Below the pieces are notes generated by a model. That model was not told where the DNA came from. It did no database searches and worked only from the letters and a program-made list of their open reading frames with translations. This document shows positions 1-64,000 of a stretch of DNA of 64,000 nt, piece by piece. The translations under genes and the position numbers were made by a program. This DNA is from an uncultured Candidatus Saccharibacteria bacterium (GTDB taxonomy: Bacteria; Patescibacteriota; Doudnabacteria; UBA920), in assembly GCA_964594755.1 (NCBI GenBank), contig CAZQMO010000004.1:4311-68310 (forward strand). Direction: 5' to 3'. How positions within the stretch are numbered: position 1 is the first letter of the stretch; every line of letters starts with the position of its first letter.

Positions 1-1518
1 ACAATTAGCTCTAACCCCGAAGATGTACCAGATGATACACCAGAAGGTGCGGCCACTACTGCCAATTATAAGCAGGTACCCAGCGGCATTAACTATTTTC
101 ATATCAAGGCGTTTAGAGATGGCCGTTGGGGTGGAGTCAGTCATTATAGTATTAAAGTAGATAATCAGCCACCAGCAGAGTTTATAATCGCTGTATTACC
201 GTCGAGTCGTACTAACGTCACGACTCCAATTATTGAATTTCAGACCACAGATTCTTTGTCTGGACTGGATCGATATGAAATTAAGATTATTCCACTTCGC
301 GTGGACGGCAGAAATAATGCTGAGCTTACAGAGCTATTGTTTGAGGAGACTGATAGTCCATACAAAAATGCTGATTTAGCCTTCGGAAGTTACGAAGTAA
401 TCGTGAGAGCCTACGACGAGGCAGGCAATATCCGTGAGGCTACCAGAAATATTGAGATTTCCAGCTCAATTTTTTGGTTCATGACTACGGACGGAGTTAT
501 CTTGCCATTTAATCATTTAGTAGGTTGGCCGGTAATCTTTGGTTTCTTGATATTACTCTTGTTACTATTACTGATCATTGCATACATTTTACGCAAGTGG
601 TACAAGCTGGCGCACGAGAAAGTGGTTTCAAATCAAGTTCCTGCAGGTTTGACTCAGCAACTTGAAGAACTTCAGCGCTACCGAGCCCGTTACGGCAAGA
701 TGGTCGCTGTATTTCTCGCCGTAATATTTATAGGAACACAACTAGCTGGTACTACTGTCTTTGCGCAAGCACCTACTCCAATTGATGAGACCGAACCAGC
801 TCCAGTGGAGCAGATGCAAACACCACAGCTTTCTGTTAGTGAGGATGTTAACGAATTTACCCCGCCGGTTATTACCAGCTATTCAGCCAATATTAAAGAT
901 GATGAACTCTTCTATGTAAACGGCCGAACCACTGAACCAAATCAAGAGGTGGTGGTTCACTTGCAAAGCATGGTGGACGGTAATGCTTATGACTTTATTA
1001 CTCAATCAGATAAGCGTGGGGATTGGACATATCGCCATCAGGATTTCTTAGAAGGTGGTCGCTATATCTTATGGGCTCATGTTCGTGAGAATGGCCAGTT
1101 GTCTAGCCCAAGCCCTCAGGTAGAAATGGATGTCAAACCAGTGGCGCTAAATTGGGGTAACTCTCGTATTACTTACCAAAGTTTATATTTGGGAATGATC
1201 GGCGCTTTGCTTTTAATGGTATTAGGTCTGATTGCTTATATTATCATTCACGCTATTTTGGTTCAGCGCCGCCGCCGCCAATTTGCGCATAGTTTACGCC
1301 AAGCAGAAGATTCAATTAAGCGTGGTTTCATAGCTTTGCGGCGTGATATTGAAGCTGAGTTGCTACTAGTAAAACAGGCTCACTTACCAGCTGATTTAGC
1401 AGGTGAACAGAAAGTACGTCAGGAGCAACTAGAAGCTGATTTGCGTAATATTGAACAATTAGTTGGCCGCGAAATGTGGGAAGTGGAAACTTTTGAAAAA
1501 CTACCAGGCTCGAGTTAA
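1..1518 (+). CDS. cell-surface/membrane protein, C-terminal part (5' end lies outside window)
   Basis: Frame 1 is open from nt 1 to the stop at 1518. There are two hydrophobic helices (LLLLLLLIIAYIL and IGALLLMVLGLIAYIII), each followed by an Arg-rich stop-transfer, and a charged coiled-coil tail. No family assigned. Confidence 0.6.
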   Translation, partial: TISSNPEDVPDDTPEGAATTANYKQVPSGINYFHIKAFRDGRWGGVSHYSIKVDNQPPAEFIIAVLPSSRTNVTTPIIEFQTTDSLSGLDRYEIKIIPLRVDGRNNAELTELLFEETDSPYKNADLAFGSYEVIVRAYDEAGNIREATRNIEISSSIFWFMTTDGVILPFNHLVGWPVIFGFLILLLLLLLIIAYILRKWYKLAHEKVVSNQVPAGLTQQLEELQRYRARYGKMVAVFLAVIFIGTQLAGTTVFAQAPTPIDETEPAPVEQMQTPQLSVSEDVNEFTPPVITSYSANIKDDELFYVNGRTTEPNQEVVVHLQSMVDGNAYDFITQSDKRGDWTYRHQDFLEGGRYILWAHVRENGQLSSPSPQVEMDVKPVALNWGNSRITYQSLYLGMIGALLLMVLGLIAYIIIHAILVQRRRRQFAHSLRQAEDSIKRGFIALRRDIEAELLLVKQAHLPADLAGEQKVRQEQLEADLRNIEQLVGREMWEVETFEKLPGSS

Positions 1519-1535
1519 CATGGTAAAATAATCAT

Positions 1536-1910
1536 ATGGAAGAAACCAATTATAAGGCCATTGCCGTAGTTGCTATTATCATCGTTGCCCTATTTGCAGG
1601 CGGCCTTTATTATGTAATTTCAGAGAGTAATAACCGAGCTGTCGCATTAAATTTGGTTAGAGAATACCTAAAGGCAAGCCCAAGTGATCAGTTGGTCTTG
1701 GAAGCTCAGATTAGAGAGCGCATCCAAAAACCGCCAATTGCTATGACTAGCCGCGCTAGCTTTGATTCTTTTGAGCAGTTAGTTGCCAATGCTCAAGCTT
1801 GCGAAAGTTATGCCACTATGACAACCTTTGGTCCAAGAGGTGAGCAAGTTAACACTGATGAAGCTTGGCGCTATTGTATGGACAACCCAGAAGTGCTAAA
1901 GCAAAAATAA
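1536..1910 (+). CDS. small N-terminally anchored membrane protein, hypothetical
   Basis: SD-like ggaag upstream; a single N-terminal TM helix (IAVVAIIIVALFAGGLYYVI) followed by a soluble tail. Confidence 0.5.
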   Translation: MEETNYKAIAVVAIIIVALFAGGLYYVISESNNRAVALNLVREYLKASPSDQLVLEAQIRERIQKPPIAMTSRASFDSFEQLVANAQACESYATMTTFGPRGEQVNTDEAWRYCMDNPEVLKQK

Positions 1911-1935
1911 AAAACCCGCCTTAAGGCGGGTTTTA
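1910..1935. terminator. bidirectional rho-independent terminator
   Basis: aaaaacccgccttaaggcgggtttta: a GC stem with A/T runs on both sides, sitting between convergent genes. Confidence 0.7.
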
Positions 1936-1937
1936 AA

Positions 1938-4112
1938 TTACTTCGGCCAGTTAGCTGTAAGCAGTAACTTTTCTTTGACTAACTTATGTTCAACAAGTTG
2001 TTGCCAAATTACTTCGGTAACAAATGGCATGAATGGATGGAGGAGTTTAAGAATGGTTGTTAAGACATGAAGTAAGATCGCTTGAGTGTTTTCCTTTTGG
2101 CTTTCATCTGCAAGTTGAGCTTTACTAGCTTCGATGTAAACATCAGCGAATTCTTTCCAGGTAAAATCATATAATGCCTGCGCAGCTTCATGAATTCGGA
2201 ATGCAGTGAGATGTTCATTAGCAGATGTAATCGCAGTAGCAAGTTGTTCAAGAATTAATTTATCTGAATCAGTCTTGGCTTCAGGATCAGCGCTGGGCTT
2301 GCCATCAAGGTTGGTAAGAATAAAGCGCGCGATATTCCAAAGTTTATTACCAAAGTGCTTCATACCTTTAATCTTGTCTTCGGCCAGTGGGATGTCATTG
2401 CCAGCTGCAGTAGAAAAGATTAAAGCAAAACGCAATGCGTCGGTGCCATAAGTGTCAATCACACCAAGTGGGTCAATTACGTTACCTTTACTCTTACTCA
2501 TCTTTTGGCGATCTTTATCGCGAACCAAGCCGTGCAAGAACACAGTTTCAAATGGTGGTTTGCCGGTGCGATAGTAAGACAACATAATCATCCGAGCTAC
2601 CCAGAAGAACAGAATATCCCAGCCAGTTTCCATGACCTGAGTAGGGAAGAAGGTATCGATATCTTTAGTGCCCTTTTTGGAATCATTGGCCATCAAAGTT
2701 GCGTACGGCCACTGCCCAGAAGAGAACCAAGTGTCAAAGGTATCTGGGTCGGCAGTTAGCTTGGTAGAGGAGCATTTTGGACACTCTGAGAGGCTATTTT
2801 CGGTGTCTATAACCACTTCTTGGCAATCCTCACAGTATTTGGCTGGAATCGGGATTCCCCACCAAATTTGGCGAGAAATAGGCCAATCACGGATATTTTG
2901 CATCCAGTGGAAAAAGGTCTTTTCAAAGCGGGGATTAAGGATTTTAACTTCACCATTTTTTACCCCTGAAACCGCCATATCACGAAGGGAAGGCCGGCCA
3001 TCAGGCAATTCTTTGGTCATGGCAATATACCACTGGTCAATGACTTGTGGCTCAATGATGTTATTGCACTTATAACAAACTTGAACATTGTGTTTGTAAT
3101 GTTCGTCAGTCTTGTCATCAAGAAGCAACCCTTTTTCGCGAAGTTTTTCTACAATCTTTGGCCGGGCTTCGGCAATTTTCATTCCTTCAAATTCACCGGC
3201 AATCGGCAGGAGCTTGCCGCGCAAATCAATGATTTGTTCAAAATCTAAATTGTGCCGCTTGGCGATTTCAAAGTCAGTAGCATCGTGCCAAGGTGTAATC
3301 GTCATTACACCAGTTCCGAATTCCATATCAATGGCGTCGTCTTTGATGATGGTTGCAGTGACTGGACCGTTAATCCACTCAACTTCAATTTGCTGACCGT
3401 CTTTATACTCTGCATAGCGTTTGTCATCTGGATGCATAACAATATATTTATCACCGAACTTGGTTTCTGGTCGTGCTGTGCCAATGACAAATGGACCATA
3501 CTGTAAGTAGTAGAAAGGATCTTGACGCTCTTCGTACTTAGTTTCCAAATCAGCTAAGTTGGTTTGATGTTTTACACACCAATTACAAATGCGGCCACTA
3601 CGATAAACCAAACTATCGTCATGTAATTGTTTGAAGGTTTCATAAACAATCTTCACTACCTCAGGGTCTAAAGTGAAAGTGTTGCGGCTCCAGTCGCAAG
3701 AAATACCAAGACGCTTAATACCTTCTTCGCTAATGTGTTTGTTGTTTTGTACAAAATCCCAGATCTCTTTATAGAACTCTTCGCGTTCCATAGCAAAGCG
3801 ACTACGTTTTTCTTTTTCAAGTTTCTTTTCGAACACGACTTGAGTTTCAAAACCAGCGTGGTCAGTGCCAGGCAAATAAAGTGCGCGACGGCCTTGCATG
3901 CGTTGCCAGCGAATAAATATATCTTGAATAGTCAATCCTAAAGCATGACCCACGTGCATAGGCGCGTTGGCATTAGGCGGCGGCATGATAATCGTAAATG
4001 GATCACCAGCATTTTTTAAATTGTCTGGATTAAAAAAGCCAGAGTTTTGCCAAAGTTCATAAATTTTGGATTCATGGTCCGTGGCATTATAATTTTTTTC
4101 GAGTTCTTTCAT
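1938..4112 (-). CDS. valS: valyl-tRNA synthetase (class I aaRS)
   Basis: PPPNANAPMHVGHA (HIGH motif), GTDHAGFETQ and KMSKSKGNV are typical of ValRS. The start is probably the internal ATG (MKELEK...) at 4112; the ORF-track extension to 4190 translates a GC-rich leader. Confidence 0.85.
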   Translation of the reverse strand: MKELEKNYNATDHESKIYELWQNSGFFNPDNLKNAGDPFTIIMPPPNANAPMHVGHALGLTIQDIFIRWQRMQGRRALYLPGTDHAGFETQVVFEKKLEKEKRSRFAMEREEFYKEIWDFVQNNKHISEEGIKRLGISCDWSRNTFTLDPEVVKIVYETFKQLHDDSLVYRSGRICNWCVKHQTNLADLETKYEERQDPFYYLQYGPFVIGTARPETKFGDKYIVMHPDDKRYAEYKDGQQIEVEWINGPVTATIIKDDAIDMEFGTGVMTITPWHDATDFEIAKRHNLDFEQIIDLRGKLLPIAGEFEGMKIAEARPKIVEKLREKGLLLDDKTDEHYKHNVQVCYKCNNIIEPQVIDQWYIAMTKELPDGRPSLRDMAVSGVKNGEVKILNPRFEKTFFHWMQNIRDWPISRQIWWGIPIPAKYCEDCQEVVIDTENSLSECPKCSSTKLTADPDTFDTWFSSGQWPYATLMANDSKKGTKDIDTFFPTQVMETGWDILFFWVARMIMLSYYRTGKPPFETVFLHGLVRDKDRQKMSKSKGNVIDPLGVIDTYGTDALRFALIFSTAAGNDIPLAEDKIKGMKHFGNKLWNIARFILTNLDGKPSADPEAKTDSDKLILEQLATAITSANEHLTAFRIHEAAQALYDFTWKEFADVYIEASKAQLADESQKENTQAILLHVLTTILKLLHPFMPFVTEVIWQQLVEHKLVKEKLLLTANWPK

Positions 4113-4290
4113 AGTTTTATTAAATAAAAGACACCATCTCGCAGAGCGAGGGTGTCTAGAGCCCCTTGACTTTGCCTGGGGCGGTACCATCTAGCAATTA
4201 ACTTAATTTTTCCGGGATTACGGCCGGGCCGGCAGGGTCTACTGGCTTATGCGTTCTTCCTGCGCCATGCCCTGCGCAGCTTAGCGGAAC
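4113..4290 (-). promoter_or_regulatory. probable T-box leader with intrinsic terminator upstream of valS
   Basis: Minus strand reads aattgctagaTGGTACCGCCcc, close to the T-box consensus AAUUAGGGUGGUACCGCGG. It is followed by hairpin agacaccctcgctctgcgagatggtgtc plus a U-run immediately 5' of the valS ATG, in a GC-rich structured leader. Confidence 0.35.
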
Positions 4291-4856
4291 AGGGACACTC
4301 TGGTGACAGCCAGAGTTTTGGCTTGAACTTGTGCCGTAAGTATAGGTTTTTTTGGTGGAATTGTCCAGCTGGGGAGTACGGCCACTATATTAGACTTTGG
4401 GAGTTCTAGAGTGGGCATAGGTAATTCTTCTACCAACTTCAGCTTGATTCGGTAGACTCGTTCAACTGTTTTCATAAACGAACTGACTTTGGATTGAAAT
4501 ACAGCGAACGGTTCAGAGCTTCGGAGCATTAAATATTCACCACTTTGATTCTCTTCCAAGTAGATCAGTGGGATGAGCCCTTCTCGAGAGAGTTCGTTGT
4601 AGAGCTCGAGTGTCTTCGTGGTAAAAGTCAGGGGACGACTTTCCATTTTCCGGTAAAGTTCGCCGAATACCGGTGCAGATAGCATCATGCCAATGCGGCG
4701 ATCAACTTCCACAGGTTCTCGCTCTAAAGTGACGGGGTTGGTGCGATAGTATTGGGTATCTTCGTCAACCAGATTCAGATACTTGATTTCGGTTTGGGTG
4801 ATCGCACTGACAGAAAAAAACATGCTCAGCAACAAGCTTGCAAATAGCTGCTTCAT
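4281..4856 (-). CDS. secreted protein, hypothetical
   Basis: AGGAGG SD 4 nt before the ATG; N-terminal signal peptide MKQLFASLLLSMFFSVSA; no recognisable family. Confidence 0.6.
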   Translation of the reverse strand: MKQLFASLLLSMFFSVSAITQTEIKYLNLVDEDTQYYRTNPVTLEREPVEVDRRIGMMLSAPVFGELYRKMESRPLTFTTKTLELYNELSREGLIPLIYLEENQSGEYLMLRSSEPFAVFQSKVSSFMKTVERVYRIKLKLVEELPMPTLELPKSNIVAVLPSWTIPPKKPILTAQVQAKTLAVTRVSLFR

Positions 4857-4911
4857 GATTGTTCCTCCTTTGGTATTGGTTAGTGTAGGCTCGTTTTAGA
4901 GATGTGTCAAT

Positions 4912-5952
4912 TTAGAGTAACTCCCAGGCAGGATTAGCGGAAACTTTAGATGCTGGGACAGGTTTCACTCCACTTCGGAGATTAAAGTAGGCAGCTAGCG
5001 CAATCATCTGGGCATTATCACCGCATAATTCTTGATTTGGCACTAAAAAATTGATTTTCTCTTGCTTAGCCATCTTGGTTAAGGCTTCGCGTAGGCTTCT
5101 ATTGGCCGCTACTCCGCCAGCCAAAGTTACGGTTTGGCATTGGTATTTATGTATGGCGCGAACAGCTTTTTGTACAAGTACATCCACAACAGCGTTTTCG
5201 AATGACATAGCCACATCAGCTTTGTGCTGTTTGCGCAGCGGCTTTTTTTGTTTGTCTAAATAATAAAGCACCGCCGTTTTAAGGCCGGCGAACGAGAAAT
5301 TAAAATTTTGATCGTGGAGCATTGGTCTTGGAAAATTCAAATCGGTTTTTCCTTGTTGGGCTAGCTTGGAAATCTCTGGCCCGCCAGGGTAGGGGAGATT
5401 CAATAGCCGAGCCACTTTATCAAACGCTTCGCCCGCTGCATCATCTACTGTTTGGCCAATCACTTTGTAGTTTGCGAAATCTTTCATTAATAAAAACATG
5501 GTGTGCCCACCAGAAACAATAATTGCTAGAGCTGGGAATTTGGCTTTGCTGGGTAGAGATGCGAATGCTGAATAGAGGTGACCACTCATATGGTTAGTTG
5601 GTAGAAGCGGGATGTTGGTTGCTGCGGATAAGCCTTTAGCGAATTCAGTTCCCACAATTAAAGACACGATTAAACCAGGCCCGCTAGTAACTGCAAGATA
5701 ATCTAACTCAGTCAATTCAACCTTGGCATTTTGTAAGGCTATTTGTGTCACCGGCAAGATATTTTCCATGTGGGCACGTGCTGCAACTTCTGGAACTACA
5801 CCGCCTGTCTTTTGATGAATGTTGATTTGCGATTTAATAACCGATGAGAGAAATTTGAACTTTGGCTTTGCTGATTTCAAATCACCACTCAGCACACTGG
5901 CTGCGGTTTCATCACAACTGGTTTCTATCGCAAGGATTTTTATTGACTTCAT
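4912..5952 (-). CDS. tsaD: tRNA N6-adenosine threonylcarbamoyltransferase TsaD (Kae1/YgjD family)
   Basis: Start is MKSIKILAIETSCDETA; the rest (GHLYS, VSGGHTMF, GGVAANRSLRE) is typical of TsaD. Start taken at the internal Met; the upstream 14 codons are probably not translated. Confidence 0.85.
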   Translation of the reverse strand: MKSIKILAIETSCDETAASVLSGDLKSAKPKFKFLSSVIKSQINIHQKTGGVVPEVAARAHMENILPVTQIALQNAKVELTELDYLAVTSGPGLIVSLIVGTEFAKGLSAATNIPLLPTNHMSGHLYSAFASLPSKAKFPALAIIVSGGHTMFLLMKDFANYKVIGQTVDDAAGEAFDKVARLLNLPYPGGPEISKLAQQGKTDLNFPRPMLHDQNFNFSFAGLKTAVLYYLDKQKKPLRKQHKADVAMSFENAVVDVLVQKAVRAIHKYQCQTVTLAGGVAANRSLREALTKMAKQEKINFLVPNQELCGDNAQMIALAAYFNLRSGVKPVPASKVSANPAWELL

Positions 5953-6025
5953 AACCACAGTATTATACCGATTTTTTGGCAAAACAAAAACCACTAAACT
6001 TAGTGGCTTTTGTATGCATACAATA

Positions 6026-6244
6026 TTACATGCTAGGGGATGAATTGCTGCTACCTTTCATGCTGTTTACAGCGACGAGGACAGCAGACAAACCTACGAG
6101 GATATACACGATGTTGGCAAGCATGCTTTCGCCAAGAATGGCTGAAACAAGGTTAAAGTCAAAGGCACCAACGAGGCCCCAGTTAAGACCGCCAACAACC
6201 AATAAGATCATCGCGATTGTGTTTATTGCTTTCAAATTTCTCAC
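6026..6244 (-). CDS. DUF378 (YuzA-like) small membrane protein
   Basis: GTG start; IAMILLVVGGLNWGLVGAFDFNLVSAILG matches the DUF378 signature. Confidence 0.7.
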   Translation of the reverse strand: MRNLKAINTIAMILLVVGGLNWGLVGAFDFNLVSAILGESMLANIVYILVGLSAVLVAVNSMKGSSNSSPSM

Positions 6245-6337
6245 CCCCTTTCCTTGGTAAGATAATTGCTAACTTCAGTATAGCATTTTTTTAGCCTGTC
6301 AACTATATTGGATAATTTGTAATGGTATAATTAAGGT

Positions 6338-6814
6338 ATGAATATTCAGCAACTCCGTCAAAAAGTTTGGCAGCATCTTTATCCAATTTGGCCTCAGATT
6401 GAACATTTCTTCTTGTTTATTCATGGTAATCGTCGTCAGCCTTATGCATTGGGTTGGCTCGCACAAGGAGAAACACTAGCCACATTAAAAACCTATCTAT
6501 CCAGAAAATGGGGCTTTGGAAATCACTTTGTTGCTTGGGAAGATAAGAATCAAGTTTTGTCTTGGCGTAAGTTGGATGGATTCGAGCATCAATATCATTT
6601 AAGGGTGTTCAGTGATGGAGAAATCCGCGGCCATTATGAATACACTCCTGAGTCTTCGGCTTTGATGCATTTTATGTCTGTGAAGAGCGAAGCCCGCACA
6701 AAAGATTTCGTAAAATTTTTGGGACCATTTCTATCTCATAAAAAAACTAGACACAGACTCCGGCCAGATTTTGTATCTCGCAAAAAAACACCAGAAGTCA
6801 CTTATCAAAACTAA
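6338..6814 (+). CDS. hypothetical protein (158 aa, W/H-rich)
   Basis: Clean ORF preceded by a tataat box, followed by terminator 6813-6835; no family recognised. Confidence 0.5.
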   Translation: MNIQQLRQKVWQHLYPIWPQIEHFFLFIHGNRRQPYALGWLAQGETLATLKTYLSRKWGFGNHFVAWEDKNQVLSWRKLDGFEHQYHLRVFSDGEIRGHYEYTPESSALMHFMSVKSEARTKDFVKFLGPFLSHKKTRHRLRPDFVSRKKTPEVTYQN

Positions 6815-6835
6815 ACCCCGCAGAACGCGGGGTTT
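6813..6835. terminator. bidirectional terminator
   Basis: aaaccccgcagaacgcggggttt between convergent genes. Confidence 0.65.
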
Positions 6836-6841
6836 AGTTAT

Positions 6842-7147
6842 TTAGAAATCAAATAATTCTCCCAAGAACGATTCTTTTTTACGTTTGTTGTGTCGGTAAT
6901 CGTCCCCATGGTGTGATGCATGCGGGCGATAGCCGTTATCCGCTGGGCGGTGATGTTCTTGAGGTTGGTGGCTTTGTTGGCCTCCGGCGATAAGCTTATC
7001 TAGCTCACCGCGATCTAGCCAAATTCCGCGGCAAGTGGGACAGTAGTCAATTTCTATCCCTTGTCGCTCCATCATGGCCAGAGGTGTTTGGTCGTTTGGG
7101 CATTGCATAGGCGCTTGGTTAATTATCTCTGCAGCCGACCTTAGCAA
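6842..7147 (-). CDS. zinc-ribbon protein (zf-TFIIB-like, pfam13453-like) with His-rich tail
   Basis: CPNDQTPL...YCPTCRGIWLDRGELDKL fits the zf-TFIIB-type ribbon pattern; C-terminus is His-rich (HHRPADNGYRPHASHHGDDYRH). Confidence 0.6.
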   Translation of the reverse strand: MLRSAAEIINQAPMQCPNDQTPLAMMERQGIEIDYCPTCRGIWLDRGELDKLIAGGQQSHQPQEHHRPADNGYRPHASHHGDDYRHNKRKKESFLGELFDF

Positions 7148-7152
7148 TAAAA

Positions 7153-7175
7153 AAGCCGGCTATGCCGGTTATAAT
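7153..7175 (-). terminator. minus-strand terminator
   Basis: Minus strand reads aaccggcatagccggcttttttatt. It lies inside the 7141-7335 ORF-track ORF, which is therefore probably spurious. Confidence 0.5.
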
Positions 7176-7365
7176 TGATGCTGAGTCTTCGGTTAAAGCG
7201 CTCAATGTTTGAGACCGCTCGCTTCTTCCTCACCAGCACCCAAGGCTCAAATATATTAGCATAAAGTTCTGCTATTTTCCATACCAAAGAAGCAATCCGA
7301 ACTACGTTCGATTCTTCTATAAACATTACCAACAAAAAATCGCCACTGGCGTGACGATCTTTTGT

Positions 7366-7402
7366 TGGTAGGCATCGTCTGAACGGTTGGAAAGCTTATT
7401 TG
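7366..7402 (+). repeat. 37-nt direct repeat, copy 1 (upstream of membrane-protein gene 7469)
   Basis: tggtaggcatcgtctgaacggttggaaagcttatttg; copy 2 at 7920-7956 differs at one position. Confidence 0.8.
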
Positions 7403-7468
7403 TTCTTAGTTAGGCAAATTTAGGGTATAATATAGTTAAAGTTAATTATTAAAAATTAATATGAATTT

Positions 7469-7855
7469 ATGGAAGTCAATTCATCTGGTCCAAAAGCAGA
7501 CCTCAACTCTTATCAGAAAAGCTTAAATAGTTTTGGAATAGCTAGTCTCTGGAATACATGCTTTAGTTTAACCATCGCTCTTACTTTATGTGTTTATGGT
7601 ACAGGAATTTACTTGAATGAAAGTACTGATCTTGATAACACTTTTAAATTAGTCTTAAGCATAATACAAATAGCCTCTTACATTGGATTAGTTATAGTGT
7701 TGGCATATTATGCTTACAGATTTTCAGGAAGAAAAATTTTATTACTAAATGGTTTATTTGGGGTTTTATCTGGATGGATATTCATGCCAGTGATAGGACT
7801 TATAATTATATATTCCTTTAAAAGGAAAATTATGAGAGAAAGTAAAATACTCTAA
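7469..7855 (+). CDS. small polytopic membrane protein, hypothetical (very AT-rich)
   Basis: 3-4 predicted TM helices; tataat box about 35 nt upstream; terminator follows. Confidence 0.55.
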   Translation: MEVNSSGPKADLNSYQKSLNSFGIASLWNTCFSLTIALTLCVYGTGIYLNESTDLDNTFKLVLSIIQIASYIGLVIVLAYYAYRFSGRKILLLNGLFGVLSGWIFMPVIGLIIIYSFKRKIMRESKIL

Positions 7856-7875
7856 TTATAATGCGCATATGAAAT

Positions 7876-7902
7876 AAAACACCGCCGTTAAGCGGTGTTT
7901 TT
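7876..7902 (+). terminator. rho-independent terminator
   Basis: aaaacaccgccgttaagcggtgttttt. Confidence 0.75.
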
Positions 7903-7919
7903 AATCTATAAATTGAGCG

Positions 7920-7956
7920 TGGTAGGCATCGTCTGAACGGTTGGAAAACTTATTTG
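7920..7956 (+). repeat. 37-nt direct repeat, copy 2 (upstream of membrane-protein gene 8079)
   Basis: tggtaggcatcgtctgaacggttggaaaacttatttg. Confidence 0.8.
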
Positions 7957-8078
7957 GCTTTGGTAAGGGAGTTATATAGGTGCTTAATTCAAGCGGGTAT
8001 CCATTGAGGGTTGAAAACTCCTTGATGGCTTGAGTAAACCAAGTCTAGTATAATATACTTAGCAATTAATATAAGACT

Positions 8079-9461
8079 ATGGACAACGAACAACTACCCA
8101 ATACTAACGAGATCTCTAGCACGAGTAATCCTACTCAGTATGCATCGCGATTTGAGGTTACTGTAAAAATACTTAAATGGTTTTTTCCTCCGAGTATTGT
8201 AGTGGCTTTTTTAGTAGGATTAGGTTCGGCAGGATTTTGTTTATTGTTCTGTTCGCCAACAACGATTGAGAATATCTTTATTTGGTTAGGAATAGGTTCA
8301 GTCGTTGCCGCGTTAATATATGTTCCTATTGTTAGTGCGAAAAAGATTTCTCAAGCAACTACGAAAAAAAGTTTAGTTCTCGAGACGTTGGGCTTAATAG
8401 TAATAGGTTATGCAATTATCTTTGGAATTACTCTTGGTTGGCTAGGTATTAGCAGTCATCAGCCTGAAGGCTGGAAACCATCATTAAACGAAAGAATGTT
8501 GGGTTGGATTCAGGTTACTGTGGGTGAAATTCAGGATTCCAAAAGAGATGCAATTAACCAAGCAAAATTTAATAATGACTCATTTGAATTTGTACCCGCT
8601 TCCAGTGAATTAACTCTCATAAACAGCCACGATGCTGTACTATCTACCACAGGAACGATAAGTGGTTTAGATAAGTTAAATGGTTTAGAAGGTAACTCTC
8701 AGTACATTGTGGTAATTTCTGAAGTTGCTGTTGGAGATATGGCTGCTCAAGGAGATGTGGTAAAGCGATTGAAAGGCGAACATGGAGTATTGGGTGAAGA
8801 GCTTTGGACAAGTACCTTGAATCTGGGTGCAGGTGATTCACAACAAATAACAATCTCAGCTGCTTTACCTAAAGAATTCGCTCAAGTGATAAAGGATAAA
8901 CCTGATACTACTTTTAAAGTAAAGTTAGAGCTATTAGCCGAATCTGCTTACACTTACCAAAAATTCAATTTTACTTCTATATGGTCTCAGGAAACATCAA
9001 TTGTCCCAAAATATGCCGGCCAATTTTTAAAAGATCGTCAACATGAGATTAATTTCCGACTTCCTGATGCTGCTGTAAAATTTACAAAAATTGATGAAAA
9101 AGGCAATTTTGTGACAGAATCAGACAATCAAGTAAATTTTACAGTCACTACCAATCCAAAGATGAGTTTGTGCTGTGAAGCTCCTGAACTTAAGGTAACT
9201 TCTACTTGGGGTAATTCCCAGTCGCTAGAAGACTATTTGGAAACGATATCGTGGAAGGGAGAGATTGTTAGCAAAAAAGTTGGTAAGTCAGGAACTGTAG
9301 CAATAGTAGAAGCTAATCCTACAATAGCTAGTCCTTACAAAGCAATTATATACAAAAGATTTGACGAATTTAGAGTTTATCAGTTAACTGAAAAAAATTC
9401 TGGCTTAGATGAACTATACAATTTGTATTTAGAATCATATAAAAAGTTTGATACATTTTAA
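8079..9461 (+). CDS. membrane protein with 4 N-terminal TM helices and ~330-aa extracytoplasmic domain, hypothetical
   Basis: tagtataatatact promoter-like box upstream; TM block 35-125 then a soluble domain; no family recognised. Confidence 0.6.
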   Translation: MDNEQLPNTNEISSTSNPTQYASRFEVTVKILKWFFPPSIVVAFLVGLGSAGFCLLFCSPTTIENIFIWLGIGSVVAALIYVPIVSAKKISQATTKKSLVLETLGLIVIGYAIIFGITLGWLGISSHQPEGWKPSLNERMLGWIQVTVGEIQDSKRDAINQAKFNNDSFEFVPASSELTLINSHDAVLSTTGTISGLDKLNGLEGNSQYIVVISEVAVGDMAAQGDVVKRLKGEHGVLGEELWTSTLNLGAGDSQQITISAALPKEFAQVIKDKPDTTFKVKLELLAESAYTYQKFNFTSIWSQETSIVPKYAGQFLKDRQHEINFRLPDAAVKFTKIDEKGNFVTESDNQVNFTVTTNPKMSLCCEAPELKVTSTWGNSQSLEDYLETISWKGEIVSKKVGKSGTVAIVEANPTIASPYKAIIYKRFDEFRVYQLTEKNSGLDELYNLYLESYKKFDTF

Positions 9462-9633
9462 TTATTCTATAATATGTTTTCATCCTTTAAATGAGACCAA
9501 AGAGAATTGAAAACCTATTTGCTTTAATTATCAGTATTCAACTTGATAATTCTAAATTGTTATAATTTTGGAAAACTTTTCTTGCACCAATAAAACCAAA
9601 TCAAAAACGCCCAACTGGGCGTTTTGTAATTTT

Positions 9634-9708
9634 TGGTAGCGCTACGGAGAATCGAACTCCGGTTACCAGGATGAAAACCTGGTGTCCTAACCACTAGACG
9701 ATAGCGCC
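9634..9708 (-). tRNA. tRNA-Glu (anticodon UUC)
   Basis: Minus strand: GGCGCTA acceptor, GTCT/AGTGGTTA/GGAC D-arm, CCAGG-TTTTCAT-CCTGG anticodon arm (TTC), CGGAG-TTCGATT-CTCCG T-arm, encoded CCA. Hairpin aacgcccaactgggcgtt follows downstream. Confidence 0.85.
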
Positions 9709-9717
9709 TCGTCCAAA

Positions 9718-9883
9718 TTTGGCTCACTTGCTTGTGGCCGCTCCTCGCCCTTGGCTCGACCGGCTCGCTCGCTTGTTCACCAACTTTCTCCTCTCAAATT
9801 TTCACTTAACTTACACCCTCGCTCCGAGCTTCCTTGTTACACTGCGTCAGCTCGGCTCGGGTTTAGCCCAAGTGAAAATTTGG
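9718..9883. repeat. GC-rich IR-bounded structured element (diverged member of the dispersed family)
   Basis: A 12-bp perfect IR (aaattttcactt at 9796-9807, aagtgaaaattt at 9870-9881) bounds a GC-rich loop. The flanking GC-rich segment to the left contains ggctcgctcgcttgttcacc, resembling the B/C module ggctcactcgttgctcgct. The ORF-track ORFs 9719-10041 here are probably noncoding. Confidence 0.4.
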
Positions 9884-10096
9884 GTAAATGCTTTTCTTCA
9901 AATAACTCTCGCATTTTAACAGATTTAGGGAGTTTTGGCAAGGCTGTTGGTGCAATAAATTTATTCTGGTACATTAAATGTAATGGTAAAGCAAAGTTTT
10001 GGTTTAAGCGGCAAGCCAGTGATTCGTTCCTATCAACTTAAGCGCCGCCAAGTCATCCCGAAATCAAAAACTCAAATTCAATCTTGGCGGTTATTG

Positions 10097-10708
10097 ATGT
10101 CAGGCGTGTTTATTGCTGGAGCATTAACTGGTGTGGTAGCTATGATGGGAGATGACTATGCTGAAGCCGAGCGAGCTGCTCAGGATAGACAGAAACTAAT
10201 AGCAGGGTCTTCATCTACGGAAGCGTGGACTATGCCACTAGATTTTTCTACTGAGGACTTAGAAGTTGTCGCAGTTATGTTGCCAATTCTGATTCAAGAA
10301 ACTCGTCATGAACCTAACGCAGCGGAATTAGCGAATCAGAAGCGCAAAGACGACTTGCGAGCTTACTTCGAAAGTCGAAATAGCCCGTTTGTGGATGATG
10401 CTACCTTAGATGCATTTTTGTCTTCTAACAATATGAAGCTGATGATTGCTATTTCTTTTGTAGAGAGCACGATGGGGAAACGTTGTTACTACAATAACTG
10501 TAGCGGTATAGGTGGTTATCCGCCAAACTTGCGAAAATATGATTCTTACGCGGATTGGGTTCGCGACTTTGATTCTTTGTTAGAACGGCGTTATAAGGGG
10601 ATGGAGCCAGAAGATATGATGGGTGTGTATGTTCAGCCGGGGAGTCCGAATTGGATTAATGGTGTTCGTCAGATCTTAGCGGAATTAGAAAAACAGGGGA
10701 TTGAATAA
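10097..10708 (+). CDS. membrane-anchored glucosaminidase-like peptidoglycan hydrolase (FlgJ/Gmd-type domain), putative
   Basis: N-terminal TM helix VFIAGALTGVVAMMG; ESTMGKR...NNCSGIGGY...YDSYADWVRDFDSLLERRY fits the N-acetylglucosaminidase domain pattern (ESgwG...NNlFGi...Y.s...S..dy). Start chosen at the internal ATG. Confidence 0.5.
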   Translation: MSGVFIAGALTGVVAMMGDDYAEAERAAQDRQKLIAGSSSTEAWTMPLDFSTEDLEVVAVMLPILIQETRHEPNAAELANQKRKDDLRAYFESRNSPFVDDATLDAFLSSNNMKLMIAISFVESTMGKRCYYNNCSGIGGYPPNLRKYDSYADWVRDFDSLLERRYKGMEPEDMMGVYVQPGSPNWINGVRQILAELEKQGIE

Positions 10709-10758
10709 AAGTTTATTGTTATTTTATTTGACACAGAAAAATATTATAGTAGGATATA

Positions 10759-10780
10759 GATACCCCCCCATGGGGGGTTA
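10759..10780. promoter_or_regulatory. G/C-tract palindromic operator (CsoR/RcnR-type) overlapping promoter and RBS
   Basis: gataCCCCCCCATGGGGGGttatc is a near-perfect palindrome between the tattatagt -10-like box and the ATG of the CsoR-like gene. It resembles known RcnR/CsoR operators (e.g. TACT-G6-N-AGTA). Confidence 0.5.
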
Positions 10781-10784
10781 TCCT

Positions 10785-11051
10785 ATGACTAAAGAACAAC
10801 AAAATTTAATAAAGCGAATTAAAACAGCACAAGGTCATCTTGGCGCAATTGCCGCCATGGTCGAAAAAGACACTTACTGCATGGACATTATTAACCAGAA
10901 CCATGCTGTTATAGAAGCCTTGCGTAAAGTTAATCAGTTAATTTTGGAAGGATATTTGGGTGAGTGTGCTCTTGATGCGGTCAACCATAAAAATCCAGCC
11001 AAGCGCAAAGCAGCAGTTGCTGAGTTAGTGAAGATTTATACTAAGAAATAA
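10785..11051 (+). CDS. CsoR/RcnR/CstR-family (DUF156) transcriptional repressor
   Basis: LIKRIKTAQGHLGAIAAMVEKDTYCMDIINQNHAVIEALRKVNQLILEGYLGEC matches the CsoR-family fold signature. Ligand-position residues are C...Y...C (two Cys, no His), which is CstR-like. Stop lies 1 nt before the trxB start. Confidence 0.7.
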   Translation: MTKEQQNLIKRIKTAQGHLGAIAAMVEKDTYCMDIINQNHAVIEALRKVNQLILEGYLGECALDAVNHKNPAKRKAAVAELVKIYTKK

Positions 11052-11052
11052 T

Positions 11053-11988
11053 ATGAACGACAAAATTTACAACACAATTATTATTGGTAGCGGTCCGGCA
11101 GGCCTCACCGCCGCGTTATATGCCGGTCGAGCAGAGTTAGAGCCATTGGTTATTGCAGGATTACAACCTGGCGGTCAGTTAACTATCACAACTGATGTCG
11201 AAAATTTTCCTGGTTTCCCAGAAGGTATTCAAGGTCCAGAACTGATGCAGAAGATGACTGCGCAAGCTGAAAGATTTGGCGCCAAAATTGTTCAAGAGAA
11301 TGTAGCTAGCGTGGATTTTTCTAGCAAACCATACAAAATAAAGACAGATAGCAATGAATATCACGCCCATAGCGTAATCATCGCCACTGGTGCCGAAGTG
11401 AAGTGGCTTGGCCTGCCCAACGAAACACGTCTCCGTGGTAAAGGCGTTACTGCTTGCGCGACTTGTGACGGCTTCTTCTTTAAGGATTTAGATATCGTGG
11501 TTATTGGGGGCGGAGATAGCGCCATGGAAGAAGCATTGTTTCTAACCAAATTCGGCAAGTCAGTTACGATTGTCCATCGCCGTGATGAATTCAAGGCTTC
11601 CAAGATTATGCTCAAGCGGGCCCAAGAACACCCAAAGATTTCCTTCATCACTGATGTCACCGTGGTTGATATTTTGGGAGAAGATTCGTTTACCGGAATA
11701 AAGATCAAAGACAATAAGACCGGAGAAGAACGAGAGGTTGCAGCTGGGGGTTATTTTGTGGCCATTGGGCACTCGCCAGCGGTTCAAGTTTTTAAGGACG
11801 CCGGCGTAGAGCTGGATAGCAAGGGTTACATTGCTCAAAAACAGTTTACTCAAACAAATATAGAAGGCGTATTTGTAGCCGGAGATGTCCACGACCACCG
11901 CTACCGTCAAGCCATTTCTTCTGCAGGGGAGGGGTGTAAGGCAGCTCTTGATGCAGAGAAGTATCTTACGGAGTTAAATCAAGAATAG
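11053..11988 (+). CDS. trxB: thioredoxin-disulfide reductase
   Basis: GSGPAG FAD motif, CATCDGFF redox-active CxxC, GGGDSAMEEA NADPH motif. Confidence 0.85.
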   Translation: MNDKIYNTIIIGSGPAGLTAALYAGRAELEPLVIAGLQPGGQLTITTDVENFPGFPEGIQGPELMQKMTAQAERFGAKIVQENVASVDFSSKPYKIKTDSNEYHAHSVIIATGAEVKWLGLPNETRLRGKGVTACATCDGFFFKDLDIVVIGGGDSAMEEALFLTKFGKSVTIVHRRDEFKASKIMLKRAQEHPKISFITDVTVVDILGEDSFTGIKIKDNKTGEEREVAAGGYFVAIGHSPAVQVFKDAGVELDSKGYIAQKQFTQTNIEGVFVAGDVHDHRYRQAISSAGEGCKAALDAEKYLTELNQE

Positions 11989-12108
11989 AAGTATGTCATT
12001 CCTGGGCCCACCGCAGGTAGGAACCGGGAATCCACTAGACAGTCAAGATAATTTAATAGATCCCCGGTTCTCCTCGCTTTGCTCGGGGACCAGGGGTGAC
12101 CAAATAAT

Positions 12109-13320
12109 ATGAACAATCCCTTTGAATCAGCCAAGCGGCAACTCCAGGCAGCGGCCGACGTAGCCAACTTGGATAAAAACAAAATTGACGAATTGATGCA
12201 TCCAGACCGGTATATTGAGGTTTCAATTCCAGTACAAATGGATGACGGGTCTCAAAAAATTTTTGAAGGTTTCCGCAGTCAGCATAACAATGCCCGAGGT
12301 CCATACAAAGGGGGTATTCGTTACCACCAAGATGTAAATTTAGACGAGGTGCGCGCTTTAAGCTTTTGGATGACTTTTAAGAATGCAGTCATTGACGTTC
12401 CTTTTGGCGGAGGCAAGGGCGGCATTATTGTAAACCCTAAGGAATTATCTGAAGTTGAGTTAGAAAAACTCTCCCGCGGCTATATGCAAAAAATGTTTCG
12501 CAATTTTGGCCCGGAAATAGATGTGCCTGCTCCAGACGTAAACACTAACGGCCAGATTATGGGCTGGATGCGTAACGAGTACGAAAACCTGACCGGCACT
12601 GTCGCTCCAGGGGTGATTACTGGCAAAGCGATAGAAGATGGTGGCAGCGAGGGTCGCACCGAAGCAACTGGGTATGGCGGGGGATATGTTTTACGCGAAG
12701 CTTTGAAGGCAGGGTTAGTATCGGATGATCGCAAGACTATCGCTGTGCAAGGGTTTGGTAATGTAGCGACTTACTTGGCCGAGTATGTTAAAGAGCATGG
12801 CTTTAAGGTGGTTGCTTTATCCGACAGCAAGGGCGGAGTGTATAACGAAGCTGGTATTGATATCTCTGCGGCCGAAGCACATAAAAAGGCCACAGGCTCT
12901 TTGAATGGCTTGGAAGGTGCTACTTCTATCACCAACGAGCAGTTATTAGAACTAGATGTCGAAGTTTTGGTACCAGCGGCATTAGAAAATGTTATTACTA
13001 AAGTTAATGCTGCAAAGATTAAAGCTAAGCTGATTTTGGAAATGGCCAATGGCCCAACGACACCTGAGGCCGACCAGATTTTGCAAGATAATGGCGTTGT
13101 GGTAATTCCAGATATCTTGGCCAATAGCGGTGGCGTCTGCGTGAGTTATTACGAATGGTATCAGAATATGCATAATGAAAAGTGGGCCAAGCAGGATGTT
13201 TTGGCCAAGCTTGATGCGCAGATTACCAAGGCATTTGCAGATGTTCTCGCAGGCTCAAAACAGCATGCTACTTCACTTAGAACAGCAGCCTATATAGTCG
13301 CCGCCGAGCGAATTATCTGA
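12109..13320 (+). CDS. gdhA: NAD(P)-dependent glutamate dehydrogenase
   Basis: GGGKGG catalytic motif (PFGGGKGGI), GFGNVATY Rossmann motif, ~400 aa ELFV dehydrogenase. Confidence 0.85.
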   Translation: MNNPFESAKRQLQAAADVANLDKNKIDELMHPDRYIEVSIPVQMDDGSQKIFEGFRSQHNNARGPYKGGIRYHQDVNLDEVRALSFWMTFKNAVIDVPFGGGKGGIIVNPKELSEVELEKLSRGYMQKMFRNFGPEIDVPAPDVNTNGQIMGWMRNEYENLTGTVAPGVITGKAIEDGGSEGRTEATGYGGGYVLREALKAGLVSDDRKTIAVQGFGNVATYLAEYVKEHGFKVVALSDSKGGVYNEAGIDISAAEAHKKATGSLNGLEGATSITNEQLLELDVEVLVPAALENVITKVNAAKIKAKLILEMANGPTTPEADQILQDNGVVVIPDILANSGGVCVSYYEWYQNMHNEKWAKQDVLAKLDAQITKAFADVLAGSKQHATSLRTAAYIVAAERII

Positions 13321-13344
13321 GAAATGTAAGAACAAAGCCAGTCG

Positions 13345-13728
13345 TTAGACTGGCTTTTGAGTTGCGTCAATTGCTTGAACAATGAAGCGTATAGCAATGG
13401 TTGCTTTCTGTTGCTCTCTCTGTTCCAGGCAAACAAATTTTTGGCCAGCAAGAATAGCATACGGTATTTGACTGTCTAAGCGGTAAACGCTGGTGCAGCC
13501 AGGTTGCCTGATTTGCATCGTGGACTGCGTGCCACCTTGCATACACCATTCAAAGTAGTAGCGACTGGTTCTAAAGTGCACAAAGTCGCATTCGCCAAAC
13601 TGGCCGGGGTAATATTTAACAAGATCAGGATTAGCTTCAATGTCCTCCGCGATCTTATCAAGGGTGGTTATTTGCGGGCATTCCTTGCTCATAACACTAC
13701 CTCCCTGCAATTTTTTCCAGTATAGCAT
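13345..13728 (-). CDS. Cys-rich hypothetical protein (GC-elevated), likely starts at internal MSKECPQ
   Basis: Six Cys (CPQ, GECDF, EWCMQGG, PGCTS, FVCLE); no family recognised; local GC is higher than the neighbours. Confidence 0.4.
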   Translation of the reverse strand: MLYWKKLQGGSVMSKECPQITTLDKIAEDIEANPDLVKYYPGQFGECDFVHFRTSRYYFEWCMQGGTQSTMQIRQPGCTSVYRLDSQIPYAILAGQKFVCLEQREQQKATIAIRFIVQAIDATQKPV

Positions 13729-13742
13729 GTTAAAATTATTAT

Positions 13743-14657
13743 ATGTATGACGTCATAATTATCGGTGCTGGCCCAGCAGGAATGACTGCGGCCATCTACA
13801 CAGCACGAAAAAAATTAAATACTTTGGTTCTAGCTAAAGAAGCTGGTGGTCAAATGGTATGGAGCAGTGATGTCGAGAACTATACTGGTTTCAATATGAT
13901 TAGTGGTGCTGAGTTAACTTTGAAATTTCAGGAACATTTGTCTACGCTTAAAGAAGATTTAGAAGTTAAGATAGGTGTGGAGGTTGCCAGAATTGAAAAG
14001 AATATCACTAGCTTTGAAGTAAGTGACAAGCAAGGCAATCAGTATTTTGGTAAGACTGTAATTATTGCTTCTGGGAAAAACCCACGTCATTTGAACATTC
14101 CTGGTGAGAGTGAATTCTATGGTCATGGCGTGGCTACCTGCGCAACCTGCGACGCGCCTCTTTACAAAGGAAAAGATGTCGCAGTGATAGGTGGTGGAAA
14201 TTCTGCTTTGGACGCAGTTTTGGCCTTGTCCAAAGTGGCCAAAACTGTGGCGGTTGTGAATATTAATCAAGCTTTATCTGGTGATTCAATTGTCAAAGAA
14301 AAAATTGAACATTCCGGTAATGTAAAAATATATAATAACACCAAAACTTTGTCTGTTTTAGGAGAGAAGGCCGTAACAGGTTTGGAGATTCATCAATTTG
14401 GTAAAGACAAGGAAATATTGACAGTGTCTGGAGTGTTTGTGGAAATCGGCTATGAGCCAAGCATTGCTTTTGATCAACTTACTAAAAAGAATGAAAAAAA
14501 CGAAATTGTCGTGGACGGCAACTTGCAGACTAGCGTACCCGGGATTTTTGCCGCCGGCGACATCAATGACGCCTGGGGCGAACAGATTATCATTGCAGCC
14601 GGGGAAGGCGCTAAGGCCGCCATGGCCGTGAGTAACTACTTGAACAGACTGAAGTAG
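13743..14657 (+). CDS. thioredoxin reductase-like flavoprotein disulfide reductase (second paralog)
   Basis: GAGPAG, CATCDAPLY (CxxC), GGGNSALDA, and a C-terminal GD motif GDINDAWGEQ. Confidence 0.75.
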   Translation: MYDVIIIGAGPAGMTAAIYTARKKLNTLVLAKEAGGQMVWSSDVENYTGFNMISGAELTLKFQEHLSTLKEDLEVKIGVEVARIEKNITSFEVSDKQGNQYFGKTVIIASGKNPRHLNIPGESEFYGHGVATCATCDAPLYKGKDVAVIGGGNSALDAVLALSKVAKTVAVVNINQALSGDSIVKEKIEHSGNVKIYNNTKTLSVLGEKAVTGLEIHQFGKDKEILTVSGVFVEIGYEPSIAFDQLTKKNEKNEIVVDGNLQTSVPGIFAAGDINDAWGEQIIIAAGEGAKAAMAVSNYLNRLK

Positions 14658-14711
14658 GTTGTTGATGATAAGTATACAAAAAAAGCTCTGGAATGTTCCA
14701 AAGCTTTTTAA

Positions 14712-15275
14712 TTAGTTATTGACGCGTTCTACGTAAGCGCCGCCTTCGCGAGTATCTACGCGCACCACATCACCTTCTTTGATGAACATTGGCGCCTGCA
14801 CGCTCAGTCCAGTTTCAAGCTTGACTGGCTTGGTAACGTTACCACCGCTGTTACCGGTTACTCCTGGAGGAGCTTCTATGACTTTAAGATCAACTTTAAT
14901 CGGCAGTTCTATAGAAACAGGTTTGCCGTTAAATCGCAAGATGATTACTTTTAAGCCTTCGGTCAAAAATGGTTCTTGTTCGGCTGTAATCTCTTTATCA
15001 AAATCAATCGTCTCAAAAGTTTCATTATTCATGAAGTGAGTACCTTCGTCGTCAGCGTACAAAAAGTTGGCGTTTTCGCGGGTGACGTCGGCACCTTCAA
15101 CTTTTTCACCGAACTTGAAGCTGTACTCCAAAACTTTTCCAGTAATTACATTGCGAAGCTTCGCTTGCATTACCGGTTTACGCTGGGCAGTTCGCATGCG
15201 GTTAGACCAGATTACCTGGAAAGGTTCGCCGTTCATCAATACAATTGCTCCTAATTTTACGTCGTTGAGGTCCAT
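14712..15275 (-). CDS. efp: elongation factor P
   Basis: KPVMQAKLRNVITGKVLEYSFKFGEKVE with the conserved KPG-region lysine context; 187 aa. Confidence 0.85.
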   Translation of the reverse strand: MDLNDVKLGAIVLMNGEPFQVIWSNRMRTAQRKPVMQAKLRNVITGKVLEYSFKFGEKVEGADVTRENANFLYADDEGTHFMNNETFETIDFDKEITAEQEPFLTEGLKVIILRFNGKPVSIELPIKVDLKVIEAPPGVTGNSGGNVTKPVKLETGLSVQAPMFIKEGDVVRVDTREGGAYVERVNN

Positions 15276-15374
15276 ATTTTATTACTATATTCATTCTCAA
15301 ATATCTATGTCATTCCGTGAATGCGGAACTTCATTCTTTGATTTTATGATTTAGAATTTTTAATTGTAAATTAG

Positions 15375-15474
15375 CCGTCCACTTTTTCGGGGGCGCTCTC
15401 GCGGCTTATCCAGTCAAATCCGCATAGATTTGACTGGGCCGCTGGCGCTAGCTTACCCCCTCTTAAGTGGACGG
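15375..15474. repeat. GC-rich nested-hairpin element downstream of rpsR
   Basis: Outer 10-bp IR ccgtccactt / aagtggacgg; inner 11-bp IR ccagtcaaatc / gatttgactgg; GC-rich interior. Confidence 0.5.
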
Positions 15475-15493
15475 CGGGAAGTAGTAAATGCTG

Positions 15494-15739
15494 TTAAGCG
15501 GCGACGAAAGGCAATAAAGCCATGTGGCGAGCGCGCTTAAGCGCGATAGTAATCATGCGTTGGTGCTTAGGGCAAGAACCAGTGCGGTTGCGAGATAAAA
15601 TCTTCGCGTGTGGAGACATAAAACGACGCAAAGTCTGGGTATCTTTGTAGTCTACAGTGCTAATTTTATTAGCACAGAAATAGCAGACTTTTTTGACAGG
15701 AGCCGCGTCGCGGTCCCGGTTATTCTTATTGTATGGCAT
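15494..15739 (-). CDS. rpsR: 30S ribosomal protein S18
   Basis: [16 protein letters not shown]...LRRFMS...[15 protein letters not shown]...[13 protein letters not shown]. Confidence 0.85.
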
Positions 15740-15758
15740 AGTTATTTAGAGAATAGGA

Positions 15759-16244
15759 TTAAAATGGAATATCATCTACGTTGATGTCTTCACCTTGTTG
15801 AATTGTTGGAAGTTCTTCAGCAGGTTCAGGTTGACTCACTGCAGAGCTAGCCATTGCGCCAGCTCCAGCTCCGGCAGCAGCATAACCTGCACCAGTAGAG
15901 GAGCCGTCACCGCGGCCACCATCTAACATAATCATGTTGTCGGCGATAATTTCGGTGCGGTAATTCTTCTTACCATCTTGACCATCCCAGCTGCGGGTCT
16001 GTAAGCGGCCTTCGATGTAAACGCGCTGACCTTTCTTAAGGTATTGTGCAGCGATTTCACCAAGCTTACGCCAGAGCACCACATTGTGGTATTCAACGTT
16101 TTCAACTTTTTGACCAGATTGCTGGTTAGTGTAGACGAAGTTAGTAGCAAGACCAAGCTGACAGACGCTAGCGCCAGAAGGAGTGGTCTTGAGTTCTGGA
16201 TCACGGGTTAGTCTCCCAATGATCATAGCTTTGTTTAAATCCAT
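15759..16244 (-). CDS. ssb: single-stranded DNA-binding protein
   Basis: OB-fold N-terminus MDLNKAMIIGRLTRDPELKTTPSGASVCQLGLATN, Gly/Ala-rich linker, acidic tail DDIPF. Confidence 0.85.
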   Translation of the reverse strand: MDLNKAMIIGRLTRDPELKTTPSGASVCQLGLATNFVYTNQQSGQKVENVEYHNVVLWRKLGEIAAQYLKKGQRVYIEGRLQTRSWDGQDGKKNYRTEIIADNMIMLDGGRGDGSSTGAGYAAAGAGAGAMASSAVSQPEPAEELPTIQQGEDINVDDIPF

Positions 16245-16254
16245 ATTCGTAGTT

Positions 16255-16435
16255 CCGAAGTTGTGGCCGCTGATTTTCAGTCTGGGGGACCCAGACTTCT
16301 AATCAGCCCTTGTCCGATAGCTGTGTTATTTTCCTCGCTGCCCACTCGGCGTACGTTTCAGTACGCGCCGTGTTCAGCTCGGAAAATGCCTTGCTCTCGG
16401 CCAAGCCAAAACTTCTTGATTAATGGTTTAAGTTT
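16255..16435. repeat. GC-rich structured spacer between rpsF and ssb (multi-hairpin element)
   Basis: Hairpins ctgatt-ttc-agtctggg-gga-cccagact-tct-aatcag and gcgtac-gtttca-gtacgc; outer IR gaagttgtggc / gccaaaacttc. About 180 nt at roughly 55% GC inside an AT-rich operon. Confidence 0.45.
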
Positions 16436-16443
16436 AAAATCTT

Positions 16444-16914
16444 TTAAGCGACTTCTTCGTTGAGTGCTTTTTCGATTTCTTCTTCCAACTTTTCGTTGGT
16501 AACCGGTGCAGCCTTTTTAGCAGGCTTAGCTTCTTTTGCTGGAGCAGTTTCTGCAGCGTCTTCGGTTGGGATGCGACGCTTCAATTTAGACTGAGCAACG
16601 CGGTCCTTTTCTAAGCGTTCTAGGTGTTCATCAATGTTCACGATGATGTGGCGGATGATGCTAGCTTTTTGGGTGCGGATTTTCGCTTCCAAAGGTGCTA
16701 AACCCTTACCTTCCATATCAAAATTGATGACCCCGTAATGACCGTTACGAGTCTTACCGATTTGGTAAGCTAATTTCTTTTTGCCCAATTGTTCGTGGAC
16801 AACGTTCTGACCGCCAAAATCAGCAACCATTTGCTCGATACCGGCGCTCGCGGAAGGGACTTGGTCGTCCGATACGCTAGAGGCGAGAATGTACATAAGT
16901 TCATATCTCGGCAT
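16444..16914 (-). CDS. rpsF: 30S ribosomal protein S6 (with C-terminal Lys/Ala/Glu-rich extension)
   Basis: MPRYELMYIL...GHYGVINFDMEG S6 core; gene order rpsF-ssb-rpsR. Confidence 0.8.
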   Translation of the reverse strand: MPRYELMYILASSVSDDQVPSASAGIEQMVADFGGQNVVHEQLGKKKLAYQIGKTRNGHYGVINFDMEGKGLAPLEAKIRTQKASIIRHIIVNIDEHLERLEKDRVAQSKLKRRIPTEDAAETAPAKEAKPAKKAAPVTNEKLEEEIEKALNEEVA

Positions 16915-17103
16915 AAGGAATTCTCCTTATCTCTACAATCCAATTATTATAGAGAACATTTAATTGTGTACAATCTTGGCCTTGGCTTAGGATTGCCTGG
17001 TTCTATATTAGCAGAGCTAAATAAAAAAAGAACCAAGAAAAACCTAAATTTGAACCAAAATTTCCTTAATTCTACCTAAAATCTTAACTTTTGGCAAGTA
17101 CTA

Positions 17104-17127
17104 AAAAAGACCCATTTGGGTCTTTAG
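17104..17127 (-). terminator. minus-strand terminator
   Basis: Minus strand reads aaagacccaaatgggtcttttttag. Confidence 0.6.
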
Positions 17128-17130
17128 ACA

Positions 17131-17270
17131 TTGAAGAGGAAGTGGACCACGTCGCCGTCGCGTCAGACTTGCCTTGCCCCGTTCGCTACTGGCTAAAGCC
17201 AATAGCTCACTAAGCTCGGAAGTCTTCCTTTATCCAAATCACTTAACCCTTTAGGTCCAAGTGATTTGGA
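17131..17270. repeat. GC-rich element in ychF 3' region, diverged family member
   Basis: ccccgttcgctactggct and gctcactaagctcgg resemble the ccgctactcgctggc / cggctcactcgttgctcg modules of A/B/C; terminal 11-bp IR ccaaatcactt / aagtgatttgg. Confidence 0.4.
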
Positions 17271-17287
17271 TTTTATTTAAGATGTAT

Positions 17288-18364
17288 TTATACGTTGAAT
17301 AGGAAATGAACGACATCACCATCTTGAACTATATACTCTTTACCTTCAGTGCGGAGCCAACCTTTGGCACGCGCGTTGGCATACGAACCAGCTTCTAAAA
17401 GCTTGTCCCAAGCAATGGTCTCTGCGCGGATGAAGCCGTGTTCAAAATCTGTGTGAATTACCCCGGCAGCCTGCGGCGCTTTGGTGCCAGCCGGGCAAGT
17501 CCAAGCCTTGCTTTCTTTTGGACCGGCAGTAATGAATGTGATCAATCCCAAAGTTTTGTACGCAGAAGTAATAATTCGATCCAAACCACTTTCTTTCATA
17601 CCGAGTTCTTCCATGTATTGCGCGCGGTCTGCGTCTTCCAGTTCAGCGAGCTCGCTTTCTAGCTTGGCATCGACTACAATCGCGTTTTCCGGCAGGGAAG
17701 CAGGCACATTCTCGAACTGATGTGTGTTCATATCAAAGGTAGAATTGAACGCGTACAAAAATGGCTTAGTAGTAAGTAGCTGGACTTCCTTGGCTGCTTC
17801 TTTTTCTTCTTCATTCAAAGTTACTGTGTTGGCCATTTTGCCATCTTCTAAAGTAGCTTTGTAGCGTTCTAAAACTCCTTGGCGAATTTTAGCCAAGCGA
17901 TCACCGGATTTTACTTGCTTGGCATTTGATTCAATACGTTTGTCTACGTTAGCTAAATCAGCCAATTGTAGTTCGATGGCAATTGTTGCCATATCGCGGT
18001 CAGCATCAACGCTGCCAGCGACATGAATAATATCATTGTTGTTAAACACTCGAGTTACTTCCATAATGGCGTCTACTTCGCGGATGTGAGACAAGAACTG
18101 ATTGCCCAAGCCTTCGCCTTTATGGGCGCCGGACACTAGGCCAGCGATATCCACAAACTCTATAGTAGTAGGAACAATCTTTTCGCTTTTTTCCTGAGCT
18201 GCCAGTTTAGCCAAGCGTTCGTCGGGCACGGCAACAACACCGACGTTTGGGTCGATTGTGGCAAAAGGATAGTTCGCAGCTTCAACCTGCGATTTAGTGA
18301 TGGCGTTAAATAAAGTGGACTTACCAACGTTTGGCAGCCCAACGATTCCGATTTGAAAGCTCAT
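17288..18364 (-). CDS. ychF: ribosome-binding ATPase YchF (Obg-family GTPase)
   Basis: GIVGLPNVGKSTLFNA G1 motif, DIAGLV, NNDIIHV, C-terminal TGS domain. Confidence 0.85.
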   Translation of the reverse strand: MSFQIGIVGLPNVGKSTLFNAITKSQVEAANYPFATIDPNVGVVAVPDERLAKLAAQEKSEKIVPTTIEFVDIAGLVSGAHKGEGLGNQFLSHIREVDAIMEVTRVFNNNDIIHVAGSVDADRDMATIAIELQLADLANVDKRIESNAKQVKSGDRLAKIRQGVLERYKATLEDGKMANTVTLNEEEKEAAKEVQLLTTKPFLYAFNSTFDMNTHQFENVPASLPENAIVVDAKLESELAELEDADRAQYMEELGMKESGLDRIITSAYKTLGLITFITAGPKESKAWTCPAGTKAPQAAGVIHTDFEHGFIRAETIAWDKLLEAGSYANARAKGWLRTEGKEYIVQDGDVVHFLFNV

Positions 18365-18452
18365 AACTAAGGTATTGTGCCTGAAAAGGGGCGACTTGTC
18401 TAATAAGTATGGTATTCTAAAGATGACAGAATAAGCTATAGGAGGTTACTTT

Positions 18453-18554
18453 GTGAAGAAATTTTGGCGTACACGCCATCAGCCCACAACTTTTTATCGA
18501 ACTGCGCCTCGTTGTTTTGTGCCTGTCTGGATGCGTCGATACAAACGCCGTTGT
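18453..18554 (+). CDS. candidate 33-aa highly basic small peptide (GTG start)
   Basis: taggaggt SD 7 nt before the GTG; VKKFWRTRHQPTTFYRTAPRCFVPVWMRRYKRRC. Not in the ORF track (<60 aa); identity unknown. Confidence 0.25.
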
Positions 18555-18702
18555 TGAGTTATTATTGAAGCGTCCTCATTACATTCTGGGGGCGCTTTAA
18601 TTTTCAGTAGTTGACAGAAATTAAGAAAATACTTATACTGACAATTACAGTCTTGCGGTTCCTATGGATAGGCTGAATACAATTTGAAGGAGAACACTTA
18701 GT

Positions 18703-18993
18703 ATGCAATCTGCTACTGCTCGAATGGTCTCGGGCAAAGATAACTCGATCACTCTCTCTCACCTAACGCCGAAAGAGCGCGCTCCGTTTTTCAAAGAAAT
18801 CCGCGCTAATTGCTGCCCGGAACTCAAAGATGCTGACGTTCAACAAGCGTTCGAAAAGGTCTTCAATGCCCAGAACTTTACGATTACCCCGCAAGGCGAA
18901 GGTCGTGTGACGTTCTCGGCTCGGCTCGACTTACCCCGGCTCAATGATCCAGTTTTGGTAACGTCCCGTGACTACCTGAAGCAGTTGTTTTAA
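18703..18993 (+). CDS. hypothetical protein (96 aa)
   Basis: TTGACA-17-TATACT promoter at 18611-18639, gaaggag SD, strong terminator at 19000-19040. Confidence 0.5.
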   Translation: MQSATARMVSGKDNSITLSHLTPKERAPFFKEIRANCCPELKDADVQQAFEKVFNAQNFTITPQGEGRVTFSARLDLPRLNDPVLVTSRDYLKQLF

Positions 18994-18999
18994 ACCCCA

Positions 19000-19040
19000 G
19001 CGGACAAGGAATTCCATCCTTGTCCGCTTTCGTTTTTTTA
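19000..19040 (+). terminator. rho-independent terminator
   Basis: gcggacaagg-aattccatc-cttgtccgc followed by tttcgttttttt. Confidence 0.75.
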
Positions 19041-19081
19041 AGATTACTATTTGATATAATATAAGAAAGTCTGGAGGGACA

Positions 19082-19426
19082 ATGACACAAATTAGTTCAG
19101 CACCTTATATCTATGTAAAAGAGGTTTGGTCGGAGCATTCGACTGAATTCTATGAACAGGAAGCGCATTGGTTACTGACTAACTTGGCGGGAAGATTGCG
19201 TAAACAATCTTTTCGTACAAGTCAGGATTTAGTTTTAAGCGTTGTGGAATATCTATTCTCCACAGATTGGTTTCGTTCGGTGCGCAGGGGTCGTAGCGAA
19301 GCAATTATTTTGGAGCGCAAACGCGGACAAATCTTTTTTGTGATCAGGATGCAGGACATCCCTGCAATTAGAACTTGGGCTAATCGTCGGCATCAAAACC
19401 GGCGACACCTAAGGAGAAGCGTGTGA
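19082..19426 (+). CDS. hypothetical protein (114 aa, basic C-terminus)
   Basis: tataat box then ggaggg SD; no family recognised. Confidence 0.5.
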   Translation: MTQISSAPYIYVKEVWSEHSTEFYEQEAHWLLTNLAGRLRKQSFRTSQDLVLSVVEYLFSTDWFRSVRRGRSEAIILERKRGQIFFVIRMQDIPAIRTWANRRHQNRRHLRRSV

Positions 19427-19468
19427 AAACGCGCTTTTTTATCCCAAAATTTTTGGTACACTTATAAC

Positions 19469-20263
19469 ATGAAAATTACAAACCTCAACAAAATTGGAAA
19501 GAAAAAGTTAATAGTTTTTGATTTGGACGATACTTTGGCAGAATCCAAAATTCCCATGGATCAGGAAATGGCAGGGTTGGTGGAAGAACTTATTGCCAAC
19601 AAAAAAATGGCTGTCATTGGTGGGGGAAAGTATGAGCTATTTAAATGGCAATTTTTAGCTTCGTTAAAAACCAGAAGTAAGATTCTTGAAAATTTGTTTT
19701 TATTTCCGACTTCAGGTAACGCATTTTATCTATATAGATCTGGTTGGAAAAAAGTTTATGCGCACAATTTAAGTGCTGCTGAAAAAAAACAGATTCGCCA
19801 AGCATTTGAAGAGGTCTTTAAAGATATCAGCTACAAACATCCTAAAAAAGTTTACGGCGAAATTTTAGAGGACCGTATCACACAGATGAGCTTTTCTCCG
19901 TTAGGACAAGACATTACCACAGTTCTGGGACGCAAAGGTGTACAAAAGAAAAAAGAGTGGCGAGCTAAATATGATCACGTTCGGTTAGATATAGCCAAGC
20001 GTTTAGCTAAGTATTTACCAAATTTAGAAGTTCGATTTGGTGGTATTACCACTATTGATATCACCATGAAAGGCCGAGATAAGGCGTATGGTGTAAGACA
20101 AATGGAAAAGTACTTGAAGGTTAAGGTTAAAGATATGGTGTATATTGGAGATGCAATTTTCCCAGGTGGTAATGACTATTCAGTTTTAAAGACAGGCATT
20201 GATTATATAAAAGTTACAGGTCCTGAAGACACTAAGAAAATAATCAGAAAAATTTTAGAATAA
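19469..20263 (+). CDS. HAD-superfamily hydrolase (IIB-like)
   Basis: FDLDDTL motif I with the catalytic Asp pair, K...GGGK, C-terminal GDAIFPGGNDY motif IV. Confidence 0.65.
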   Translation: MKITNLNKIGKKKLIVFDLDDTLAESKIPMDQEMAGLVEELIANKKMAVIGGGKYELFKWQFLASLKTRSKILENLFLFPTSGNAFYLYRSGWKKVYAHNLSAAEKKQIRQAFEEVFKDISYKHPKKVYGEILEDRITQMSFSPLGQDITTVLGRKGVQKKKEWRAKYDHVRLDIAKRLAKYLPNLEVRFGGITTIDITMKGRDKAYGVRQMEKYLKVKVKDMVYIGDAIFPGGNDYSVLKTGIDYIKVTGPEDTKKIIRKILE

Positions 20264-20267
20264 AAGA

Positions 20268-20288
20268 CCCCGGCTTTCGCCGGGGTTT
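20268..20288. terminator. bidirectional terminator
   Basis: accccggctttcgccggggt between convergent genes. Confidence 0.7.
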
Positions 20289-20293
20289 CTAAA

Positions 20294-21253
20294 TTACAGC
20301 AGGCCGATTTTTTGTTTAACTTCTTCCATGGTTTCGCTGGCAATTTTCCTAGCTTTATCCGCGCCGTCTTCTAGAATTTTATCCAGTTTCTTTTTATCTC
20401 CCAGAAGAGCAGTTTTTTTCTTGCGGAAATCTGCAAAATAATCAGAGATAGCTTTGGCAAGTTCAGTTTTTAAATCACTGTAACGGATGTCGCCAGACTT
20501 TTGTGCCGCAACAAACTGCTTGTGAGTGACTTCATCGCCAAAGTAGGAGAGTAAGTCTAATAAGTTTTGCGCTCCTTCTGGTGTAGTCACAGCTTTTTTG
20601 AGCTTTGCTTCTATTTCATTTGGTGAATCATCTATATATAATGGATCATCACCAGTTTTACTCATTTTCTTTTCTGGATTTTTGAGACTCATTATTCGAA
20701 GCGGTTTCTTTTCGAAAGGTTTTGGTTCTGGGAAAGTTTGGCCAAACTGGTTATTGAATTTGCGGGCTACAACGCGTGATAGTTCTATATGCTGTACTTG
20801 GTCTTCACCAACAGGCACAAAGTTTGGTTTGTAGAGTAAGATGTCTGCGGCCATCAGAGTAGGGTAGGTGAGTAGACCTGCGTTTACAGAATCTTTTTGA
20901 CTACGACCCTTGTCTTTATACTGAGTCATTCTTTCTAGTTCACCAACCGGAGTCAAGCAGTTAAATATCCAAGCTAATTCGGCGTGTTCCAAAACATGAT
21001 TTTGAATAAAGATGACGGATTTTTTAGGGTCTAACCCTGCGGCAATATATTCGGCTACGACTTCTAAAGTATCTTGGCGGAGCTGTTTTGGATCTCGAGG
21101 GACAGTTAGAGAGTGCAAATCAGCTACAAAAAAATAGCATTGTAATTTGCCTTCATTTTGAATGTCTATAAATTGTTTTAACGCACCTAAGTAGTTGCCA
21201 ATATGCATGCGGCCAGTGGCCTGCACGCCGGAGAGAATCGTCTCTTTTTTCAT
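20294..21253 (-). CDS. trpS: tryptophanyl-tRNA synthetase
   Basis: SGVQATGRMHIGNYLG (HIGH-type) and KMSKT motif; ~320 aa class I TrpRS. Confidence 0.85.
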   Translation of the reverse strand: MKKETILSGVQATGRMHIGNYLGALKQFIDIQNEGKLQCYFFVADLHSLTVPRDPKQLRQDTLEVVAEYIAAGLDPKKSVIFIQNHVLEHAELAWIFNCLTPVGELERMTQYKDKGRSQKDSVNAGLLTYPTLMAADILLYKPNFVPVGEDQVQHIELSRVVARKFNNQFGQTFPEPKPFEKKPLRIMSLKNPEKKMSKTGDDPLYIDDSPNEIEAKLKKAVTTPEGAQNLLDLLSYFGDEVTHKQFVAAQKSGDIRYSDLKTELAKAISDYFADFRKKKTALLGDKKKLDKILEDGADKARKIASETMEEVKQKIGLL

Positions 21254-21340
21254 AGAATCATTATACTAAAAAACTGTGTAATTGCCGAGCCTTGACTCTG
21301 AGGTGTATAATTGGTATAGTTTGTAGTTCAGAATAAAATC

Positions 21341-21769
21341 GTGGAGGAGCTAATGAACCAAGCAATACAGAAGATAGTTGACACAGAGGCGCTTGCTATT
21401 GAAATTCTGCTTCGTGCGGAAAAAGTTGACCCCTCTCCCATGGGATGCGACCAGCAGCGCTATCATCAGAGCTTGCTCAACCAGCTGAAGCTTAAGCGGG
21501 CAAAATTGATTTTCGGGCGTATGGAGCAAGAACGAGATTCTGACCGAGAGTTTGCCAAAGCTCACGGTCAACAGCGCCTTCATTCCGTGCAGGAATTTCC
21601 TGTCGGACCCAAAGATCGCAAAGTAGTCCGTGCGGCCGTTGAGAGTATCAACGAGGATGTAGACCGAATCAAGTTTTGGCTCAACACCGAACCAAGCCTA
21701 CAAGGCAAGGAAGGTGATGAGCTAATCAATTCCGCCGTGGAATTTTTCCATAATCAGAGAGCGAAGTAG
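21341..21769 (+). CDS. hypothetical protein (142 aa), GC-elevated
   Basis: ORF with ggagg SD; local GC ~50% vs ~40% flanks. Confidence 0.45.
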   Translation: MEELMNQAIQKIVDTEALAIEILLRAEKVDPSPMGCDQQRYHQSLLNQLKLKRAKLIFGRMEQERDSDREFAKAHGQQRLHSVQEFPVGPKDRKVVRAAVESINEDVDRIKFWLNTEPSLQGKEGDELINSAVEFFHNQRAK

Positions 21770-21777
21770 GAGGTTAT

Positions 21778-21975
21778 ATGGCGACTAACAAGTGCCCGCA
21801 GTGCGGCAAAGAGGATGTGCAGACCTACACGAATGGTTTGCTGGTATCTCACAAGCGCGATGATTTTAGCGACTGCCCTGGGTCGCTGAATCACCCGAAG
21901 GACCTTCCATTAAAGGAAGACGAAAGGGCTCCAGCCCGTTGGGTTCCGGGATTACATGCCCAGTTTAACCCTTAA
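21778..21975 (+). CDS. hypothetical small protein with CxxC pair (65 aa)
   Basis: gtaggaggttat SD immediately upstream; CPQCGK...SDCPGS; translationally coupled to the upstream ORF. Confidence 0.45.
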   Translation: MATNKCPQCGKEDVQTYTNGLLVSHKRDDFSDCPGSLNHPKDLPLKEDERAPARWVPGLHAQFNP

Positions 21976-21981
21976 CAAAAA

Positions 21982-22022
21982 AGCGGCCGAACGTTTAACG
22001 TTCGGACCGCTCTTTATTTTTT
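21982..22022. terminator. bidirectional terminator
   Basis: gcggccgaacg-ttta-acgttcggaccgc followed by a T-run. Confidence 0.75.
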
Positions 22023-23909
22023 TTATACTTCGATTACCACTGGGAGAATCATTGGACGACGCTGTGTCTTTTGGAACAAGTACTCGCCAATGTCGTCGCG
22101 AATCTTTTGGCGCAGATCAGCCCAGTTTGGCTCGCCAGTTTTGTGGCCGTTGCCTTCAATAATTTTGCGGATTTCATGCTTTACTTCGCGAACTAATTCG
22201 TCGTTGTTCTTCATATAGACGAAACCGCGAGACAAGATTTCCGGCTGATTAATCATTTTGTTGGTGTGACGGTCTAAGGTTGCAATAATCACGAACATAC
22301 CGTCTTGAGCCATAGCTTGGCGGTCGCGAATTACAACTTCGCCAACATCGCCGATACCAAGTCCGTCAACGAACACGTAACCAGAAGGTACTTTTTCGTT
22401 TAGGACTTTAGCTTCACCACGCTGATTGATTTCCATAATTGAACCGTTTTCCAAGAGGAAACAGTTTTCTTCTGGGATACCAATGCTTTGTGCGAGCTTA
22501 GCGTGAGCCGCAAGCATATGCAATTCACCGTGAATTGGTACAAAGAATTTTGGTCTAACTAGTTGCATCATCAGCTTAAGTTCTTCTTGCTGACCATGAC
22601 CACCGGTGTGAATGTCTAAGATTTTGTTATAGATAACGTTCGCACCAAGGCGAGTTAGGTTATCCAAAACAGTTACAATAGAACGTTCGTTACCAGGAAT
22701 TGTAGAAGCAGAAATCACTACTGTGTCACCCTTTTTGATTTTCACAAAACGGTGTTCACCGCGTGACATACGAGCTAATTGAGAAGATTCTTCGCCTTGG
22801 CCACCAGTTGAAAGCACTAAAATCTGCTTGTCTGGGTAGCGGCTGGCTTGCTCAGATTTGATAATAATCTTTGGTTGAATCTTAATGTAACCCATACTCA
22901 CCGCAGTTTCTAAAGTAGAAACAATACTGCGACCAGTTACGATAACTTTTCGGTCGTACTTGGCAGCTAAATCAAAAACTTGCTGAATACGGGCGATTAA
23001 GCTCGAGAAGCTAGTAAAGATAATGCGGCCTTTTGCATCTTGGAAGATGCGATCAATAGTGCGACCGATTTCGCGTTCGGATTGAGAATAACCAGGTTTA
23101 ATAGCGTTGGTTGAGTCGCTCATTAAAGCGAGCACACCTTGGCTACCATAGCTGGCGATTTTGTGGAATTCAGTTTGGACTTCGTTAACCGGAGTATGGT
23201 CAAATTTCCAGTCACCAGTGTGAATCACCTGCCCAATTGGAGTGTTGATAGACAAACCAACAGAATCAGGGATGTTGTGGTTAACCGCAAAGAAGCGGAC
23301 TTGAAATGCACCTGCAGGAACAGTGTCATCTAAGCCAACCACGTTGATTTTAGCGCGTCCGACAAGATTGAATTCTTCAAGACGCTTTTTAATCATGCTG
23401 GCAGACAACTTCATGGTATAGATTGGGGGATCACCAAGCTTGGCAAGCAAGTAGGGAATCGCACCAATGTGGTCCATGTGTCCGTGCGTTACGAACAAGC
23501 CACGAATATTCTTTTTCTTATCTTCCAAATACTTGGTTTCTGGAATGATGTAATCAATGCCAGGAGTGGTGTCGTCTGGGAAAGCAAATCCGGCATCAAC
23601 GATAATGATATCGTCACCGAATTCGTAAGCCATCATGTTAGCACCAACTTCTTCGAGTCCACCAAGTGGAATGACACGCAAAGTATTGCGGGACACAGTG
23701 TAAACACTGTTTGAACCAGAAGCTACGCGCTCCATAGGTGTGATTTTGCTCTCAGTCGGCATAATTGGTAAACCACGGCTGCGGCCACCTGGACGAGAGT
23801 TTCGTGCAGAGCTAGTTTTGCGAACAGGACGACCAGCTGGTTTGCTGGCAGGTGTACGACTTTTCGAACTCTGCGGAGTTGTTTTCTTTATCATAGTTTT
23901 CTTATGCAA
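22023..23909 (-). CDS. rnj: ribonuclease J (beta-CASP metallo-beta-lactamase RNase)
   Basis: IPLGGLEEVGANM, THGHMDHIGA, beta-CASP and C-terminal domain. Carries a 50-77 aa basic low-complexity N-terminal extension, or the true start is internal. Confidence 0.8.
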   Translation of the reverse strand: MHKKTMIKKTTPQSSKSRTPASKPAGRPVRKTSSARNSRPGGRSRGLPIMPTESKITPMERVASGSNSVYTVSRNTLRVIPLGGLEEVGANMMAYEFGDDIIIVDAGFAFPDDTTPGIDYIIPETKYLEDKKKNIRGLFVTHGHMDHIGAIPYLLAKLGDPPIYTMKLSASMIKKRLEEFNLVGRAKINVVGLDDTVPAGAFQVRFFAVNHNIPDSVGLSINTPIGQVIHTGDWKFDHTPVNEVQTEFHKIASYGSQGVLALMSDSTNAIKPGYSQSEREIGRTIDRIFQDAKGRIIFTSFSSLIARIQQVFDLAAKYDRKVIVTGRSIVSTLETAVSMGYIKIQPKIIIKSEQASRYPDKQILVLSTGGQGEESSQLARMSRGEHRFVKIKKGDTVVISASTIPGNERSIVTVLDNLTRLGANVIYNKILDIHTGGHGQQEELKLMMQLVRPKFFVPIHGELHMLAAHAKLAQSIGIPEENCFLLENGSIMEINQRGEAKVLNEKVPSGYVFVDGLGIGDVGEVVIRDRQAMAQDGMFVIIATLDRHTNKMINQPEILSRGFVYMKNNDELVREVKHEIRKIIEGNGHKTGEPNWADLRQKIRDDIGEYLFQKTQRRPMILPVVIEV

Positions 23910-24294
23910 AAGTTTCTGCTATGCGTATCACGCTTTGCGATTGCCCTAAAATAATTGATCGGCATCTGCAAGAAAGTTTGATCAGTGCATCCGGAATGAC
24001 GCGATTGCGTCAATAAAACAGAAACTGTTGCGTTAAATAATTTTGTGTCAGTTTAGAATCTAAGTTGGTAGAACACGTAGTTCACCAAATAAAAAATTGG
24101 GATTCTTGGGGAGTAGAGAAGTGGCTTCCGGGGCCGCCTTCTAGTACTCGTGCACTCGTAGTGCAATTAACACATGAATGATTACTTCTGAGAAATAACG
24201 ATTCATCTATCAATTGAACAAACTCATTATATCAGTGTATGGCTATTTTGTCAATGAAATTTGGCTAAAACTGGCTTGTTTATGGCAATTTTAA

Positions 24295-24381
24295 TGGTGC
24301 CGCGGGAGGGACTTGAACCCTCACGACCTTGCGGTCATACGCACCTGAAGCGTACGTGTATGCCAATTTCACCACCGCGGC
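24295..24381 (-). tRNA. tRNA-Leu (anticodon CAG), long variable arm
   Basis: Minus strand: GCCGCGG acceptor, TACGC-TTCAGGT-GCGTA anticodon arm, gaccgcaaggtcgt variable arm, GAGGG-TTCAAGT-CCCTC T-arm, CCA encoded. Confidence 0.8.
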
Positions 24382-24404
24382 TAGAGAAACAGTATGCTGT
24401 TTAG

Positions 24405-26051
24405 CTATTCAGTCTTCAATACTCGCTTGGTATCAATATACCAGTCGCGCAAGTTGTAATATCTTACGGTTTCATCAGGCATTTTATTTACCGAGAAGCC
24501 ATTGATTTCATTGTTGATGGCATAGGTGTAAACTGATTGGACTAAGAAAATCGCCGGTAAATCTTGCTTCATGATGTTATGAAGCTCTAAATACTTTGCA
24601 TCTCGCTCTTCCTTATCTGTAGAAGCGCGCGCTTCGCTAATAAGTTTGTCTACAGTTTGATTTGCATAACTCGATAAGTTTAGGCCAGGAGCTTTAGTTT
24701 GACTGGAGTGCCAAAATACAAATGGATCCGGGTCAGCACCAAGTTTATGAGCGAACAACAACATGTCGTAGTCGCGAGGTTTAATAATTTGTTCATTAAG
24801 ATCTTTGGTTGGCATCGTCACTAGTTCGATCTCTACACCTAAGTCACGCCACTGATCTTTAAGTATTTCGGCTGCACGGCGATTAACCCAATTTTCATTA
24901 GTTGCTAATTTATACTTAAGTTGCTGGTTACCTTTCTGGCGTACAGTGCCATTTTCTGGGTAGAACCAACCTGCTTGTTCTAGTAAAGTTTTAGCGGCTT
25001 CAAAATCTAGTGCTGCGTCATGAGCAGGTAAGTTATCAACTTGTTGGGAAAGTATTGGACTTTCGATTAACAAACCCTGGCCTTCAAACACTTCAGCTAA
25101 GATAGCGTCTTTATTAGTTGCCAGGTTAAGTGCTTGGCGAACTTTGGCTTCACCTAAACTTTTAATTGTGGTGTTAAAAAACAGTGCTTGGTATTGAGGT
25201 AGAGGAATCTGGTGGACATTGAGGTTTTTGGTTGATTTTTGGATGCTTACTCGGTTTTCAAATTGGTTGAACCCAAAACCATCGATTTGGTTACCGTGTA
25301 AAGCCTTTAACAAACTATCTGCATCTTCAAAGAAGACAATTTCTAGATTATCTAAATAGCTAGTTTTTGTATGAAAGCTGTTAAATGATTCGAGTAAAAT
25401 ACTTTGCACGCTACCATCAGTTAACTGCTCTACTTGCTTGATTTGATATGGGCCGTTTCCGATTGGTTGGATATTACCCTGGGAAAGGACAAATTCTTGT
25501 GGTGGGACCTTTTTCCAAATTACTTCACTAATGATGGGCAAAGTGAGGTTATTTAAGAATGGGCCTGAAGCGGCTTTTAAGGTAAATACTACAGTGCGTT
25601 CGTCTATGGCTTCAACTGTTGTAGATAGCCAATCGGCCCGGCGAGGACTATTATACTCAGGGTTTTGTAGAGTTTGGATGGTAAAAACTACATCACTGGC
25701 TGTGACTGGAACACCGTTATGCCATTGAGCTGACCTCAATTTTATTGTATAAGTTTTTTTATCTTCCGAGACTTCAGGAAAATTATCTGCTAAATCAGGG
25801 ATGACGTTACCATTTTCATCATAACGATATAATCCTGAGTAAATCAGGTTTACCAGAGCTCGATCAGTGCTACTAGTGGCATAGAGGGGATTGATGAATC
25901 GTGGTTCGCCGATTATCCCTTCCCGGTAAGTACCTCCTTCAGCTGGTACAACTGCAGTATAGGCTTGTAGGAAATTATTAGTAGTAAAGACGGAGCTCAC
26001 TAACGCTAACCCTAAGAGTATGATCCAAAATCTTTTTTCAGTTTTTCCCAT
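24405..26051 (-). CDS. ABC transporter substrate-binding protein, family 5 (oligopeptide/nickel binding, OppA-like)
   Basis: N-terminal signal/TM then SBP_bac_5 architecture; start taken at the internal MGKTEKRFWIILLGLALV. Confidence 0.7.
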   Translation of the reverse strand: MGKTEKRFWIILLGLALVSSVFTTNNFLQAYTAVVPAEGGTYREGIIGEPRFINPLYATSSTDRALVNLIYSGLYRYDENGNVIPDLADNFPEVSEDKKTYTIKLRSAQWHNGVPVTASDVVFTIQTLQNPEYNSPRRADWLSTTVEAIDERTVVFTLKAASGPFLNNLTLPIISEVIWKKVPPQEFVLSQGNIQPIGNGPYQIKQVEQLTDGSVQSILLESFNSFHTKTSYLDNLEIVFFEDADSLLKALHGNQIDGFGFNQFENRVSIQKSTKNLNVHQIPLPQYQALFFNTTIKSLGEAKVRQALNLATNKDAILAEVFEGQGLLIESPILSQQVDNLPAHDAALDFEAAKTLLEQAGWFYPENGTVRQKGNQQLKYKLATNENWVNRRAAEILKDQWRDLGVEIELVTMPTKDLNEQIIKPRDYDMLLFAHKLGADPDPFVFWHSSQTKAPGLNLSSYANQTVDKLISEARASTDKEERDAKYLELHNIMKQDLPAIFLVQSVYTYAINNEINGFSVNKMPDETVRYYNLRDWYIDTKRVLKTE

Positions 26052-26182
26052 TAATGAAAAAACTCTCCGCAACACGGAAAGTCGGATTTGAGGCAAGAGT
26101 CGCACTCCAGCGAGAATGCGTTTACTTTGCACAGAAAAATTGTTGCTAAATCCGTTCACTTGTTTTGGGTAACAATTTAGTA

Positions 26183-26410
26183 CTAACGGTTAAGTAGTAC
26201 GATTGTAAGACTGAGACCGGCGAACAATACAGCTAGAACGATTGTGGCATAGAATAACCACTTTTCACCACCACGGCGAGTTGTGATTACGCCTCCACCA
26301 CCAAAAATATTGGATAAACCTGAAGATTTGTTTTGCAGGGCAATACTGATAACCAAAAGCACCATTACTACCATATCAATGATTGTCAGAATATAAGCCA
26401 AATTTCTCAT
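26183..26410 (-). CDS. secG: preprotein translocase subunit SecG
   Basis: 75 aa, two TM helices, Gly-rich central loop (NIFGGGGV). Confidence 0.7.
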   Translation of the reverse strand: MRNLAYILTIIDMVVMVLLVISIALQNKSSGLSNIFGGGGVITTRRGGEKWLFYATIVLAVLFAGLSLTIVLLNR

Positions 26411-26518
26411 ATATTTTGTCTCAGCTAATTAAAAATTAAGCTAGGTTATTATAGTAATTCTAAGGTCTTGTGTCAATCTAGAGTTTGTTCTATAATGTTC
26501 TAATTGTAGGAGGAACTC

Positions 26519-26920
26519 ATGAAGAAGATTTGGAAATACTTGGTCAGTTTGCTTCCGGACAACTTAGTTATTGAACGATATTGTGAGGTGGGGTCAATCT
26601 ATGGGGATTTAGAAAGCTACTCTTACATTGGAGAGATTCCAGGTTTACAGAATTGGTTGGCGAAGTGGGTCTTTTGGGAAGAAGAAATTGTTAGGCGAGG
26701 ATACCGAGCAATTTCTCTGGACAATTTCATTCTGTACGGAGGAGGATATGTTGAAAATCTACCCAATGTACAGCTGCGGCTTTTAGGTGAAGAGCCTAAA
26801 TACCATGCCAGAATCCGGCAAGAACAGCTTGCCTTAGGTAAACCTGAGGGCGGTATGGTAAGGCAACACTCTGATGGTTCATTTACAGGATCGTATATAG
26901 TCCCTTCAACTGAAGAGTAA
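26519..26920 (+). CDS. hypothetical protein (133 aa)
   Basis: ggaggaact SD; no family recognised. Confidence 0.45.
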   Translation: MKKIWKYLVSLLPDNLVIERYCEVGSIYGDLESYSYIGEIPGLQNWLAKWVFWEEEIVRRGYRAISLDNFILYGGGYVENLPNVQLRLLGEEPKYHARIRQEQLALGKPEGGMVRQHSDGSFTGSYIVPSTEE

Positions 26921-26953
26921 CAACTAGTGCTATGGGTGTGTTGCTCGCTATCG

Positions 26954-28861
26954 TTAGACTAATTGGCTTTTAATGGTCTGAGCTTTAGTTTTTCCAACGA
27001 GTTTAATCAGCTCTTCAATCGGCGCGCGTTTGATTTGATCAACAGTGCCGATTTTTTGTTTGAGTAATTTTTTAGTTTTTGGTCCGATTCCTGGAATAGA
27101 ATCAAGAGCAGATTTCGTAGCCTGCTTGCTGCGCAGAGATTTATGGAAAGTTATTCCAAAGCGATGTGCTTCATCACGGAGCCGTTGCAACATTTGAAGA
27201 ACTGGGTTGTCATGACTAAGCACAATCGGTTGTGATTTACCTGGCAGAAAGATTTCTTCGATTCGCTTAGCAAGGCCAATCACAGGAATTTTTAATTTTG
27301 TATCTTTCAAAACCTGTACAGCCACTCCTAGCTGTCCTTTACCACCGTCTATTACTAATAAATCTGGTGCCGGCCAATATCCCCCTCCTTTTAAGGAGGG
27401 GTTAGGGGAGGTGTTAACCCCCTCCAGCTCCCCCTCAAGAGGGGGAGTGATACGCGCCAAACGGCGTTCTAACATCTCGCGCATCATCGCAAAATCATCT
27501 GGAGTTTGTTTCCGCGTAATTTTAAACTTTCGATATTCAGATTTAGCAGCTTGACCATCTTTAATCACCACCATACTCCCGACCGGATTGGTTCCTTGGA
27601 TGTTGCTAATATCGTAACCTTCAATGCGTCGTGGTAAATTTGGGAGTTTAAGTAGCTTCTTTAGGTTACTAAGAATTTCTTGAGTTAAGTCAGCGTTACT
27701 GGCTTGGCTACGTTGCCACTTGAGTAGATGCTCTTTGGCATTTGTTACTCCCATTTGCACAAGCTTCTGTTTCTCTCCTCGGCTTGGAATTGTGATTTTG
27801 ATCGCTTGTTTGCTTCTGGTTCGTAGTAGCTGCTCTAGCAATGAATGGTTGGGCAGTTCAGCTTGAACAAAAATGTCTGTCGGAAGATCAGTTGCCTGCG
27901 CATAATACATTTCCGTAAAAGTTTGCAGGACCTGAGCGGCTCTCTGGTCTTCGGGGATTGCCAGCATGTTGTTGTAAATAAAATTTTCTTTATCCTTAAG
28001 TTTGCCTTCCCGAACCTTAAATAGATTTACAGCCGCAGAAAGATTGTCGATGAAAACAGAGATGATGTCCCAAGAAACTTTCCGAGTCAAGACCGTAAGC
28101 TGTTTTTCTTCTAGAACGCTAATAGCCATAAATTCATCTCTCAGTCTCGCCGCTCTTTCGAATTGTTTGCGTTTGGATGCAGTCTTCATCTCTAACTGTA
28201 GCTGTTTTTTAATTGGCGCAGTCTGCCCGGATAAGAACAGAGAAATTTTCTGCAAATGCTGCTCGTATTCTTCCAAGCTCATCAATCCAATGCAGACGCC
28301 AGGACAGCGGTGCAAAAAATAATAGAAGCAGGGGCGCTTGCCGACTTCTTTGTTGGCGCAAAAATGAAAGACGCGCCTAACTAAATCCAAAGTTTGTCCA
28401 ATCTTTTTGGTAGAGGAGTACGGTCCAAAGAAGCGATCTCTGCTATCAGACTTTTTTTCTACTTTTCTGACGTAACTAATCTGCGGAATCTGGGTGCTGT
28501 GACTGATGTTTATAAATGCATAATTTTTATCATCGCGCAGCATGATATTATACGGCGGCATATACTCTTTGATGAGAGTATTTTCCAAAAACAGGCTTTC
28601 CAGTTCGCTTTGGACAACGATGTAGTCAAAATCTACCGCTTCTGCCATCAAGAAGGGAAGTTGAGGGCGATTATCAGACTTTCCGAAGTACTGTGATAGC
28701 CGAGATTTTAGCCGCTTGGCCTTACCCACATATAAAACAACTCCTTTATCATCAAGGAATTTATAAACACCGGGTTTTTGAGGGACGTCTTTAAGTTTTT
28801 CTCTCAATTGACTCATGAGTTTATTATAGCTAGAATACGCCCTAGAATAAATGGAGGGCAT
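26954..28861 (-). CDS. uvrC: excinuclease ABC subunit C
   Basis: GIY-YIG domain (GVYKFLD...VLYVGKAKRLKSRLSQY), UvrBC-binding region, RNase H-like endonuclease domain and C-terminal (HhH)2. True start may be the internal MSQLREK (28816). Confidence 0.85.
   Translation of the reverse strand: MPSIYSRAYSSYNKLMSQLREKLKDVPQKPGVYKFLDDKGVVLYVGKAKRLKSRLSQYFGKSDNRPQLPFLMAEAVDFDYIVVQSELESLFLENTLIKEYMPPYNIMLRDDKNYAFINISHSTQIPQISYVRKVEKKSDSRDRFFGPYSSTKKIGQTLDLVRRVFHFCANKEVGKRPCFYYFLHRCPGVCIGLMSLEEYEQHLQKISLFLSGQTAPIKKQLQLEMKTASKRKQFERAARLRDEFMAISVLEEKQLTVLTRKVSWDIISVFIDNLSAAVNLFKVREGKLKDKENFIYNNMLAIPEDQRAAQVLQTFTEMYYAQATDLPTDIFVQAELPNHSLLEQLLRTRSKQAIKITIPSRGEKQKLVQMGVTNAKEHLLKWQRSQASNADLTQEILSNLKKLLKLPNLPRRIEGYDISNIQGTNPVGSMVVIKDGQAAKSEYRKFKITRKQTPDDFAMMREMLERRLARITPPLEGELEGVNTSPNPSLKGGGYWPAPDLLVIDGGKGQLGVAVQVLKDTKLKIPVIGLAKRIEEIFLPGKSQPIVLSHDNPVLQMLQRLRDEAHRFGITFHKSLRSKQATKSALDSIPGIGPKTKKLLKQKIGTVDQIKRAPIEELIKLVGKTKAQTIKSQLV
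27378..27445. repeat. in-frame GC-rich triple-palindrome insertion within uvrC coding sequence
   Basis: cccctcctt-tt-aaggagggg, aggggagg...ccccctcc and ctccccc-tcaaga-gggggag encode PPLEGELEGVNTSPNPSLKGG, inserted between the conserved RRL and PDLLVIDGGKGQ positions of UvrC. Confidence 0.6.
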
Positions 28862-29368
28862 ATGTCAGAAAAAACCAGTAAGATGCAACAGTGGTTGATC
28901 CATGAGCTTAAAAATGGATTAACGTCGGATTTAGTTTTTCATTCATTCCTGTTTGGTGTGCTTACAGTGATAGTGAGCCAAAACTTTTATGATTATTTAT
29001 CAGGATGGGGTGCGATCCTGGGATGGTCTATCATCCTAGCCTTGATGGGATTACTTTTGTTTCTGTTATTTCACATCCAGAAGGTTGATCAGTACTTGAC
29101 TGCGCAGAATGAGATCTCTGACCTGGTTCGTGAATGCCTGGAACAGGTTGAGCTACTTCGTCCCAATTTACAGAGCGGCACGGTGTATACTTTGACAGAA
29201 GGGTATTATGCCTATAGTGTTGTGAAGTCTGTAGCTAGGCTGCTAGAAAACTCTTTAGGTCTCGGCCGTGTTGAGCCAGGCCCAATCAACTTTGATGGAG
29301 GAAAATATTTTGTGAAAATTCAATTGCACTATGATGGTAAACTTCCGCAACAAGAGCTTACGGGGTAG
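28862..29368 (+). CDS. membrane protein, hypothetical
   Basis: Start chosen at [11 protein letters not shown], divergent from uvrC; two TM helices. Confidence 0.45.
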
Positions 29369-29433
29369 GCTCTTGTTTTTTGTTGAAAATTCTGCTAGCG
29401 TTATTAAAGTTTGATATTTCATTTAATTTGAAC

Positions 29434-32316
29434 ATGGCTAAGAAAAATACTAAGAAAAACTCTGATTCTAGTAGTAATCCAGAGCACAAAATTGTTATCC
29501 GTGGTGCACGCGTACACAATCTTAAAAATGTAGACTTAGATTTACCGCGCCATAAGTTGATTGTCATGACAGGCTTGTCGGGTAGCGGCAAGTCTTCTTT
29601 AGCTTTTGATACGATTTACGCTGAAGGCCAGCGTCGGTATGTTGAATCACTTTCCGCTTATGCTCGTCAGTTCATTGGCTTAATGGATAAACCAGATGTC
29701 GATAAGATTGAGGGCCTTAGTCCAGCGATTTCGATTGATCAAAAGAGCGCCTCTCATAATCCACGTTCAACTGTAGGAACTGTTACTGAAATCTATGATT
29801 ACATGCGGTTGCTTTATGCTCGCATTGGGATTCCTCATTGTCCGGAGTGTGGTCTTAAGATAGAAGGTCAAACTTTGCAAGCTATGGTAGATAATTTATT
29901 GGCTGTACCTGAAGGAACCCGAGCCATGTTGTTGGCTCAAGTCATTAAAGATCAAAAAGGTGAACATAAATTAGTGTTTGAGCAACTCAAGAAATCGGGA
30001 TTTTCACGGTTGCGCGTTGATGGGCAGATGATGGATTTAACTGAAGCAGCTAATTTGAATCTGGATAAGCAAAAGAAGCACACTATTGAAGTTATTGTTG
30101 ACCGTTTAGCTATTAGTAGAGAAGATCGAGCCCGTTTATCAGAAAGTTTGGAAAAGGCTTTGGACTACGGTGATGGTTCAGCGTTGGTTTTGGTTATGGA
30201 TGGTGACGCTATTAAGAAAGAAATTCCATTGTCGCAGAAGTTTGCTTGCCCGAAGGGTCATGCTATTAGTTTAACTGAACTTGATCCACGCGAATTTTCA
30301 TTTAACAGCCCTCATGGTGCTTGTCCGGATTGTAAAGGTTTGGGTACCAAGCTAACCGTTGAACCTGATTTAGTGATTCCTAATCCAAAGCTAACCTTGG
30401 CCGAAGGCGCGGTTCGTCCTTGGAGTAAAACTACTTCCCGAGTGTCCTGGTATTCCCGAGTGTTGGAATCCATTGCCAATGAGTATGGTTTTTCGGTGAG
30501 CGTTCCAGTTAAAGATTTATCAAAGAAAGCTATTGATATCATTTTGTATGGCACTGGTGGTAAGAAAGTTACCATGCCAACCGAAGGCGGCCGTGCTTAT
30601 CAAGCTAATTTTGAAGGTGTCTTGGCTCAACTAGAGCGTCGTTGGCGCGAAACTGATTCAGAATACATGCGTAGTGAGATTGAAAACTATATGCGTATCC
30701 GCAAGTGTTCAACTTGTGGTGGCAAACGACTTAAGCCAGAGGTATTGTCTGTGACTGTGGGTGGAGAAGGTATTGTTGATGTTTCCAATAAGTCTATTGA
30801 GGACGCGGCCATCTTTTTTGAAAAACTACCAACCAATTTAAACGCCAAAGAAATGGCCATTGCCAAGCTGATTCTCAAGGAAATCACTGCGCGGTTGCAG
30901 TTTTTGTTGGATGTTGGCTTGTCTTATTTGTCTTTAGATCGTGGCGCCGACACTTTGAGTGGTGGAGAAGCACAGCGTATTCGCTTAGCAACTCAGATTG
31001 GTTCTGGGTTAACAGGGGTGCTCTATATTTTAGATGAACCTTCTATTGGTTTGCACCAACGGGACAACACCCGATTATTGGGTACGCTCAAGAATCTTCG
31101 TGATTTAGGTAACACTGTGATTGTGGTTGAACATGACGAAGAAACTATTCGCGAAGCTGACCACGTGGTAGATATCGGTCCTGGCGCTGGTAAGCACGGT
31201 GGTGAAGTAGTTTCAGAAGGAACCCCTGAAGCTATAGAAAAAGATAAAAATTCGATTACCGGACAATACTTAAGTGGTAAAGAGTTGATCGAGATTCCAA
31301 AGCGTCGTCGTAGCGGTAACGGTAAGAAGTTGCAGATTATGGGTGCAGTAGAAAACAACCTTCAGAATGTGAATGTTGATATTCCTCTAGGTAAGTTTGT
31401 TTGTATTACTGGTGTTTCAGGCAGCGGAAAATCAACTTTATTGAATGATATTTTAGCCAAAGCTTTGTCTAAGTATTTTTGGAACAGTAAAGATGAACCA
31501 GGTGAGCACAAAAAACTGCTTGGGATTGATCATATTGATAAGATGATCAACATTGACCAGTCACCGATTGGTCGTACGCCGCGTAGCAACCCAGCAACTT
31601 ATACAGGGATATTTACTTACATTCGGGATTTATTTGCTGATACCCGCGAGGCCAAAATGAAAGGGTATAAAGCTGGCCGCTTTAGTTTTAACGTTAAAGG
31701 TGGCCGTTGTGAAAAATGCCAAGGTGATGGTGTGATTAAAGTAGAGATGAATTTCTTACCTGATGTTTACATCACTTGTGAAGAATGTGCTGGAAAGCGC
31801 TATAATCGTGAAGCTTTGGAAATTCATTACAATGGTAAAACTATTTCTGATGTCTTGGAGATGACTGTTGATGAAGCAAAGCAGTTCTATGCGAATGTGC
31901 CACCAGTAAAGCGTAAGCTTGATACTTTATCAGAAGTAGGGTTGGGTTATATGCATTTGGGTCAGAACGCTACAACTTTGAGTGGTGGGGAAGCACAGCG
32001 TATTAAACTCGCTACTGAATTATCTCGCGCTTCAACTGGTCGCACTTTGTACATCTTAGATGAGCCAACAACTGGCTTGCACTTTGCGGATGTAAAGCGA
32101 CTAATTCATGTTTTGAATCAACTGGTGGAGAAGGGTAATACTGTAATTGTTATCGAACATAACTTGGATATGATTAAGACCGCCGATTGGATTATTGATC
32201 TTGGCCCAGAAGGCGGCGATAAAGGTGGTAAGGTGGTTGCCTCAGGCACCCCAGAAGACGTTGCAAAAGTTAAAGGTAGTTTTACCGGACAGTATTTAAA
32301 GAAAATGCTTAAATAA
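29434..32316 (+). CDS. uvrA: excinuclease ABC subunit A
   Basis: Two ABC ATPase modules ([12 protein letters not shown] and [13 protein letters not shown]), LSGGEAQRI signatures, and zinc fingers ([13 protein letters not shown]...CEEC). Confidence 0.9.
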
Positions 32317-32320
32317 AATT

Positions 32321-32352
32321 CCCCGCATCATTAAGTGTGATGCGGGGTTTTG
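32321..32352 (+). terminator. rho-independent terminator
   Basis: ccccgcatca-ttaagtg-tgatgcgggg followed by ttttgc. Confidence 0.7.
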
Positions 32353-32606
32353 CTTAGCAGGACGGAAAGTGGCCGCTTACTAGACCCATAGTGAATGCGG
32401 CGGGATTGCCAGGATTATGTTCTTCATCTAGTTTCGTCTGACAAGAATCTTGTTTGCTTCGAGAGATGAGTATATCAAGCACTACCTCGTTGCAAACCCG
32501 TGACTTATTAATCTTAGGATTTTCTAAAACCTGTTTTGCAATCTTCATTGTTGCCAGAAATTGCTCTGAGGTATTTGTAGTTTCCATTTGTCCTCCTGAT
32601 TGAAAT

Positions 32607-32975
32607 CTACCTTCTATAATTCAAGTATATCAAGGAAATAATCTTTGACAAGTTAATACCTATCAGTGCTGCCAGTAACCAATAATCCAATTGATGGGTT
32701 ATAAAAATTTGATAGATGACACCTAGAGAAAGAATTACAGTTCCAGTTATCATTGCAAAACGGTTTGCCACTCGACGGTGGTGTAAATCGCGTTCATCTT
32801 CAGTTTTACCTTCACCGATTAGCGACATAGCGACAACGTACAAGCCCAAAGCTACGCTGATTCCAAGCATGGTGCCCATATCCATCGCGTCTTTGGTTTG
32901 TGTATGCGAAACCAGGTAGCCAGTAACCATGGCCAAAAATACGAGCAAGGATAGGTAATAGAAAATTAACTTCAT
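32607..32975 (-). CDS. small polytopic membrane protein partnered with XRE regulator
   Basis: Four TM helices; 15 nt downstream of the HTH gene in the same operon. Confidence 0.5.
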   Translation of the reverse strand: MKLIFYYLSLLVFLAMVTGYLVSHTQTKDAMDMGTMLGISVALGLYVVAMSLIGEGKTEDERDLHHRRVANRFAMITGTVILSLGVIYQIFITHQLDYWLLAALIGINLSKIISLIYLNYRR

Positions 32976-32992
32976 AGATTTAGTTTAGCAAA

Positions 32993-33208
32993 TTATTGGC
33001 GTTTAAAAATATGTTCAATTGGTTTTTGAAAATGTTCGGCAATTTGCATAGCTAATAACAGTGAAGGAACATAATTGCCCTTTTCTATTGCAATTACAGT
33101 TTGTCTGGACACGCCCAAAGCTGCCGCCAAGTCTTCTTGGGTGATGTTTTGTTCGGTACGGAGTTTTTTAATCTGATTTTCTATCATATTTGTAAGAAGC
33201 CGAAGCAT
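32993..33208 (-). CDS. XRE-family helix-turn-helix transcriptional regulator
   Basis: QNITQEDLAAALGVSRQTVIAIEKGNYVPSLLLAMQIA is a Cro/C1-type HTH. Confidence 0.7.
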   Translation of the reverse strand: MLRLLTNMIENQIKKLRTEQNITQEDLAAALGVSRQTVIAIEKGNYVPSLLLAMQIAEHFQKPIEHIFKRQ

Positions 33209-33213
33209 CTGGT

Positions 33214-34269
33214 TTAGCCGAAAGTAAATGTAAATATTTCAATTCCTGACTCAGGCATTTCGATTTCAAGAATATGGTTACCAGCCTGCGCCTCATCATA
33301 TAGAGGATATAGATCAGAGGCGCTAATGGAAACTCCTTTTTGGAGTTTGCCATCGATATATACTTTAACTGTGATTGGTTTGGTGCTTTGCGCAACCATA
33401 AAAACTTTTGCCGCTGTAAAATTGAGGCGTAGCCGGCCGTAACCATTAGTATGGACTACCGCTTCGGGGTCAAACCGCCAGCGACCTTCCAAAGCGAAAT
33501 TGTTTTTCGCTAGTCTTTTTGGGAACGCATAAATTTGTTCACTAGGTAGCGGTTGCTCTGGACCGCCAAAGTTTTTTAATCGTAAACTACCCAAGTAAAT
33601 TTCAGGAGTACCAGCTTGGTTTTCTTCAGAAACCGGCGGTGGAGTAAATTCACCTTCTAATCCCAATAAGGTGCGAATGGCTTTTTCGGTTTGTTCGTAC
33701 TGGCCTTCACCAAAATGGGTGTAAACTATATCACCATTTTTATCTATCAAGTAATGCGCTGGCCAAAATTGATTTTGAAAAGCGCGCCAGGTGGTGTAAT
33801 TATTATCTTGCGCCACTGGATAATTGATGGAGTAGCGCTTGGTCGCGGTTTCTACATTGCTCGCTACACGCTCAAAGGCAAACTCGGGAGTATGGATTCC
33901 TAGTACGACAAATCCTTGGTCTTTATAAGTGTCATACCACTTGGTCACATAAGGTAAGGTGCGAATACAATTGATGCACGAGTAAGTCCAGAAATCTACC
34001 AATACTACTTTTCCTTGCAGCTCCGCTAAAGTTAGAGGGTCACTATTAAACCATTTTTGTAGACCAGTGAGTTCTGGCGCTGGGCCGAGGTTTTTAAAGA
34101 TAGGATTATTAATTTGGCCTGGTTCTTGTTTTGATTCAGTCACTGGTTGCTTGGCTCCGAATGATAGATTCAAAAAATTTCCTTCAGGATTGCGGTACTG
34201 TAAAAACAAACCAGAAGCAACCAATAAGACTATAAGAATTAAGATGTAGGGAAGCGCCTTTTTGAACAT
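33214..34269 (-). CDS. membrane-anchored thioredoxin-fold thiol:disulfide oxidoreductase (TlpA/ResA-like) with extra C-terminal domain
   Basis: N-terminal TM helix; WTYSCINCIRTLPYV CxxC in a redoxin fold; ~140-aa C-terminal beta-rich domain. Confidence 0.65.
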   Translation of the reverse strand: MFKKALPYILILIVLLVASGLFLQYRNPEGNFLNLSFGAKQPVTESKQEPGQINNPIFKNLGPAPELTGLQKWFNSDPLTLAELQGKVVLVDFWTYSCINCIRTLPYVTKWYDTYKDQGFVVLGIHTPEFAFERVASNVETATKRYSINYPVAQDNNYTTWRAFQNQFWPAHYLIDKNGDIVYTHFGEGQYEQTEKAIRTLLGLEGEFTPPPVSEENQAGTPEIYLGSLRLKNFGGPEQPLPSEQIYAFPKRLAKNNFALEGRWRFDPEAVVHTNGYGRLRLNFTAAKVFMVAQSTKPITVKVYIDGKLQKGVSISASDLYPLYDEAQAGNHILEIEMPESGIEIFTFTFG

Positions 34270-34988
34270 TAGCGATCAGGATTGATGAACTTAGTTTCTA
34301 GATTACCAAAATCGTAGACTTCTAAGATCTTAGTTTGCAGAACTGTATCATAGCCGAAATATATAGCTGCTGCCATTAAGATAATCAGCACTCCAAATAT
34401 TTGTTGAATGCGCACGGTATATGGGGCAATAGCTCGAACTTTTTCGGCAGCCAACTGACCGCCATAAGCAATAATTAACATTGGTAAAGCAGCTCCAATG
34501 GCATATGCAATGAGTAGAATGGACGCAGCCGCGATATCTGTTCGTGTGGCAATCAAAGTAAGAATTGATCCCAGAACTGGACCTGCACAAGGCGTCCAGA
34601 TGATTCCTAAAATTACGCCGAGAACGAAACCACCAACGTTACCATTTCCTGCACTACGACTCCATCCTGTAGCTTTTGTGGAGAAATTACTGAGGTAAGC
34701 AGTTAGTTTTTCGAATGGAGTTGGCCAAATCATCAATACTCCAAAAATTGCCAACAAAACTACAGCGATATGGCGCAAGTTATTTGGGTCAATATCTAAA
34801 GTAGTGGTGATATAGGATAGTGTTAATCCTAAAACGGCGAAAGTGATTGCAAAACCACCAGCAATGAATAGCGGCCGAGTTTTACTTCCACCAATAGAAC
34901 TGCCCAGTAAAATTGGGAGTAGGGGAAGGATGCAGGGCGCACCGATTGTTAGTACGCCCGCTAGAACTGCAAAGATAATTTCTAACAT
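34269..34988 (-). CDS. ccdA: cytochrome c-type biogenesis protein CcdA / DsbD-family thiol-disulfide transporter
   Basis: Six TM helices with paired conserved Cys (GAPCILPLLP ... WTPCAGPVLG). Confidence 0.75.
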   Translation of the reverse strand: MLEIIFAVLAGVLTIGAPCILPLLPILLGSSIGGSKTRPLFIAGGFAITFAVLGLTLSYITTTLDIDPNNLRHIAVVLLAIFGVLMIWPTPFEKLTAYLSNFSTKATGWSRSAGNGNVGGFVLGVILGIIWTPCAGPVLGSILTLIATRTDIAAASILLIAYAIGAALPMLIIAYGGQLAAEKVRAIAPYTVRIQQIFGVLIILMAAAIYFGYDTVLQTKILEVYDFGNLETKFINPDR

Positions 34989-35014
34989 GATTGGTTAATC
35001 GCAGAACGCAATTT

Positions 35015-35560
35015 TTATTTAATATTTTTGATTAGTGCATCAATGTCACCGCTTATCCACTTTGTCACTAGCTCGCCATTGTTATCAATTTGAACAAACG
35101 TGTGTTGTGTAGTAACGCCATATTTGGTTTTAAGTTCGGTGTTAGAGTCGTAATCAGTTTTTAACACCGTGACACCTGCAGGGATTTTATCCATACTAGT
35201 TTTGAACGCGCTATCAGCTGTTCGGCAGAATGGACACCATGGCGCATGAAAGAACAATACCACTTTATTTCCAGCTTGTTGTTCAGAGGAAACAGTGCTT
35301 TCCGAGTAATCCTTGTAACTGCCAGATTTTTCCATCATGACCTCACTAGATTCCATTTTGTCTTCTGACATCATTTTGTCGTTGTCTTTGGCCATCAGAG
35401 AATTATCTTCTATCATGGCACCATCTTTTTCTTGCATCATGGCGTCACCAGTGACCCGATCCGAAGCAACGTCAGAATTAGAATTATTATTGACTACAAG
35501 TACTGCGGCGATAATCACTGCCAGCACTCCAAGTCCAATCCAAATATATTTTTGATTCAT
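35015..35560 (-). CDS. membrane-anchored thioredoxin-like protein with Met-rich linker
   Basis: N-terminal TM helix, a Met-rich segment (MMQEKDGAMIEDNSLMAKDNDKMMSEDKMESSEVMMEK), and a WCPFC thioredoxin motif. Confidence 0.65.
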   Translation of the reverse strand: MNQKYIWIGLGVLAVIIAAVLVVNNNSNSDVASDRVTGDAMMQEKDGAMIEDNSLMAKDNDKMMSEDKMESSEVMMEKSGSYKDYSESTVSSEQQAGNKVVLFFHAPWCPFCRTADSAFKTSMDKIPAGVTVLKTDYDSNTELKTKYGVTTQHTFVQIDNNGELVTKWISGDIDALIKNIK

Positions 35561-35681
35561 AAAACTCCTTGATTAATTAGTTTTATTATATAGGCTATTA
35601 ATTTAATGTCAAGTGGACTTTACATTGATTTATACACAGACTTTATTTATAGTAAAAAATAGATTTTAGAGGAGGATAGCG

Positions 35682-36269
35682 ATGAAAAGTTATGAATTTT
35701 TAATTGTCTTCTCAGGAAATTACAGAAGGATCCTGATGACAGAAACCAGTCCTAGAATTTTCTCTTTTGAACTGCCGATGGTAAAGGTGTTTTCTAACCA
35801 GGATGATGCTGAGCTATGGGCAGAGTCAAGCGAGGCGTTTTTCTACAACCCTGAACTCGACTGGGTTCAAAAAAAGCACAAAGTCTATAATCTGGCCAAG
35901 ATTAGCAGCCGTGATTACTTTTTGGACTGCATCACCCCGTTTTTTAAAAACAGTCTCAAAGAAGAAATCGAGGGTTTGGTTTTCCAGTTCATGGCAGATA
36001 ATTATCAGTCGCAGTTTCGGGGCGTTATGATGCGGCTGCTAGGCAAAGCAGAATATCCTGACATTGAGAATCGTAATCAGGCCTTCGCAAAATTCATTCA
36101 GCGACCGCTCGAACTTGAACTTGCTCATCAATTAGCTCATTTTAAGGAGTTTTTTAGCGGTGATGTTGGTGTGATTATAGAGAATGCCTTGATGCAATTT
36201 TTCAAAGACAAGGAGCCATACCAGGAGTCCGTTCCGGATAAAGCGGTAGGCAATGACAAAGTTTTTTAG
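35682..36269 (+). CDS. hypothetical protein (195 aa)
   Basis: ggaggat SD; no family recognised; its stop overlaps the CIRCE element. Confidence 0.5.
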   Translation: MKSYEFLIVFSGNYRRILMTETSPRIFSFELPMVKVFSNQDDAELWAESSEAFFYNPELDWVQKKHKVYNLAKISSRDYFLDCITPFFKNSLKEEIEGLVFQFMADNYQSQFRGVMMRLLGKAEYPDIENRNQAFAKFIQRPLELELAHQLAHFKEFFSGDVGVIIENALMQFFKDKEPYQESVPDKAVGNDKVF

Positions 36270-36292
36270 CACTCTGCTTGACAGAGTGCTAA
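36266..36292. promoter_or_regulatory. CIRCE operator (HrcA binding site) with embedded promoter
   Basis: TTAGCACTC-tgcttgaca-GAGTGCTAA is a perfect match to the CIRCE consensus. TTGACA sits inside the spacer and TATCTT lies 17 nt downstream. Confidence 0.8.
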
Positions 36293-36337
36293 TTTTTTTA
36301 TATCTTAAAATTACTGTGCATTAACTATATAAACGTT

Positions 36338-37093
36338 ATGCCTCACAATTCAGAAATCACCCAAAGACAAGCCAAAGTTTTAGCTTGTATCGTCAAACTT
36401 CATAGCGAAACAGGCAAACCTGTGGCTTCCAAAGAGCTGATTGAAAAAGGCTACTTTGATGTCAGTGGTGCAACCTTGCGCAATGAGATGCAGGCGCTTG
36501 AAGAAGCTGGTTTAATCACTCATCCGCATACTTCGAGTGGTCGCATCCCGACAGACGAAGGGTTCCGTTACTTTGTGAACCAACTCATGGATCACGTTGA
36601 GCTTTCCATCAAAGAACGCCAAGCTCTTAAAGCGGAGATTCTTAAACTCCAAGCCGTAAATGCAGAAATAGGTCGGCGCTTAGCAAAAATTCTTTCTCTG
36701 CATTCCTCACAGGCTTCGTTTGCCATCCTTCCAGAAGAAGTTTCTTCAACTGGAATTTCTAATATCCTAGACAACGATCAGTTGTTACCAGAAGATGCTA
36801 AAGAGATTGCTCGCTTCTTTGATAATTTGGATGATTACGCCGATCAAATTATTGCTGATTACTCGGATAAAGAACCTCAAACCTTCATTGGTAAGGAGTT
36901 AACTCTTTCCAAAGGGAGTGATTACTCTATGATTGTTTCTGGCGTTAAACTGCCGTCAGGAAAGAAAGGTGTAATCGGTTTGGTTGGCCCAAAAAGCATG
37001 AAGTACCCAAAGAATATTTCTTTAATGGAGTACATCAGTAAGTTTTTGGGAGGCGGGGGAGCCGCAATACTATTAATTTCAATTACCACATAG
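36338..37093 (+). CDS. hrcA: heat-inducible transcription repressor HrcA (compact form)
   Basis: Sits downstream of CIRCE and upstream of grpE-dnaK. N-terminal wHTH (RQAKVLACIVKLHSETGKPVASKELIE) and C-terminal GVIGLVGPKSMKY motif. Confidence 0.8.
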   Translation: MPHNSEITQRQAKVLACIVKLHSETGKPVASKELIEKGYFDVSGATLRNEMQALEEAGLITHPHTSSGRIPTDEGFRYFVNQLMDHVELSIKERQALKAEILKLQAVNAEIGRRLAKILSLHSSQASFAILPEEVSSTGISNILDNDQLLPEDAKEIARFFDNLDDYADQIIADYSDKEPQTFIGKELTLSKGSDYSMIVSGVKLPSGKKGVIGLVGPKSMKYPKNISLMEYISKFLGGGGAAILLISITT

Positions 37094-37588
37094 ATGGACA
37101 ACGAACAAGAAGACAAATTGGAGTTTGATGAAGCAGGTTTAGCTCGCAAACTCGAAGAAGCTAAAGAAGAAGCGCGTACCAATCTTGGTGGATGGCAACG
37201 TGCGCAAGCAGATTTTGAAAACTACAAGAAGCGCGAAGAAGCTAAACAGAAAGAAATCTTGGAATTCGCCAAAGAAGTTACCATTGTAAAGCTGTTACCA
37301 ACTTTGGACAGTCTCCAGCAAGGTCTCAAGCATGTCCCGCAGGATGTAGACCAGGCTTGGCTCCGTGGCATCAATGGCACTCTCACTCAGCTAGATAAAG
37401 TGTTAACAGAACTAGGTGTAAAGAAGATTGAAGCTTTAGGGAAGCATTTCAATCCAAATTTTCACGAAGCAGTTCGCGAAGTACCTGGGGATGAAGACGG
37501 TTTAATAGTTGAAGATTTACAAACCGGGTACGAATTGAACGGCAAGGTCATCCGACCAAGCCAGGTAGTAATAAGTAAGAAAGCGTAG
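37094..37588 (+). CDS. grpE: nucleotide exchange factor GrpE
   Basis: Coiled-coil N-terminus (WQRAQADFENYKKR), C-terminal beta domain; adjacent to dnaK. Confidence 0.85.
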   Translation: MDNEQEDKLEFDEAGLARKLEEAKEEARTNLGGWQRAQADFENYKKREEAKQKEILEFAKEVTIVKLLPTLDSLQQGLKHVPQDVDQAWLRGINGTLTQLDKVLTELGVKKIEALGKHFNPNFHEAVREVPGDEDGLIVEDLQTGYELNGKVIRPSQVVISKKA

Positions 37589-37669
37589 AAATTTGTGAGC
37601 TTGGCCAATTTCTTTGTCGCCAGCTCCGCTACTCGCTGGCTTCGCGAACTTGGCACAATTCACAAATTT
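37589..37669. repeat. GC-rich IR-bounded element, copy A (minimal form) in grpE-dnaK spacer
   Basis: aaatttgtgagcTTGGCCAATTTCTTTGTCGCCAGCTCCGCTACTCGCTGGCTTCGCGAACTTGGCacaattcacaaattt. Terminal IR aaatttgtga..ttggcc / ttggc..tcacaaattt. The core is 36/37 nt identical to copies B and C. Confidence 0.8.
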
Positions 37670-37695
37670 CTAATCATTATTAAGGAATCAATTAT

Positions 37696-39582
37696 ATGTC
37701 AAAAATTATTGGAATCGACTTGGGAACAAGTAATAGTGCGGCTGCTGCCATCGAAGGTGGTAAGCCGGTAATCATTCCAGCTGCAGAAGGAACTTCTGTA
37801 GGCGGTAAAGCTTTTCCGTCTTATGTAGCTTTCACCAAAGACGGACAACTCTTGGTAGGTGAGCCAGCTCGCCGCCAAGCTGTGACAAATCCAGAAAACA
37901 CAGTTTTTGAAGCCAAGCGTAAAATGGGAACCTCTTTCCGTTACAACATCAATGGTAAAGAATATTCACCAGAACAAATTAGCGCGTTCATTTTGCAAAA
38001 AATTAAACGCGACGCGGAAGCGTATCTTGGCGACAAAGTAGAGAAGGCAGTTATTACTGTGCCTGCGTATTTTGATGACGCGCAGCGACAAGCAACCAAG
38101 CAAGCAGGGGAAATTGCCGGACTCGAAGTCGTCCGTGTGATTAACGAACCAACCGCTGCTGCCTTTGCTTACGGTATTGATAAAACTGGCGCTCAAGATC
38201 AAAAGATTTTAGTATTCGACCTTGGTGGCGGTACTTTGGATGTAACCATTATGGAATTCTCCGAGCATGAAGAAGATGGTAAAACTCAAGCTACTTTCGA
38301 AGTGAAATCTACTTCTGGTGATACTGCGCTTGGTGGAAAGGATATGGACCAAGCGTTGATTGATTATATTCTGGCTGAATTTAAATCTCAGAGTGGCATT
38401 GATTTGACTAGTGACAAGATGGCTATGAACCGTGTTCGTGAAGCTGCCGAAAAAGCTAAGATTGAACTTTCTACCACTCTTGAGACAGATATAATTTTGC
38501 CGTTTATTGCACAGAATGAATCAGGCTCTCAGAACTTAGAACTCAAATTAACTCGCGCCAAGCTGGAAGATTTGGTAAAACCGATTGTTTCCCGTATGCG
38601 CGCGCCAGTCGAACAGGCTATTAAGGATGCTGGTTTAACCCCTCAAGCAATCGATAAAATTATTTTGATCGGTGGTCCAACCCGTATGCCAATCGTGGCC
38701 AAGTTTGTGGAAGACTACGTTGGTAAGCAAGTTGAGCGCGGCGTTGACCCAATGGAAGCTGTTGCAAAAGGTGCGGCTGTACAAGCCGGTGTTCTAGGCG
38801 GAGATGTTCAAGGTAAAGAAATTTTGCTTCTGGATGTAACCCCATTAACTCTTGGTCTAGAAACTTTGGGTGGTGTTCGCACTCCACTGATTGATCGAAA
38901 CACTACCATTCCAACTTCTAAGTCTCAAGTCTTTTCTACTGCGGCAGACAATCAAACCTCTGTACAGATTCATGTTCTGCAAGGGGAGCGTGAGTTCGCA
39001 GCGGACAATAAATCTCTGGGAACTTTCAATTTGGACGGCATTCCACCAGCACCACGCGGCGTGCCTCAAGTGGAAGTAACCTTTGACATTGATGCTAACG
39101 GTATTTTGAAAGTTACTGCCAAGGATAAAGCCAGCGGCAAGGATGCTCACATTACCATTCAGGGTTCAACCAATCTTTCTAAAGAAGATGTGGAAAGAAT
39201 GAAGCAGGAAGCTGAAGCGCATGCTAGTGAAGATCGCAAGCGTCGCGAAACTGTTGATGCACGCAACGAAGCTGATACTTTGATTGCAGTTTCCGAAAAA
39301 ACTTTGACTGACGCTGGTGATAAAGCCAACGCAGAGGATAAAGCTGCTGTAGAAACTGCCATCACTGAGCTTAAAGCTATCAAAGATAATGATGATGTCG
39401 ATGCTATCAAAGCTAAGATTCAAGCGCTTTCAACTGCGATTCAAAAAGTTGGTGCGGCTATGTATGAAAAGCAGCCTGGTGATGTCGGTACGGTTGATCC
39501 GAAGGAAAAAGAAATTTCTGAAGATGATAAACCAGTTGATGCGGAGTACACCGAAGTTCCTAAAGACGAAGAAAAAAAGTAA
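37696..39582 (+). CDS. dnaK: molecular chaperone DnaK (Hsp70)
   Basis: [18 protein letters not shown], and an EEVD-less bacterial C-terminus; 628 aa. Confidence 0.95.
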
Positions 39583-39590
39583 ATTTAAAA

Positions 39591-39617
39591 GCAGGGCATT
39601 TGGAGAGTGCCCTGCTT
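39591..39617. terminator. bidirectional terminator after dnaK
   Basis: gcagggcat-ttggagag-tgccctgc with an A-run 5' and a U-run on the minus strand. Confidence 0.6.
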
Positions 39618-39723
39618 GAGGATAACCCGCTCTTAGGTAGGAATCTGCATTGATCTGTTTTTCTGTTTATCAGTTCTAAATTCGAGCGGAGGTAGGGACA
39701 GAAGACATGTGGTAGAATTTCAG

Positions 39724-39906
39724 TTTCTACGAACCTAAGGGCCCCTTTCCCTTCTTTTGGATCACCTCCAAAGGGGTCTGCTTGGCGCTTGGGAGTAGCG
39801 AGATGCGACGTGCTTGGTTTAAGTGGCCGAAACGCGCATTGAATGTTTTGGCCAGTCGTATCTTTTCTTCTGTGCTTAGGGTCATTTGACCCATTACTTT
39901 GTTCAT
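39724..39906 (-). CDS. candidate 59-aa small protein antisense in dnaK-dnaJ interval
   Basis: GGAGG sits 8 nt before the ATG; MNKVMGQMTLSTEEKIRLAKTFNARFGHLNQARRISLLPSAKQTPLEVIQKKGKGPLGS. Transcript would end at the 39591-39617 terminator. Below the ORF-track size cutoff. Confidence 0.3.
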
Positions 39907-39974
39907 AATATAGGGACCTCCTCAGTCGATTAGTAAGCACTCATATCTTATCTAAAATCATTAAAATATTCAAT

Positions 39975-40271
39975 ATGGCTCAAAACAAAGCCTCAGGACA
40001 GCAAGTTCAAATTAAAGCCAGTGACGAAAAATTAGCTGGTAATTATGCTAATATGATGCAGGTATCTCACACTCGTGAAGAATTTGTGTTGGATTTTGTG
40101 AACTTAATTCCGCCTTCTGGACAATTGGTGTCGCGGGTGTTAATTAGTCCGGCTCATGCCAAGCGTATTGTGGCAGCATTGTCGGATAATATTAAAAAGT
40201 ATGAAACTCAGTTTCAGAAAATCAATGAAGCCGGAGTAGATAAGCCTAATTTTGGCTTCAAGACCGAGTAA
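39975..40271 (+). CDS. DUF3467-like small protein
   Basis: VQIKASDEKLAGNYANMMQVSHTREEFVLDFV matches the DUF3467 pattern. Confidence 0.6.
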   Translation: MAQNKASGQQVQIKASDEKLAGNYANMMQVSHTREEFVLDFVNLIPPSGQLVSRVLISPAHAKRIVAALSDNIKKYETQFQKINEAGVDKPNFGFKTE

Positions 40272-40497
40272 AAGAAAACAACCCTGAGGGAGCAGGGTTG
40301 CCAGTTGAACGAAACAGAGGAGCTAAGTAGCTGAACTTGGGGGTACCTTTAAGGTTGAAGGTCTTACGAAGTAACTCGGAGGATGTACGGCGGAAGATAT
40401 GCTGGAACTAGGTAGCTCCACCCCTCTTACTATATTTGTATTTTTATTTTATCACTGTTATTTTGGAACGTAAAACTACGGCGGTGGAAAACTTATT

Positions 40498-41649
40498 ATG
40501 GCCGATAACTATTACGACATTTTAGGCGTAAGCAAAACAGCTAGCGCAGATGAGATTAAGAAAGCTTATCGCAAGTTAGCTCATAAATATCACCCTGATA
40601 AAGGCGAAGGTAACGACGTTAAGTTTAAAGAAGTTAACGAAGCTTATCAGGTGTTGTCTAACCCCGAAAAGCGTGGTCAATATGACCAGTATGGTCAAAC
40701 CTTTGATCAAGCACAAAGGAATGGACAAGGATTTGGTGGCGCTGGTGGCCCATTTGGCGCTGGCGGTTTTGATTTTTCTGGGTTTGGTGGTCAAGGTGGG
40801 ATGGAATTTGATTTGGGAGATATTTTTGGAGATATCTTTGGATCGCAACGCAGCCGCCAAGCGCGCCGAGAGCGCGGCATTGATTTAGAAATGCCATTAA
40901 CTATTTCTTTTGAAGAAGCCGTCTTTGGAGTTGAAAAGAGTATTACTTTGGAAAAAAAGGATGCCTGTCCGACCTGTGAAGGGAGTGGTGCCAAACCAGA
41001 TACCAAAGTCATTACCTGTCCGGTTTGTCATGGTCAAGGACAAATTCGTACTCAGCGCCGGACTATTTTAGGCAACATTGCTACTTCTACAACTTGTGAT
41101 CGTTGTGATGGTTCAGGTAAGGTACCAGAAGTGCCTTGTGAGAAGTGTAGCGGTGCTGGAATTTTGCGCCAAGAAAAAACTATTGAGGTAAAAATTCCTG
41201 CAGGTATAGATAATGGCCAGCGCGTGGCAATTCGCGGAGAAGGAGAGGTTGGTTACCGGGGTTCGAAAGCTGGTGATTTGTACTTAGCAATCAAAGTTCA
41301 ACCGCACAAAGATTTTCAAAGACAAGGTTTTAATCTCCTCAAAGATTTACCTTTAAGCTTTACTCAAGCCACTCTTGGCACCAAGATTAATGTTGAAACT
41401 TTAGACGGTAAAATTGAGTTAAAGATCCCAAGCGGTACTCAGCCCGGAAAGGTTTTTAGAGTTGCTGGCAAAGGTGTTCCACTAATTAATTCATCTAAAC
41501 GAGGGGATTTGTATATTACCGCTCGTGTGGTGGTGCCAAATAAACTTACTAAAGAAGAAACTGAGTTAATTAAAAAACTCGCCGAACTAAGTGGTGAGAG
41601 TGTCGAAGTTAATAAAAGTTTTTGGGATAATATCAAAGATAATTTTTAA
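40498..41649 (+). CDS. dnaJ: molecular chaperone DnaJ
   Basis: J-domain with HPD (YHPDKG), G/F-rich linker, four CxxCxGxG zinc-finger repeats, C-terminal domains. Confidence 0.9.
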
Positions 41650-41652
41650 TTT

Positions 41653-41680
41653 AAACCCCGCCGGAGGCGGGGTTTTTATA
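41653..41680 (+). terminator. rho-independent terminator
   Basis: aaccccgcc-gga-ggcggggtt followed by ttttata. Confidence 0.75.
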
Positions 41681-41775
41681 AGGCCGGCGGGTCCTGTCGC
41701 TGTCCACCTCCATCCATCCTCCTTCGTGCGGGTGGATGGAGGTCCGCCGGACTGCGCCACCCGCCGGTTAAAAGA
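41681..41775. repeat. GC-rich nested-palindrome element downstream of dnaJ
   Basis: 11-bp stem acctccatcca / tggatggaggt nested inside ccggcgggtcc / ggtccgccgg; ~70% GC. Produces spurious ORFs on both strands (41587-41821). Confidence 0.5.
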
Positions 41776-41829
41776 GGAGAAGAGAAGAAATACGTGGTAT
41801 AATATAGAAAACTTCAATTAGAAACAAAC

Positions 41830-42378
41830 GTGGAATTTTTTAGTAACTTCTCTAATTTAGCGCAAACCTTCAATTGGCATTCGCCGTCGTGGGATTTGTT
41901 TATATTGCTGTTCTGGGTAGTTGCCAGTGTTATCTATGCTTTCAGTGCTGGAAGTGGCCGTATTTTAACGATTTTAGTAAGTGTTTATATGGCTCAGCTG
42001 TTGGTGATTGAGATGCCCTTTTTAGCTGAAGCAGTCTCTGATCGTGCCAATATTGCAACAGGAACATTACAACAGCTCGCTGCCTTTGGAGTGTTATTTG
42101 TTCTGTTGTTTATTTTTCTGAGCCGTTATGCTTTTAAGACTTCAATTGATGGGCGTCGGTTCGCAGCAATTGGCTTTGGTTTGGTTTTTGCTTTCTTGCA
42201 AATAGGACTGCTTATCAATATCATTATTGGTTATTTACCAGTTGATATCCAGAATAATTTTTCACCTTTAGTAACTTTGATCTTCTTGCATCCCAACAGC
42301 AGTTTTGCCTGGCTGGTTTTACCAGTAGTATTCTTGGTTTTGCTTGGTAGATTTATTTCTGATCGCCACGAAATGTAA
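41830..42378 (+). CDS. CvpA-like (colicin V production family) membrane protein
   Basis: Four TM helices, 182 aa, topology and size typical of CvpA; weak assignment. Confidence 0.45.
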   Translation: MEFFSNFSNLAQTFNWHSPSWDLFILLFWVVASVIYAFSAGSGRILTILVSVYMAQLLVIEMPFLAEAVSDRANIATGTLQQLAAFGVLFVLLFIFLSRYAFKTSIDGRRFAAIGFGLVFAFLQIGLLINIIIGYLPVDIQNNFSPLVTLIFLHPNSSFAWLVLPVVFLVLLGRFISDRHEM

Positions 42379-43239
42379 TCAGTTTTCCCAGCGAGCGAAT
42401 ATGCCGGTTGATATCATTCGACCGGTTTTTTGTTTTAGAGTTAATTCGCCAGATGACACTTGACCTCTTCGTTCTGCGAAAATATCTTCTACAATGTTTT
42501 GTAAAGCTAAAGCTGAAGAGTTAGTGGCGTACCCATTGATAAGTAAAAATTTAGCATCTAGTGAAAGTAGTTGTTCACACGCTTCTAAAAGTTTGGGTAC
42601 ATCGCGATTGAATTTCCAAGTTTTCCCTGTTGGTGAGTGGCCGAAGGCAGGCGGGTCCATGATAATCCCGTCATAGGTTTGTCCACGTTTGAGTTCTCGT
42701 TGTACAAATTTGAGTGCATCATCTAAAATCCAGCGAATGCTTTCTTCGGGAAATTTATTCAGCATCTGGTTTTCTTTGGCCCAAGCAATGGCTGGTTTAC
42801 TGGCATCAACATGAGTAACTAAGTGCCCCATGCGGGTTAGAACCATAGTGGCAGCACCAGTGTAAGCAAATAAGTTTAAGATACGAAGTTGTGGTTGATT
42901 TTTGGTTAAATCCATAAACCATTCCCAGTTGGCAGCCTGTTCTGCAAAAATCCCAGTGTGTTTAAAAGGGGTGAGCTTAGCTAAAAATTTGATGTCAGGA
43001 CGGAAATAAACTTCCCACTGTTCTGGTAGACCTGGTTTTTTATTCCAGCGTCCGCGTTCTCCAGAAGACAGAAATTCAGCGTCTATATTATCCCACTCAG
43101 CTTGCGAAAGCGATGGTTGCCAAATGATTTGCGGGTCAGGTCGCTTGAGGCGAATGTTGCCCCAGCGTTCTAGCCGAAAACCATGGCCTGTGTCCAGCAG
43201 TTCAAAGTCTAAAAATTCGTTAAATGTTTCTAAGTTCAT
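42379..43239 (-). CDS. class I SAM-dependent RNA methyltransferase (RlmI/RlmK-like)
   Basis: LNLFAYTGAATMV (SAM motif I), DASKPAIAWAKEN, IMDPPAFGHS (motif IV DPP). Confidence 0.7.
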   Translation of the reverse strand: MNLETFNEFLDFELLDTGHGFRLERWGNIRLKRPDPQIIWQPSLSQAEWDNIDAEFLSSGERGRWNKKPGLPEQWEVYFRPDIKFLAKLTPFKHTGIFAEQAANWEWFMDLTKNQPQLRILNLFAYTGAATMVLTRMGHLVTHVDASKPAIAWAKENQMLNKFPEESIRWILDDALKFVQRELKRGQTYDGIIMDPPAFGHSPTGKTWKFNRDVPKLLEACEQLLSLDAKFLLINGYATNSSALALQNIVEDIFAERRGQVSSGELTLKQKTGRMISTGIFARWEN

Positions 43240-43254
43240 AAAATCATCTTAACA

Positions 43255-43280
43255 TAAAAACCGCCGTAAGGCGGTTCTTT
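43255..43280. terminator. bidirectional terminator
   Basis: aaaaaccgccgtaaggcggttctttt. Confidence 0.65.
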
Positions 43281-43356
43281 TGGTGGGTTCGGTGGGGCTC
43301 GAACCCACGACAAATGGCTTAAAAGGCCACTGCTCTACCAACTGAGCTACGAACCC
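43281..43356 (-). tRNA. tRNA-Lys (anticodon UUU)
   Basis: Minus strand: GGGTTCG acceptor, GCTC-AGTTGGTA-GAGC D-arm, anticodon loop CTTTTAA, GTGGG-TTCGAGC-CCCAC T-arm, CCA encoded. Confidence 0.85.
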
Positions 43357-43444
43357 TAGTTCAGCTGTAAATACTAACAAATTTTACAACATTTATAGCT
43401 TTTTTTCAAGCCCTAAAGTGTTATAATTTAAGCAAAGATCCAAT

Positions 43445-44671
43445 ATGACACCAAAACAAATCGTGATAATCGGCGCTGGATTTGGAGGAATTCGTACTGC
43501 TAAAGCCCTGATTGCTGCTAATCCAAAACTGCATATCACTATCATCGACCAATACCCGCACCACACCATTCATGGTCAGTTATACGAAGTTGCGACCAGT
43601 CCTGATGAATTGGTTGATTTAACTGAGCTTAAAACTAGCGTGGAAATTCCTTTATCAGAAATCTTTTTAGATACTAACGTGGCGGTGTTTACAGCTAAAG
43701 TAGAGCACGTTGATTTTGCTGCGAACGTCGTATCTGCAGGCGGTAGGACTATTCATTATGATTATCTAATTTCCGCTCTGGGCGCAGGTCCAAACTTTTT
43801 TTCTATTCCTGGAGCTAAAGAATTTACAATTCCATTTAGTTCTAGCTACGATGCGTTACGCATTCGTTCTGCTGTTGAAAATAGTGTGGTTTTAGCAAAG
43901 AATAACTCAAAACGAAACAATGTAAACATTTTAATTGCTGGTGGAGGAGTTGGTGGAGTAGAAATTGCTGCCGAACTGCACGGCATGCTCGATTATTTAT
44001 CTTGGCGTGAAAATTTTCCGCGAGAAAAGTTGCAGGTAACAATTATTGAGAGAAACGATAAAGTTTTATCAGTCTTTCCTGAATCTGTCATCAGGGCAGC
44101 AATCGAACGCTTAACAGAATTAGATATCAAGTTTCAATTAGGCACAGCTATTCAAAGTATTACTCAACATGTTGTGGTGACTGATAAGGGTGAGTTTGAT
44201 TATGACGTGTTGGTGTGGTCAGCAGGAGTGAGAGCCAATCTGTTGCCAACTCATCAAGAGCTGCCAGTTAAAAAGGGCGATCGAATAGAAGTTGATGGAT
44301 ATTTTCGCTTAAAACAGTTTAGTAACGTGTATATTTTAGGTGATCAATGCTTCTGGGTTGATTCTGATGGCATAGCTTTGCCAGGAACAGCTGCTCAAGC
44401 ACTGCATCAAGCTGATTATGTTGCCAAGGCTGTATTAGCCCAAGCGCAGAACAAACAACTTCCTAGTTTTTCCTGTCAGTCATTCCCATATTTAATTCCA
44501 TTAGGCCCTAAGTGGGCAATCTTTAGTTATGGGAATAAGATGCTTAAAGGGTATTTAGGATATTTAATAAGGCAAATGGTTTGGTGGCGATACTATATGT
44601 CTATATTAGGATTTCAAGCAGGTACTCACTGGTTGTTACGCACTACTGAATTATTTAGAAGGAACGATTAA
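43445..44671 (+). CDS. ndh: type II NADH dehydrogenase (FAD-dependent pyridine nucleotide-disulfide oxidoreductase)
   Basis: Two Rossmann motifs (IVIIGAGFGG; ILIAGGGVGGVE), ~400 aa, C-terminal amphipathic helix. Confidence 0.75.
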   Translation: MTPKQIVIIGAGFGGIRTAKALIAANPKLHITIIDQYPHHTIHGQLYEVATSPDELVDLTELKTSVEIPLSEIFLDTNVAVFTAKVEHVDFAANVVSAGGRTIHYDYLISALGAGPNFFSIPGAKEFTIPFSSSYDALRIRSAVENSVVLAKNNSKRNNVNILIAGGGVGGVEIAAELHGMLDYLSWRENFPREKLQVTIIERNDKVLSVFPESVIRAAIERLTELDIKFQLGTAIQSITQHVVVTDKGEFDYDVLVWSAGVRANLLPTHQELPVKKGDRIEVDGYFRLKQFSNVYILGDQCFWVDSDGIALPGTAAQALHQADYVAKAVLAQAQNKQLPSFSCQSFPYLIPLGPKWAIFSYGNKMLKGYLGYLIRQMVWWRYYMSILGFQAGTHWLLRTTELFRRND

Positions 44672-45342
44672 TGTCGCGATATTATAATCTTATTAAGCAG
44701 CTTCGCTACGGATCTCAGTTTGCATTGCTGTTGGCAGTATTTGTGTTTTCTTTAGCAGCTTACTCGTATTTTGTGGGTACTCCATACTTTGACGTGTTTG
44801 AACGGTGGGCCGAGCAGAATTATTGGAATTTGGTCATCTTTTTATTGCTTTTAAAAATTATTGGCATCATTTGGCCTCCACTCCCCGGTGTGATTCCATT
44901 AATTGGAGCCATCCCAGTGATTGGTTGGCTGCCTGCTTTCCTGATTGATACTGTTGGCTATATCATTGGCTCTGTCATTGCATATTTTTTAGCCAATAGA
45001 TACGGTATGCAAGTGATTAGTAAGTTATTTGGTCAAGCTGGGGTGATAGAAGTGAGTAAATTTAAAATTAAGCCAGAGCGTGAACTAGAGGCGATAGTGT
45101 TAATGAAGATCTTTGGCGGCGGTATCGGCGAGTTCATCAGTTATGCGGCAGGCTTAACTAAGATTAAGTTAAAGAATTTTATTTTTGGAAGCATTATCGC
45201 CAGTGTGGTTGTAGGTATCCCGTTGTTTTACTATTTTAATTTTGCCTTATCGCATAATAATTTGTTATTTTCATTAGTGCCTTTAGGCGTGGGCATTCTG
45301 TTATTTTACATTATGCGCCGCCGCTACTTTGATTGGCAATAA
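44671..45342 (+). CDS. DedA/TVP38-family membrane protein
   Basis: Polytopic; contains the G(x)2-3GxxxG DedA-type motif region (PLPGVIPLIGAIPVIG). Confidence 0.65.
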   Translation: MSRYYNLIKQLRYGSQFALLLAVFVFSLAAYSYFVGTPYFDVFERWAEQNYWNLVIFLLLLKIIGIIWPPLPGVIPLIGAIPVIGWLPAFLIDTVGYIIGSVIAYFLANRYGMQVISKLFGQAGVIEVSKFKIKPERELEAIVLMKIFGGGIGEFISYAAGLTKIKLKNFIFGSIIASVVVGIPLFYYFNFALSHNNLLFSLVPLGVGILLFYIMRRRYFDWQ

Positions 45343-45378
45343 AAAAACCGCACTTCGATTAACTCAGTGCGGTTTTTT
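45341..45378. terminator. bidirectional terminator overlapping topA stop
   Basis: aaaaaaaccgcact-tcgattaactc-agtgcggtttttt. Confidence 0.7.
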
Positions 45379-47677
45379 CTTCATCAGCTTCTGATTTCTT
45401 TGTTGCTTTCTTGGCAACTTTTTTCTTTGCTGTTTTGCTGGCTGGTTTCTTTTCACCCTTCGGAGTTGGGGGATTGTCTTTCCAATTCTGGAAGAGTTCC
45501 ATGAGTTCTGCTTCTGATTCAGGTTTTTTATTCATAATCAAGGTACAGTCTGGCCAGCGAGTACAAGCATAGAATGGTTTGCCGCGACCACGACCTTTCT
45601 TTTCTACAATATCGCCAGGCTTGTCTTTACGGTCTTCAGTTTCCAAACATAGTGGACACTTAAAGCCAGTTTTATTCCAGATTTTAGAAATGCCTTTGCA
45701 GTTCGGATAATCACTACACCCAAGGAAGAATCCAAACCGGCCGCGTTTGACGTTCATAGTCTTACCACAAATCGGACATTTTTCGTCTTTGGTCTTTTCT
45801 TCTAAGGCCTTAATCTGCGCGGCTTCTTCTGGCATTGGCAAAGTTACTTTGCTGCCTTCTTCCGGACAGGCCAAGAATTTACCCATGCGTCCGTACTTGA
45901 TAAGCATTGGCTTGCTGCAGTGCGGGCATGGCGTTGTAGAAACTTCTACCTGTTTTTCTACTTCTTTTTCTTTTTCTATCAGGTGCTTTTTGAAAGGAGT
46001 GTAGAAGTGTTCAATAACAGGAACCCACTTAAGTTTTCCTTCAGCGATCTCATCAAGCTCGCCCTCAATTTGGGAGGTGAAGTTAATATCTACGATTTCT
46101 GGGAAATGCTCTACCAGCATGTCGGTGACAAGGTTGCCTTCGTCTGTAGGAGCATACTTCTTGTCCTCTTTGGTGACATAACCTCGTTCTTGAATCGTAG
46201 TCAGAGTTGGCGCATAAGTTGAAGGACGTCCAATCCCGTGCGCTTCTAACGCTTTTACTAGTGTCGCATCTGTGTAGCGTGGAGGTGGTTCGGTAAAGTG
46301 TTGAATTGGAGATAGTTCGTGGAGTTTTAGGGTCTCACCGACTTTAAGCTCAGGCAAAGCGCCTTCTACTTCGTCTTCGCTCTTTTCATCTGTGCCTTCG
46401 GTATAAGCTCGGACAAATCCATCAAATTTAATCACCTGACCATTGGCGCGGAAAGTATAATCTTTGGCTGTTATATCAACTGCAGTTTGGTCAAAAATGG
46501 CTTGCTGCATTTGGGAGGCGATTGTACGCTTCCAGATTAAATCATACAGCCGACCAGCGTTACGATCTAGCTTCAATTTCATGTTTTGCGGTAATGCAGC
46601 AAGGTCGGTTGGGCGAATCGCTTCGTGTGCTTCCTGCGCGCCTTTACTCTTGTTAGAAAAATGACGTGCTTCTTTGAGGCCATAGTTTTTGCCGAACTCC
46701 TGTTCAATTACTTGTTGCGCTTGAGCTAAGGCAGATTGTGCCAAATTCAAGCTGTCGGTTCTCATATAGGTAATGTGACCGTGTTCGTACAAACTTTGCG
46801 CTACCGCCATGGTTTGTTTGGCACTAAAACCTAATTTTCGTGCGGCTTCCTGTTGTAGCGTTGAAGTTGTGAATGGGGGAGAGGGATTGCGCTTTACTTC
46901 TTTTTTGGTGATGTCAGCAACTTTGTATTCAGCACCTTCTAAATCAGAGGTAATCCGTTTTGCATCAGCTTCATTGTTAATTCCCATCTTGCCGACAGCC
47001 TTGTCTTTGATTTTAGTGAGCTTGGAATTAAACTGCAGTTTATCCTGAAGTTTGGAAAGCAAGGCCTCAATGCTCCAGTACTCCTCAGCTTTAAAGGCTT
47101 TGATTTCGCGTTCGCGTTCAACGATTAAGCGAACCGCTACTGATTGCACGCGTCCAGCAGATAAACCATAACGAATCTTCCGCCACAAAAACGGTGATAG
47201 TTCATATCCTACTAAGCGATCTAGTACACGGCGGGCTTGCTGAGCATCTACTAGGTTTAGATCAATATCGCGTGGGTTTTCTAAAGCTTTATCAATAGCA
47301 GTCTTAGTGATTTCATGAAAAACAATACGCTTAATTCGCTTGTCTTCTTTTCCGTCAACAATTTGTTTTTCGTTGCCTAAGCCTAAGGCTTGCACTAAGT
47401 GCCAAGAAATCGCTTCACCTTCTCGGTCTTCATCAGTTGCCAGTATAATAGAGGACGCTGATTTGGCCATTTTCTTGAGTTTGGTAATAACTTCTTTGGC
47501 TTTTGGTGGAATAATATAGTTAGGTTCAAAGTTATTGTCTACATCGATAGAAAGTTTGGATTTTGGCAGGTCGCGGACATGACCAAAACTGGCTTCTACT
47601 TCGTAGCCAGAACCTAAAAATTTGGAAATTGTTTTCGCCTTGGTAGGCGACTCTACTATAATGAGTTGCTTGGGCAT
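45359..47677 (-). CDS. topA: DNA topoisomerase I with C-terminal zinc ribbons and Lys-rich tail
   Basis: Toprim (LIIVESPTKAKTI), active-site Tyr region (GHITYMRTDS), multiple CxxC ribbons, KK-rich tail; start taken at the internal MPKQLIIVESP. Confidence 0.9.
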   Translation of the reverse strand: MPKQLIIVESPTKAKTISKFLGSGYEVEASFGHVRDLPKSKLSIDVDNNFEPNYIIPPKAKEVITKLKKMAKSASSIILATDEDREGEAISWHLVQALGLGNEKQIVDGKEDKRIKRIVFHEITKTAIDKALENPRDIDLNLVDAQQARRVLDRLVGYELSPFLWRKIRYGLSAGRVQSVAVRLIVEREREIKAFKAEEYWSIEALLSKLQDKLQFNSKLTKIKDKAVGKMGINNEADAKRITSDLEGAEYKVADITKKEVKRNPSPPFTTSTLQQEAARKLGFSAKQTMAVAQSLYEHGHITYMRTDSLNLAQSALAQAQQVIEQEFGKNYGLKEARHFSNKSKGAQEAHEAIRPTDLAALPQNMKLKLDRNAGRLYDLIWKRTIASQMQQAIFDQTAVDITAKDYTFRANGQVIKFDGFVRAYTEGTDEKSEDEVEGALPELKVGETLKLHELSPIQHFTEPPPRYTDATLVKALEAHGIGRPSTYAPTLTTIQERGYVTKEDKKYAPTDEGNLVTDMLVEHFPEIVDINFTSQIEGELDEIAEGKLKWVPVIEHFYTPFKKHLIEKEKEVEKQVEVSTTPCPHCSKPMLIKYGRMGKFLACPEEGSKVTLPMPEEAAQIKALEEKTKDEKCPICGKTMNVKRGRFGFFLGCSDYPNCKGISKIWNKTGFKCPLCLETEDRKDKPGDIVEKKGRGRGKPFYACTRWPDCTLIMNKKPESEAELMELFQNWKDNPPTPKGEKKPASKTAKKKVAKKATKKSEADEEKTALS

Positions 47678-47752
47678 AAAAAATTTAAATTGATACAAAA
47701 GGGAGTTTAGCTGAGCTTGCACTGCCTTGTCAAATCACTGTTGTAGACAGGA

Positions 47753-48028
47753 TTGAGAAAAGTTTTTATAATATTCACAAAGGAGGTGGGTATGAAGTCA
47801 ACATCCGAGTGGCAGTGGATTTGGAGATTTATTGCATTCTCTTTCATTTTTGGGCTTGTATTGACTCTGAATTTTCTGGACAGCATGCATGTTGTTTTTC
47901 CTTCTGTGTTCAAATTTGAAGAGTCGGTTTACCAGCGAGTATTTGAGGAACCATATCTGTTGGTTGCTTTGTTTGTCGGGTCAGTCGCGGTTGATATGAT
48001 TATCGGCCGATTAAGTCGTAGTTCCTAA
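47753..48028 (+). CDS. small membrane protein, hypothetical
   Basis: aaggaggtgggt SD; two TM helices. Confidence 0.4.
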   Translation: MRKVFIIFTKEVGMKSTSEWQWIWRFIAFSFIFGLVLTLNFLDSMHVVFPSVFKFEESVYQRVFEEPYLLVALFVGSVAVDMIIGRLSRSS

Positions 48029-48031
48029 GGT

Positions 48032-49255
48032 TTAGCGCGGCGTAATCACATTTGTGGTTGCGCCAATTTTATTTAAGATTTTTTGTTTCTCCTGTTCGGT
48101 TGCCAAACGAGGTTGCCCGTAATTTTCGATGATCACAGGAACTAACTCGATTTGTTTAAGAGTAGCTGGCTTTGGCGTGCCTTGCAACTCAGTTGTGCAC
48201 ACAAGGTTAATTTGCTCAGTTCTAGACAGGGGAGTGGGCGAGTTTGGTAGTAATCCAGGATGACATAAACCTGGTTTAGTAAGAGTGATTTTTAGCATTA
48301 AACCTTCCCGTGTATCTTGGCTCCACATTTGATCGAATACAAAGTTTCCCAAAGAATAAAAAATTTGTTTGCCTTTGTATTCTTCAATGGTTTGGATCCA
48401 GTGTGGATGAGCACCAATAACGATATCAGCTCCAGCATCGATAGCGGCTCGAGCAAAACCTGTTTGCTCATAATTAGGTTCACGCGTATATTCTTCTCCG
48501 GCATGCATGGTTACCACAATAAAATCGCTACGGGTTTTTAGTTCTTTGATTGATTCGGATAAACGGCTCTGGTCTTTGATTCTTGCTGTGTGTTGTGCAT
48601 CAATGAACCCATCTGGAGTAATGGCAGCGTAGGTAGCTCCAATAAAACCTACTCTTACACCTTTAATAGAAAACACTTGTCCTTTCCAAGCTTCATCTAA
48701 GTTTGAACCAACTCCTAGTGCTTTAAGGTTATTTTCTTCTAAGATTTTTTTGGTGTAAGTTAGACCATCAAGACCTTGATTAAAAATGTGGTTGTTGGCC
48801 AAGTTTAAAACAGTAAAGTTGTATTGCACAAGTCCTGGTAGTGACCAAGATGGCGAATTAAAAATAAATTGGTTCTGGAATTTGTATTCATCACTCCCAC
48901 TAAAAGGTGACTCTAAATTGCCAAAATTAAAATCCACATCCCAACGGAGTTCATTTTCTAGATTGCGAAAAGGCCAATAGGCATCTCTTTGGTTTGCATA
49001 CATTTTATTGGCCACTTCGCGAGAAAGCATGATGTCGCCAACCGCATTAAAGGTAACTTCTGTGTTAGCGTCTTTGAGATTTCTAAGCTGTTGCTGTGAC
49101 CATTGATAGTAGTCTTCAAGCGAATCTCCAGAGATTCCTCCGTAAAGAGGTGGGCTTTGCGAGTTTGGATTCAGTGTTTGATAACCGAGTACTCCGAAAG
49201 CGCCTAGAATAAATAGTAATACTGCGCTGATAAAAATTTTAGGGTGAAAGTTCAT
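48032..49255 (-). CDS. CapA-family metallophosphatase (poly-gamma-glutamate synthesis-type)
   Basis: N-terminal TM helix; GDIML, GNLES, NNHIFNQG, GAHPHW metallophosphoesterase motifs. Confidence 0.7.
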   Translation of the reverse strand: MNFHPKIFISAVLLFILGAFGVLGYQTLNPNSQSPPLYGGISGDSLEDYYQWSQQQLRNLKDANTEVTFNAVGDIMLSREVANKMYANQRDAYWPFRNLENELRWDVDFNFGNLESPFSGSDEYKFQNQFIFNSPSWSLPGLVQYNFTVLNLANNHIFNQGLDGLTYTKKILEENNLKALGVGSNLDEAWKGQVFSIKGVRVGFIGATYAAITPDGFIDAQHTARIKDQSRLSESIKELKTRSDFIVVTMHAGEEYTREPNYEQTGFARAAIDAGADIVIGAHPHWIQTIEEYKGKQIFYSLGNFVFDQMWSQDTREGLMLKITLTKPGLCHPGLLPNSPTPLSRTEQINLVCTTELQGTPKPATLKQIELVPVIIENYGQPRLATEQEKQKILNKIGATTNVITPR

Positions 49256-50373
49256 AAAATTGTTTGATATATCTGAGGGTGAATTTGTTTAATTTTGGAT
49301 TTAAGTTCCAGGGTACTGAGGATAGCTTGTAAATTTGTGGTGGTTAATTTTGTTGAGCTCTGAAGTTGCTGAAAGCTTTGTGGTTCATTTTGCATATATT
49401 TTAACACATTCAACTCTTCGGGCTTATAATTGAGGTCTGGGGATGGTTGAGGAAGCTTAAGATCTAGTTCTTGGAGAATCGAGTTGCCAGACATAATTGA
49501 TACTGCGCCATTTGAGATCAATTGGTTGGTGCCGATACTTTGAGGGGATAGGATAGAACCTGGCACGGCCATGACGGTGCGGTTATAATCAGCTGCGAAA
49601 TCAGCTGTAAGTAATGCGCCGCTCTTTTGCGCTGCTTCGACTATTAATACGGCTTGGCTGAGCCCAGCAATAATTCGATTACGAGCTACAAAGAAATATT
49701 TTTGTGGGACAGTTGTCGGAGGGTACTCAGAGACTAATAAGCCATTATTTTGGATGATGGAGTGGGCAAGCTGATAGTTTTCTTTAGGAAAGATATTTAC
49801 GTTATCTAAACCGCTACCTAATACTGCAATAGTCGGCAGTTGATTTTTTAATGCTGTCTGATGAGCGTACGCATCAATCCCATATGCTAAACCAGAAACG
49901 ATACCAATCGGACTTCCGGACAGTTCTGAGACAATTTTATTTACGGCGAGCTCCCCATATTTAGTCGCCCGTCGACTACCTATGATTGCGAGGTTATGTT
50001 GGTGATTGAGTAATTGTTTATTACCACGGTAGTATAAAATTAACGGAGGGTCTGGCAAATGCTTGAGGATGATAGGATAATCTTCTTCAAACATATTTAC
50101 GACAGAGACTTTTGAGTCTCTTAGAAGTTGTAGATACTTTTCTTCAGAGTTGGCTTGCAAGACTGTTAAAAATTTTTGACTGTGATCGCCTGATAGTCTC
50201 AGGATTTGGGGTAGTTTCTCTAATCTAAAACTATGTGGCAGAGTTTCAAATTGAGCTTGCCAACTGACTAAACTATCGATTATGAATGGTTTTGGTTGGC
50301 TAATTGCTAGGCCTAATATATAGAGCAGATAGGTGAGTTTATTCATGCTTAAATTGTGGCATTTAGCAATCAA
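49252..50373 (-). CDS. dprA: DNA-processing protein DprA (Smf)
   Basis: Rossmann-like DprA domain (IIGSRRATKYG...VSGLAYGIDAYAHQ), C-terminal wH; start may be the internal Met at 50346. Confidence 0.8.
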   Translation of the reverse strand: MIAKCHNLSMNKLTYLLYILGLAISQPKPFIIDSLVSWQAQFETLPHSFRLEKLPQILRLSGDHSQKFLTVLQANSEEKYLQLLRDSKVSVVNMFEEDYPIILKHLPDPPLILYYRGNKQLLNHQHNLAIIGSRRATKYGELAVNKIVSELSGSPIGIVSGLAYGIDAYAHQTALKNQLPTIAVLGSGLDNVNIFPKENYQLAHSIIQNNGLLVSEYPPTTVPQKYFFVARNRIIAGLSQAVLIVEAAQKSGALLTADFAADYNRTVMAVPGSILSPQSIGTNQLISNGAVSIMSGNSILQELDLKLPQPSPDLNYKPEELNVLKYMQNEPQSFQQLQSSTKLTTTNLQAILSTLELKSKIKQIHPQIYQTIL

Positions 50374-50430
50374 AACCCTATTAATTTTGCTTGAATTTTA
50401 GTTAAAAAATTGTTGAGGTTTCTTTAAATA

Positions 50431-50459
50431 TTGACAAAATAGCTATTTTGAGGTACAAT
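50431..50459 (+). promoter_or_regulatory. consensus sigma-70-type promoter
   Basis: TTGACA-17 nt-TACAAT. Confidence 0.6.
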
Positions 50460-50465
50460 TCCAGC

Positions 50466-50880
50466 ACAAAACTTAATTGTTTGACCAAGTTTGGTCTTGC
50501 GCCAGACTGTAAAGTGGTAAAGAAAAGTTTTGAAAATTTGTCTTCAGTATCCTACTTGTAAGTCGCGAGAGCGGGGATCATCCCTCCTATTTCTCCGCTA
50601 GTAGCGGTTAAGCAGAGACTTCGCAGCGATTGCTGTGTGCCTCTCACTTGCAGGTGGGGTAGTGAAGATAAAAACCATCAAACCATCTTCTACTGTTTGT
50701 TCATGAGGCTTCGCCGCTTTGCGGCTGCAGATTCATTCTCAAACAGTAGCAGATGGTTTTTATCTTCTTGGGAGAGAGGGTTTTGGAATACAGCTGCAGA
50801 TTGGTTCACAAACAATAGCGGGATTTTTATCTTCACAGGGATAGTGGGAAAACTAATACCGGCCTGGGCCGGTTTTAGTT
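50466..50880 (+). ncRNA. candidate ~410-nt structured noncoding RNA (unclassified)
   Basis: Consensus promoter, many short GC hairpins, a 107-nt IR hairpin (gtgaagataaaaaccatc ... gatggtttttatcttc), a 49-nt tandem duplication (50728-50776 and 50794-50842) giving alternative pairing partners, and an intrinsic terminator accggcctgggccggttttagtttt. The only ORF (87 aa, W-rich) is implausible. No RNase P, tmRNA, 6S or SRP signature seen. Confidence 0.4.
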
Positions 50881-51414
50881 TTGGAGGAACTTTTCGATGA
50901 GTTTGTTGGTCTCTGGGAAAACTTTTTCTTGTAAAGTATTTAACTCTTCATCAGTGAATTTTTGCAACACGAATTCATCAGTTGGTAGAGGGGAGTCGGG
51001 TTCGCGTGATTCAACTCCAATGCGAATTCGAGCAAAATCTTTACTTCCGAGTTCATCAACAATGTTTTGAACACCATTATGACCTGCGGCGCCGTTACCA
51101 TGAGCTTCGCGCAAACCACCAAATGGTAAATCCTTTTCATCGTGAATGACTAACAGGTCATATTTATAATCAACTTTATAGAATGAGCAAATCTCTCTAA
51201 CTACTTCACCAGACAAGTTCATAAAACTTTGTGGTTTAACTAAGAAAACCTTTTCTCCATTTTCGTGATACTCACAAATTTTGGCATCGAACTTGCTTTG
51301 ACAAGCAATTACATCACGGTCCTTCATAAAATAATCCAAAGCCAAGAATCCGGCATTGTGACGGGTGAGTTCGTATTTGTTTCCAGGGTTTCCCAAGCCA
51401 ACGATTATTTTCAT
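50875..51414 (-). CDS. pth: peptidyl-tRNA hydrolase
   Basis: MKIIVGLGNPGNKYELTRHNAGF...VIHDE; start taken at the internal Met; the ORF-track 5' extension is probably untranslated. Confidence 0.85.
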   Translation of the reverse strand: MKIIVGLGNPGNKYELTRHNAGFLALDYFMKDRDVIACQSKFDAKICEYHENGEKVFLVKPQSFMNLSGEVVREICSFYKVDYKYDLLVIHDEKDLPFGGLREAHGNGAAGHNGVQNIVDELGSKDFARIRIGVESREPDSPLPTDEFVLQKFTDEELNTLQEKVFPETNKLIEKFLQN

Positions 51415-51503
51415 GCCAGTATTATAGCAAAAAATAATGTGCTTATTGACTAATTTGCAAGACCGCGTGATAATAAAAAAAATTCGAAGGAGTGTTGCTG
51501 AAT

Positions 51504-52010
51504 ATGGCTGTATACGAGTTGCACATTTTTCCCGATGAGATTTTGGTGGTTCGTCATAACTTTGAAAAAAAGTTACTAGTTGTTGAGTTCTTACCACACC
51601 AAGCTCCTGAGCATATTCCCGAGTGTCCAACCATTGCTTGGATAAATTGGGGATTCGATCGTTATCTCCGTTTTTTGGGTACAGCAGTCTGCCCTAAGGT
51701 AAAACATAACTTGGCGTTGTTTTTTGGAAAGATCTGTTTTCAGGGTTGTTATGAGAGCAAGATTGTTCAACAAGCGACCTTACAAGACTTTCCTGGAAAG
51801 CTACGAGTCTGGTATCGGCAAATTTTGTTGTTCTTGCGACGATACTCTCAAGGAAGTTATCTAACGGATTATTTCCGAAAGCAACTCAAGCTAAGTTTGA
51901 TGTATTTTTGGAATTCTGGTGTTCAATATGGTAATGGGATTCGGAGCGCCTCGCAAGATGCTTGGCTACCTGAAGGCTGCCTAGATCTAACAGCAGTTTC
52001 GATTTCCTAG
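51504..52010 (+). CDS. hypothetical protein (Cys/Trp-rich)
   Basis: TTGACT-17-GATAAT promoter at 51439-51467, aaggag SD, terminator at 52016-52044; no family recognised. Confidence 0.4.
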   Translation: MAVYELHIFPDEILVVRHNFEKKLLVVEFLPHQAPEHIPECPTIAWINWGFDRYLRFLGTAVCPKVKHNLALFFGKICFQGCYESKIVQQATLQDFPGKLRVWYRQILLFLRRYSQGSYLTDYFRKQLKLSLMYFWNSGVQYGNGIRSASQDAWLPEGCLDLTAVSIS

Positions 52011-52015
52011 TTTTT

Positions 52016-52044
52016 CAGGCCCAGAGTAATCTGGGCCTTTTGTG
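52016..52044 (+). terminator. rho-independent terminator
   Basis: aggcccagagtaatctgggcct followed by tttgtg. Confidence 0.65.
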
Positions 52045-52077
52045 TTATACTCAAATTGTCATTAATTTATTTATCAT

Positions 52078-52497
52078 ATGTTAGATGAGCGAAGAAATTT
52101 TGAATCTGGTTCGGACATTTCTCATTTAGTTGAGGGTATGAAAACCGAACATTTTAATGAGGGTGCGGAGCGTTCAGTGGATGCAGGTACAGACCAAGCC
52201 CGCGATTTAATCAATTCTGAAGTGTTAGATTTTAACACAAAGTTTCCAGTAATCGATATTACTAATCATGAACAGATGCTGGCTATCCAAGACTATATTA
52301 TGGGGGTGTATAAAAATGATTCTGAGGCTGGTCGGGAGTTGTTAAAATTATTGAATGCTGAAACAGCCAGGCAGTTGCCGGCTGTGCAAAATCAAGAGCA
52401 AATCGATTTCGTTAATCAAGTTGCTAGTCAGCTCGAAGGTATGACCGGTGAAGATCTGGATGCTGGTATAGAGAAGGCACGCAGTGCACACTCATAA
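52078..52497 (+). CDS. hypothetical acidic protein (139 aa)
   Basis: ORF followed by terminator aaaccgccctgag...agggcggttttt; no family recognised. Confidence 0.45.
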   Translation: MLDERRNFESGSDISHLVEGMKTEHFNEGAERSVDAGTDQARDLINSEVLDFNTKFPVIDITNHEQMLAIQDYIMGVYKNDSEAGRELLKLLNAETARQLPAVQNQEQIDFVNQVASQLEGMTGEDLDAGIEKARSAHS

Positions 52498-52538
52498 GCA
52501 ATTTAAAACCGCCCTGAGCATAAGTCGAAGGGCGGTTT

Positions 52539-53858
52539 TTACTTTTTAGTGAGGTGTATTTTAATCGGTGTTCCCCAGAATCCTAACTTTTGAATGATTT
52601 GTTTTTCGAGATAGCGTCGGTATTGCTTAGAGATTGCTGCGGGGTGGTTAACAATGAGTTCAAACATGGGCGCAAAGCTGCCAATTTGGTTTAGTTCGTA
52701 AACTTTTGGAACTTTTTGATCTAACATTCGGCGCGGGGGATTTTTTTCCAAGGTATAGGCCAGCAATCTATCCAAGTCTGCTTGAGTTACAATTTTGGCT
52801 CTCGCTTCATAAATTGGTTTGAGTGCTTGTAGTGCTTCGGTGAGACCATCACCGGTTTTTGCAGACACGAAAAACACTGGTGCAAACCACAGGAAAGGGA
52901 AGTGCTGGGATACATAATCTTGAAGTTGTTTATCATCACCATCGTATTGGTCCATTTTGTTGACGACAATTACTACACCACGACCTAGATCTAAGATTTC
53001 ACCTGCGATGGCTTGATCTTGTTTGGTAATTGGTTCCACTGCATCGATGACAAACATGACCACTTCACTTTTGCGAATGGATTTAAAAGTCTGAAAAACA
53101 GAGAAAACGTCTGGTTGGGCTTGGCGGTATGACTTCTTTTTTAGCCCGGCTGTATCGATGAGTGTAAAATCTGTGCCTTCAAATTGAATGTCTACATCAA
53201 TAGAGGTTCGGGTGGTGCCGGGTATGTCTGATACCACTACACGGTCTTCCCCTAAAATTTTATTAACCAAACTTGATTTCCCAACATTTGGTTTTCCGAC
53301 AATTGCGACTGGAATTCCGCTAGGCTTTTCGGGTTTCGGAATTTTAAGTTTTTTGAGCTGATTAGCAATTTCATCCAAAAGTTCACCTATGCCGCGACCA
53401 GTTTGAGCAGAAACAGGAAAAATTAACTTAATACCTAACCGGTTCCATTCGGCTCCAAATTCTCGTAAAGCTTTCGGTGAATCAAGTTTATTGACAGCTA
53501 AAACTACTGGTTTGGTGGTCTTGCGAAATTTAACCAGAGCTTTACGGTCAATAGTGTTACTGTCAGTTTTACTGTCTCCTACAAACAGAATTAAATCTGC
53601 TTCGTTTAGAGCGTGGTCGATTTGTGTTTCAAGTTCAGCTTCTAGCTCTTGTTTCTGACCGTAAGTTAGTCCAGCGGTGTCTACCAAAGTAAAATCCACT
53701 CCGTTCCAGGAGGTGTCGATATATTGTCGGTCACGCGTGGTGCCAGCGACATCAGAAGTCACCGCTGCCCTTGTGCCAGCAATTTTATTTAGCAAAGTAG
53801 ATTTACCAACATTTGGTTCACCGACGATTGCTACGATTGGGAGACGTTGTTTGTTCAT
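52539..53858 (-). CDS. der: ribosome-biogenesis GTPase Der (EngA), tandem GTPase domains
   Basis: Two G domains (GEPNVGKSTLLN; GKPNVGKSSLVN) and a C-terminal KH-like domain. Confidence 0.9.
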   Translation of the reverse strand: MNKQRLPIVAIVGEPNVGKSTLLNKIAGTRAAVTSDVAGTTRDRQYIDTSWNGVDFTLVDTAGLTYGQKQELEAELETQIDHALNEADLILFVGDSKTDSNTIDRKALVKFRKTTKPVVLAVNKLDSPKALREFGAEWNRLGIKLIFPVSAQTGRGIGELLDEIANQLKKLKIPKPEKPSGIPVAIVGKPNVGKSSLVNKILGEDRVVVSDIPGTTRTSIDVDIQFEGTDFTLIDTAGLKKKSYRQAQPDVFSVFQTFKSIRKSEVVMFVIDAVEPITKQDQAIAGEILDLGRGVVIVVNKMDQYDGDDKQLQDYVSQHFPFLWFAPVFFVSAKTGDGLTEALQALKPIYEARAKIVTQADLDRLLAYTLEKNPPRRMLDQKVPKVYELNQIGSFAPMFELIVNHPAAISKQYRRYLEKQIIQKLGFWGTPIKIHLTKK

Positions 53859-53872
53859 ATTATAGGACTTAC

Positions 53873-53987
53873 ATTTTTGGCCAATTTCTTTGTCGCCAGC
53901 TCCGCTACTCGTTCACCGTTCCGCCAGCTGGCGGATTCACTACGGCTCACTCGTTGCTCGCTAGCTTCGCGAACTTGGCTCAAAAAT
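53873..53987. repeat. GC-rich IR-bounded element, copy B (long form) in der-LCP spacer
   Basis: atttttGGCCAATTTCTTTGTCGCCAGCTCCGCTACTCG-[ttcaccgttccgccagctggcggattcactacggctcactcgttgctcg]-CTAGCTTCGCGAACTTGGctcaaaaat. Terminal IR atttttggccaa / ttggctcaaaaat. Same plus-strand orientation as copy A although the flanking genes are on the minus strand. Confidence 0.8.
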
Positions 53988-54067
53988 CTAAGCCCGGGTT
54001 GGTCAATAATTATTAATTATTCCACTTTCTGAGAACTGGGTGGCTTAACTGAATTTTAAATATATAT

Positions 54068-55507
54068 TTAATTAGAATCTCCTAAAATGACGATGACATC
54101 AACTTTAGCTGGATCAATTTTAATTCCTGGAGGAGCCAATGAAACCTCGCTCGCGTTAAGGCGGTTTTTAATTAGTTCTATGGTAGCCTGTTTTTGATTT
54201 ACTGGGTAGACCACGTTTTGCTGCAATGGCTTTCCTGTATAAATGACTTTATAGACTGTTAAGCCGTTAGCAGATAATTCTTGTTCCGCTTGCTTGTATA
54301 GTTTTTGGGATACAGTGCTGTCAGCTAACCAAATGACTGCTTTTTCTGCCAACACAGCACCACCATCAAAGCTATCTTTAAAAAAGGCCATTATGTCTTC
54401 TGTTTTTTTGCCTTCACAAGTAGTAAGGACAAATGCACCGCTTTCTTCTAAAATCTTTGGACAGATTAAACCGCTCGACGGGTCTAGGCTGAGACTCACC
54501 ACTTGTTCGGAGTTATAGTCTTTCGTTAGTGAATAAAGACGAATCATTTCTCCTGGAGTTAGGTTGGTGTGAAAGTGGTCTCCAATAATTGTGAATAGTT
54601 CGTTGATTTTACCGGCATCGCCAACGATGTTGAGTGAAACCAGTTTAGTTTTGGCAGCTTGAATAATTTTTTGTTGACGAGCACTGCGAGCAAAGTCGCT
54701 TCCTTCTGCTCCCGCAGCATGTCGAGAACGAGCGAAGATTAACGCCCTCTCACCATTCATAGTTTCCATTCCTTCAGTAAAGGTGACTGGGGGTAGGTAG
54801 CCATTAGAATCATTTGGGAAAGTATAGTCGGTAAAAGTACGATCGATTTGGACATCAACACCACCTAGAAGATTGACAGTTTTTTCAAAACCATCAAAGT
54901 CAATTACTGCAAAGTAGGGGATGTCGAGTCCAGATATTTTTTCGACAACATCAATGGTGGCTTGTCCAGCTGTGTTCCAGTCTTGGGTGTTCTGATAAGT
55001 TTGCGCGAACACAGCATTAATTCGACCTTGGCCAAATTCTTTGGTGTTCACCAAGTAATCGCGCGGTACGGAAATTAAAGTTGCTTTATTTTCTTTGGGT
55101 TTTAACTGAGCCACAATGATGGTATCAGATAGGTAAGGTCCATCATGGCCAGGACCACCAATTCCCAACAACAACACGTTGACCTGACCATCGCTTTCGC
55201 CGATTAATTTACTTCCACTGCCCAAACTGAGTAAATCAGAGATACGGCTAGACAAACTTTGGCTATTTCCGACAAAGATTTTGTCTGCCAAGCTGGTGGT
55301 GCGGATCAAAACAAAACCGCCCAAGCCAACAATCAGTAAGATTACTAGGGCGAGAGTTATTTTTAAGCCGCGGCGGCCTTTGTGCTTAGGTGGCTGAGGT
55401 TCTAAGGTCTGGCTCGATTGATTGGGACCAAAACTAGTGTATTTGACTGGGCCAAATCTTGATCCCGACACGCTTTGGCTGTTTATTCTTGGGGGGCGAA
55501 TTTCCAT
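54068..55507 (-). CDS. LytR-CpsA-Psr (LCP) family cell-envelope phosphotransferase
   Basis: N-terminal TM helix, LCP catalytic domain (VNVLLLGIGGPGHDGPYLSDTIIVAQL), C-terminal LytR_C-like domain. Confidence 0.8.
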   Translation of the reverse strand: MEIRPPRINSQSVSGSRFGPVKYTSFGPNQSSQTLEPQPPKHKGRRGLKITLALVILLIVGLGGFVLIRTTSLADKIFVGNSQSLSSRISDLLSLGSGSKLIGESDGQVNVLLLGIGGPGHDGPYLSDTIIVAQLKPKENKATLISVPRDYLVNTKEFGQGRINAVFAQTYQNTQDWNTAGQATIDVVEKISGLDIPYFAVIDFDGFEKTVNLLGGVDVQIDRTFTDYTFPNDSNGYLPPVTFTEGMETMNGERALIFARSRHAAGAEGSDFARSARQQKIIQAAKTKLVSLNIVGDAGKINELFTIIGDHFHTNLTPGEMIRLYSLTKDYNSEQVVSLSLDPSSGLICPKILEESGAFVLTTCEGKKTEDIMAFFKDSFDGGAVLAEKAVIWLADSTVSQKLYKQAEQELSANGLTVYKVIYTGKPLQQNVVYPVNQKQATIELIKNRLNASEVSLAPPGIKIDPAKVDVIVILGDSN

Positions 55508-55698
55508 GTTCTGGGGGTGAAAGTTTCAAAATTACTTTGCTATTATATCGGAATTATTATCTAAAGTTAAGGGTAATTTTTACAAAAAAATGAGTAAAAT
55601 TTTACTTGCATCGCGTGTTGGGCAGTGTTATAGTGCAAATGTTATTCGTAATAATACGCATTACTAGACAGGACTTCTGGTAGTGTCAGAAACAAAAT

Positions 55699-56307
55699 AT
55701 GTCAGAACAAAAAATTGTAATCGAATCTGCTACCGAACAAGATCAACAGGCTACCACTGGATCATTCTTATGGGAATTAATCCGCATAATCATAGTTGCT
55801 TTTGTATTAATGGTAGGATTTAGAATTTTTGTAGCCGAACCGTTCGTGGTCTCCGGTTCTTCGATGGTGCCAAACTTCCACAACAAAGAATATTTAGTTA
55901 TCGACAAAGTCACTTACCGTTTTGGTGAGCCAGAACGTGGCGATGTGATAGTTTTTAAGTACCCAAAGGATACTTCTCAATACTTTATTAAACGAATCAT
56001 CGGTTTACCGGGAGAAAGAGTTCAAATAGATGATGGGAAAGTAGTAATATTTAATTCCGAACATCCTGACGGTATTACTATTACGGAACCTTACTTACCT
56101 GGTAACGATGCAACGTTTGGAAAGACAGATATCGTGAGTTTGGGTAGCGGTGAATATTATGTGTTAGGGGATAATCGTTTAGCTTCGAGTGATTCCCGCG
56201 TTTGGGGGGTATTGCCCGAGCGTAACATAGTAGGTCGTGCCTGGCTCAGAGCCTTCCCGATTTCTGAGTTCGGCTTACCAAAGTTCCCAGACCCAGTATT
56301 GAACTAA
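55699..56307 (+). CDS. lepB: signal peptidase I
   Basis: TM helix, SGSSMVP catalytic Ser box, KRIIGLPGE Lys box, GDNRLASSDSR box. Confidence 0.85.
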   Translation: MSEQKIVIESATEQDQQATTGSFLWELIRIIIVAFVLMVGFRIFVAEPFVVSGSSMVPNFHNKEYLVIDKVTYRFGEPERGDVIVFKYPKDTSQYFIKRIIGLPGERVQIDDGKVVIFNSEHPDGITITEPYLPGNDATFGKTDIVSLGSGEYYVLGDNRLASSDSRVWGVLPERNIVGRAWLRAFPISEFGLPKFPDPVLN

Positions 56308-56310
56308 GTA

Positions 56311-56429
56311 TGATTCCTGGATTTGCCCAATTTCTTTGTCGCCAGCTCCGCTACTCGTTCACCGTAGCTTTCACTACGGCTCACTCGTTGCTCGCTGGCT
56401 CCTCGAACTTGAACTAACCAGAAATCATC
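56311..56429. repeat. GC-rich IR-bounded element, copy C (intermediate form) in lepB-hisZ-like spacer
   Basis: tgattcctggatTTGCCCAATTTCTTTGTCGCCAGCTCCGCTACTCG-[ttcaccgtagctttcactacggctcactcgttgctcg]-CTGGCTCCTCGAACTTGaactaaccagaaatcatc. Terminal IR gattcctgg / ccagaaatc. The internal module equals B's minus the ccgccagctggcgg palindrome. Confidence 0.8.
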
Positions 56430-56473
56430 TAGGCTAGATATCTAATCCAAATCTACATAATTTTTCTAAAATA

Positions 56474-57757
56474 ATGCCAAAGATAGCAACGAAAAAATCT
56501 ACCAGCGCCACCAAGCCGGGCAGTATGAACGGCCTGCGTGACATCTATACTCAGACTAATCCACATTGGCATGCGATTCTTAAGCGCCTACGTAAGACTG
56601 GTAAGTCGTATGGTTTTTTACCTGTGGAAACGCCAATCGTAGAAGAGGAAAAAATCTATACTGATTTATTTAGAGACCAGCCTCAAGTTTTAGAAAAGAC
56701 CATCTTTACTCAACTTGGTAATAAGTCAGTGGCTTTGCGTTCTAGTGTTCTACCTTCGGTGCTTCGTTATTATGTTCAGCAAAAGTTATTTGATGAACAG
56801 CCAATGTCCAAGTGGTTTTATGCCGGTAATATTATTGAGCAGGACGAACGACAAGCCGCTCATCTGAACTACCAGTTTGGTTTTGAAGTTTTGGGTGACT
56901 TCAATCATCTATCTGAAGCACAAGTGATATGTGCGGTTTGGGAATTTTTGCAGTCTTTAGGTTTAGATAATTTGCAGTTAGAGATTAATATGGTTGGTGA
57001 CGGCTCAAATAGCGGTTACCAAAGCGTACTTAAGGATTACTTAAAGAGTAAAGATTTTGATTTGTGCGACGATTGCATTGCGCATTGCGGTGGCCGAGTT
57101 TTTAATGTGTTACGTTGTAATAATCTAAATTGCCAACTCGTTGTCGCAGAAGCACCAAGTGTCCTTGATTATTTGGATGAAGATTCCAAGTCCCATTTCA
57201 CTAATGTCCTAGAAGCTTTGGATGAACTAGCAATACCTTACCAGCTTAATCAGTATTACGCCGGCCCTCCAGGAACATCTCGCACCAATTTTGTGATTAA
57301 GTATGTGACCGATAAAGATCAGTTAGTTTTAGGGGAGGGTGGTCACCACGAATTATTACTCAAAAACATTGCCGGGAAAGTTTTACCAGCGTTTGGTTTT
57401 GTAGGTAACCTTTCGGCGATTGCCCGGTCTATGGAATTAGTAAATGTTGAACCTGAACCAGATTACAGTAACGAAGTATTCTTAGTCCCGTTGGGGGAGT
57501 TAGCAGCTAAGAAAAGTTTACGGTTATTCCGCGATCTAGTTCAGCAGAACATCAAAGTTCATGATCACTTTGGAGTAGAAGGTGTAAAGAATCAGCTTAA
57601 AGCTGCTCAAGAGTTTCGTGCCCCGGTGGCTTTAATCATGGGCCAGAAAGAAGCAATGGATGAGATGGTGATTTTACGCGATGTCAAATCAGGAATGCAA
57701 GAAATTTTTCCATACGAAAAAATTATTGATGAAGTAAAAAAGCGTCTAGGACGGTAA
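56474..57757 (+). CDS. HisRS-like class II aaRS paralog (HisZ-like, probably non-catalytic) with Cys cluster
   Basis: Class II HisRS fold with a degenerate motif 2 (FYAGNIIEQDERQAAHLNYQFGFEVLG, versus genuine hisS RYQIAPVWRADNPQKGRLREFYQCDVDVVG at 62829+); an anticodon-binding-like C-terminus; and a CDDCIAHCGG...LRCNNLNC insertion. Confidence 0.6.
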   Translation: MPKIATKKSTSATKPGSMNGLRDIYTQTNPHWHAILKRLRKTGKSYGFLPVETPIVEEEKIYTDLFRDQPQVLEKTIFTQLGNKSVALRSSVLPSVLRYYVQQKLFDEQPMSKWFYAGNIIEQDERQAAHLNYQFGFEVLGDFNHLSEAQVICAVWEFLQSLGLDNLQLEINMVGDGSNSGYQSVLKDYLKSKDFDLCDDCIAHCGGRVFNVLRCNNLNCQLVVAEAPSVLDYLDEDSKSHFTNVLEALDELAIPYQLNQYYAGPPGTSRTNFVIKYVTDKDQLVLGEGGHHELLLKNIAGKVLPAFGFVGNLSAIARSMELVNVEPEPDYSNEVFLVPLGELAAKKSLRLFRDLVQQNIKVHDHFGVEGVKNQLKAAQEFRAPVALIMGQKEAMDEMVILRDVKSGMQEIFPYEKIIDEVKKRLGR

Positions 57758-57901
57758 CAGGAAGTAATAACTAAGAAGTAAATAGTAAAAAGTGGTAGAG
57801 CTTTGAATCCTGTAGCCCCTTACTTTCTACTTATCACTATTTACTACGCACAATTTTAAAATACCAATATACCATCATTACTTATTAAGCTATAAAATAT
57901 T

Positions 57902-58243
57902 ATGGACACTCAAAATTGCGTGTTTTGCAAAATCGGCAAGCACGAACAGGTGGCTGAAATTTTGTACGAAACCGACACTCATTATGTGGTTCGTGACATC
58001 ATGCCAAAAGCGCCTATCCATTTTTTAGTGATTCCCAAAGAACACATTGAATCGGTAAATCATTTACCCGAAGATAAAGCAGGCTTGGTTGGTGAAATGA
58101 TTATCACGGCCAAGAATCAAGCTGCTTTGCAAGGGATTGGCAGCACTGGGTATAAGTTGGTGTTTAATGTTGGTAAAGATGGTGGACAAGTAATTCCACA
58201 TTTGCACCTTCATGTTTTAGGCGGGAAACAAATGCCTGAATAG
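57902..58243 (+). CDS. HIT-family (Hint-like) nucleotide hydrolase
   Basis: CVFCKI zinc motif and the histidine triad IPHLHLHVLGG. Confidence 0.8.
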   Translation: MDTQNCVFCKIGKHEQVAEILYETDTHYVVRDIMPKAPIHFLVIPKEHIESVNHLPEDKAGLVGEMIITAKNQAALQGIGSTGYKLVFNVGKDGGQVIPHLHLHVLGGKQMPE

Positions 58244-58261
58244 CCTCATCCAGTTCAGTTA

Positions 58262-58288
58262 AAGCCTGGGTAGCCCAGGCTTTTTTGT
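58262..58288 (+). terminator. rho-independent terminator
   Basis: aaagcctgggtagcccaggctttttt. Confidence 0.75.
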
Positions 58289-58395
58289 TTGACCAGTTCG
58301 GCTAAATAAGGTATAATTACAACATATTTAAAGTCGGGTGCCTTCAAATTTAACCATTTGAGGCAGTGTACACTATAGAATTGAGGTGAAATTCA

Positions 58396-58635
58396 TTGGT
58401 AGAAGTAAAGAAGAAAGAAAACGAATCCTTTGACAGCTTGCTCCGCCGGTTCAATCGTAAGATTCAACAGAGCGGTGTTTTAGTGCGTGCTCGCAAGACG
58501 AGATTTTTTGAACCAACGAAGAGTCGCAACTTGCAACGTACTAATGCCATTCGTCGTAGCGAATTGCGAGAATTACGTGAAGAAATGAAGCGCACAGGCC
58601 GCCCTGTTAAAGCTACTAAGAAAGGACAGCGCTAA
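58396..58635 (+). CDS. rpsU: 30S ribosomal protein S21
   Basis: VEVKKKENESFDSLLRRFNRKIQQSGVLVRARKTRFFEPTKS. Confidence 0.8.
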   Translation: MVEVKKKENESFDSLLRRFNRKIQQSGVLVRARKTRFFEPTKSRNLQRTNAIRRSELRELREEMKRTGRPVKATKKGQR

Positions 58636-59078
58636 TGGAACTTTCCATGCAAGTTATTGAGGCTAAGCTGACAGAAGCTTTAAAAGCAAAGAATCAAATT
58701 GCTGTTGATACGCTTCGCGGCCTCAAAACTAGAATTACAAACGAACAGATTAATAAAGGTGAAGCATTGACTAGCGATGAAGTATTAGCGCTGGTTAAAT
58801 CAGAAGCCAAGCGACGCAAAGAAGCTGTAGATGCTTTCTCCGCTGGTGGTCGCACCGAAGCTGCTGCTAAAGAAACCGCAGAACTAGAAGTTTTGAGTGA
58901 GTTCTTACCTGCACAGCTTTCTGAAGAGCAAATAGCTAGCAAAATAGATGAAGCCATTAGTCAAAATAACTGGACAGCAGCAGATTTTGGTAAAGCTATG
59001 GGTTCTCTTAAACAAGAATTTGGCAACAGTGCTGATGGTGCTGTAGTTGCAAAACTCCTCAAGGCCAAACTCTCATAA
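58635..59078 (+). CDS. yqeY: GatB/YqeY-domain protein
   Basis: 147 aa; LTEALKAKNQIAVDTLRGLKTRI...AKRRKEAVDAF matches the YqeY pattern; follows rpsU as in many Firmicutes-like genomes. Confidence 0.7.
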   Translation: MELSMQVIEAKLTEALKAKNQIAVDTLRGLKTRITNEQINKGEALTSDEVLALVKSEAKRRKEAVDAFSAGGRTEAAAKETAELEVLSEFLPAQLSEEQIASKIDEAISQNNWTAADFGKAMGSLKQEFGNSADGAVVAKLLKAKLS

Positions 59079-59103
59079 ATTCTAAATTTAAAACAAACAT
59101 TTA

Positions 59104-60351
59104 ATGCCAAGAGAACAATACATTGTCGGTCTTGATATCGGAACCCAAAATATCCGGGTTGTTCAAGGCAAAGTCGAAGAAAACGGCCATGTGAATATCA
59201 TCGGTGCGAGCTCAGTCCCAGCAGTGGGGTTGCGCCGCGGTGTTATCGTTGATATTGATGAGGCCGTTTCTTCTATTTCTAATGCTTTAGAGCGTGTTGA
59301 ACGAATGACAGGTGTTCCGGTGGGTGCGGCTAATATTGCTGTCGGCGGTAATCACATTGCGTGCGTTGACTCCAAAGGTGTGATTGCTGTGTCGCGTGCT
59401 GATGGGGAGATTAGTGAGAATGACGTGGTGCGCGTGATTGATGCCTCCCAAGCAATTTCTATTCCACCAAACCGCGACATCATTCATGTGATTCCGAAAA
59501 CTTTCACTTTGGATGGGCAGGCTGGGATTAAAGACCCGCTGGGTATGACCGGGATTCGTTTAGAAGTAGAAACCATCCTTATACACGGTGCGACACCGTT
59601 TATTAAGAATCTTCAAAAAGCGATATTGCAAGCCGGTGTAGAGATTGATCAGTTAGTGTTGTCACCCTTAGCCGCAGCTAGCGCTGTGTTATCCAAGCGT
59701 CAAAAAGAATTAGGTGTAGCTGTTGTTGATTTAGGAGCGGGGACAACTAGCTTAGCGGTGTTCGAAGAAAATAATTTGGTACATACAGCGATTGTCCCAG
59801 TAGGTTCAATGCATATTACTAACGATATTGCCATTGGCCTTCGCTGCACGATTGATACAGCGGAGAAAGTTAAGCTCATGTACGGACAAGCTTCAGCCAA
59901 GCTGATGGATAAGTTGGCTGAAGTGGATCTCAATCGTATTGACTCAGAAGAAACCGCCACGGTACCTCAAACTTTAGTTGGTGATATTATTGAAGCGCGC
60001 TTGGAAGAAATTTTTGATATGGTAGTCCGCGAATTAAAATTAATCGATCGTGATGGCAAATTACCAGGTGGGATTATTTTAACCGGCGGTGGCAGTGCGT
60101 TACCAGGTATTGTTGAATATGCTAAACACCGTTTCCGTTTGCCAGTGGCGATTGGTGTGCCTAGCGAAATGGATACAGTCATCGATCAAGTTATCGACCC
60201 ATCTTTTGCGACTGTGGTAGGCTTGTCTTTGTGGGGCGGCGGTCATTCCAGTGGCGGCATGAACTTCAATTTTTTGGGTCCAATTCAAGGGTTGTTAAAT
60301 CAAAAATTTGTGCTAAAATTGAAGCAATGGGTGAAGTCATTCATGCCCTAG
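59104..60351 (+). CDS. ftsA: cell division protein FtsA
   Basis: Actin-like ATPase (VGLDIGTQNIRVV; VDLGAGTTSLAVF; ILTGGGSALPGI), located upstream of ftsZ. Confidence 0.85.
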   Translation: MPREQYIVGLDIGTQNIRVVQGKVEENGHVNIIGASSVPAVGLRRGVIVDIDEAVSSISNALERVERMTGVPVGAANIAVGGNHIACVDSKGVIAVSRADGEISENDVVRVIDASQAISIPPNRDIIHVIPKTFTLDGQAGIKDPLGMTGIRLEVETILIHGATPFIKNLQKAILQAGVEIDQLVLSPLAAASAVLSKRQKELGVAVVDLGAGTTSLAVFEENNLVHTAIVPVGSMHITNDIAIGLRCTIDTAEKVKLMYGQASAKLMDKLAEVDLNRIDSEETATVPQTLVGDIIEARLEEIFDMVVRELKLIDRDGKLPGGIILTGGGSALPGIVEYAKHRFRLPVAIGVPSEMDTVIDQVIDPSFATVVGLSLWGGGHSSGGMNFNFLGPIQGLLNQKFVLKLKQWVKSFMP

Positions 60352-60368
60352 TCGACCTGAATTACCCA

Positions 60369-60501
60369 AAAATAAAACGAAAACGCAAAAATAACAACTG
60401 ACACCGCAGGTGTCATCCTGAGCGAACCCTAGTTACCCAAAGGTGAGTCGAGGGAGCTCTGCTATCGATAGCCATATTTGTTATTTTGCGTTTTATTTTT
60501 T
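60369..60501. repeat. MITE-like element in ftsA-ftsZ spacer (AT-rich ~22-bp terminal IRs, GC-rich core)
   Basis: Left aaaataaaacgaaaacgcaaaaataacaa versus right (reverse complement) aaaaaataaaacgcaaaataacaaa. Core contains hairpin tgacacc-gca-ggtgtca and a ttacccaaa direct repeat. Confidence 0.5.
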
Positions 60502-60531
60502 ACACTATAAGAACAAATTTAATTATCTCAC

Positions 60532-61731
60532 ATGAAAAAAGCCATGGAAGTTAAACCTAAAATTGAGACCTTTGCCCGAATCAAAGTATTGGGTATTGGT
60601 GGCGGCGGAACCTCAGCTGTTAGCCGTATGTCAGAATGGGGGATTAAGGGCGTAGAGTTTGTGTCTGTAAACACCGACGCTCAAGCACTACATAATAATC
60701 AAGCAGATCGCAAAGTACACATTGGTAAATCAATTACCAAAGGTCTTGGTAGTGGGATGAATCCTGAGCTTGGTCGCCAGGCTGCTGAAGAAAGCCAAGA
60801 AGAAATCGAAGACGCGATTGCCAATGCAGACATGATTTTTATTACATGTGGTTTAGGTGGTGGAACTGGTACTGGCGCTGCGCCAATAGTTGCTGAGTTA
60901 GCAAAAAACCGAGACATCTTAACAATTGCAGTTGTCACTAAACCTTTTACGTTTGAAGGTAGTAAGCGCCGCGAAGTTGCTGAGACTGGCTATGATAATT
61001 TAAAAGATAAAGTTGATGCCATTATCTCGATCCAGAATGATCGCATTTTACAAATCATCGACAAAAAAACTTCTATCATGGATGCGTTTAAAACTGTGGA
61101 TGAAGTTTTGCGCCAAGGTATCGCTGGTATCTCTGACTTAATTACCACTCACGGTTTGGTTAATGCCGACTTTGCTGACGTTCGCACCATTATGCAGAAC
61201 GCTGGTACTGCTATGATGGGTATTGGGTCTGCTTCTGGTGAAAACCGCGCCGAGTTAGCTGCTAAGGCTGCTGTGAACTCTCCATTGCTTGATATGACTA
61301 TCGATGGGGCTAGTGGGGTACTGTTCAACATTACTGGGGGTGGTGATCTTGGTATGTTCGAAATCGATGAAGCTGCTAAGGTTATTACCAAGAACGTTGA
61401 CCCAGATGCCACTGTGAAGTTTGGTACTGTGGTTGATGAAGCTATGGGTGATGAAATCCGCATTACTGTGATTGCTACTGGTTTTGACGAAAACAATCGT
61501 CGCGCCGCGCCAATTTCCTTCAGCCCGGTTGATGATCGTGAATTGATTCAAAAGCCAGCACCTGCTCCAGCTGTCAATCCAATCTTTGAAGACGAAGAAG
61601 ATAGTGAGCCAGCGGTGCGCCGACCATTATTTAAACCCAAGCCAGTTGAGCCGGTACAAACTGTAAATGACGAAGTGGCTACTGATGATGAACTAGATAT
61701 CCCAGCGTTCATCCGCAAGAAAATGAAGTAG
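60532..61731 (+). CDS. ftsZ: cell division protein FtsZ
   Basis: GIGGGGTSAV, tubulin signature GGGTGTGAAP, T7 loop, C-terminal conserved peptide DIPAFIRKK. Confidence 0.95.
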   Translation: MKKAMEVKPKIETFARIKVLGIGGGGTSAVSRMSEWGIKGVEFVSVNTDAQALHNNQADRKVHIGKSITKGLGSGMNPELGRQAAEESQEEIEDAIANADMIFITCGLGGGTGTGAAPIVAELAKNRDILTIAVVTKPFTFEGSKRREVAETGYDNLKDKVDAIISIQNDRILQIIDKKTSIMDAFKTVDEVLRQGIAGISDLITTHGLVNADFADVRTIMQNAGTAMMGIGSASGENRAELAAKAAVNSPLLDMTIDGASGVLFNITGGGDLGMFEIDEAAKVITKNVDPDATVKFGTVVDEAMGDEIRITVIATGFDENNRRAAPISFSPVDDRELIQKPAPAPAVNPIFEDEEDSEPAVRRPLFKPKPVEPVQTVNDEVATDDELDIPAFIRKKMK

Positions 61732-61738
61732 AATTTTT

Positions 61739-61762
61739 ACCCCGCCTTACGGCGGGGTTTTG
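61739..61762 (+). terminator. rho-independent terminator
   Basis: accccgccttacggcggggtttt. Confidence 0.75.
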
Positions 61763-61782
61763 ATTATAAAAACATGATGAGA

Positions 61783-61848
61783 TTCGCTGGCTTCCGCCTC
61801 GGCTCGTCTAGGCGAGATGGGCCGCGAACTTGAGCAATTTTTGAATTG
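61783..61848. repeat. partial copy (3' half) of the A/B/C element with a further nested insertion
   Basis: cgctggcttc-[cgcctcggctcgtctaggcgagatgggc]-cgcgaacttgagcaatttttgaattg aligns to A's ctcgctggcttcgcgaacttggcacaattcacaaattt. Confidence 0.55.
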
Positions 61849-61962
61849 TCTAGCTTCACTCCATAACGGCGGGTTTTTTTACGTTCAGACTGGCGTGATT
61901 TATAAAAGTATGCTATAATAATAAAGTAACAAAACTCTTCGAAACAAAAACCCAACTTAGTT

Positions 61963-62334
61963 ATGTCCGAGAAACCATATTCATCCTATATTAAGGATCA
62001 TAAGAGTATGATCCTGCGTGATTATTTAGCCATTGACCGTACCATTTTAACTAATGAAACGGCTTTTATGGCTTACGTGCGTACTGCGCTGGCTCTCTTG
62101 GCTGCTGGTGTATCGTTAATCAAATTCTTTAATGATCCTGTAATGCACGTTCTAGGTTGGGCATTTATGGGAATCGGTACTGTTCTAGCGATGTATGGCT
62201 ATCATCGTTATCGCCAAGTGGATAATTTAATGCACAAAGTGAAAGGCGATTTAATCGAGGAGCATTTAAAAGGTACAAAAAAGATGAAAGAAGTATCTAA
62301 CTGGGCCTTAAGGCTATTTCGCAAGAATAATTAA
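61963..62334 (+). CDS. DUF202 (YidH-like) membrane protein
   Basis: RDYLAIDRTILTNETAFMAYVRTALALLAAGVSLI matches the DUF202 signature. Confidence 0.65.
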   Translation: MSEKPYSSYIKDHKSMILRDYLAIDRTILTNETAFMAYVRTALALLAAGVSLIKFFNDPVMHVLGWAFMGIGTVLAMYGYHRYRQVDNLMHKVKGDLIEEHLKGTKKMKEVSNWALRLFRKNN

Positions 62335-62356
62335 ACGCCGCCTGGCGTTTTTTTGA
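62335..62356 (+). terminator. rho-independent terminator
   Basis: aacgccgcctggcgttttttt. Confidence 0.75.
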
Positions 62357-62424
62357 TATACTAAATTTACATACGGATTAGTCTAAGGAGGATAAAACTT
62401 GCCGAACATTTAGGGTATGATTTA

Positions 62425-62772
62425 TTGGATGAACCCCTTGGTCAGCTCCATCCTGAGGTCGAAAGTCTCTTAGAAAGCTGTGAGCAGTATGCTCATAACT
62501 TTGAATATTTGTATTTTGGTAAGGGTCAGATGTTCGCTGAATTCATTTGGAATGAGCCAATCTTTGGCTATGATTTTGAGGCGGAGATAAATATCTACCT
62601 AAAAAATCACAGCATCATTCTGGTCTTATTCGGGGTCGCGGATCCTGGTGAGGTACAGGCTTTGGCTGAAACTTATAGTTTACTGGCTCCACATGTTGTC
62701 AGCCAAATTGTTTACAGCGTTGATGAAGACATGTCTCTTTACGTGATTCAAGGCACCAATGGACATTGTTAG
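62425..62772 (+). CDS. hypothetical acidic protein (115 aa)
   Basis: ORF followed by terminator agccgct-atgacctaa-agcggct-ttttg at 62771-62798. Confidence 0.45.
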   Translation: MDEPLGQLHPEVESLLESCEQYAHNFEYLYFGKGQMFAEFIWNEPIFGYDFEAEINIYLKNHSIILVLFGVADPGEVQALAETYSLLAPHVVSQIVYSVDEDMSLYVIQGTNGHC

Positions 62773-62828
62773 CCGCTATGACCTAAAGCGGCTTTTTGTT
62801 TTGCGCTTATAATTGATATAATTTCTGT

Positions 62829-64000
62829 ATGACACGAATCGAACCAAGAACATTAAAAGGGTTTCGCGATTACTCTGCGAATGAGCAGTATGCGCGCCAA
62901 GCCATGTTTGCCAAAATCCAAACTGTCTTTGAACAATTTGGTTTTTCGCCATTGTCTACCCCAACCTTAGAGTATAAAGAAATTTTGATGGGGAAGTACG
63001 GTGACGACGAGAAATTGGTTTATTCGTTTAAGGATAATGGTGATCGTGATGTAGCTATGCGTTATGACTTAACTGTGCCATTGGCAAGATATGTGGCGCA
63101 GAATCAAGGTTCTTTGCAGTGGCCATTCAAGCGTTACCAGATTGCGCCAGTGTGGCGCGCTGACAATCCTCAAAAAGGACGTCTTCGTGAATTCTATCAA
63201 TGCGATGTCGATGTAGTGGGAAGTGATGCAGAGATGGCTGATGCCGAAGTGATTGCTTGTGCTGCTACAGCTTTAGAAGCAGTTGGTGTGACGAATTATA
63301 AAATTTTAATCAATGACCGAAGTCTTCTTTCTGGATTTTCTCAGGAGGCAATTCGAATCTTAGATAAAGTGCAAAAGATAGGTGTGGATGGGATGGTCGC
63401 CGAGATGAAAGAGCGGGGGGTCAGTGGTACTGAAATTGACCAAGCTAAAAGTTTAGTTGAAGGTTCAAAACCAGCTATGCCTGAGCGTTTAGCCAAAGTC
63501 AATGAACTTCTCAAGCAATTTGGTTTGCAAGGACAGATTGAATTCGACCCAAGTATTGCGCGTGGTTTAGATTATTATTCTGGTACGGTTTTTGAAACCG
63601 TACTTCCAGAAAAGCCTGAATACGGCAGTATTTGTAGCGGGGGACGCTATGATGGATTAGTTAATAATTTTTCTGACACACCACTACCAGCAGTTGGGGC
63701 AAGTATTGGCATTGATCGTCTCTATGGCGCTTTAGAGGAGCTAGGGTTATTGCCAAAACCCACACTAAAGTCAATTTTAATAGTGAATGTGGAAGCTGAG
63801 TTAGCTAATGAATATATTCAGTTGGCAGCTGAGCTTCGCGCCAAAGGTTTATTGGCAGAGGTGTATTACCAAGCGGCAAAATTAGATAAGCAATTTAAGT
63901 ACGCTGAACGCAAAGGTATGAATTGGGCAGTGATTATGGGGAGTAGTGAAAAGTCGCAGAATAAAGTTCAGCTTAAGGATTTATCAACTCGGGAACAAAC
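62829..64000 (+). CDS. hisS: histidyl-tRNA synthetase (3' end outside window)
   Basis: Translating from the ATG at 62829 gives MTRIEPRTLKGFRDY..., motif 2 RYQIAPVWRADNPQKGRLREFYQCDVDVVG, and the HisRS histidine-binding region GGRYDGL. No stop within the window. Confidence 0.85.
   Translation, partial: MTRIEPRTLKGFRDYSANEQYARQAMFAKIQTVFEQFGFSPLSTPTLEYKEILMGKYGDDEKLVYSFKDNGDRDVAMRYDLTVPLARYVAQNQGSLQWPFKRYQIAPVWRADNPQKGRLREFYQCDVDVVGSDAEMADAEVIACAATALEAVGVTNYKILINDRSLLSGFSQEAIRILDKVQKIGVDGMVAEMKERGVSGTEIDQAKSLVEGSKPAMPERLAKVNELLKQFGLQGQIEFDPSIARGLDYYSGTVFETVLPEKPEYGSICSGGRYDGLVNNFSDTPLPAVGASIGIDRLYGALEELGLLPKPTLKSILIVNVEAELANEYIQLAAELRAKGLLAEVYYQAAKLDKQFKYAERKGMNWAVIMGSSEKSQNKVQLKDLSTREQ

Follow-up and report, generated by a model that had tools for sequence, protein, structure and literature searches.

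Members of the CsoR family sense copper, nickel or cobalt, formaldehyde and persulfides; no H2O2-specific member has been characterised, which limits the understanding of inducer specificity in the family (2024 review). The Cu(I)-sensing CsoR proteins of M. tuberculosis (CsoR and RicR), Geobacillus, S. lividans and B. subtilis carry the ligand set x-C-H-C. The His residue at the Y position is required for Cu(I)-driven allostery, and a second-shell Tyr/Glu pair is a further feature of these copper sensors (Fakhoury et al. 2021). In S. lividans CsoR, DNA is contacted by R54, R57 and Q81, and the operators of the family are pseudo-palindromic and contain G/C tracts of at least four bases, as in the S. 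lividans site TAC-C4-N-G4-GTA (Tan et al. 2013).

The CstR proteins of S. aureus, E. faecalis and S. pneumoniae (x-C-N-C or x-C-x-C) are expected to release DNA upon formation of an inter-subunit Cys-Cys' crosslink. A wedge Asn at the Y position is characteristic of the Firmicute CstRs and is missing from the actinomycete x-C-x-C members (2024 review). The CstR neighbourhoods are defined by genes for sulfurtransferase, persulfide dioxygenase (PDO), SQR, CoA-persulfide reductase (CoAPR) and TauE. Dithiol sites of CsoR-family proteins form DNA-releasing crosslinks with H2O2, tetrathionate and persulfides.

Gene organization of the locus

The locus described here is located in a 64-kb stretch of DNA (the window), in which a CsoR-family gene is directly followed by a thioredoxin reductase gene; the arrangement recurs in a clade of ultra-small bacteria (CPR/Patescibacteria). 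The genes and the one structured intergenic region are as follows.

10785 to 11051, forward strand: gene of a CsoR-family regulator (putative repressor), 88 amino acids, fingerprint x-C32-Y57-C61
11053 to 11988, forward strand: trxB1, NADPH-type thioredoxin-disulfide reductase, CATC active site, HRRDEFKAS
11989 to 12108, forward strand: structured intergenic insert between trxB1 and gdh, 120 nt, MFE of -45.8 kcal/mol, no T-run
12109 to 13320, forward strand: gdh, glutamate dehydrogenase (GDH), Pfam ELFV_dehydrog and an NCBIfam GdhA-type match
13345 to 13728, reverse strand: 127-amino acid open reading frame with five Cys residues, 115 amino acids if the start is Met13, as called in the related locus L001
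13743 to 14657, forward strand: trxB2, TrxR/AhpF-like paralogue, CATC, without the HRRxxxR NADPH motif

The sequence-only reading of this DNA had described a DUF156-family regulator that ends 1 nt before trxB and is operonic with it, with a second trxB paralogue and a Cys-rich protein of no assigned function further downstream. All of these elements were recovered. The product of the first gene matches PF02583 (CsoR/RcnR/FrmR) over residues 4-85 in a profile search, with an E-value of 1.9e-20 and 73.5 bits (gathering score 22.8). Its TAA stop codon (11049-11051) is separated by 1 nt from the ATG of trxB1 at 11053. The operonic arrangement is further borne out by the related loci (regulator identities of 56-100%), where each of the 36 loci long enough to be informative has a trxB1 orthologue directly 3' of the regulator (median gap ~22 nt).

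Thioredoxin reductases possess a CxxC redox site and an NADPH-binding HRRxxxR motif. Both are present in the translation of trxB1, which scores 399.6 bits with the equivalog model TIGR01292 (cut-off 343.45). The paralogue trxB2 remains under the same cut-off with 296.6 bits, and its PDB matches are TrxR and AhpF.

The third gene of the regulator-trxB1 unit is probably gdh. In 32 of the 37 related loci it comes after trxB1 in the same orientation, and in about 17 of these no more than 200 nt separate the two. The 120-nt insert is confined to the closest relatives (L001/L007 and L008); several other species have a spacing of 1-4 nt or a slight overlap between trxB1 and gdh. The open reading frame with five Cys residues has no Pfam or NCBIfam match and is a lineage-specific insertion, present only in L007 and L008, the two closest relatives, among the 37 loci. 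Where trxB2 is seen, it lies within 150 nt 3' of gdh in seven of 15 loci. The neighbours across the loci include trxB, gdh, flavokinase, an EamA transporter and trxB2. Neither copA, copZ or another metal-efflux gene adjoining the regulator nor any CstR-type sulfur gene (rhodanese/sulfurtransferase, PDO, SQR, CoAPR, TauE) was found in the 37 loci. Neither the window nor the loci yielded a thioredoxin gene; the matches were limited to an extracytoplasmic redoxin protein encoded in the window and to thioredoxin-like genes of unrelated metagenome loci.

Operator and promoter

Upstream of the regulator gene, a promoter scan and comparison with the related loci revealed the following elements.

10728 to 10733, forward strand: -35 box TTGACA of the regulator-trxB promoter (10 of 12 consensus matches for the promoter)
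10750 to 10755, forward strand: -10 box TAGGAT after a 16-nt spacer; mostly TATACT-like in relatives
10759 to 10782, no strand: candidate operator palindrome with the arms GATACCCCCCCA and TGGGGGGTTATC; core at 10763-10777; type-2-like CsoR-family site with unusually long tracts

The arms of the palindrome are complementary at 11 of 12 positions, and its 15-nt core is CCCCCCCATGGGGGG. From comparison with the relatives, C6-N3-G6 with the spacer CAT is the more fitting description of the site. A core of 15 bp (C5-7/N/G5-7) with A/T flanks is present 5' of the regulator in each of the 37 related species, and the C/G core together with the flanking A(-10), A(-8) and T(+8) is conserved in all 38 promoters. 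The TTGACA box lies at an equal distance from the operator in nearly all 37 related loci. The operator begins ~7 nt past the sigma-70-like -10 box, a spacing that is fixed in the relatives, and transcription is predicted to start at ~10762, the left edge of the operator. The rest of the window and of the 8-kb loci is almost free of the site. The exact core occurs once in the window; when up to three mismatches are allowed, the sole match besides the site itself and its reverse-strand readings is inside uvrC, and shuffled sequences average 0.25 matches. The window contains just one other C/G palindrome (27430-27445), which is situated within uvrC and is devoid of A/T flanks; it was rejected as a second operator. 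No operator was seen upstream of trxB2.

The pseudo-palindromic form, the G/C tracts of at least four bases and the position near its own promoter are features of the superfamily. Like the S. lividans operator, the site consists of two G/C tracts inside A/T flanks. In contrast to the Cu(I)-CsoR sites, however, the tracts are longer and the flanks are separated by 15 bp rather than ~9-11 bp. In an unbiased metagenome scan for this operator, in which other taxa predominated, the motif was enriched beside CsoR-family genes, 29 of 120 sites among the matches listed being within 500 nt of such a gene. C-H-C CsoRs adjoining CopZ/CopA carry the same operator type in metagenomes. Judged by its conservation, the palindrome at 10759-10782 is a conserved operator and not a chance match. 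The earlier proposal of a family-type G/C-tract operator is thereby upheld; its absence from orthologous promoters, which would have spoken against it, was checked, and it is present in all 37.

The overlap of the operator with the ribosome-binding site (RBS), also proposed earlier, was confirmed in the window. The G tract ends 7 nt 5' of the ATG here, and no other sequence in this position resembles an SD. The overlap is specific to the lineage of the window; in other species the operator is located ~20-340 nt 5' of the aligned coding-sequence start. This arrangement raises the question of whether the palindrome acts mainly as RNA, as a 5'-terminal C6/G6 hairpin whose role would be to stabilise the mRNA or to mask the RBS, instead of binding a protein. 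From the predicted start, the transcript would open with a hairpin of -12.9 kcal/mol, and a compensatory T-A change is observed at one inner position in L026. However, the sequence and polarity of the stem are unchanged in the whole set of 38 promoters: none of the stems begins with G, and the outer four to five positions are free of A-U and other substituted pairs. The A/T flanks are conserved and the inner pairs are often broken (L034-L036, L040). Fixed stem polarity, kept flanks and broken inner pairs point to a constraint that is sequence-specific and not structure-specific. The same motif also occurs beside CsoR-family genes in unrelated taxa and matches the published CsoR operators. Masking of the RBS is impossible in most species since the site is well upstream of the start codon, and a function mainly as RNA appears highly improbable. 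A terminator was rejected as well: the palindrome has no T-run, lies downstream of the promoter and is absent from the terminator scan. Nor does it correspond to a known RNA family, as Rfam gives only three tRNAs in the window.

Structure and sensor-site residues of the regulator

A three-helix protomer of ~90 residues, assembled into a dimer-of-dimers tetramer, is expected for the superfamily. The AlphaFold2 monomer of the regulator shows the three-helix architecture, with helices at residues 3-28, 30-67 and 71-86 (pLDDT 88.7, pTM 0.46). A Foldseek search with the model gave nothing significant, FrmR being second at an E-value of ~1; a single chain taken from an obligate tetramer makes a poor query. 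In the alignment with 120 homologues, R11, G17, H18, Y31, Q38, H40 and E80 are invariant or nearly so. With respect to the RLXR motif of helix 1 and the Gln of helix 2, R11 and Q38 are conserved, and the position of the second Arg is occupied by Thr or Tyr. The clade is discrete, and at its boundary the homologue scores fall from 142 bits to 96.

The structural relatives aligned to the regulator were 2hh7 (M. tuberculosis CsoR), 4m1p and 4adz. C36, H61 and C65 of 2hh7 align with Cys32, Tyr57 and Cys61, giving the fingerprint x-C32-Y57-C61. The earlier assignment of Cys-Tyr-Cys to the ligand positions is therefore correct in substance, and the Cys residues do sit at the sensor positions; its residue numbers were one too low. 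Cys32 and Cys61 are invariant in all 121 sequences, and the equivalents of the second-shell Tyr35/Glu81 pair of the copper sensors, Y31 and E80, are retained in 120 and 119 of them, respectively. His is missing at position 57 in 111 of the 121 close homologues and in 25 of 37 species, and Asn does not occur there in any of the 121. The pattern x-C-x-C, with two Cys residues and no His at Y, thus describes the window protein and about two thirds of the species. In the remaining 12 of 37 species orthologues His replaces Tyr (C-H-C, GHLG[V/I]C), with operator type and trxB target unchanged, and these His57 forms fall into one subclade of a neighbour-joining tree (80 columns). We also note that, within this one orthologous group, Tyr57 goes together with Glu60 and His57 with Val60. 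The patterns of RcnR/InrS (H-C-H-H or H-C-H-C, N-terminal His) and FrmR (Pro2-C-H-x) are absent, since the regulator begins with M-T-K-E and has Tyr at Y and Cys at Z; with the respective NCBIfam models it scores 24 and 20 bits, where 133 and 138 are required.

Comparison with copper- and persulfide-sensing regulators

The regulator shares with the Cu(I)-CsoRs the Pfam family, the three-helix protomer, the Cys pair at X and Z, the second-shell Tyr and Glu, and the Gln and first Arg of the DNA-contact set. It differs in that Tyr, accompanied by Glu60, replaces the ligand His, so that the x-C-H-C copper set is lacking, and in its target, which is trxB(-gdh) and not copZA. The regulator could nonetheless be a sensor of Cu(I) or another thiophilic metal, in which Tyr57/Glu60 form a variant metal site and trxB is induced since copper stress oxidises thiols. 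The C-H-C orthologues, the nearly invariant second shell, the best PDB/NCBIfam similarities (MtCsoR, GtCsoR and RicR) and an operator type identical to that of CopZ/CopA-linked CsoRs are in line with such a function. Against it, no metal-efflux gene accompanies the regulator in any of the loci, where trxB is always found; the His described as allosterically essential for Cu(I) sensing is missing from most homologues; and the scores are far under the cut-offs of the RicR, FrmR and RcnR models. Metal sensing is hence regarded as quite unlikely.

The sequence-only reading had likened the regulator to CstR rather than CsoR. The two Cys residues and the lack of His at the sensor site of the window protein agree with this, as would the crosslinking chemistry proposed below. 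The remaining comparisons do not: the wedge Asn and the sulfide-detoxification neighbourhood are absent, one third of the orthologues have His at Y, Y31/E80 are kept, and the operator type is that of CopZ/CopA-linked CsoRs. Sequence similarity is likewise higher to the Cu-CsoRs (E=1e-10 to 2e-7) than to CstR (E=2e-5), the latter comparison being by E-value with S. pneumoniae CstR (7mq1) only, and the nearest relatives outside the clade are C-H-C CsoRs.

A related possibility is a strict sensor of persulfides or reactive sulfur species (RSS), i.e. a functional CstR, with TrxR induced as the thioredoxin system reduces protein and low-molecular-weight persulfides in bacteria of often sulfidic habitats. 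The x-C-x-C pattern of the window protein characterises each of the three candidate RSS clusters in a published SSN analysis, and the actinomycete members with this pattern likewise do without the wedge Asn. The reduction of protein persulfides by thioredoxin-like proteins, as reported in PMC6196236, also fits. On the other hand, the sulfur genes that define CstR occur in none of the 37 loci, the sequence is nearer to the copper sensors than to S. pneumoniae CstR, and the H57 orthologues have the same trxB target. Chemistry alone does not separate persulfides from oxidants, because CstRs are also quick to react with H2O2 in vitro. We consider a strict persulfide sensor unlikely, although a possibility of some weight.

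Proposed mechanism

Thiol-based control of trxB is the best hypothesis for this locus, mainly on the basis of the conserved target gene and not of the resemblance to CstR. The regulator is somewhat likely to be an autoregulated CsoR-family repressor that releases trxB(-gdh) upon oxidation or persulfidation of an inter-subunit Cys pair. Sequence analysis establishes the family, the residues at the sensor positions, the conservation and position of the operator, and the linkage of the regulator to trxB. From these we infer repression, the thiol switch, the nature of the oxidant, feedback by thioredoxin and the supply of NADPH by GDH, and we infer the inducer solely from the target gene and the sensor residues.

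According to the proposed mechanism, a tetramer of the regulator would bind the C6-N3-G6 operator at the predicted start site of a strong sigma-70-type promoter and thereby silence an operon consisting of its own gene, trxB1 and, in most species, gdh; in some cases flavokinase, a transporter and a further TrxR-like gene would belong to it. The signal would be modification of the invariant inter-subunit thiol pair Cys32-Cys61', either to a disulfide or to a persulfide-derived di-, tri- or tetrasulfide link, which would lower the affinity for DNA and derepress the operon. Together with thioredoxin, and with NADPH that GDH possibly supplies, the induced TrxR would restore thiol homeostasis and re-reduce the sensor; re-reduction by TrxR would thus close a negative feedback loop. 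Several observations point against this model: C-H-C in one third of the orthologues and in the nearest relatives outside the clade, retention of Y31/E80, the operator type shared with CopZ/CopA-linked CsoRs, a lower similarity to S. pneumoniae CstR than to the Cu-CsoRs, no thioredoxin gene seen, and the second Arg of RLXR not being conserved.

The CsoR-family protein TTHA1953 of T. thermophilus, which regulates the Sox genes, offers a parallel, as a disulfide lowers its DNA binding and its regulon is neither metal efflux nor classical cst. In contrast to the present regulator, it has an operator of its own without G/C tracts of at least four bases, and its targets are distant sulfur-oxidation genes rather than an adjacent trxB. 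Thiol-switch regulators that control thioredoxin systems with feedback include RsrA-SigR of Streptomyces, OxyR and Spx. The logic proposed here resembles theirs, in that the oxidised sensor would induce trxB and the thioredoxin system would re-reduce the sensor. These are, however, an anti-sigma factor, a LysR-type activator and an RNAP-binding protein of unrelated folds, whereas the present locus would employ a CsoR-type repressor at the start site.

Implications for the CsoR family and Patescibacteria

By its sequence, the regulator appears to be a variant of a known family, set apart from the copZA-linked C-H-C CsoRs by the trxB target and Tyr57/Glu60. In the literature searched, no link of CsoR-family proteins with CPR bacteria or with the control of trxB was found. 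Among CsoR-type regulators, that of the clade is a good candidate for being the first dedicated to thiol or oxidative stress instead of metals or sulfide detoxification. More tentatively, it may even be the missing oxidant or disulfide-stress sensor of the family, a repressor that switches on a self-contained repair module in CPR bacteria, built from a TrxR of the NADPH type, a GDH that generates NADPH and, in certain species, genes for flavin supply. A discrete and conserved subfamily whose only constant target is thioredoxin reductase provides a concrete candidate to close the gap left by the lack of a characterised H2O2-specific member.

The Tyr/Glu and His/Val versions on one operator and one gene constitute a natural experiment. 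If the clade is such an oxidant or disulfide-stress sensor, the natural exchange of His57/Val60 for Tyr57/Glu60 with the same operator and target would show that the choice of inducer in dithiol CsoR proteins is independent of the ligand at the Y position.

To our knowledge, Patescibacteria possess very few regulators, and most lineages are without genetics. How these reduced genomes might feed reducing power into the thioredoxin system is suggested by the conserved pairing of trxB with gdh, which flavokinase joins in some species. The operon would be among the few predicted stress regulons in Patescibacteria.

The regulator operon

Within 10728-11988 a promoter, a palindrome, an 88-aa ORF and a 311-aa ORF follow one another in that order. 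The features of the region are listed below.

10728-10733, + strand: -35 box TTGACA of a sigma-70-like promoter
10750-10755, + strand: -10 box TAGGAT of the same promoter, 16-nt spacer from the -35 box
10759-10782: 24-bp palindrome, GATACCCCCCCA/TGGGGGGTTATC, between promoter and regulator ORF
10785-11051, + strand: regulator, 88-aa ORF, PF02583 (CsoR/RcnR/FrmR, DUF156), E=1.9e-20
11053-11988, + strand: trxB1, 311-aa ORF, starting 1 base past the regulator stop codon
11989-12108: structured intergenic insert of 120 nt between trxB1 and gdh, MFE -45.8 kcal/mol, no T-run
12109-13320, + strand: gdh, glutamate dehydrogenase, after trxB1
13743-14657, + strand: trxB2, TrxR-like paralogue with CATC kept and VNINQALSG replacing the HRRDEFKAS of TrxB1

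The sequence-only reading had placed a DUF156-family regulator 1 nt ahead of trxB and a second trxB paralogue downstream, and both are borne out. TrxB1, with a CATC redox site and the NADPH-type motif HRRDEFKAS, passes the curated TIGR01292 thioredoxin-disulfide reductase model (399.6 vs 343.45 bits); TrxB2 falls under that cut-off (296.6 vs 343.45) and possibly takes its electrons from a donor other than NADPH. We hold the assignment of repressor, operator and operon with high confidence.

Conservation and identity of the operator

The window (64 kb) has a single copy of the 15-nt palindrome core, and dinucleotide-preserving shuffles give a mean of 0.25 matches by chance, even with three mismatches. 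The only other loose match lies within uvrC (26954-28861, minus strand). At 27385-27447, in the UvrC endonuclease-domain coding sequence, this gene has three clustered GC-rich hairpin-forming repeats in an otherwise AT-rich genome: CCCCCTCC…GGAGGGG, GGGGAGG…CCCCCTCC and CCCCCTC-AAG-AGGGGG.

The decisive test of the palindrome against chance is its conservation. All assemblies found to have the regulator or a near relative belong to the Patescibacteria (CPR) and bear the label Saccharibacteria or Doudnabacteria. From them 37 loci were compared, each standing for a different GTDB species; regulator identity spans 56-100%. A 15-bp C5-7/N/G5-7 core stands 5' of the regulator in all 37, despite diverged intergenic DNA around it, and such sites are nearly missing from the remainder of the 8-kb loci. 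Anchored on the site, 38 promoters give the consensus A-(G/T)-A-CCCCCC-NNN-GGGGGG-T-A-T, with A(-8) in 36/38 and T(+8) in 37/38. The spacer in the window is CAT, which makes the left tract seven C long; a near-identical MAG (L001/L007) has ATA. Between these two the intergenic sequence differs (CAZQZS010000001.1, L001 5711-6000, vs window 10709-10784): the distance from the upstream 241-aa gene to the regulator is ~290 nt including a terminator hairpin in the MAG and 76 nt without a terminator in the window. The window thus derives from a close relative of this MAG and not from the assembly itself. The 241-aa protein (9983-10708, + strand) has no significant family match; by tblastn, about half of the related loci have a relative of it upstream of the regulator.

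In the anchored promoters TTGACA stands ~40-45 bp, and a TATACT-like box ~17-22 bp, left of the site centre. The site thus begins ~7 nt past the -10 box and would lie at the expected transcription start, a position that is classic for a repressor. The transcript predicted from this start would have at its 5' end a hairpin of -12.9 kcal/mol that holds the only SD-like sequence for the regulator in this genome, as would suit an element acting only at the RNA level. Such a reading is unlikely, since across the 38 promoters the sequence and polarity of the stem never vary, whereas its inner pairs are often broken. At eight loci (L014, L016, L017, L019, L021, L029, L038, L039) a perfect palindrome, TTGACA-NN-TGTCAA, includes the -35 box ~45 bp left of the operator and is accompanied by a mirror-image -10 box on the opposite strand. 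These back-to-back promoters, an arrangement not found in the window, face a divergent gene for a conserved membrane protein of ~90-110 aa without Pfam match.

Public metagenome contigs were scanned for AKACCCCCCNNNGGGGGGTA, blind to gene content. Among the matches listed, a CsoR-family gene lies within 500 nt of the site in 29 of 120 stretches, 34 more sites being at contig ends; only 2 of these 29 are of the CPR trxB type. The other CsoR-adjacent cases examined in detail encode 35-45% identical proteins that carry the copper fingerprint …NHLN[ST]C…; next downstream of several of them are CopZ-like and CopA-like genes. Published type-2 CsoR operators, such as TAC-C4-N-G4-GTA of S. lividans (Tan et al. 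2013), have two G/C tracts framed by A/T-rich inverted repeats; the window site is of the same kind, with longer tracts and 15 bp between the flanks. The agreement of the scan with these operators makes a strong case for a CsoR-family operator, as first proposed from the palindrome. The operator type says nothing about the inducer.

The sensor site

The Cu ligands C36/H61/C65 of M. tuberculosis CsoR (MtCsoR, PDB 2hh7) align with Cys32/Tyr57/Cys61, which confirms the Cys-Tyr-Cys site read earlier and corrects its numbering by one residue. The 120 closest homologues all keep Cys32 and Cys61; at position 57 they have Tyr in 111-112 cases, His in 8-9 and Trp in one. His57 occurs in 12 of the 37 species representatives, in one subclade, so the absence of His is not general to the orthologous group. 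Tyr57 is always paired with Glu60 (GYLGEC), whose place next to His57 is taken by Val, Ile, Ala or Ser (GHLG[VIAS]C); operator and trxB neighbour are alike in both versions. An extra Cys23 in helix 1 (…KAVCKMIE…), absent from the window protein, is present in many His57-subclade members and in L019, a Tyr57 form (loci L018, L019, L030, L038, L043; proteins P0056, P0060, P0065, P0105, P0108).

When 1.84 billion cluster representatives were searched, the clade proved discrete: two of them score 162 and 142 bits, the following one 96 bits. The next-best proteins beyond it are nearly all C-H-C. The best scores are those of Cu sensors (MtCsoR 1e-10, RicR model 47 bits), the match to S. pneumoniae CstR is weaker (2e-5), and the regulator is far under every named NCBIfam cut-off. 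The wedge Asn known from Firmicute CstRs is missing, and the second-shell pair Tyr35 and Glu81 of MtCsoR, tied to Cu(I) allostery (Fakhoury et al. 2021), is kept as Tyr31 and Glu80. The clade thus seems to have branched from copper-type CsoRs rather than to be kin of known CstRs. Of the initial view that the protein is CstR-like rather than a Cu-CsoR, the lack of His in the window protein stands; likeness to CstR is supported only in part.

A copper sensor is a real rival, to which we assign a low probability. In the literature, Cu(I)-driven release depends on the His at the Y position (Fakhoury et al. 2021), and neither copper-efflux genes nor CstR-type sulfur-detoxification genes were found in any of the 37 loci.

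Target genes and neighbourhood

In 36 of the 37 loci the next gene 3' of the regulator, read from the same strand, is an orthologue of trxB1 (59-100% identity), the contig of the 37th ending too early; the gap has a median of ~22 nt and is at most 60 nt in 25 loci. Next comes gdh in 32 loci, in several species with a 1-4 nt gap or slight overlap, which suggests that gdh may be a co-expressed source of NAD(P)H for TrxR. The trxB1-gdh gap is at least 700 nt in 14 loci; 13 of them were examined, and there a flavokinase-like gene with the same orientation lies in the gap, in most cases with an EamA-family transporter after it. These genes encode ~130 aa and ~310 aa, respectively (Pfam check made on the L015 pair, PF01687 confirmed for the flavokinase), and loci with the former include L014, L015, L017, L020, L023, L029, L032, L034, L035 and L039-L041. 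Going by sequence alone, L018 has riboflavin/lumazine-synthase-like ORFs there instead. Genes for flavin supply thus seem to accompany TrxR, itself a flavoenzyme.

In seven loci another TrxR-like gene starts no more than 150 nt after gdh; in the window an opposite-strand ORF of 127 aa, specific to this lineage, stands between gdh and trxB2. The 120-nt insert, found in nearest relatives only, is possibly a small repeat or mobile element; a 24-nt piece of it recurs elsewhere in L001 (11398-11421). Elsewhere in the window, 33214-34988 (minus strand) encodes a CcdA/DsbD-type membrane electron transporter (PF02683) and, directly after it, a redoxin/thioredoxin-like protein with WTYSCINC (PF08534, PF17991), a pair that looks like an envelope thiol-reducing pathway, which would draw on cytoplasmic Trx/TrxR.

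Proposed mechanism and significance

In CstR, inter-subunit crosslinks at the dithiol site abolish DNA binding with tetrathionate, H2O2 and persulfides, and disulfide formation lowers it in TTHA1953. Since the Cys pair, the operator and trxB stay constant across the group, since the majority form lacks His, and since dithiols of the family form DNA-releasing crosslinks, we consider thiol chemistry the probable signal of an autoregulated switch. One or more reduced regulator tetramers would occupy the transcription start site and leave the DNA once Cys32-Cys61' is oxidised or persulfidated. This would induce trxB1, usually along with gdh, and the thioredoxin system would then re-reduce the sensor. 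The gene neighbourhood favours general oxidant/disulfide stress over reactive sulfur as the putative inducer.

Our literature search found no report linking CsoR-family proteins to CPR bacteria or to trxB regulation, and a 2024 review points out that no H2O2-specific CsoR-family sensor has been characterised. The regulator-trxB system is not a new kind of system; new here are the target (trxB), the Y-position residue pair and the extended operator, and the regulator is a cheap, well-defined biochemical target.

Follow-up and report, generated by a model that had tools for sequence, protein, structure and literature searches.

The spacer between rpsF and ssb in this Patescibacterial operon is probably filled by a copy of a lineage-specific folding repeat of the REP/MITE-like type, with the hairpin that follows rpsR standing apart as a separate, single-locus element. 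The core of the rpsF–ssb element, about 100 nt long, belongs to a dispersed family of structured, non-coding repeats whose orthologous sites are occupied or vacant depending on the genome. The occurrence of the core at many loci, together with orthologous spacers that are filled in some genomes and empty in others, argues for repeat insertion and against an S6:S18 operator.

The operon lies in the window (the whole 64,000-nt stretch of DNA that was analyzed, with a GC content of 42.1%), where it is flanked by ychF and efp as follows.

17288-18364, minus strand: ychF, the other flank, ahead of rpsF
about 17103-17125: canonical hairpin and T-run terminator of ychF, read from the sequence
17069-17097, minus strand: promoter-like site for rpsF, TTGCCA-17-TAGAAT, 3' of the ychF terminator (consensus match only)
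16444-16914, minus strand: rpsF, encoding ribosomal protein S6, at the head of the operon (ORF; Pfam Ribosomal_S6, 8e-20)
15759-16244, minus strand: ssb (ORF; Pfam SSB, 7.5e-38)
15494-15739, minus strand: rpsR (S18) (ORF; Pfam Ribosomal_S18)
14712-15275, minus strand: efp, next downstream gene (Pfam EFP domains)

The three spacers differ widely in length: 199 nt for rpsF–ssb (16245-16443), 19 nt for ssb–rpsR and 218 nt for rpsR–efp. By its S6 homologues and by 80 syntenic loci taken from genome assemblies for comparison, the window belongs among Doudnabacteria-like Patescibacteria (CPR); these and further related loci are numbered with the prefix L below. The gene order ychF-rpsF-ssb-rpsR-efp is conserved among these syntenic loci, and the promoter-like sequence at 17069-17097 is also kept in L137. 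An exact-protein look-up returned no identical record for the S18 protein of the window, and its S6 protein was found only on one 2.3-kb contig.

RNA folding of the rpsF–ssb spacer revealed a complete element of 164 nt, organized as a three-way junction.

16253-16416, minus strand: complete repeat element, three-way junction of P1 (outer stem), P2 (core hairpin) and P3 (hairpin), from the RNA fold
16404-16415, minus strand: P1 5' arm, GAAGUU.UGGCU, from the fold, covarying with the 3' arm
16257-16268, minus strand: P1 3' arm, GGCCA.AACUUC, from the fold and covariation
16307-16407, minus strand: P2 core hairpin, the family-defining module, from covariance-model matches
16269-16307, minus strand: P3, an optional side hairpin, from covariation between orthologues

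The element begins 27 nt past the rpsF stop codon and ends, at the close of P1, 12 nt ahead of the ssb ATG. Its predicted fold (16253-16416) has an energy of -77.3 kcal/mol with z = -7.9, and none of 200 dinucleotide shuffles folded as well. The internal loops of P2 are purine-rich and conserved (GAGAGCAAGGCAUUUU ... AAAAUAACACAGCUAUCGG). The earlier note had described 16255-16435 as a multi-hairpin spacer of about 55% GC; this interval does lie inside the spacer and its multi-helix structure is confirmed, but the GC content is somewhat lower (50.8% over 16255-16435 and 53.7% over the structured part, 16253-16416), reaching 57% in the core.

The three-way-junction element is common to five orthologous spacers, those of the window, L003, L004, L009 and L016, and the distance from P1 to the ssb ATG is 12 nt in all five. 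In the MAFFT alignment of this set, 93% of cells are paired, versus 32-41% when the partners are slid. Compensatory changes occur in 28 of 55 pairs, a count that covers the five orthologues and a further copy from L016 (L016c), versus 2-7 in the slid controls. P3 differs in sequence among orthologues with its pairing preserved, and it is missing in L009 and in the other copies of the window. The retention of all stems through compensatory change suggests selection for a compact insert.

To define the dispersed GA-loop hairpin family, two covariance models, R1 and R2, were used, R1 being built from six rpsF–ssb-type sequences (the five at rpsF–ssb and L016c, which lies between rpsR and efp). 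For the core at 16307-16407, R1 returns 102 bits (E 1e-24) and R2 returns 90.8 bits (E 5e-23). Across the window the models recover four family copies at unrelated gene pairs (E 7e-24, 5e-23, 6e-18 and 7e-9). Besides the rpsF–ssb copy, these are:

37598-37661, minus strand: short-variant copy in the grpE–dnaK spacer, antisense to both genes (covariance model)
53874-53986, minus strand: copy between a lytR-family gene and der, sense (covariance model)
56320-56419, minus strand: copy between lepB (signal peptidase I) and hisS, antisense (covariance model)

R1 already picks up the copies at 56320-56419 and 53874-53986, as well as those in L002 and L072. At least 17 more copies were found in relatives with R1 or R2, in either orientation to the genes. 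In L111, each of four successive spacers within a lepB-hisS-hit-rpsU-yqeY cluster contains a copy, and L137 carries copies at ychF–rpsF (the 5' region of rpsF), rpsF–ssb, ssb–rpsR and gdh–trxB. The ssb–rpsR spacer also holds a copy in L004 and in L002, where the whole unit is inverted, and L016 has one between rpsR and efp. The sites of the core thus include hisS–hit, rpsU–yqeY and gdh–trxB, and it also occurs at positions adjacent to nusB. Near-identical cores occur at non-homologous loci, as in L111 (5027-5128) and L118 (1568-1669), which share about 97% identity.

The family unit ranges from 65 to 170 nt. Its outer stem is variable, its core hairpin is conserved, with purine-rich internal loops of the tandem G.A type, and a side hairpin is sometimes present. 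In an alignment of 21 copies, 94.6% of cells are paired, versus 32-39% with slid partners, a pairing figure that is inflated because the alignment was fitted to the covariance model; 23 of 31 pairs show compensatory change. The copies are fairly divergent from one another, as would be expected of old or selected elements more than of the products of a recent burst. The strong, long-term compensatory evolution and the conserved unpaired purines suggest a function beyond selfish spread.

The family is visible only by covariance model, since each of the two conserved core motifs occurs just once in the window. A search with the arm AAGTGGACG, allowing one mismatch, gave 11 matches versus 9.9 expected, so this arm is not a dispersed signature. 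A pattern scan of metagenomes returned 52 loci, of which seven, including L128 as a duplicate of L004, hold true copies and the others are chance matches.

A comparison of intergenic lengths with relatives, as the earlier note had proposed, found the same spacers filled in some genomes and empty in others, which points to insertion. The rpsF–ssb spacer is filled (148-330 nt) in the window, L003, L004, L009 and L016, and empty (10-38 nt, AT-rich) in L006-L008, L010-L015, L017-L020, L023, L025, L027 and L041-L042. The ssb–rpsR spacer is empty in the window (19 nt) and filled in L002, L003, L004 and L137. Empty orthologous spacers, the state of most relatives, are 10-40 nt long, AT-rich and unstructured. 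On the tree, the window shares with L003, L004 and L009 both a clade and a filled rpsF–ssb spacer; L006-L008, which fall inside this clade, have the spacer empty, and L016 is a separate filled case. This patchy distribution implies at least two gains, or one gain plus losses.

A second repeat family, with the ends GTCATTCCTGGG...CCAGGGATGAC, was also observed, at 11989-12108 of the window, between rpsF and ssb in L002 and between ssb and rpsR in L003 and L137. Its copies in L002 and L003 are 91% identical though they occupy different spacers. The same spacer can thus hold different repeat families in different relatives.

The ends of the elements are less uniform than their cores. P1 varies among copies, some of which share a partial AGAACTTT...AAAGTTCT end. 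The flanks read TA..TA in five copies, which is ambiguous because TA is self-complementary, and CA..CA in one; genome-specific direct repeats of 8-11 nt bracket the rpsF–ssb copies. No clear terminal inverted repeats apart from the stems, and no unambiguous target-site duplication, were found, and a Pfam search of all 68 ORFs of the window identified no transposase or other mobilizing gene. These absences, like the divergence of the copies and the signs of a function beyond spread, count against the preferred reading. The elements are small, non-coding and multi-copy, with presence/absence at orthologous sites, which are among the properties that define a MITE. The family is a new one of a known, REP/MITE-like type, in a phylum without such families in the searchable literature.

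Within the operon, the rpsF–ssb copy would be transcribed as part of the operon mRNA. This is suggested by the 12 nt that separate it from the ssb start, by the essential genes ssb and rpsR downstream, and by the sequence of the spacer itself: a consensus scan of its minus strand (16245-16443) found no promoter-like or terminator-like site, and no U tract lies 3' of the element. Closed as a three-way junction on the mRNA, the outer stem would bring the rpsF stop codon near the ssb start. At most, the element might act as a barrier or processing point affecting mRNA decay, not as a protein-specific operator. REP elements are co-transcribed and non-terminating, and they stabilize upstream mRNA; by analogy with these and with Correia elements, a decay-barrier or processing role is plausible.

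A rival reading would place function first and repeat spread second. The elements would then be selected RNA punctuation, domesticated hairpins that set processing sites (for RNase III or RNase J) or 3' ends, either giving rpsF, ssb, rpsR and efp different stabilities or serving as protein-binding sites by way of their tandem G.A (kink-turn-like) loops. Of the 163 spacers of 60-260 nt found at the three cluster positions in the 80 relatives, 117 have a fold with z < -3, the median being -4.0, and the lengths are bimodal (below 40 nt or about 100 nt). In distant relatives such as L031, all three spacers contain AT-rich hairpin families particular to those genomes. The GC-rich elements of the window are the local version of a clade-wide habit of hairpins at gene boundaries. 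The earlier description of the operon as normally tight does not hold in this clade: the rpsF–ssb spacer measures at least 60 nt at 54 of 81 related loci and less than 40 nt at only 22. The strong compensatory evolution, the conservation of unpaired GA motifs, the excess of G.U over A.C in the stems (22 vs 5 on the GA, purine-rich, strand) and the presence of an RNase J gene in the window are likewise consistent with RNA punctuation. However, the GA strand is antisense in at least half of the copies (those near 37.6 kb and 56.3 kb in the window, four of four in L111, and L002), and many relatives lack any hairpin in the same spacers. Punctuation as the primary role is possible but rather unlikely, and repeat insertion is retained as the preferred explanation.

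The orientation of the copies raises another possibility. It is the GA strand that holds the conserved sequence and pairs better. Relative to the genes this strand can be either sense or antisense, depending on the copy, and yet all copies of a contig lie on one strand whatever the direction of the genes (4/4 in the window, 4/4 in L111, 4/4 in L137, 2/2 in L004 and 2/2 in L016), a pattern with a chance of about 1 in 2048 under random orientation. The GA strand coincides with the C-rich strand in approximately 16 of 19 independent copies. Folded as DNA, the GA strand is more stable than the complementary strand in each of the four copies of the window (for example, -23.4 vs -16.1 kcal/mol). This coherence points tentatively to a link with the direction of replication and not with that of transcription, although the loci are short and the skew is noisy. 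The family could accordingly move or act as single-stranded DNA tied to replication, through an HUH enzyme (IS200/IS605 or RAYT-like) or through selection on the template strand, and the lack of a clear target duplication would agree with this. Several observations weigh on the other side. The window encodes no HUH transposase; GC skew measured over 5-20 kb reflects replication direction only noisily, and the trend is contradicted by three single-copy contigs; the better-folding strand falls on the inferred leading-strand template, opposite to the IS608 rule; and clustered copies are possibly non-independent. Such a mechanism is improbable. Equally doubtful is the broadest form of the idea, that the family, more than a plain MITE, is a strand-specific, replication-oriented, long REP-like system of the CPR, whose conserved purine-rich loops would be read on one strand, as single-stranded DNA or RNA, by a dedicated protein and which, with the genome-specific hairpin families of relatives, would punctuate nearly every gene boundary.

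The insertion of a repeat, the preferred reading for the rpsF–ssb spacer, is unproven for the hairpin that follows rpsR.

15374-15475, minus strand: nested hairpin, 102 nt, 18 nt past the rpsR stop (fold)
15410-15421 and 15426-15437, minus strand: inner apical hairpin with perfect arms of 11-12 bp
15341-15370, minus strand: promoter-like site TTTACA-18-TAAAAT, directly 3' of the nested hairpin (consensus match only)
15284-15313, minus strand: promoter-like site ATGACA-18-TATAGT, ending 9 nt ahead of the efp ATG (consensus match only)

The nested inverted repeats that had been noticed here are present where they were placed. The outer arms (15374-15384 and 15465-15475; GCCGTCCACTT and AAGTGGACGGC) form an 11-bp stem, and the element also has a GGGGG/CCCCC stem and purine-rich loops. 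Its fold reaches -62 kcal/mol (z = -9.0 vs dinucleotide shuffles) at 59% GC. L004, L128 and L137 carry a 99% identical version at the orthologous position. The L003 version retains the outer stems and loops in the corresponding spacer, including one compensatory pair, and has an unrelated hairpin at its apex; the element exists in only two distinct sequences. R2 gave no match to it at E <= 10 with filters off, and the only blastn-short matches came from the orthologous spacers of L003, L004 and L128. Apart from this spacer in three close relatives, neither the rest of the window nor about 1 Mb of related DNA contains a relative of it. The proposal that both elements are insertions of one repeat family, as made in the earlier note, thus stands for rpsF–ssb, where the covariance model and the filled and empty sites agree, and is unproven for the element after rpsR, which is a separate, single-locus element resembling the family only in general style.

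Almost every relative has a long hairpin of some kind between rpsR and efp (z < -3 in 47 of 62), and the sister group L006-L020 shares one with a variable apex and A-rich and U-rich flanks. With moderate confidence, the hairpin of the window is assigned to the 3' end of the rpsF-ssb-rpsR transcript: it occupies that position, and it would serve there as a stabilizing or weakly terminating stem-loop that lacks a U tract, ahead of the efp promoter.

Intrinsic termination or attenuation between transcription units is a very unlikely general explanation of the elements. The stems are very stable and sit close behind stop codons, promoter-like sites follow the hairpin beyond rpsR, and the flanks in L006-L020 are A- and U-rich, all of which speak for a terminator. 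However, the U tract is absent 3' of both window elements, whose tails are GGAACUACGAAU and UAAUUUACAAUU, and a terminator scan calls neither, though this genome does use terminators made of a short GC stem and a T-run (17103-17125 and 41650-41680). In addition, beyond the element neither ssb nor rpsR has its own promoter, and half of the family copies are antisense to transcription. The terminator reading was rejected on the absence of U tracts and on the need of ssb and rpsR for read-through.

The S6:S18 motif, as defined by Matelska et al. 2013 (PMC3854524), is an irregular hairpin of the rpsF 5' UTR that sits immediately ahead of the start codon; its 3' side contains the Shine-Dalgarno sequence, and a bulge with CCR precedes that sequence by 2-3 nt. 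The rpsF–ssb element resembles it in being a structured RNA of the same operon with covariation, whereas the S6:S18 motif is single-copy, lies upstream of rpsF, pairs its Shine-Dalgarno sequence and has the CCR bulge (PMC3854524), and the element described here is multi-copy, lies downstream and has none of these features. No Shine-Dalgarno sequence was found in or after it (GGAACUACGAAUAUG). At the gathering score, Rfam 15 recovered only tRNAs from the window; nothing relevant appeared at E <= 10 in 15200-17350 or at E <= 0.1 in nine related loci, the noise being exemplified by a RybB-like match of 25.6 bits against a threshold of 40 bits. The search for ribosomal-protein leaders that had been suggested thus ended without a leader match. 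Covariation that, taken alone, might point to a regulatory RNA is present, yet the core is multi-copy and most orthologous spacers are empty. An operon-specific cis-regulatory RNA, whether an S6:S18 operator or a translational operator of ssb, is accordingly hardly credible, for all that the position is conserved with covariation in five orthologous operons at a fixed 12 nt from the ssb start codon, because the core recurs at unrelated gene pairs in both orientations, is missing from most orthologous operons and matches neither the S6S18CBM features nor any Rfam family. The autoregulatory site that the earlier note had offered as an alternative was rejected on these grounds: the element lies 3' of rpsF and not in its 5' UTR, and it has no stem containing a Shine-Dalgarno sequence with a CCR bulge.

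On account of the GA-type loops, TIGR arrays were also considered. These arrays, described in the CPR, consist of tandem 36-nt or stem-loop units beside a Tas gene (PMC12045711). They were rejected, as the copies are single and dispersed, and no gene with a Tas/Nop domain was found among the 68 ORFs of the window.

The repeat-insertion reading describes a dense, strongly covarying family that is inserted within essential, highly expressed operons (rpsF-ssb-rpsR, grpE-dnaK and lepB-hisS), in a clade where long gene-boundary hairpins are the rule throughout. CPR genomes are small and regarded as poor in mobile DNA, and the searchable literature holds no description of palindromic, REP- or MITE-like repeats in Patescibacteria/CPR. 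RNA-motif screens could mistake such elements for riboswitches or ribosomal-protein leaders. The elements also break assemblies, with a gap in L002 falling exactly at the element, and they could be used as strain-level markers. Should the strand coherence turn out to stem from replication-coupled biology, the elements would provide a handle on DNA transactions in unculturable organisms.

Among known systems, the Correia/NEMIS elements of Neisseria and MITEs such as ERIC, RUP and BOX are similar in size (100-160 bp) and, like the family described here, form long hairpins when transcribed in operons. Presence/absence polymorphism between strains, modular or short variants and, possibly, the TA flanks are further points of likeness. 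In the present family, by contrast, the outermost stem is variable and the conserved part is internal, and the target duplication is ambiguous. Correia elements are not known to show extensive covariation of the kind found here.

The REP/BIME elements of Enterobacteria and Pseudomonas are shorter, at 20-40 nt versus 65-170 nt and sometimes a three-way junction here. They are mobilized by RAYT, an HUH Y1 transposase, and carry a GTAG-type 5' tetranucleotide; the present family has no such tetranucleotide, no RAYT gene was found in the window, and the phylum is a different one (Patescibacteria). Otherwise the likeness is broad. Both are non-coding imperfect palindromes that occupy many spacers, also within operons and in both orientations, occur as single or mosaic copies, and keep their structure by compensatory change on one preferred strand.

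Within the window, the hairpin family with purine-rich (GA) internal loops is represented by the copy in the spacer between rpsF and ssb (16253-16416) and by three further copies, each inside an intergenic spacer:

37598-37661, minus strand, family copy inside the grpE|dnaK spacer
53874-53986, minus strand, family copy inside the lytR-family|der spacer
56320-56419, minus strand, family copy inside the lepB|hisS spacer

All four copies lie on one strand, while the adjoining genes run in both directions. Additional GC-rich intergenic hairpins, without a family assignment, occur at 4191-4280, 9717-9900, 21974-22018, 41680-41770 and 61780-61840. A segment of the second (9717-9785) scores weakly (E 0.67) with R2, the covariance model of the GA-loop family. 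The last begins on the minus strand (61785-61840) with CAAGTTCGCGG, a start resembling the 5' end of the family, and may be a truncated relic of it.

The rpsF|ssb element is bordered on both sides by genome-specific direct repeats of 8-11 nt in the window and in the related loci L003, L004, L009, L016 and L137 (for instance, AAACTCAAAAC / AAACTAAAAC in L004). The downstream repeat copy is the translation-initiation region of ssb. These repeats may reflect an old target duplication, or they may be a sign of repeated independent insertions at one site. In L002, the closest assembled relative, a run of Ns (∼2400-2508) falls exactly at this spacer and over the ssb start, where it would mask any family copy; the assembly break was likely caused by repeat content.

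Comparison of window positions 13000-19500 with L003 and L004 revealed a mosaic, in which tracts of 96-100% DNA identity are set within a 75-85% background. The high-identity tract shared with L004 extends from the 3' end of rpsR to the 5' end of efp, and that shared with L003 covers the 3' part of efp and the next gene. This pattern of identity points to recent recombination between these lineages, which would blur the history of the repeats as well.

A second repeat family, with ends GTCATTCCTGGG...CCAGGGGTGAC, is also present:

11989-12108, second-family element with a thioredoxin-reductase-like gene on one side and the glutamate dehydrogenase gene on the other

Its relatives are found in the rpsF|ssb spacer of L002 and the ssb|rpsR spacers of L003 and L137; the L002 and L003 copies are 91% identical, though they occupy different spacers. 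A mini GTCATTCC hairpin lies at 15305-15335.

In the distant relatives L021-L081, genome-specific families of AT-rich long hairpins occupy all three spacers of the rpsF-ssb-rpsR-efp cluster (ends CTCTACTAAATAC...GTATTTAGTAGA in L031), and after these hairpins there is often a small palindrome, AAAATTNTTAACAANAATTTT, immediately ahead of the following start codon. In L135, a close relative (S6 88% identical), two large serine recombinases (6471-8120 and 17934-19451) lie on either side of the region and adjoin a shortened ychF, an arrangement that suggests an integrated element. A conserved two-hairpin motif upstream of efp in the rpsR|efp spacer (L002 3399-3558, L016 4487-4613, L047, L056, L057 and L015) has GGAGGGG...CCCCUCC as its stem, and after it comes CCUCCCCUUUCC, a sequence that could serve in alternative pairing or encode Pro-Pro. 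This possible efp leader does not occur in the window, and Rfam gave no match to it.

The ychF|rpsF spacer (17140-17287) contains an additional minus-strand hairpin of GA-loop style (∼17150-17215), which the R2 search did not match. A perfect 14-bp hairpin lies at 17237-17278 and carries a plus-strand T run. It resembles RybB in Rfam below threshold (25.6 bits vs the 40-bit threshold), and a small RNA may be encoded here on the plus strand.

Follow-up and report, generated by a model that had tools for sequence, protein, structure and literature searches.

What is a GC-rich run of palindromes doing inside the reading frame of uvrC, a conserved repair gene, and does it belong in origin to the protein or to the DNA? 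A sequence-only reading of this locus had described three back-to-back perfect hairpins at positions 27378-27445 that add about 21 residues to UvrC, in the manner of the selfish Rickettsia palindromic elements (RPEs), a situation it held to be uncommon elsewhere. In the coordinates of the window (the whole 64-kb stretch of DNA that was analysed), the segment does lie in frame within a 635-aa UvrC, but its best limits are 27382-27447 (66 nt), and it is built from the following parts:

26954-28861, minus strand: uvrC coding sequence, 635 aa (ORF call, homologues, Pfam domains)
27180-27780, no strand: low-identity island of ~600 nt, 68-82% identical to the closest relative L001, surrounding the insert
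27377-27451, minus strand: the insert plus two adjoining codons on each side, residues 471-495
27382-27447, minus strand: entire insert, 66 nt; two triplex-motif units inverted tail to tail
27382-27412, plus strand: unit A (Y arm, loop, R arm, linker, mirror block)
27382-27390, plus strand: unit A Y arm, CCCCTCCTT
27391-27392, plus strand: unit A loop, TT
27393-27401, plus strand: unit A R arm, AAGGAGGGG
27402-27404, plus strand: unit A linker, TTA
27405-27412, plus strand: unit A mirror (third-strand) block, GGGGAGGT
27413-27416, no strand: spacer of 4 nt, GTTA (coding strand: TAAC), separating the two third-strand blocks
27417-27447, minus strand: unit B (Y arm, loop, R arm, linker, mirror block)
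27447-27439, minus strand: unit B Y arm, CTCCCCCTC
27438-27437, minus strand: unit B loop, TT
27436-27428, minus strand: unit B R arm, GAGGGGGAG
27427-27425, minus strand: unit B linker, CTG
27424-27417, minus strand: unit B mirror block, GAGGGGGT

A repeat search recovered two perfect 9-bp inverted repeats, at 27382-27390/27393-27401 (CCCCTCCTT/AAGGAGGGG) and 27428-27436/27439-27447 (CTCCCCCTC/GAGGGGGAG); these account for two of the three hairpins, whereas the middle one, which pairs GGGGAGGT (27405-27412) with ACCCCCTC (27417-27424), is imperfect. The peptide across the insert runs from I471 to Y495 (ITPPLEGELEGVNTSPNPSLKGGGY). Set against the closest homologue, P0002, whose loop reads VNPKNKADA, the insert brings a net 16 residues rather than 21 because it replaces a native 9-residue loop. 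Its GC content is 0.62 versus 0.42 for uvrC, and only two of the six frames of this copy are open, of which uvrC reads one. A generic pattern search for this architecture found these two units and no others in the 64 kb, versus 0.02 expected in shuffles; the architecture of the insert is not a product of chance.

What had been taken for a simple row of three hairpins is in fact a pair of inverted hairpin-plus-mirror-repeat units of the BoxC/PIT/triplex-motif type (PMC4666352). The ITxF definition of a class II motif comprises a Y stem, a complementary R stem and, in mirror symmetry, another purine stem (G/A or G/T), with stems of 6-15 nt carrying at most one mismatch and inter-block loops of 1-6 nt (PMC4666352). 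Unit A, whose strand reads 5'-CCCCTCCTTTTAAGGAGGGGTTAGGGGAGGT, forms 8 allowed triads from the blocks CCCCTCCTT / AAGGAGGGG / GGGGAGGT, as does unit B from CTCCCCCTC / GAGGGGGAG / GAGGGGGT; each unit has a first loop of 2 nt and a second of 3 nt (TTA in A, CTG in B), within the ITxF range. The non-random repetition that ITxF also demands is seen in the two units against 0.02 in shuffles, in the at least 120 loci sharing an 18-mer with unit A and in covariation of the third block, with the qualification that ~68 kb of this genome hold one doublet only. The three-block symmetry was thus shown to be that of the class II (purine-motif) intrastrand triplex motifs, namely BoxC, PIT and TM/TMECO.

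Throughout the family the hairpin is followed, after 3 nt, by a purine/T tail that is the mirror image of the R arm of the same unit, often with T in place of A, as the antiparallel motif allows. The mirror match between tail and R arm scores 6.36 of 7 triads versus 5.02 ± 0.06 with the tails permuted; among distinct non-canonical units it is 5.19 versus 4.16 ± 0.15, and perfect tails were found for 20 different R arms. These comparisons indicate that the family as a whole has the three-block symmetry and that its blocks covary. Two other readings of the third block were considered and set aside: a direct repeat scores lower than mirror symmetry in the non-canonical units (4.34 versus 5.19), and a G-quadruplex was rejected because many family variants (e.g., GAGAGGG-CTG-GGGAGAG) lack four G-runs. 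Judging from symmetry, the G-rich strand, when single-stranded, could fold as a Mg2+-dependent purine-motif triplex, and the insert DNA could probably extrude hairpins. For the E. coli relative TMECO, PMC4666352 describes a Mg2+-dependent triplex, demonstrated in vitro by methods such as CD, NMR, UV melting or DMS footprinting, and a link to local genome instability.

The family to which the units belong is widely dispersed. The 18-mer junction CCTCCCCTAACCCCTCCT (minus strand; unit A) occurs in at least 120 loci from many phyla; the family reaches Doudnabacteria, where intergenic copies were detected, and other Patescibacteria; unit B types with TTG, TTA or CTG linkers are likewise present at many loci. 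Loop sequences are genome-specific and some genomes are rich in copies (Andersenbacteria MHHS01, Prevotella CAMVJQ01, Poribacteria OZ242351), while a core (ACCTCCCC-TAA-CCCCTCCT...AGGAGGGG) is near-identical across phyla. Doublets make up 24 of 131 copies, with spacers of 4-68 nt. About one-tenth of the sampled copies lie in frame within bona fide genes, the rest including intergenic ones; the in-frame hosts comprise Lgt, MnmA, YfhO, the synthetases ValRS, IleRS, CysRS and HisRS, a class II aaRS, PolA, an arabinofuranosidase and other genes, with the element in both orientations and four different frames. For this triplex-motif family, contrary to what had been supposed, in-frame residence is not uncommon elsewhere: it is found in genes of several phyla. 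On these grounds the uvrC segment probably originated as DNA, one copy among many of a scattered GC-rich repeat that became part of the reading frame, and not as a protein feature.

These in-frame copies were located through DNA and not through peptide searches: the insert peptide, used as a tandem query against a 5.8-billion protein set, returned 11 candidates, none useful. A metagenome scan with hairpin 1 yielded 93 loci, and the ~40 forward-orientation matches inspected came mostly from higher-GC organisms with variants of their own, with no Doudnabacteria uvrC and no copy from the same genome among them. Viral contigs gave 8 matches only, which showed no sign of phage carriage. Rfam, searched at gathering and permissive thresholds, returned no family match, only noise (miRNA-like hairpins), and literature searches for the literal sequences or peptides of the element, and for CPR together with palindromic insertions, returned nothing relevant.

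Within the source genome, no further coding sequence with these palindromes came to light: no second copy is present in ~68 kb (the 64-kb window and its extension, which adds 4.2 kb at one end of the contig and holds no copy), and 20-mers from the insert, with up to 3 mismatches allowed, recur nowhere else in the window (0 in shuffles). Since ~68 kb hold no second copy, what sits in uvrC may be a relic of some age or may have come with an imported allele. The other GC-rich intergenic elements of the window, which the segment had been said to resemble, are tRNAs, terminators and an unrelated ~95-nt repeat family.

How does the insert behave among UvrC orthologues? In the alignment that the sequence-only reading had proposed as a check, the insert is absent from most orthologues and its distribution is patchy. 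A matching insert occupies the same loop in five further UvrC lineages, each an independent assembly, and the reading frame is kept in 6 of 6; the six carrier lineages do not form a clade, each being nested among insert-free relatives; P0005, P0018 and P0025 are among the sister lineages that lack the insert. Four carriers share identical junctions (R-I-S/T-P ... G-E/G-Y/I-W), and the ±60-aa flanks of the insert track the gene tree. In L003 and L006 the central spacer is 6 nt longer, spacer sequence varies between lineages, and in L005 one hairpin has decayed with the gene still intact. Unrelated palindromic families sit at this same UvrC loop in further lineages, and a second insertion hot spot lies at residue ~138. 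Among the carriers DNA identity is 94% overall and, at third codon positions, 97% in unit 2 versus 41-48% in the flanks; it is therefore the DNA that is conserved and not the peptide. The stems remain paired, with compensatory changes.

These observations bear on two ways of explaining the segment without a dispersed repeat. One would make it an ordinary lineage-specific surface loop of UvrC, held by selection on the protein, with the palindromes incidental. That five related UvrC proteins carry a comparable peptide at this site, and that all six carriers keep the frame, speaks for this reading and amounts to half of the outcome that had been named beforehand as undoing the repeat interpretation. 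However, the carriers are scattered among insert-free relatives and conservation acts on nucleotides rather than on the peptide, and the insert is therefore no ordinary lineage-specific loop; the recurrence of the 18-mer in at least 120 unrelated loci of many phyla, and of the element in further genes, where it takes four frames and either orientation, points the same way, as does the predicted disorder of the loop. We regard this explanation as largely refuted already and very improbable. The other, a sequencing or assembly artefact such as a chimeric join at a GC-rich hairpin, has the unusual composition in its favor and nothing more; against it, six assemblies made independently from different samples, five of them additional to ours, show the same insert at one and the same codon with the frame intact, and the gene around it keeps collinearity with its relatives, so that an artefact is scarcely credible.

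The protein itself seems well able to accommodate the insert. The GIY-YIG, UvrC_M, UVR, RNase H-like and HhH domains are all intact in Pfam searches, the catalytic-motif residues are conserved (invariant D417, D505-G-G-K-G-Q and H566), and UvrC matches the Thermotoga maritima UvrC structure 2NRT, which has no loop at the insertion point. In the RNase H-like 5'-incision domain, the insert falls in the turn joining helix 456-469 to strand 501-505, where AlphaFold assigns a pLDDT below 50 to residues 478-492; it is accordingly predicted to encode a disordered surface loop, the point that a structural model had been proposed to check. On this model, a permissive loop would explain why uvrC tolerates the insert. 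For the host, its most likely effect is nothing useful, that of a tolerated passenger.

A regulatory role is another reading: the insert might have been co-opted as a cis-acting element of the uvrC mRNA and retained because it slows or tunes translation or decay through its structure and its SD-like AGGAGG/GGAGG sequences. As RNA it does fold strongly (-45.2 kcal/mol, z = -3.2, with 0 of 200 shuffles equally stable), AAGGAGG and GGAGGGGG are present, and both the nucleotide-level conservation and the compensatory changes in its stems would suit such a role. Yet most orthologues do without it, the element stands in either orientation to transcription in other genes and also in intergenic DNA, the gene of L005 is intact despite its decayed hairpin, and Rfam offers no matching family. 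We hold co-option to be quite unlikely.

As for the route by which the insert reached uvrC, the low-identity island around it lies in a 3-kb block (~26480-29480) that is otherwise 90-97% identical to L001, against a genome background of 75-80%. These identities demonstrate a mosaic uvrC when this genome is compared with its closest relative; protein identities favor neither direction of recombination between this genome and L001. That the 75%-identity tract is an imported patch was considered and rejected upon whole-locus comparison, as 75-80% is the background and the 90-97% block the anomaly; the probability that the island contains the insert by chance is ~0.2. Because the six carriers are nested among insert-free relatives, other palindromes occur at the loop and uvrC is mosaic, two routes are plausible for the insert: repeated insertion at a hot spot that tolerates it, or homologous exchange of short patches among uvrC alleles. 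The identical junctions of four carriers are awkward for independent random insertions, and flanks that track the gene tree are awkward for large recombination tracts.

Independent de novo insertion in each lineage would be expected of a REP/REPIN- or MITE-type non-autonomous transposon mobilized by a RAYT or IS transposase. The doublet-of-palindromes build is REPIN-like, 8-nt terminal inverted repeats are present (27380-27387 and 27439-27446), and genome-specific loop variants, numerous copies in some genomes and the patchy occurrence among orthologues would all fit. Against this, comparison of filled and empty sites among UvrC relatives reveals no evident target-site duplication, there is no GTAG-type REP head, and no associated transposase was found in the ~68 kb of genome available. 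The unit is near-identical across phyla, unlike species-specific REP/RAYT pairs, and is single-copy in the 68 kb here. No transposase has been reported for BoxC/TM, and Holder et al. saw no connection with mobile elements (PMC4666352). We consider a transposon of this kind unlikely.

We therefore favor, with fair assurance, the reading of the uvrC insert as an RPE-like in-frame passenger whose repeat class is known but whose coding setting is new. Intrastrand triplex repeats, previously described as intergenic, are here found in the translated frames of essential genes (UvrC, aminoacyl-tRNA synthetases, PolA) of Patescibacteria, Bacteroidota and other phyla, as a triplex-type family whose core hardly varies. 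More tentatively, and with doubt outweighing confidence, BoxC/PIT-type motifs may be more than intergenic oddities of Enterobacteria and Cyanobacteria, namely pan-bacterial repeats constrained at the DNA level that routinely colonize coding sequences as RPEs do in Rickettsia. They may then have recurrent landing sites, such as the helix-strand turn of UvrC and residue ~138, and the near-identical core would imply a conserved mechanism of propagation or maintenance that recognizes the hairpin-plus-mirror structure. If general, the in-frame finding would account for many of the peculiar insertions, rich in P/G/E/S, that proteins of metagenome-assembled genomes contain, serve as a warning on such segments to annotators and structure predictors, provide natural experiments on the insertion tolerance of protein loops, and sharpen the question of how BoxC/PIT elements spread and keep their sequence across phyla. 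It is also conceivable that an element able to form a triplex and prone to instability would, from its place in uvrC, switch repair capacity.

Among known repeat systems, the closest counterparts are BoxC, PIT and the intrastrand triplex motifs, reportedly the subject of work by Hoyne and colleagues in 2000. BoxC, PIT and TM, including TMECO, are known from E. coli, other Proteobacteria and Cyanobacteria (Holder et al., 2015; PMC4666352). The uvrC units share with them the order of C-rich arm, loop, G-rich arm, 3-nt second loop (often TTA) and mirror G-rich arm, the high GC content and dispersed copies, the association with locally variable DNA, and the occurrence of inverted pairs that join a TTA-linker unit to one with another linker. 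They differ in host, here a member of the Patescibacteria (CPR), in that the triplex is here predicted from symmetry of sequence, and in that E. coli copies are reported as always intergenic (PMC4666352), whereas the uvrC copy and ~10% of its sampled relatives lie in frame. A regex scan of the window for the TMECO pattern CCCTCNCCC-N3-6-GGGNGAGGG-N3-GGGNGAGGG gave no match, because the stems differ (CCCCTCCTT / CTCCCCCTC here, CCCTCNCCC in TMECO) and the first loop is 2 nt rather than 3-6 nt; the element is moreover inside the uvrC frame and not intergenic as TMECO is. The exact TMECO pattern does occur in L011, L035, L042, L050, L107, L121 and L158, Patescibacteria loci where it stands beside the uvrC-type variant.

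REPs and REPINs resemble the insert as short GC-rich palindromes that often form inverted doublets with a short spacer and reach many copies per genome, but they are extragenic and species-specific, with a GTAG-type head and a RAYT gene, whereas the uvrC copy is genic and has no such head. MITE-like elements (ERIC/RU and cyanobacterial MITEs) are likewise small non-autonomous repeats with in-frame fusions to host genes (PMC2759123; PMC10969869); they carry terminal inverted repeats, target-site duplications and IS relatives, of which the insert displays the 8-nt terminal repeats but no evident duplication between filled and empty sites and no visible IS partner, and the mirror-repeat block is a feature of the uvrC element and not of MITEs. 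RPEs (Ogata et al., 2000, as summarized in PMC10969869) are Rickettsia-specific families of ~100-150 bp and not homopurine/homopyrimidine; the uvrC element, at 66 nt and in a Doudnabacteria-like host, has another sequence and architecture and belongs to a multi-phylum family, and is set apart from them by length and taxon rather than by alignment. The claim of an RPE-like selfish insertion hence does not extend to membership in an RPE family, but in behavior it stands: as with RPEs, a palindromic repeat lies in frame in unrelated housekeeping genes, present or absent among orthologues, and adds a peptide compatible with the fold, here in a predicted disordered loop of a conserved repair protein.

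The uvrC gene of the window encodes a protein that retains all usual domains, and its best matches in a homologue search are annotated as Candidatus Doudnabacteria or Patescibacteria. Inside its reading frame lies a 66-nt block with 62% GC, against 42% for the window, which folds as RNA at -45.2 kcal/mol (z = -3.2):

26954-28861, minus strand: uvrC, 635 aa
27382-27447: 66-nt GC-rich block
27382-27390/27393-27401: inverted repeat, perfect 9-bp hairpin
27428-27436/27439-27447: inverted repeat, perfect 9-bp hairpin

The sequence-only reading had correctly described an in-frame palindromic block here, although its limits were slightly off (best 27382-27447), and of the three hairpins that it took to be perfect only these two are so, the middle pairing between them being imperfect. 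Translated in frame, the block yields I471-Y495 (ITPPLEGELEGVNTSPNPSLKGGGY), with the invariant R466-R467 before it and W496 after it. This copy has only two open frames out of six, one of them used by uvrC. Because the insert replaces a native 9-residue loop (RVNPxNxxDAWP across 120 UvrC homologues), the net gain is only 16 residues, not the approximately 21 first estimated. The insertion is genuine, in frame and repeat-derived.

When aligned to Thermotoga maritima UvrC (2NRT), the protein shows a break precisely where the insert lies, with query residues 103 and 129 matching the adjacent chain residues 81 and 82; hence, the T. maritima enzyme has no loop there. In an AlphaFold model of the window's UvrC (mean pLDDT 84.5), the insert lies between helix 456-469 and strand 501-505, and, in line with the proposal that modeling might place it in a loop, it is predicted to form a low-confidence loop (pLDDT <50 at 478-492). 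The catalytic-motif residues D417, D505-GGKGQ and H566 are invariant.

Read as DNA, the block consists of two inverted units placed tail-to-tail and separated by a 4-nt spacer:

Unit A, plus strand: CCCCTCCTT-TT-AAGGAGGGG-TTA-GGGGAGGT
Unit B, minus strand: CTCCCCCTC-TT-GAGGGGGAG-CTG-GAGGGGGT

Each unit opens with a hairpin, in which a loop joins a pyrimidine arm to its purine complement; a 3-nt linker then leads to a mirror-image copy of the purine arm. This last block is a mirror repeat, neither direct nor inverted. The "middle hairpin" is the two mirror blocks pairing together.

Scanning one genome per species (596 Gb) with the 18-mer CCTCCCCTAACCCCTCCT, which spans the mirror block, linker and pyrimidine arm, recovered matches at no fewer than 120 loci, where by our own estimate only a handful are expected by chance. 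The matches listed include Patescibacteria (Doudna-, Andersen-, Uhr- and Saccharibacteria), Nitrospirota, Poribacteria, Bacteroidota/Prevotella, Cyanobacteria, Acinetobacter, Methylococcaceae, Planctomycetota, Chloroflexota and others. Aligned copies share the core ACCTCCCC-TAA-CCCCTCCT(T)-loop-(A)AGGAGGGG-RA with genome-specific loop sequences, and 24 of 131 sampled copies form tail-to-tail doublets resembling the uvrC insert (spacers 4-68 nt). Other Doudnabacteria genomes carry intergenic copies of the unit; no Rfam family matches the element. One intergenic unit in a Doudnabacteria MAG (L060 5503-5580) ends in ...GAAGGAGGGAAATG, so its purine arm could serve as a Shine-Dalgarno sequence for the downstream ATG. 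A longer composite repeat, ATCCCCCCTTTGAAGGGGGGAAGTTCAGTCCTCCCCCTCAAGAGGGGGAGTTAGAGGGGGTAAATTTGGAT, built of two hairpins plus a mirror block set off by a TTA linker, recurs across numerous contigs from a few metagenomes (L153, L180, L183, L185, L186, L189, L214, L215 and L220; mainly Ga0214471 and Ga0299906 contigs, also Ga0302046 and others) and appears to be a high-copy variant within this triplex-motif class.

The mirror relationship extends across the family. Compared with the mirrored purine arm of its own hairpin, the block 3 nt past the hairpin scored 6.36 of 7 allowed triads, versus 5.02 +/- 0.06 for permuted tails. Hairpins in the fetched loci that fall outside the search pattern have the same build with other stems (GAGAGGG then GGGAGAG or GGGTGAG, AGGGAGG then GGAGGGA, GAGGAGA then AGAGGAG, and others); for distinct non-canonical units the mirror score was 5.19 versus 4.16 +/- 0.15 permuted, and reading the third block as a direct repeat, which scored 4.34 in these units, was rejected. 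Perfect mirror tails accompany 20 different purine arms, and the linkers are TTA (125), CTA (19), TTG (14) and CTG (7). A third-block A facing an A-T pair is often exchanged for T, as is permitted in antiparallel (purine-motif) triple helices.

No second copy was found in the window, even at three mismatches; a generic three-block search of the window likewise recovered only the uvrC insert, and 4.2 kb of additional sequence from this genome held none. The proposed likeness to the window's intergenic GC-rich elements did not hold up: those are tRNAs, terminators and an unrelated, non-palindromic repeat, the last probably being what was meant:

53877-53975, 56323-56409: TTGGCCAATTTCTTTGTCGCCAGCTCCGCTACTCG... 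repeat, two ~95-nt copies, 84% identity
37600-37650: truncated copy
41651-41790, between genes: terminator-like hairpin AAACCCCGCC/GGCGGGGTTT and T-run, then a long GC-rich inverted repeat GGCCGGCGGGTCC...GGTGGATGGAGGTCCGCCGG...; no Rfam match at gathering score

Alignment of UvrC orthologues bore out the expected restricted occurrence in that most lack the insert, but five others (P0003, P0004, P0013, P0015 and P0024) share it at the same loop, their DNA showing the same doublet. In a neighbor-joining tree every carrier branches within a group of insert-free relatives retaining the native loop, and the 60 residues to either side of the insert track the gene tree. Conservation of the insert is at the DNA level, because unit 2 is 97% identical at third codon positions across the six uvrC genes (94% overall) versus 41-48% in the 120-nt flanks next to it, which are themselves highly conserved, and because stems that differ between genes usually carry matching changes on both sides (L004 hairpin 1, L003 hairpin 3). 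One of the L005 hairpins has decayed.

Other palindromic families occupy the same loop, in frame, in further lineages:

L127 (UvrC P0034), L128 (P0104): outer arms GTCATCCTGA...TCAGAATGAC
L129 (P0101): outer arms GTCATTCC...AATGAC
L130 (P0114): composite element

Their peptides read ...HPEALAEGSQ..ILRSAQND, ...VILNEVKDL..SSDAPQND and ...VIPSEEGIQ..GGIRNDK. Since it holds several such families in different lineages, this turn seems to be a recurrent landing place. A second site near residue 138 carries the repeat family of the window's insert, in frame, in P0013, P0015 and P0034 (L004 10363-10433 in the P0013 gene and L127 3416-3445 in that of P0034; peptide PLSKGRVGGVKTSPVPSLKRRGS); the L004 insertion, too, is an inverted doublet, which gives some uvrC genes two doublets. 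Separately, P0016, P0017, P0021, P0023, P0029, P0037, P0039, P0041, P0057, P0101, P0112 and P0117 are extended at the N terminus, ahead of GIY-YIG, by a conserved stretch of 60-100 residues (…TIYIVKREGKTVFVGRLKQIRRRF…) that the window's UvrC lacks.

The closest homologue, P0002 (locus L001), has no insert. Across 21 kb of synteny the two genomes are 75-80% identical, yet a 3-kb block holding a small ORF, uvrC and the downstream ORF (window ~26480-29480, L001 9400-12400) reaches 90-97%, and is itself interrupted around the insert by a ~600-nt island (~27180-27780) of 68-82% identity. This pattern shows that uvrC is mosaic by recombination, and the 3-kb block is evidence that Doudnabacteria lineages have recently exchanged DNA by homologous recombination. 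As the island spans a fifth of the block, the probability that it would include the insert by chance is ~0.2. The copy may have arrived by insertion or by allele exchange.

In architecture, the uvrC element belongs to the BoxC/PIT/triplex-motif class. Class II intrastrand triplex motifs, defined by three-block symmetry, were first seen in E. coli as BoxC, later PIT elements, and surveyed by Holder et al., 2015 (PMC4666352); units A and B conform to this general definition in stems, loops and symmetry. The E. coli consensus (TMECO) is CCCTCNCCC-N3-6-GGGNGAGGG-N3-GGGNGAGGG, with second loop TTA (type A) or CCG (type B) and five inverted pairs of one A and one B unit each; it adopts a triplex in vitro, is "always located intergenically" and marks loci unusually rearranged between strains, while neither a promoter or terminator function nor a transposon link was detected for it (PMC4666352). 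The uvrC mosaicism is compatible with such local variability, and the family may form triplexes in vivo. The uvrC units do not match the TMECO sequence pattern and lie in coding sequence, a context for which we found no description for this class in the searchable literature. Several of the fetched loci, from Patescibacteria and other groups, contain the TMECO pattern exactly, so variants coexist; these matches (e.g., CCCTCTCCCCAATTGGGGAGAGGGTTAGGGTGAGGG) fall outside Proteobacteria, where the pattern was reported (PMC4666352):

L011 102-137, L042 6965-7000, L050 413-448, L107 102-137: exact TMECO/BoxC matches, Andersenbacteria and other Patescibacteria
L035, L121, L158: further exact matches

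About a dozen of the 131 sampled copies are embedded in long ORFs that extend well beyond the copy in both directions and by Pfam encode prolipoprotein diacylglyceryl transferase (Lgt), class II aaRS, ValRS, IleRS, CysRS, HisRS, MnmA, YfhO, alpha-L-arabinofuranosidase, a TPR/alpha-2-macroglobulin protein and DNA polymerase I. Their peptides derive from four frames on both strands (...KEGLGEV, ...GGVRGG, TSPNPS..., PPLTPP...); the element therefore inserts regardless of orientation. Such in-frame insertion into genes is the hallmark behavior of Rickettsia palindromic elements (RPEs), as summarized in PMC10969869. With copies in so many genes of other genomes, the behavior can no longer be called uncommon elsewhere, and the RPE-like reading captures how the element works but not what it is: it shares the gene-internal, in-frame habit of RPEs, but constitutes another, far more widespread family.

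Follow-up and report, generated by a model that had tools for sequence, protein, structure and literature searches.

A candidate small RNA family with an invariant anti-Shine–Dalgarno-like loop in a Doudnabacteria-like clade of Patescibacteria

Small RNAs of Gram-positive bacteria that expose C-rich loops pair with Shine–Dalgarno (SD)-like sequences and so occlude ribosome binding. A large part of bacterial diversity belongs to the Patescibacteria (CPR), which are almost all uncultivated, and to our knowledge essentially no regulatory RNAs have been characterized among them. A comparable C-rich stretch occurs at the 3′ end of 16S rRNA, where the assembly GTPase Era recognizes GAUCA, notably its two adenines, together with the downstream CCUCC and the base of helix 45 (h45) (reviewed in PMC10582724). 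Here we report a locus within a 64-kb stretch of patescibacterial DNA (the window, i.e. the whole 64 000 nucleotides analysed) that probably encodes a stand-alone structured small RNA, belonging to a family that matches no described one and that may act via an anti-SD-like loop.

The RNA maps to a 528-nt intergenic spacer (50347–50874) with pth on one side (50875–51414, minus strand) and dprA on the other (49252–50346, minus strand, the ATG at 50346 being taken as its start). An initial annotation made from the letters of the window had placed here about 410 nt of hairpin-rich sequence with a consensus promoter, an intrinsic terminator and no plus-strand gene behind it, and on all of these points it was right. 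The promoter is a sigma-70-type sequence, TTGACA-17-TACAAT (50431–50459, plus strand), which matches the consensus at 11 of 12 positions and outscores all other sites in the 2.5 kb scanned (49500–52000); its −35 hexamer and much of its −10 element are unchanging in alignment A1, and TTGACA(A/T)-16..18-TAnAnT was found 5′ of the conserved core in every one of the 29 homologous loci. Transcription is predicted to start near 50466. At the other end ACCGGCCTGGGCCGGT (50858–50873), followed by a T-run, forms the core stem of a bidirectional intrinsic terminator (50849–50882, both strands; inverted repeat I3, 16 nt, 94%) that gives a terminator-like score on both strands and is common to the convergent pth. 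The predicted transcript is ∼415 nt in length and its fold is far more stable than that of shuffled sequences (z = −8.6 for the plus strand, −7.1 for the minus strand). The gene map contains no plus-strand gene downstream of it in the window, pth and dprA both lying on the minus strand with pth antisense to the RNA. At the sequence level the RNA has a promoter and a terminator of its own and would not be part of an mRNA.

Among the homologous loci an intrinsic terminator was recognized by a simple scan in 25 of 29, usually ≤ ∼25 nt past the end of P1, the helix that closes the conserved core, and predicted transcript lengths range from 171 to 430 nt. Much variation lies at the 5′ side, where the distance from the predicted start to P1 varies from 4 to ∼250 nt across the 29 loci and is occupied by unrelated leader hairpins. 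The leader of the window (50466–50534, plus strand), a closed hairpin in the minimum-energy structure, is common only to L005 and L011; other clades have leaders of different kinds, and five loci (L002, L009, L020, L023 and L024) have none, so that P1 begins 4–5 nt past the predicted start.

DprA homologues place the window within the Patescibacteria, its named relatives being Candidatus Doudnabacteria. Judged on contigs with DprA relatives of 45–74% identity, the gene order der – small ORF(s) – pth – long spacer – dprA – PGA_cap protein (in most loci) – topA is broadly kept, and the spacer of every such relative contains a stretch like positions 50535–50675 of the window, on the strand opposite dprA. 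A scan of one genome per GTDB species with the pattern AAGTCGCGA-N8-ATCATCCCTCCTAT returned 21 genomes, each with a single match and an identical 8-nt spacing, and six metagenome contigs were returned by a second pattern in which the junction strand J1/2 and the 3′ strand of P1 were anchored and the hairpin between them was left free. Each of the 29 loci has a single copy of the RNA, invariably flanked by a divergent dprA and a convergent pth. No match to the covariance model was found beside dprA in three more distant CPR genomes, nor in IMG/VR viral contigs and phage records, and these searches suggest that the family is limited to Patescibacteria of a Doudnabacteria-like clade; since both search patterns required AAGTCGCGA, this narrow distribution, as well as the invariance of J1/2 described below, is partly artefactual. 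The single copy, the fixed site and the absence from viral contigs and phage genomes rule out a mobile element. No description of such an RNA was found in the literature searched, motif-discovery papers included.

The defining element of the family is, by comparison of the homologues, a 141-nt core (50535–50675, plus strand) that would fold as a three-way junction of helices P1, P2 and P3. P1 pairs 50538–50563 with 50646–50671 through 9 bp, a 2 × 2 internal loop and a further 15 bp, the outer part of its 3′ strand being GUGAAGAUAAA. Its 5′ strand leads into J1/2, CGCGAGA (50564–50570), of which CGCGA is invariant (entropy 0, columns 30–34 of alignment A2) subject to ascertainment, and then into the P2 hairpin (50571–50598), whose 7-bp stem (50571–50577/50592–50598) closes a loop at 50578–50591. 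The next junction strand, J2/3 (UAGUAGCGGUUAAGC, 50599–50613), is partly conserved, with A69, C71, A77 and G78 invariant, and reads CAAAC-AYYAAG instead in one subclade. P3 (50614–50644) consists of 5 bp (50614–50618/50640–50644), an internal loop, 6 bp (50622–50627/50632–50637) and a 4-nt loop, and the 3′ strand of the junction is a single nucleotide.

The initial annotation had proposed a search for homologous regions with covariation analysis, which yielded 29 homologues and strong covariation. In A2, the alignment of 29 distinct core sequences on which all covariation statistics are based, standard pairs occupy 98.1% of 1218 cells (29 sequences, 42 consensus pairs) and compensatory changes were found at 19 of the 42 pairs (168 cells). 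None of 500 shuffled controls equalled any observed measure of pairing or covariation, and when partners were slid by 1–3 columns pairing reached only 37–46%. Covariation was present at nearly every position of P2 (six of seven pairs with compensatory changes, each in 13–15 of the 29 sequences; 99% of cells paired) and of distal P3 (compensatory changes at 8 of the 11 pairs of P3), and P1 (24 pairs, 98.6% paired) contributed five pairs with such changes. The column pairs with the highest mutual information are all predicted helix pairs, those of P2 scoring highest, and the same measure detected no extra tertiary pairs in A2 beyond the helices. Nucleotide identity to the window averages 73% in the core and 66% in pth; at the protein level the averages are 66% for Pth and 44% for DprA. 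Substitutions cluster in the covarying stems and the unpaired segments are fixed, the signature of a structured functional RNA, and on this comparative evidence the region very probably holds a structured RNA gene.

The same data fix the strand. The consensus fold has an energy of −55 kcal/mol on the plus strand and −10.5 kcal/mol as its reverse complement, and covariance model R1 gives the window 148 bits on its plus strand against 31 bits on its minus strand; in the relatives the model scores 126–156 bits on the RNA strand and 15–36 bits on the opposite one. Many conserved U-G pairs of P1 would be A-C mismatches if read on the opposite strand. A minus-strand RNA, or a 5′ UTR of dprA, is rejected, the fold energy and the model scores strongly favouring the plus strand.

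An 87-aa ORF with a GTG start (50637–50900), dismissed as implausible in the initial annotation, is present in the window, and this 87-codon frame and the direct and inverted repeats described below are what could be cited for the locus being a small-protein gene, with this or some other short ORF as its product, or else the remnant of a repeat, mobile or without function. The ORF is, however, cut to 46 aa in L004, the closest relative, and is missing from most homologues, and no reading frame across the core is open in more than 6 of the 29 sequences. Protein coding is ruled out, as no ORF is conserved and substitutions obey base-pairing rather than codons, and a repeat remnant would sit badly with one copy per locus at a fixed syntenic site and with the absence from viral contigs and phage records. 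Both versions of this explanation are already largely refuted and extremely improbable.

None of the 4227 models of Rfam 15 matched the region at gathering score (three tRNAs were matched elsewhere in the window), and at E ≤ 10 the region returned assorted matches far below threshold. Six related loci gave no match at gathering score, five further loci searched at E ≤ 10 gave different terminator-driven families in each, the RsaE/RoxS family model did not match, and ARAGORN called a tmRNA neither in the window nor in five related loci. The earlier reading of the transcript as an unclassified non-coding RNA with its own promoter and terminator thus gains support from the covariation, from the unconserved ORF and from these Rfam searches, which together with ARAGORN matched it to no known RNA family. 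By eye, likenesses to 16S rRNA positions 1175–1215, 16S helix 44, RNase P helix P4 and the tRNA D-arm can be seen; such short likenesses were not taken as homology, since chance alone should produce 8-mer matches.

Rfam models of 6S RNA miss distant phyla. This known blind spot leaves room for a highly divergent housekeeping RNA, of which 6S RNA would be the most plausible (RNase P, SRP RNA and tmRNA were also considered), and size, a strong promoter, ends paired in a long closing helix and a single copy are features that the present RNA has in common with 6S RNA. We nevertheless regard such an identity as very unlikely: none of these families matches even at E ≤ 10 in the window or its relatives, no tmRNA is called by ARAGORN, and nothing related lies beside dprA in the three more distant CPR genomes. 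The RNA, moreover, folds as a three-way junction whose 3′ junction strand is 1 nt long, and not as a rod with a large central bubble and a long terminal stem; the candidate terminal stem (P3) is of only 11 bp, and the unpaired regions are far more conserved than is typical of 6S RNA.

The initial annotation had laid its emphasis on repeats in the 3′ half, and here the comparison shifted the picture, as the conserved part is the core in the 5′ half (50535–50675) and only a subclade has the 3′ hairpin and duplication. The inverted-repeat hairpin itself exists as described (50664–50679/50752–50767, 16 nt, 100%, with an inner 27-nt arm of 85%) and so does a second partner arm, 50662–50674 pairing perfectly over 13 nt with 50824–50836. 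The reported 49-nt tandem duplication stands in part: a direct repeat is present, but as two blocks with a 67–69-nt period (27 nt, 85%, 50724–50750/50793–50819; and 11 nt, 100%, 50757–50767/50824–50834) that Tandem Repeats Finder did not call in the window.

In the window, L002, L004, L011 and L021 a hairpin of ∼100 nt takes the place of the simple terminator hairpin. This long hairpin, which has a conserved apical internal loop (50662–50769, plus strand, its base overlapping the 3′ strand of P1), shows compensatory changes at 15 of 39 pairs in the five sequences, and by that comparison the second domain is real and lineage-specific. It is included in the 272 nt (50522–50793) over which L004 is 96% identical to the window, compared with 79% for pth DNA and 55% for DprA. 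Extra partial copies of the 3′ arm are present in the window and in L004, the latter with three UUUUAUCUUC units; the copy in the window (50793–50836, plus strand) ends in UUUUUAUCUUCAC, the alternative partner of 50662–50674. Because this second copy is closer to the orthologous arm of L002 than to the first copy of the window, and is less conserved between the window and L004, the alignment suggests a decaying duplication. In the sublineage of the window, the terminator hairpin would have grown into a second structured domain, followed by a half-duplication now in decay.

Through these repeats GUGAAGAUAAA (50662–50672) has three possible partners, namely the P1 5′ strand (50537–50547), the proximal UUUUUAUCUUC (50757–50767) and the distal copy (50824–50836). 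The mutually exclusive folds proposed at the outset are to that extent available, but the conserved partner is the upstream P1 5′ strand, which had been missed: only the P1 pairing covaries family-wide, and it also wins in the full-length minimum-energy fold of the window RNA. In relatives the same A-tract lies opposite the U-tract of the terminator that also serves the convergent pth.

These pairings bear on whether the element might be a cis-acting leader or riboswitch, in which a junction aptamer would decide whether transcription runs past the terminator into downstream same-strand genes or on through pth in antisense. The aptamer-like architecture with covarying stems and invariant junction and loop nucleotides would suit such a device, as would the fact that the P1 3′ strand (GAAGAUAAA) complements the terminator's U-rich 3′ side in many members and, in the window, two downstream copies. 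Convergent pth is present in 29 of 29 loci, and in 13 of them same-strand ORFs with strong SDs follow the terminator. Those ORFs, however, represent several unrelated families (coding for a membrane protein, for small beta-rich proteins and for a four-helix-bundle protein, among others, and in L022 and L041, immediately downstream, for a PemK/MazF-like toxin), and in the other ∼16 loci no gene intervenes before pth; with no recurring gene family downstream, the RNA is not a gene-specific leader. The G+C-rich terminator stems are furthermore independent of P1, no conserved anti-terminator pairing was seen among the homologues, and the overlap of A-tract and U-tract is explained more simply by a terminator shared with pth on the opposite strand than by a regulated switch. 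We consider a riboswitch quite unlikely.

The preferred reading, a stand-alone RNA acting through its loop, draws on the most conserved single-stranded segment of the core. The P2 loop, UCAUCCCUCCUAU(U) (50578–50591, plus strand), contains the 13-nt UCAUCCCUCCUAU in 29 of 29 sequences, among them all six metagenome contigs found with the loop left free in the pattern, and it is predicted to be unpaired with a mean probability of 0.94, as expected of an accessible seed. After AUCA it holds CCUCCU, the anti-SD core, and resembles the 16S rRNA 3′ tail (GAUCACCUCCUU). On this basis the RNA would act in trans through the P2 loop, which would pair with G-rich SD-like sequences (GGAGG/GGGAUGA) in other RNAs and block ribosome binding, with the junction as a rigid scaffold and possibly a protein-binding platform. 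We infer this loop-mediated, trans-acting mechanism tentatively, as one possibility that falls somewhat short of an even chance. GGAGG SDs are found on a minority of genes (51 distinct sites in ∼260 kb), so that an anti-SD-like loop would have a defined and limited set of possible partners.

The search for such partners gave little guidance. The 8-mers complementary to the loop are not enriched (∼20 seen and ∼48 expected in 525 kb, both strands, under uniform composition), no extended complement to the loop, J1/2 or J2/3 was found in the 64-kb window, and no consistent pairing was detected in the translation-initiation regions of seven syntenic neighbour genes, which are mostly without SD. For J2/3 a single 13/14 match occurs at 26184–26197, near chance expectation. 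All 13 loop positions are invariant, which is more than SD pairing needs and points to a longer partner or to a protein, and a 24-bp closing helix with a covarying three-way junction is unusually elaborate for a simple base-pairing small RNA.

Given that about half of the Parcubacteria are reported to have no detectable anti-SD motif (PMC9297842), we also considered that the RNA might supply an anti-SD in trans to ribosomes. This found no support, as the flanks of the SDs fit the canonical CACCUCC and not the loop: among the 51 GGAGG SDs, G occurs at +1, as the loop predicts, in 5, and at +2, as the canonical anti-SD predicts, in 18.

The extent of loop conservation brings a protein partner into consideration. 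P2 and its loop could be a decoy of the 16S rRNA 3′ end, imitating helix 45 and the GAUCA-CCUCC tail and titrating a protein rather than pairing with mRNAs; that protein might be Era (through its KH domain), a nuclease involved in processing or a toxin that cleaves the anti-SD. Immediately 3′ of a helix the loop has the sequence (G/C/U)AUCA-UC-CCUCC-UAU, with AUCA and CCUCC invariant, and Era recognizes GAUCA, CCUCC and the h45 base (PMC10582724). That none of the 13 loop nucleotides varies is more in keeping with a protein footprint than with a short seed, a junction that stabilizes the structure suits a presentation scaffold, and the PemK/MazF-like toxin gene adjoins downstream in L022 and L041. 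Yet AUCA and CCUCC are set apart by an additional dinucleotide, UC, only 16 of 29 sequences have the G of GAUCA, G-A is base-paired in P2, and the motif lies inside a closed loop and not in a free 3′ tail. No partner gene is linked at the loci, and the likeness, at 10 of 12 letters, could be due to chance. We judge a decoy of this kind, the chief alternative to the preferred mechanism, to be unlikely. It is likewise improbable, in our estimation, that the RNA is a dedicated mimic of the 16S 3′ end (helix plus AUCA...CCUCCU) that would tune ribosome biogenesis or SD-dependent initiation, whether by sequestering Era (or some other factor that binds the tail) or through competition with the 30S subunit for the few SD-bearing mRNAs.

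What is new here is an RNA family with clear covariation, a promoter and a terminator, and an invariant anti-SD-like loop, in a lineage where most genes seem to be without SD sequences. Should the loop target SD sites or mimic the 16S tail, as the preferred and the decoy readings would respectively have it, the family would offer a handle on the control of translation initiation or of ribosome assembly in reduced genomes. The alignment and the covariance model can be used, even without an assigned function, to annotate the family and to test its distribution.

Set beside known systems, the RNA resembles 6S RNA in its length (∼170–400 nt), probable abundance, long end-to-end closing stem and single copy, but it has no central bubble or long terminal stem, its unpaired sequence is highly conserved and no 6S model matches it. 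Orphan structured motifs and three-way-junction aptamers are alike in their covarying stems, in their invariant junction and loop nucleotides and in their comparable size, and were likewise found by comparative analysis of a long intergenic region; unlike riboswitch aptamers, the present element has no conserved downstream gene, and its terminator looks unconditional. With the 3′ end of 16S rRNA (helix 45 plus the GAUCACCUCC tail, comprising the Era site and the anti-SD) it has in common a helix followed by single-stranded AUCA...CCUCCU, 10 of 12 letters being identical (PMC10582724), whereas here the motif sits in a hairpin loop with a 2-nt insertion and a non-conserved G, and nothing in the Rfam library, ribosomal RNA models included, matches it. 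The RsaE/RoxS-type small RNAs of Gram-positive bacteria, with their UCCC motifs, are similarly stand-alone, with their own promoter and intrinsic terminator, and have as their most conserved element an exposed C-rich loop complementary to GGAGG-type SDs. No sequence or covariance-model similarity links the two (no Rfam match), and in place of short repeated UCCC motifs the family described here has one invariant loop of 13 nt, carried on an elaborate three-way junction that covaries and is closed by a helix of 24 bp.

The spacers 5' of dprA are also long (470-760 nt) in L042, L044 and L046, three loci from more distant CPR genomes, and the RNA is absent from each of these dprA-upstream spacers. 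Positions 4253-5000 of L042 hold an uncalled ORF with a consensus promoter and a Shine-Dalgarno (SD) sequence ahead of it, positions 4239-5000 of L044 include several hairpin-rich repeats adjoining a transposase, and positions 4533-5000 of L046 contain a short, lysine-rich ORF.

The invariant loop (the C-rich, anti-SD-like P2 loop, window 50578-50591) has 7-8-nt complements in some of the RNA's peripheral elements. Such complements occur in the 5' leaders of the related loci L013-L015 (AGGGAUGA or GGGAUGA), in the leader of L016 (GGGGAGG) and in a terminator arm of L027 (GGAGGGAU), and could represent self-masking pairings or chance matches. In L021 and L002, runs of N (assembly gaps) interrupt the repeated 3' hairpin domain that follows the RNA core, and the hairpin unit of L021 recurs past the gap. 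Since these N runs fall inside repeats, the number of repeat units as assembled in the two loci need not be the true number.

SD usage looks low in the window and in all related loci. Among the seven syntenic neighbour genes, most (topA, the capA-like gene, dprA, pth, der and one of two encoding hypothetical proteins) have no SD. A crude scan of approximately 260 kb, comprising the window and related loci, returned 51 distinct, properly spaced GGAGG sites ahead of ORFs 60 aa or longer; in the 64-kb window, 14 of the ORFs with 100 aa or more had SD-like starts. At pth, a TATAAT/TATACT box lies just 6-7 nt 5' of the ATG (window 51415-51440, with an equivalent site in L004, L005, L011 and L030) and no SD was seen before the ATG in these five sequences; translation of pth may start on a leaderless mRNA. 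By eye, the strong SDs were spotted ahead of the small ORFs inserted 3' of the RNA.

Between the RNA and pth lies a hotspot of small variable genes. On the dprA strand of L013 (CP064996.1), this interval also includes a stretch at approximately 2520-2600 (GCGGGTTCAATTCCCGTCCGGTCCACCA) with a match to the T-arm, the acceptor stem and the CCA end of a tRNA; no tRNA was called there by either ARAGORN or Rfam, and the stretch could be a tRNA fragment or the remnant of an integration site. In L022 and L041, a 130-aa ORF is found on the same strand as the RNA, approximately 90 nt past its terminator. By its motif, the putative product of this ORF (MDKSFDEWNLVKKKINF...REVWWCSLGINIGSEQDG...) looks like a toxin of the PemK/MazF type.
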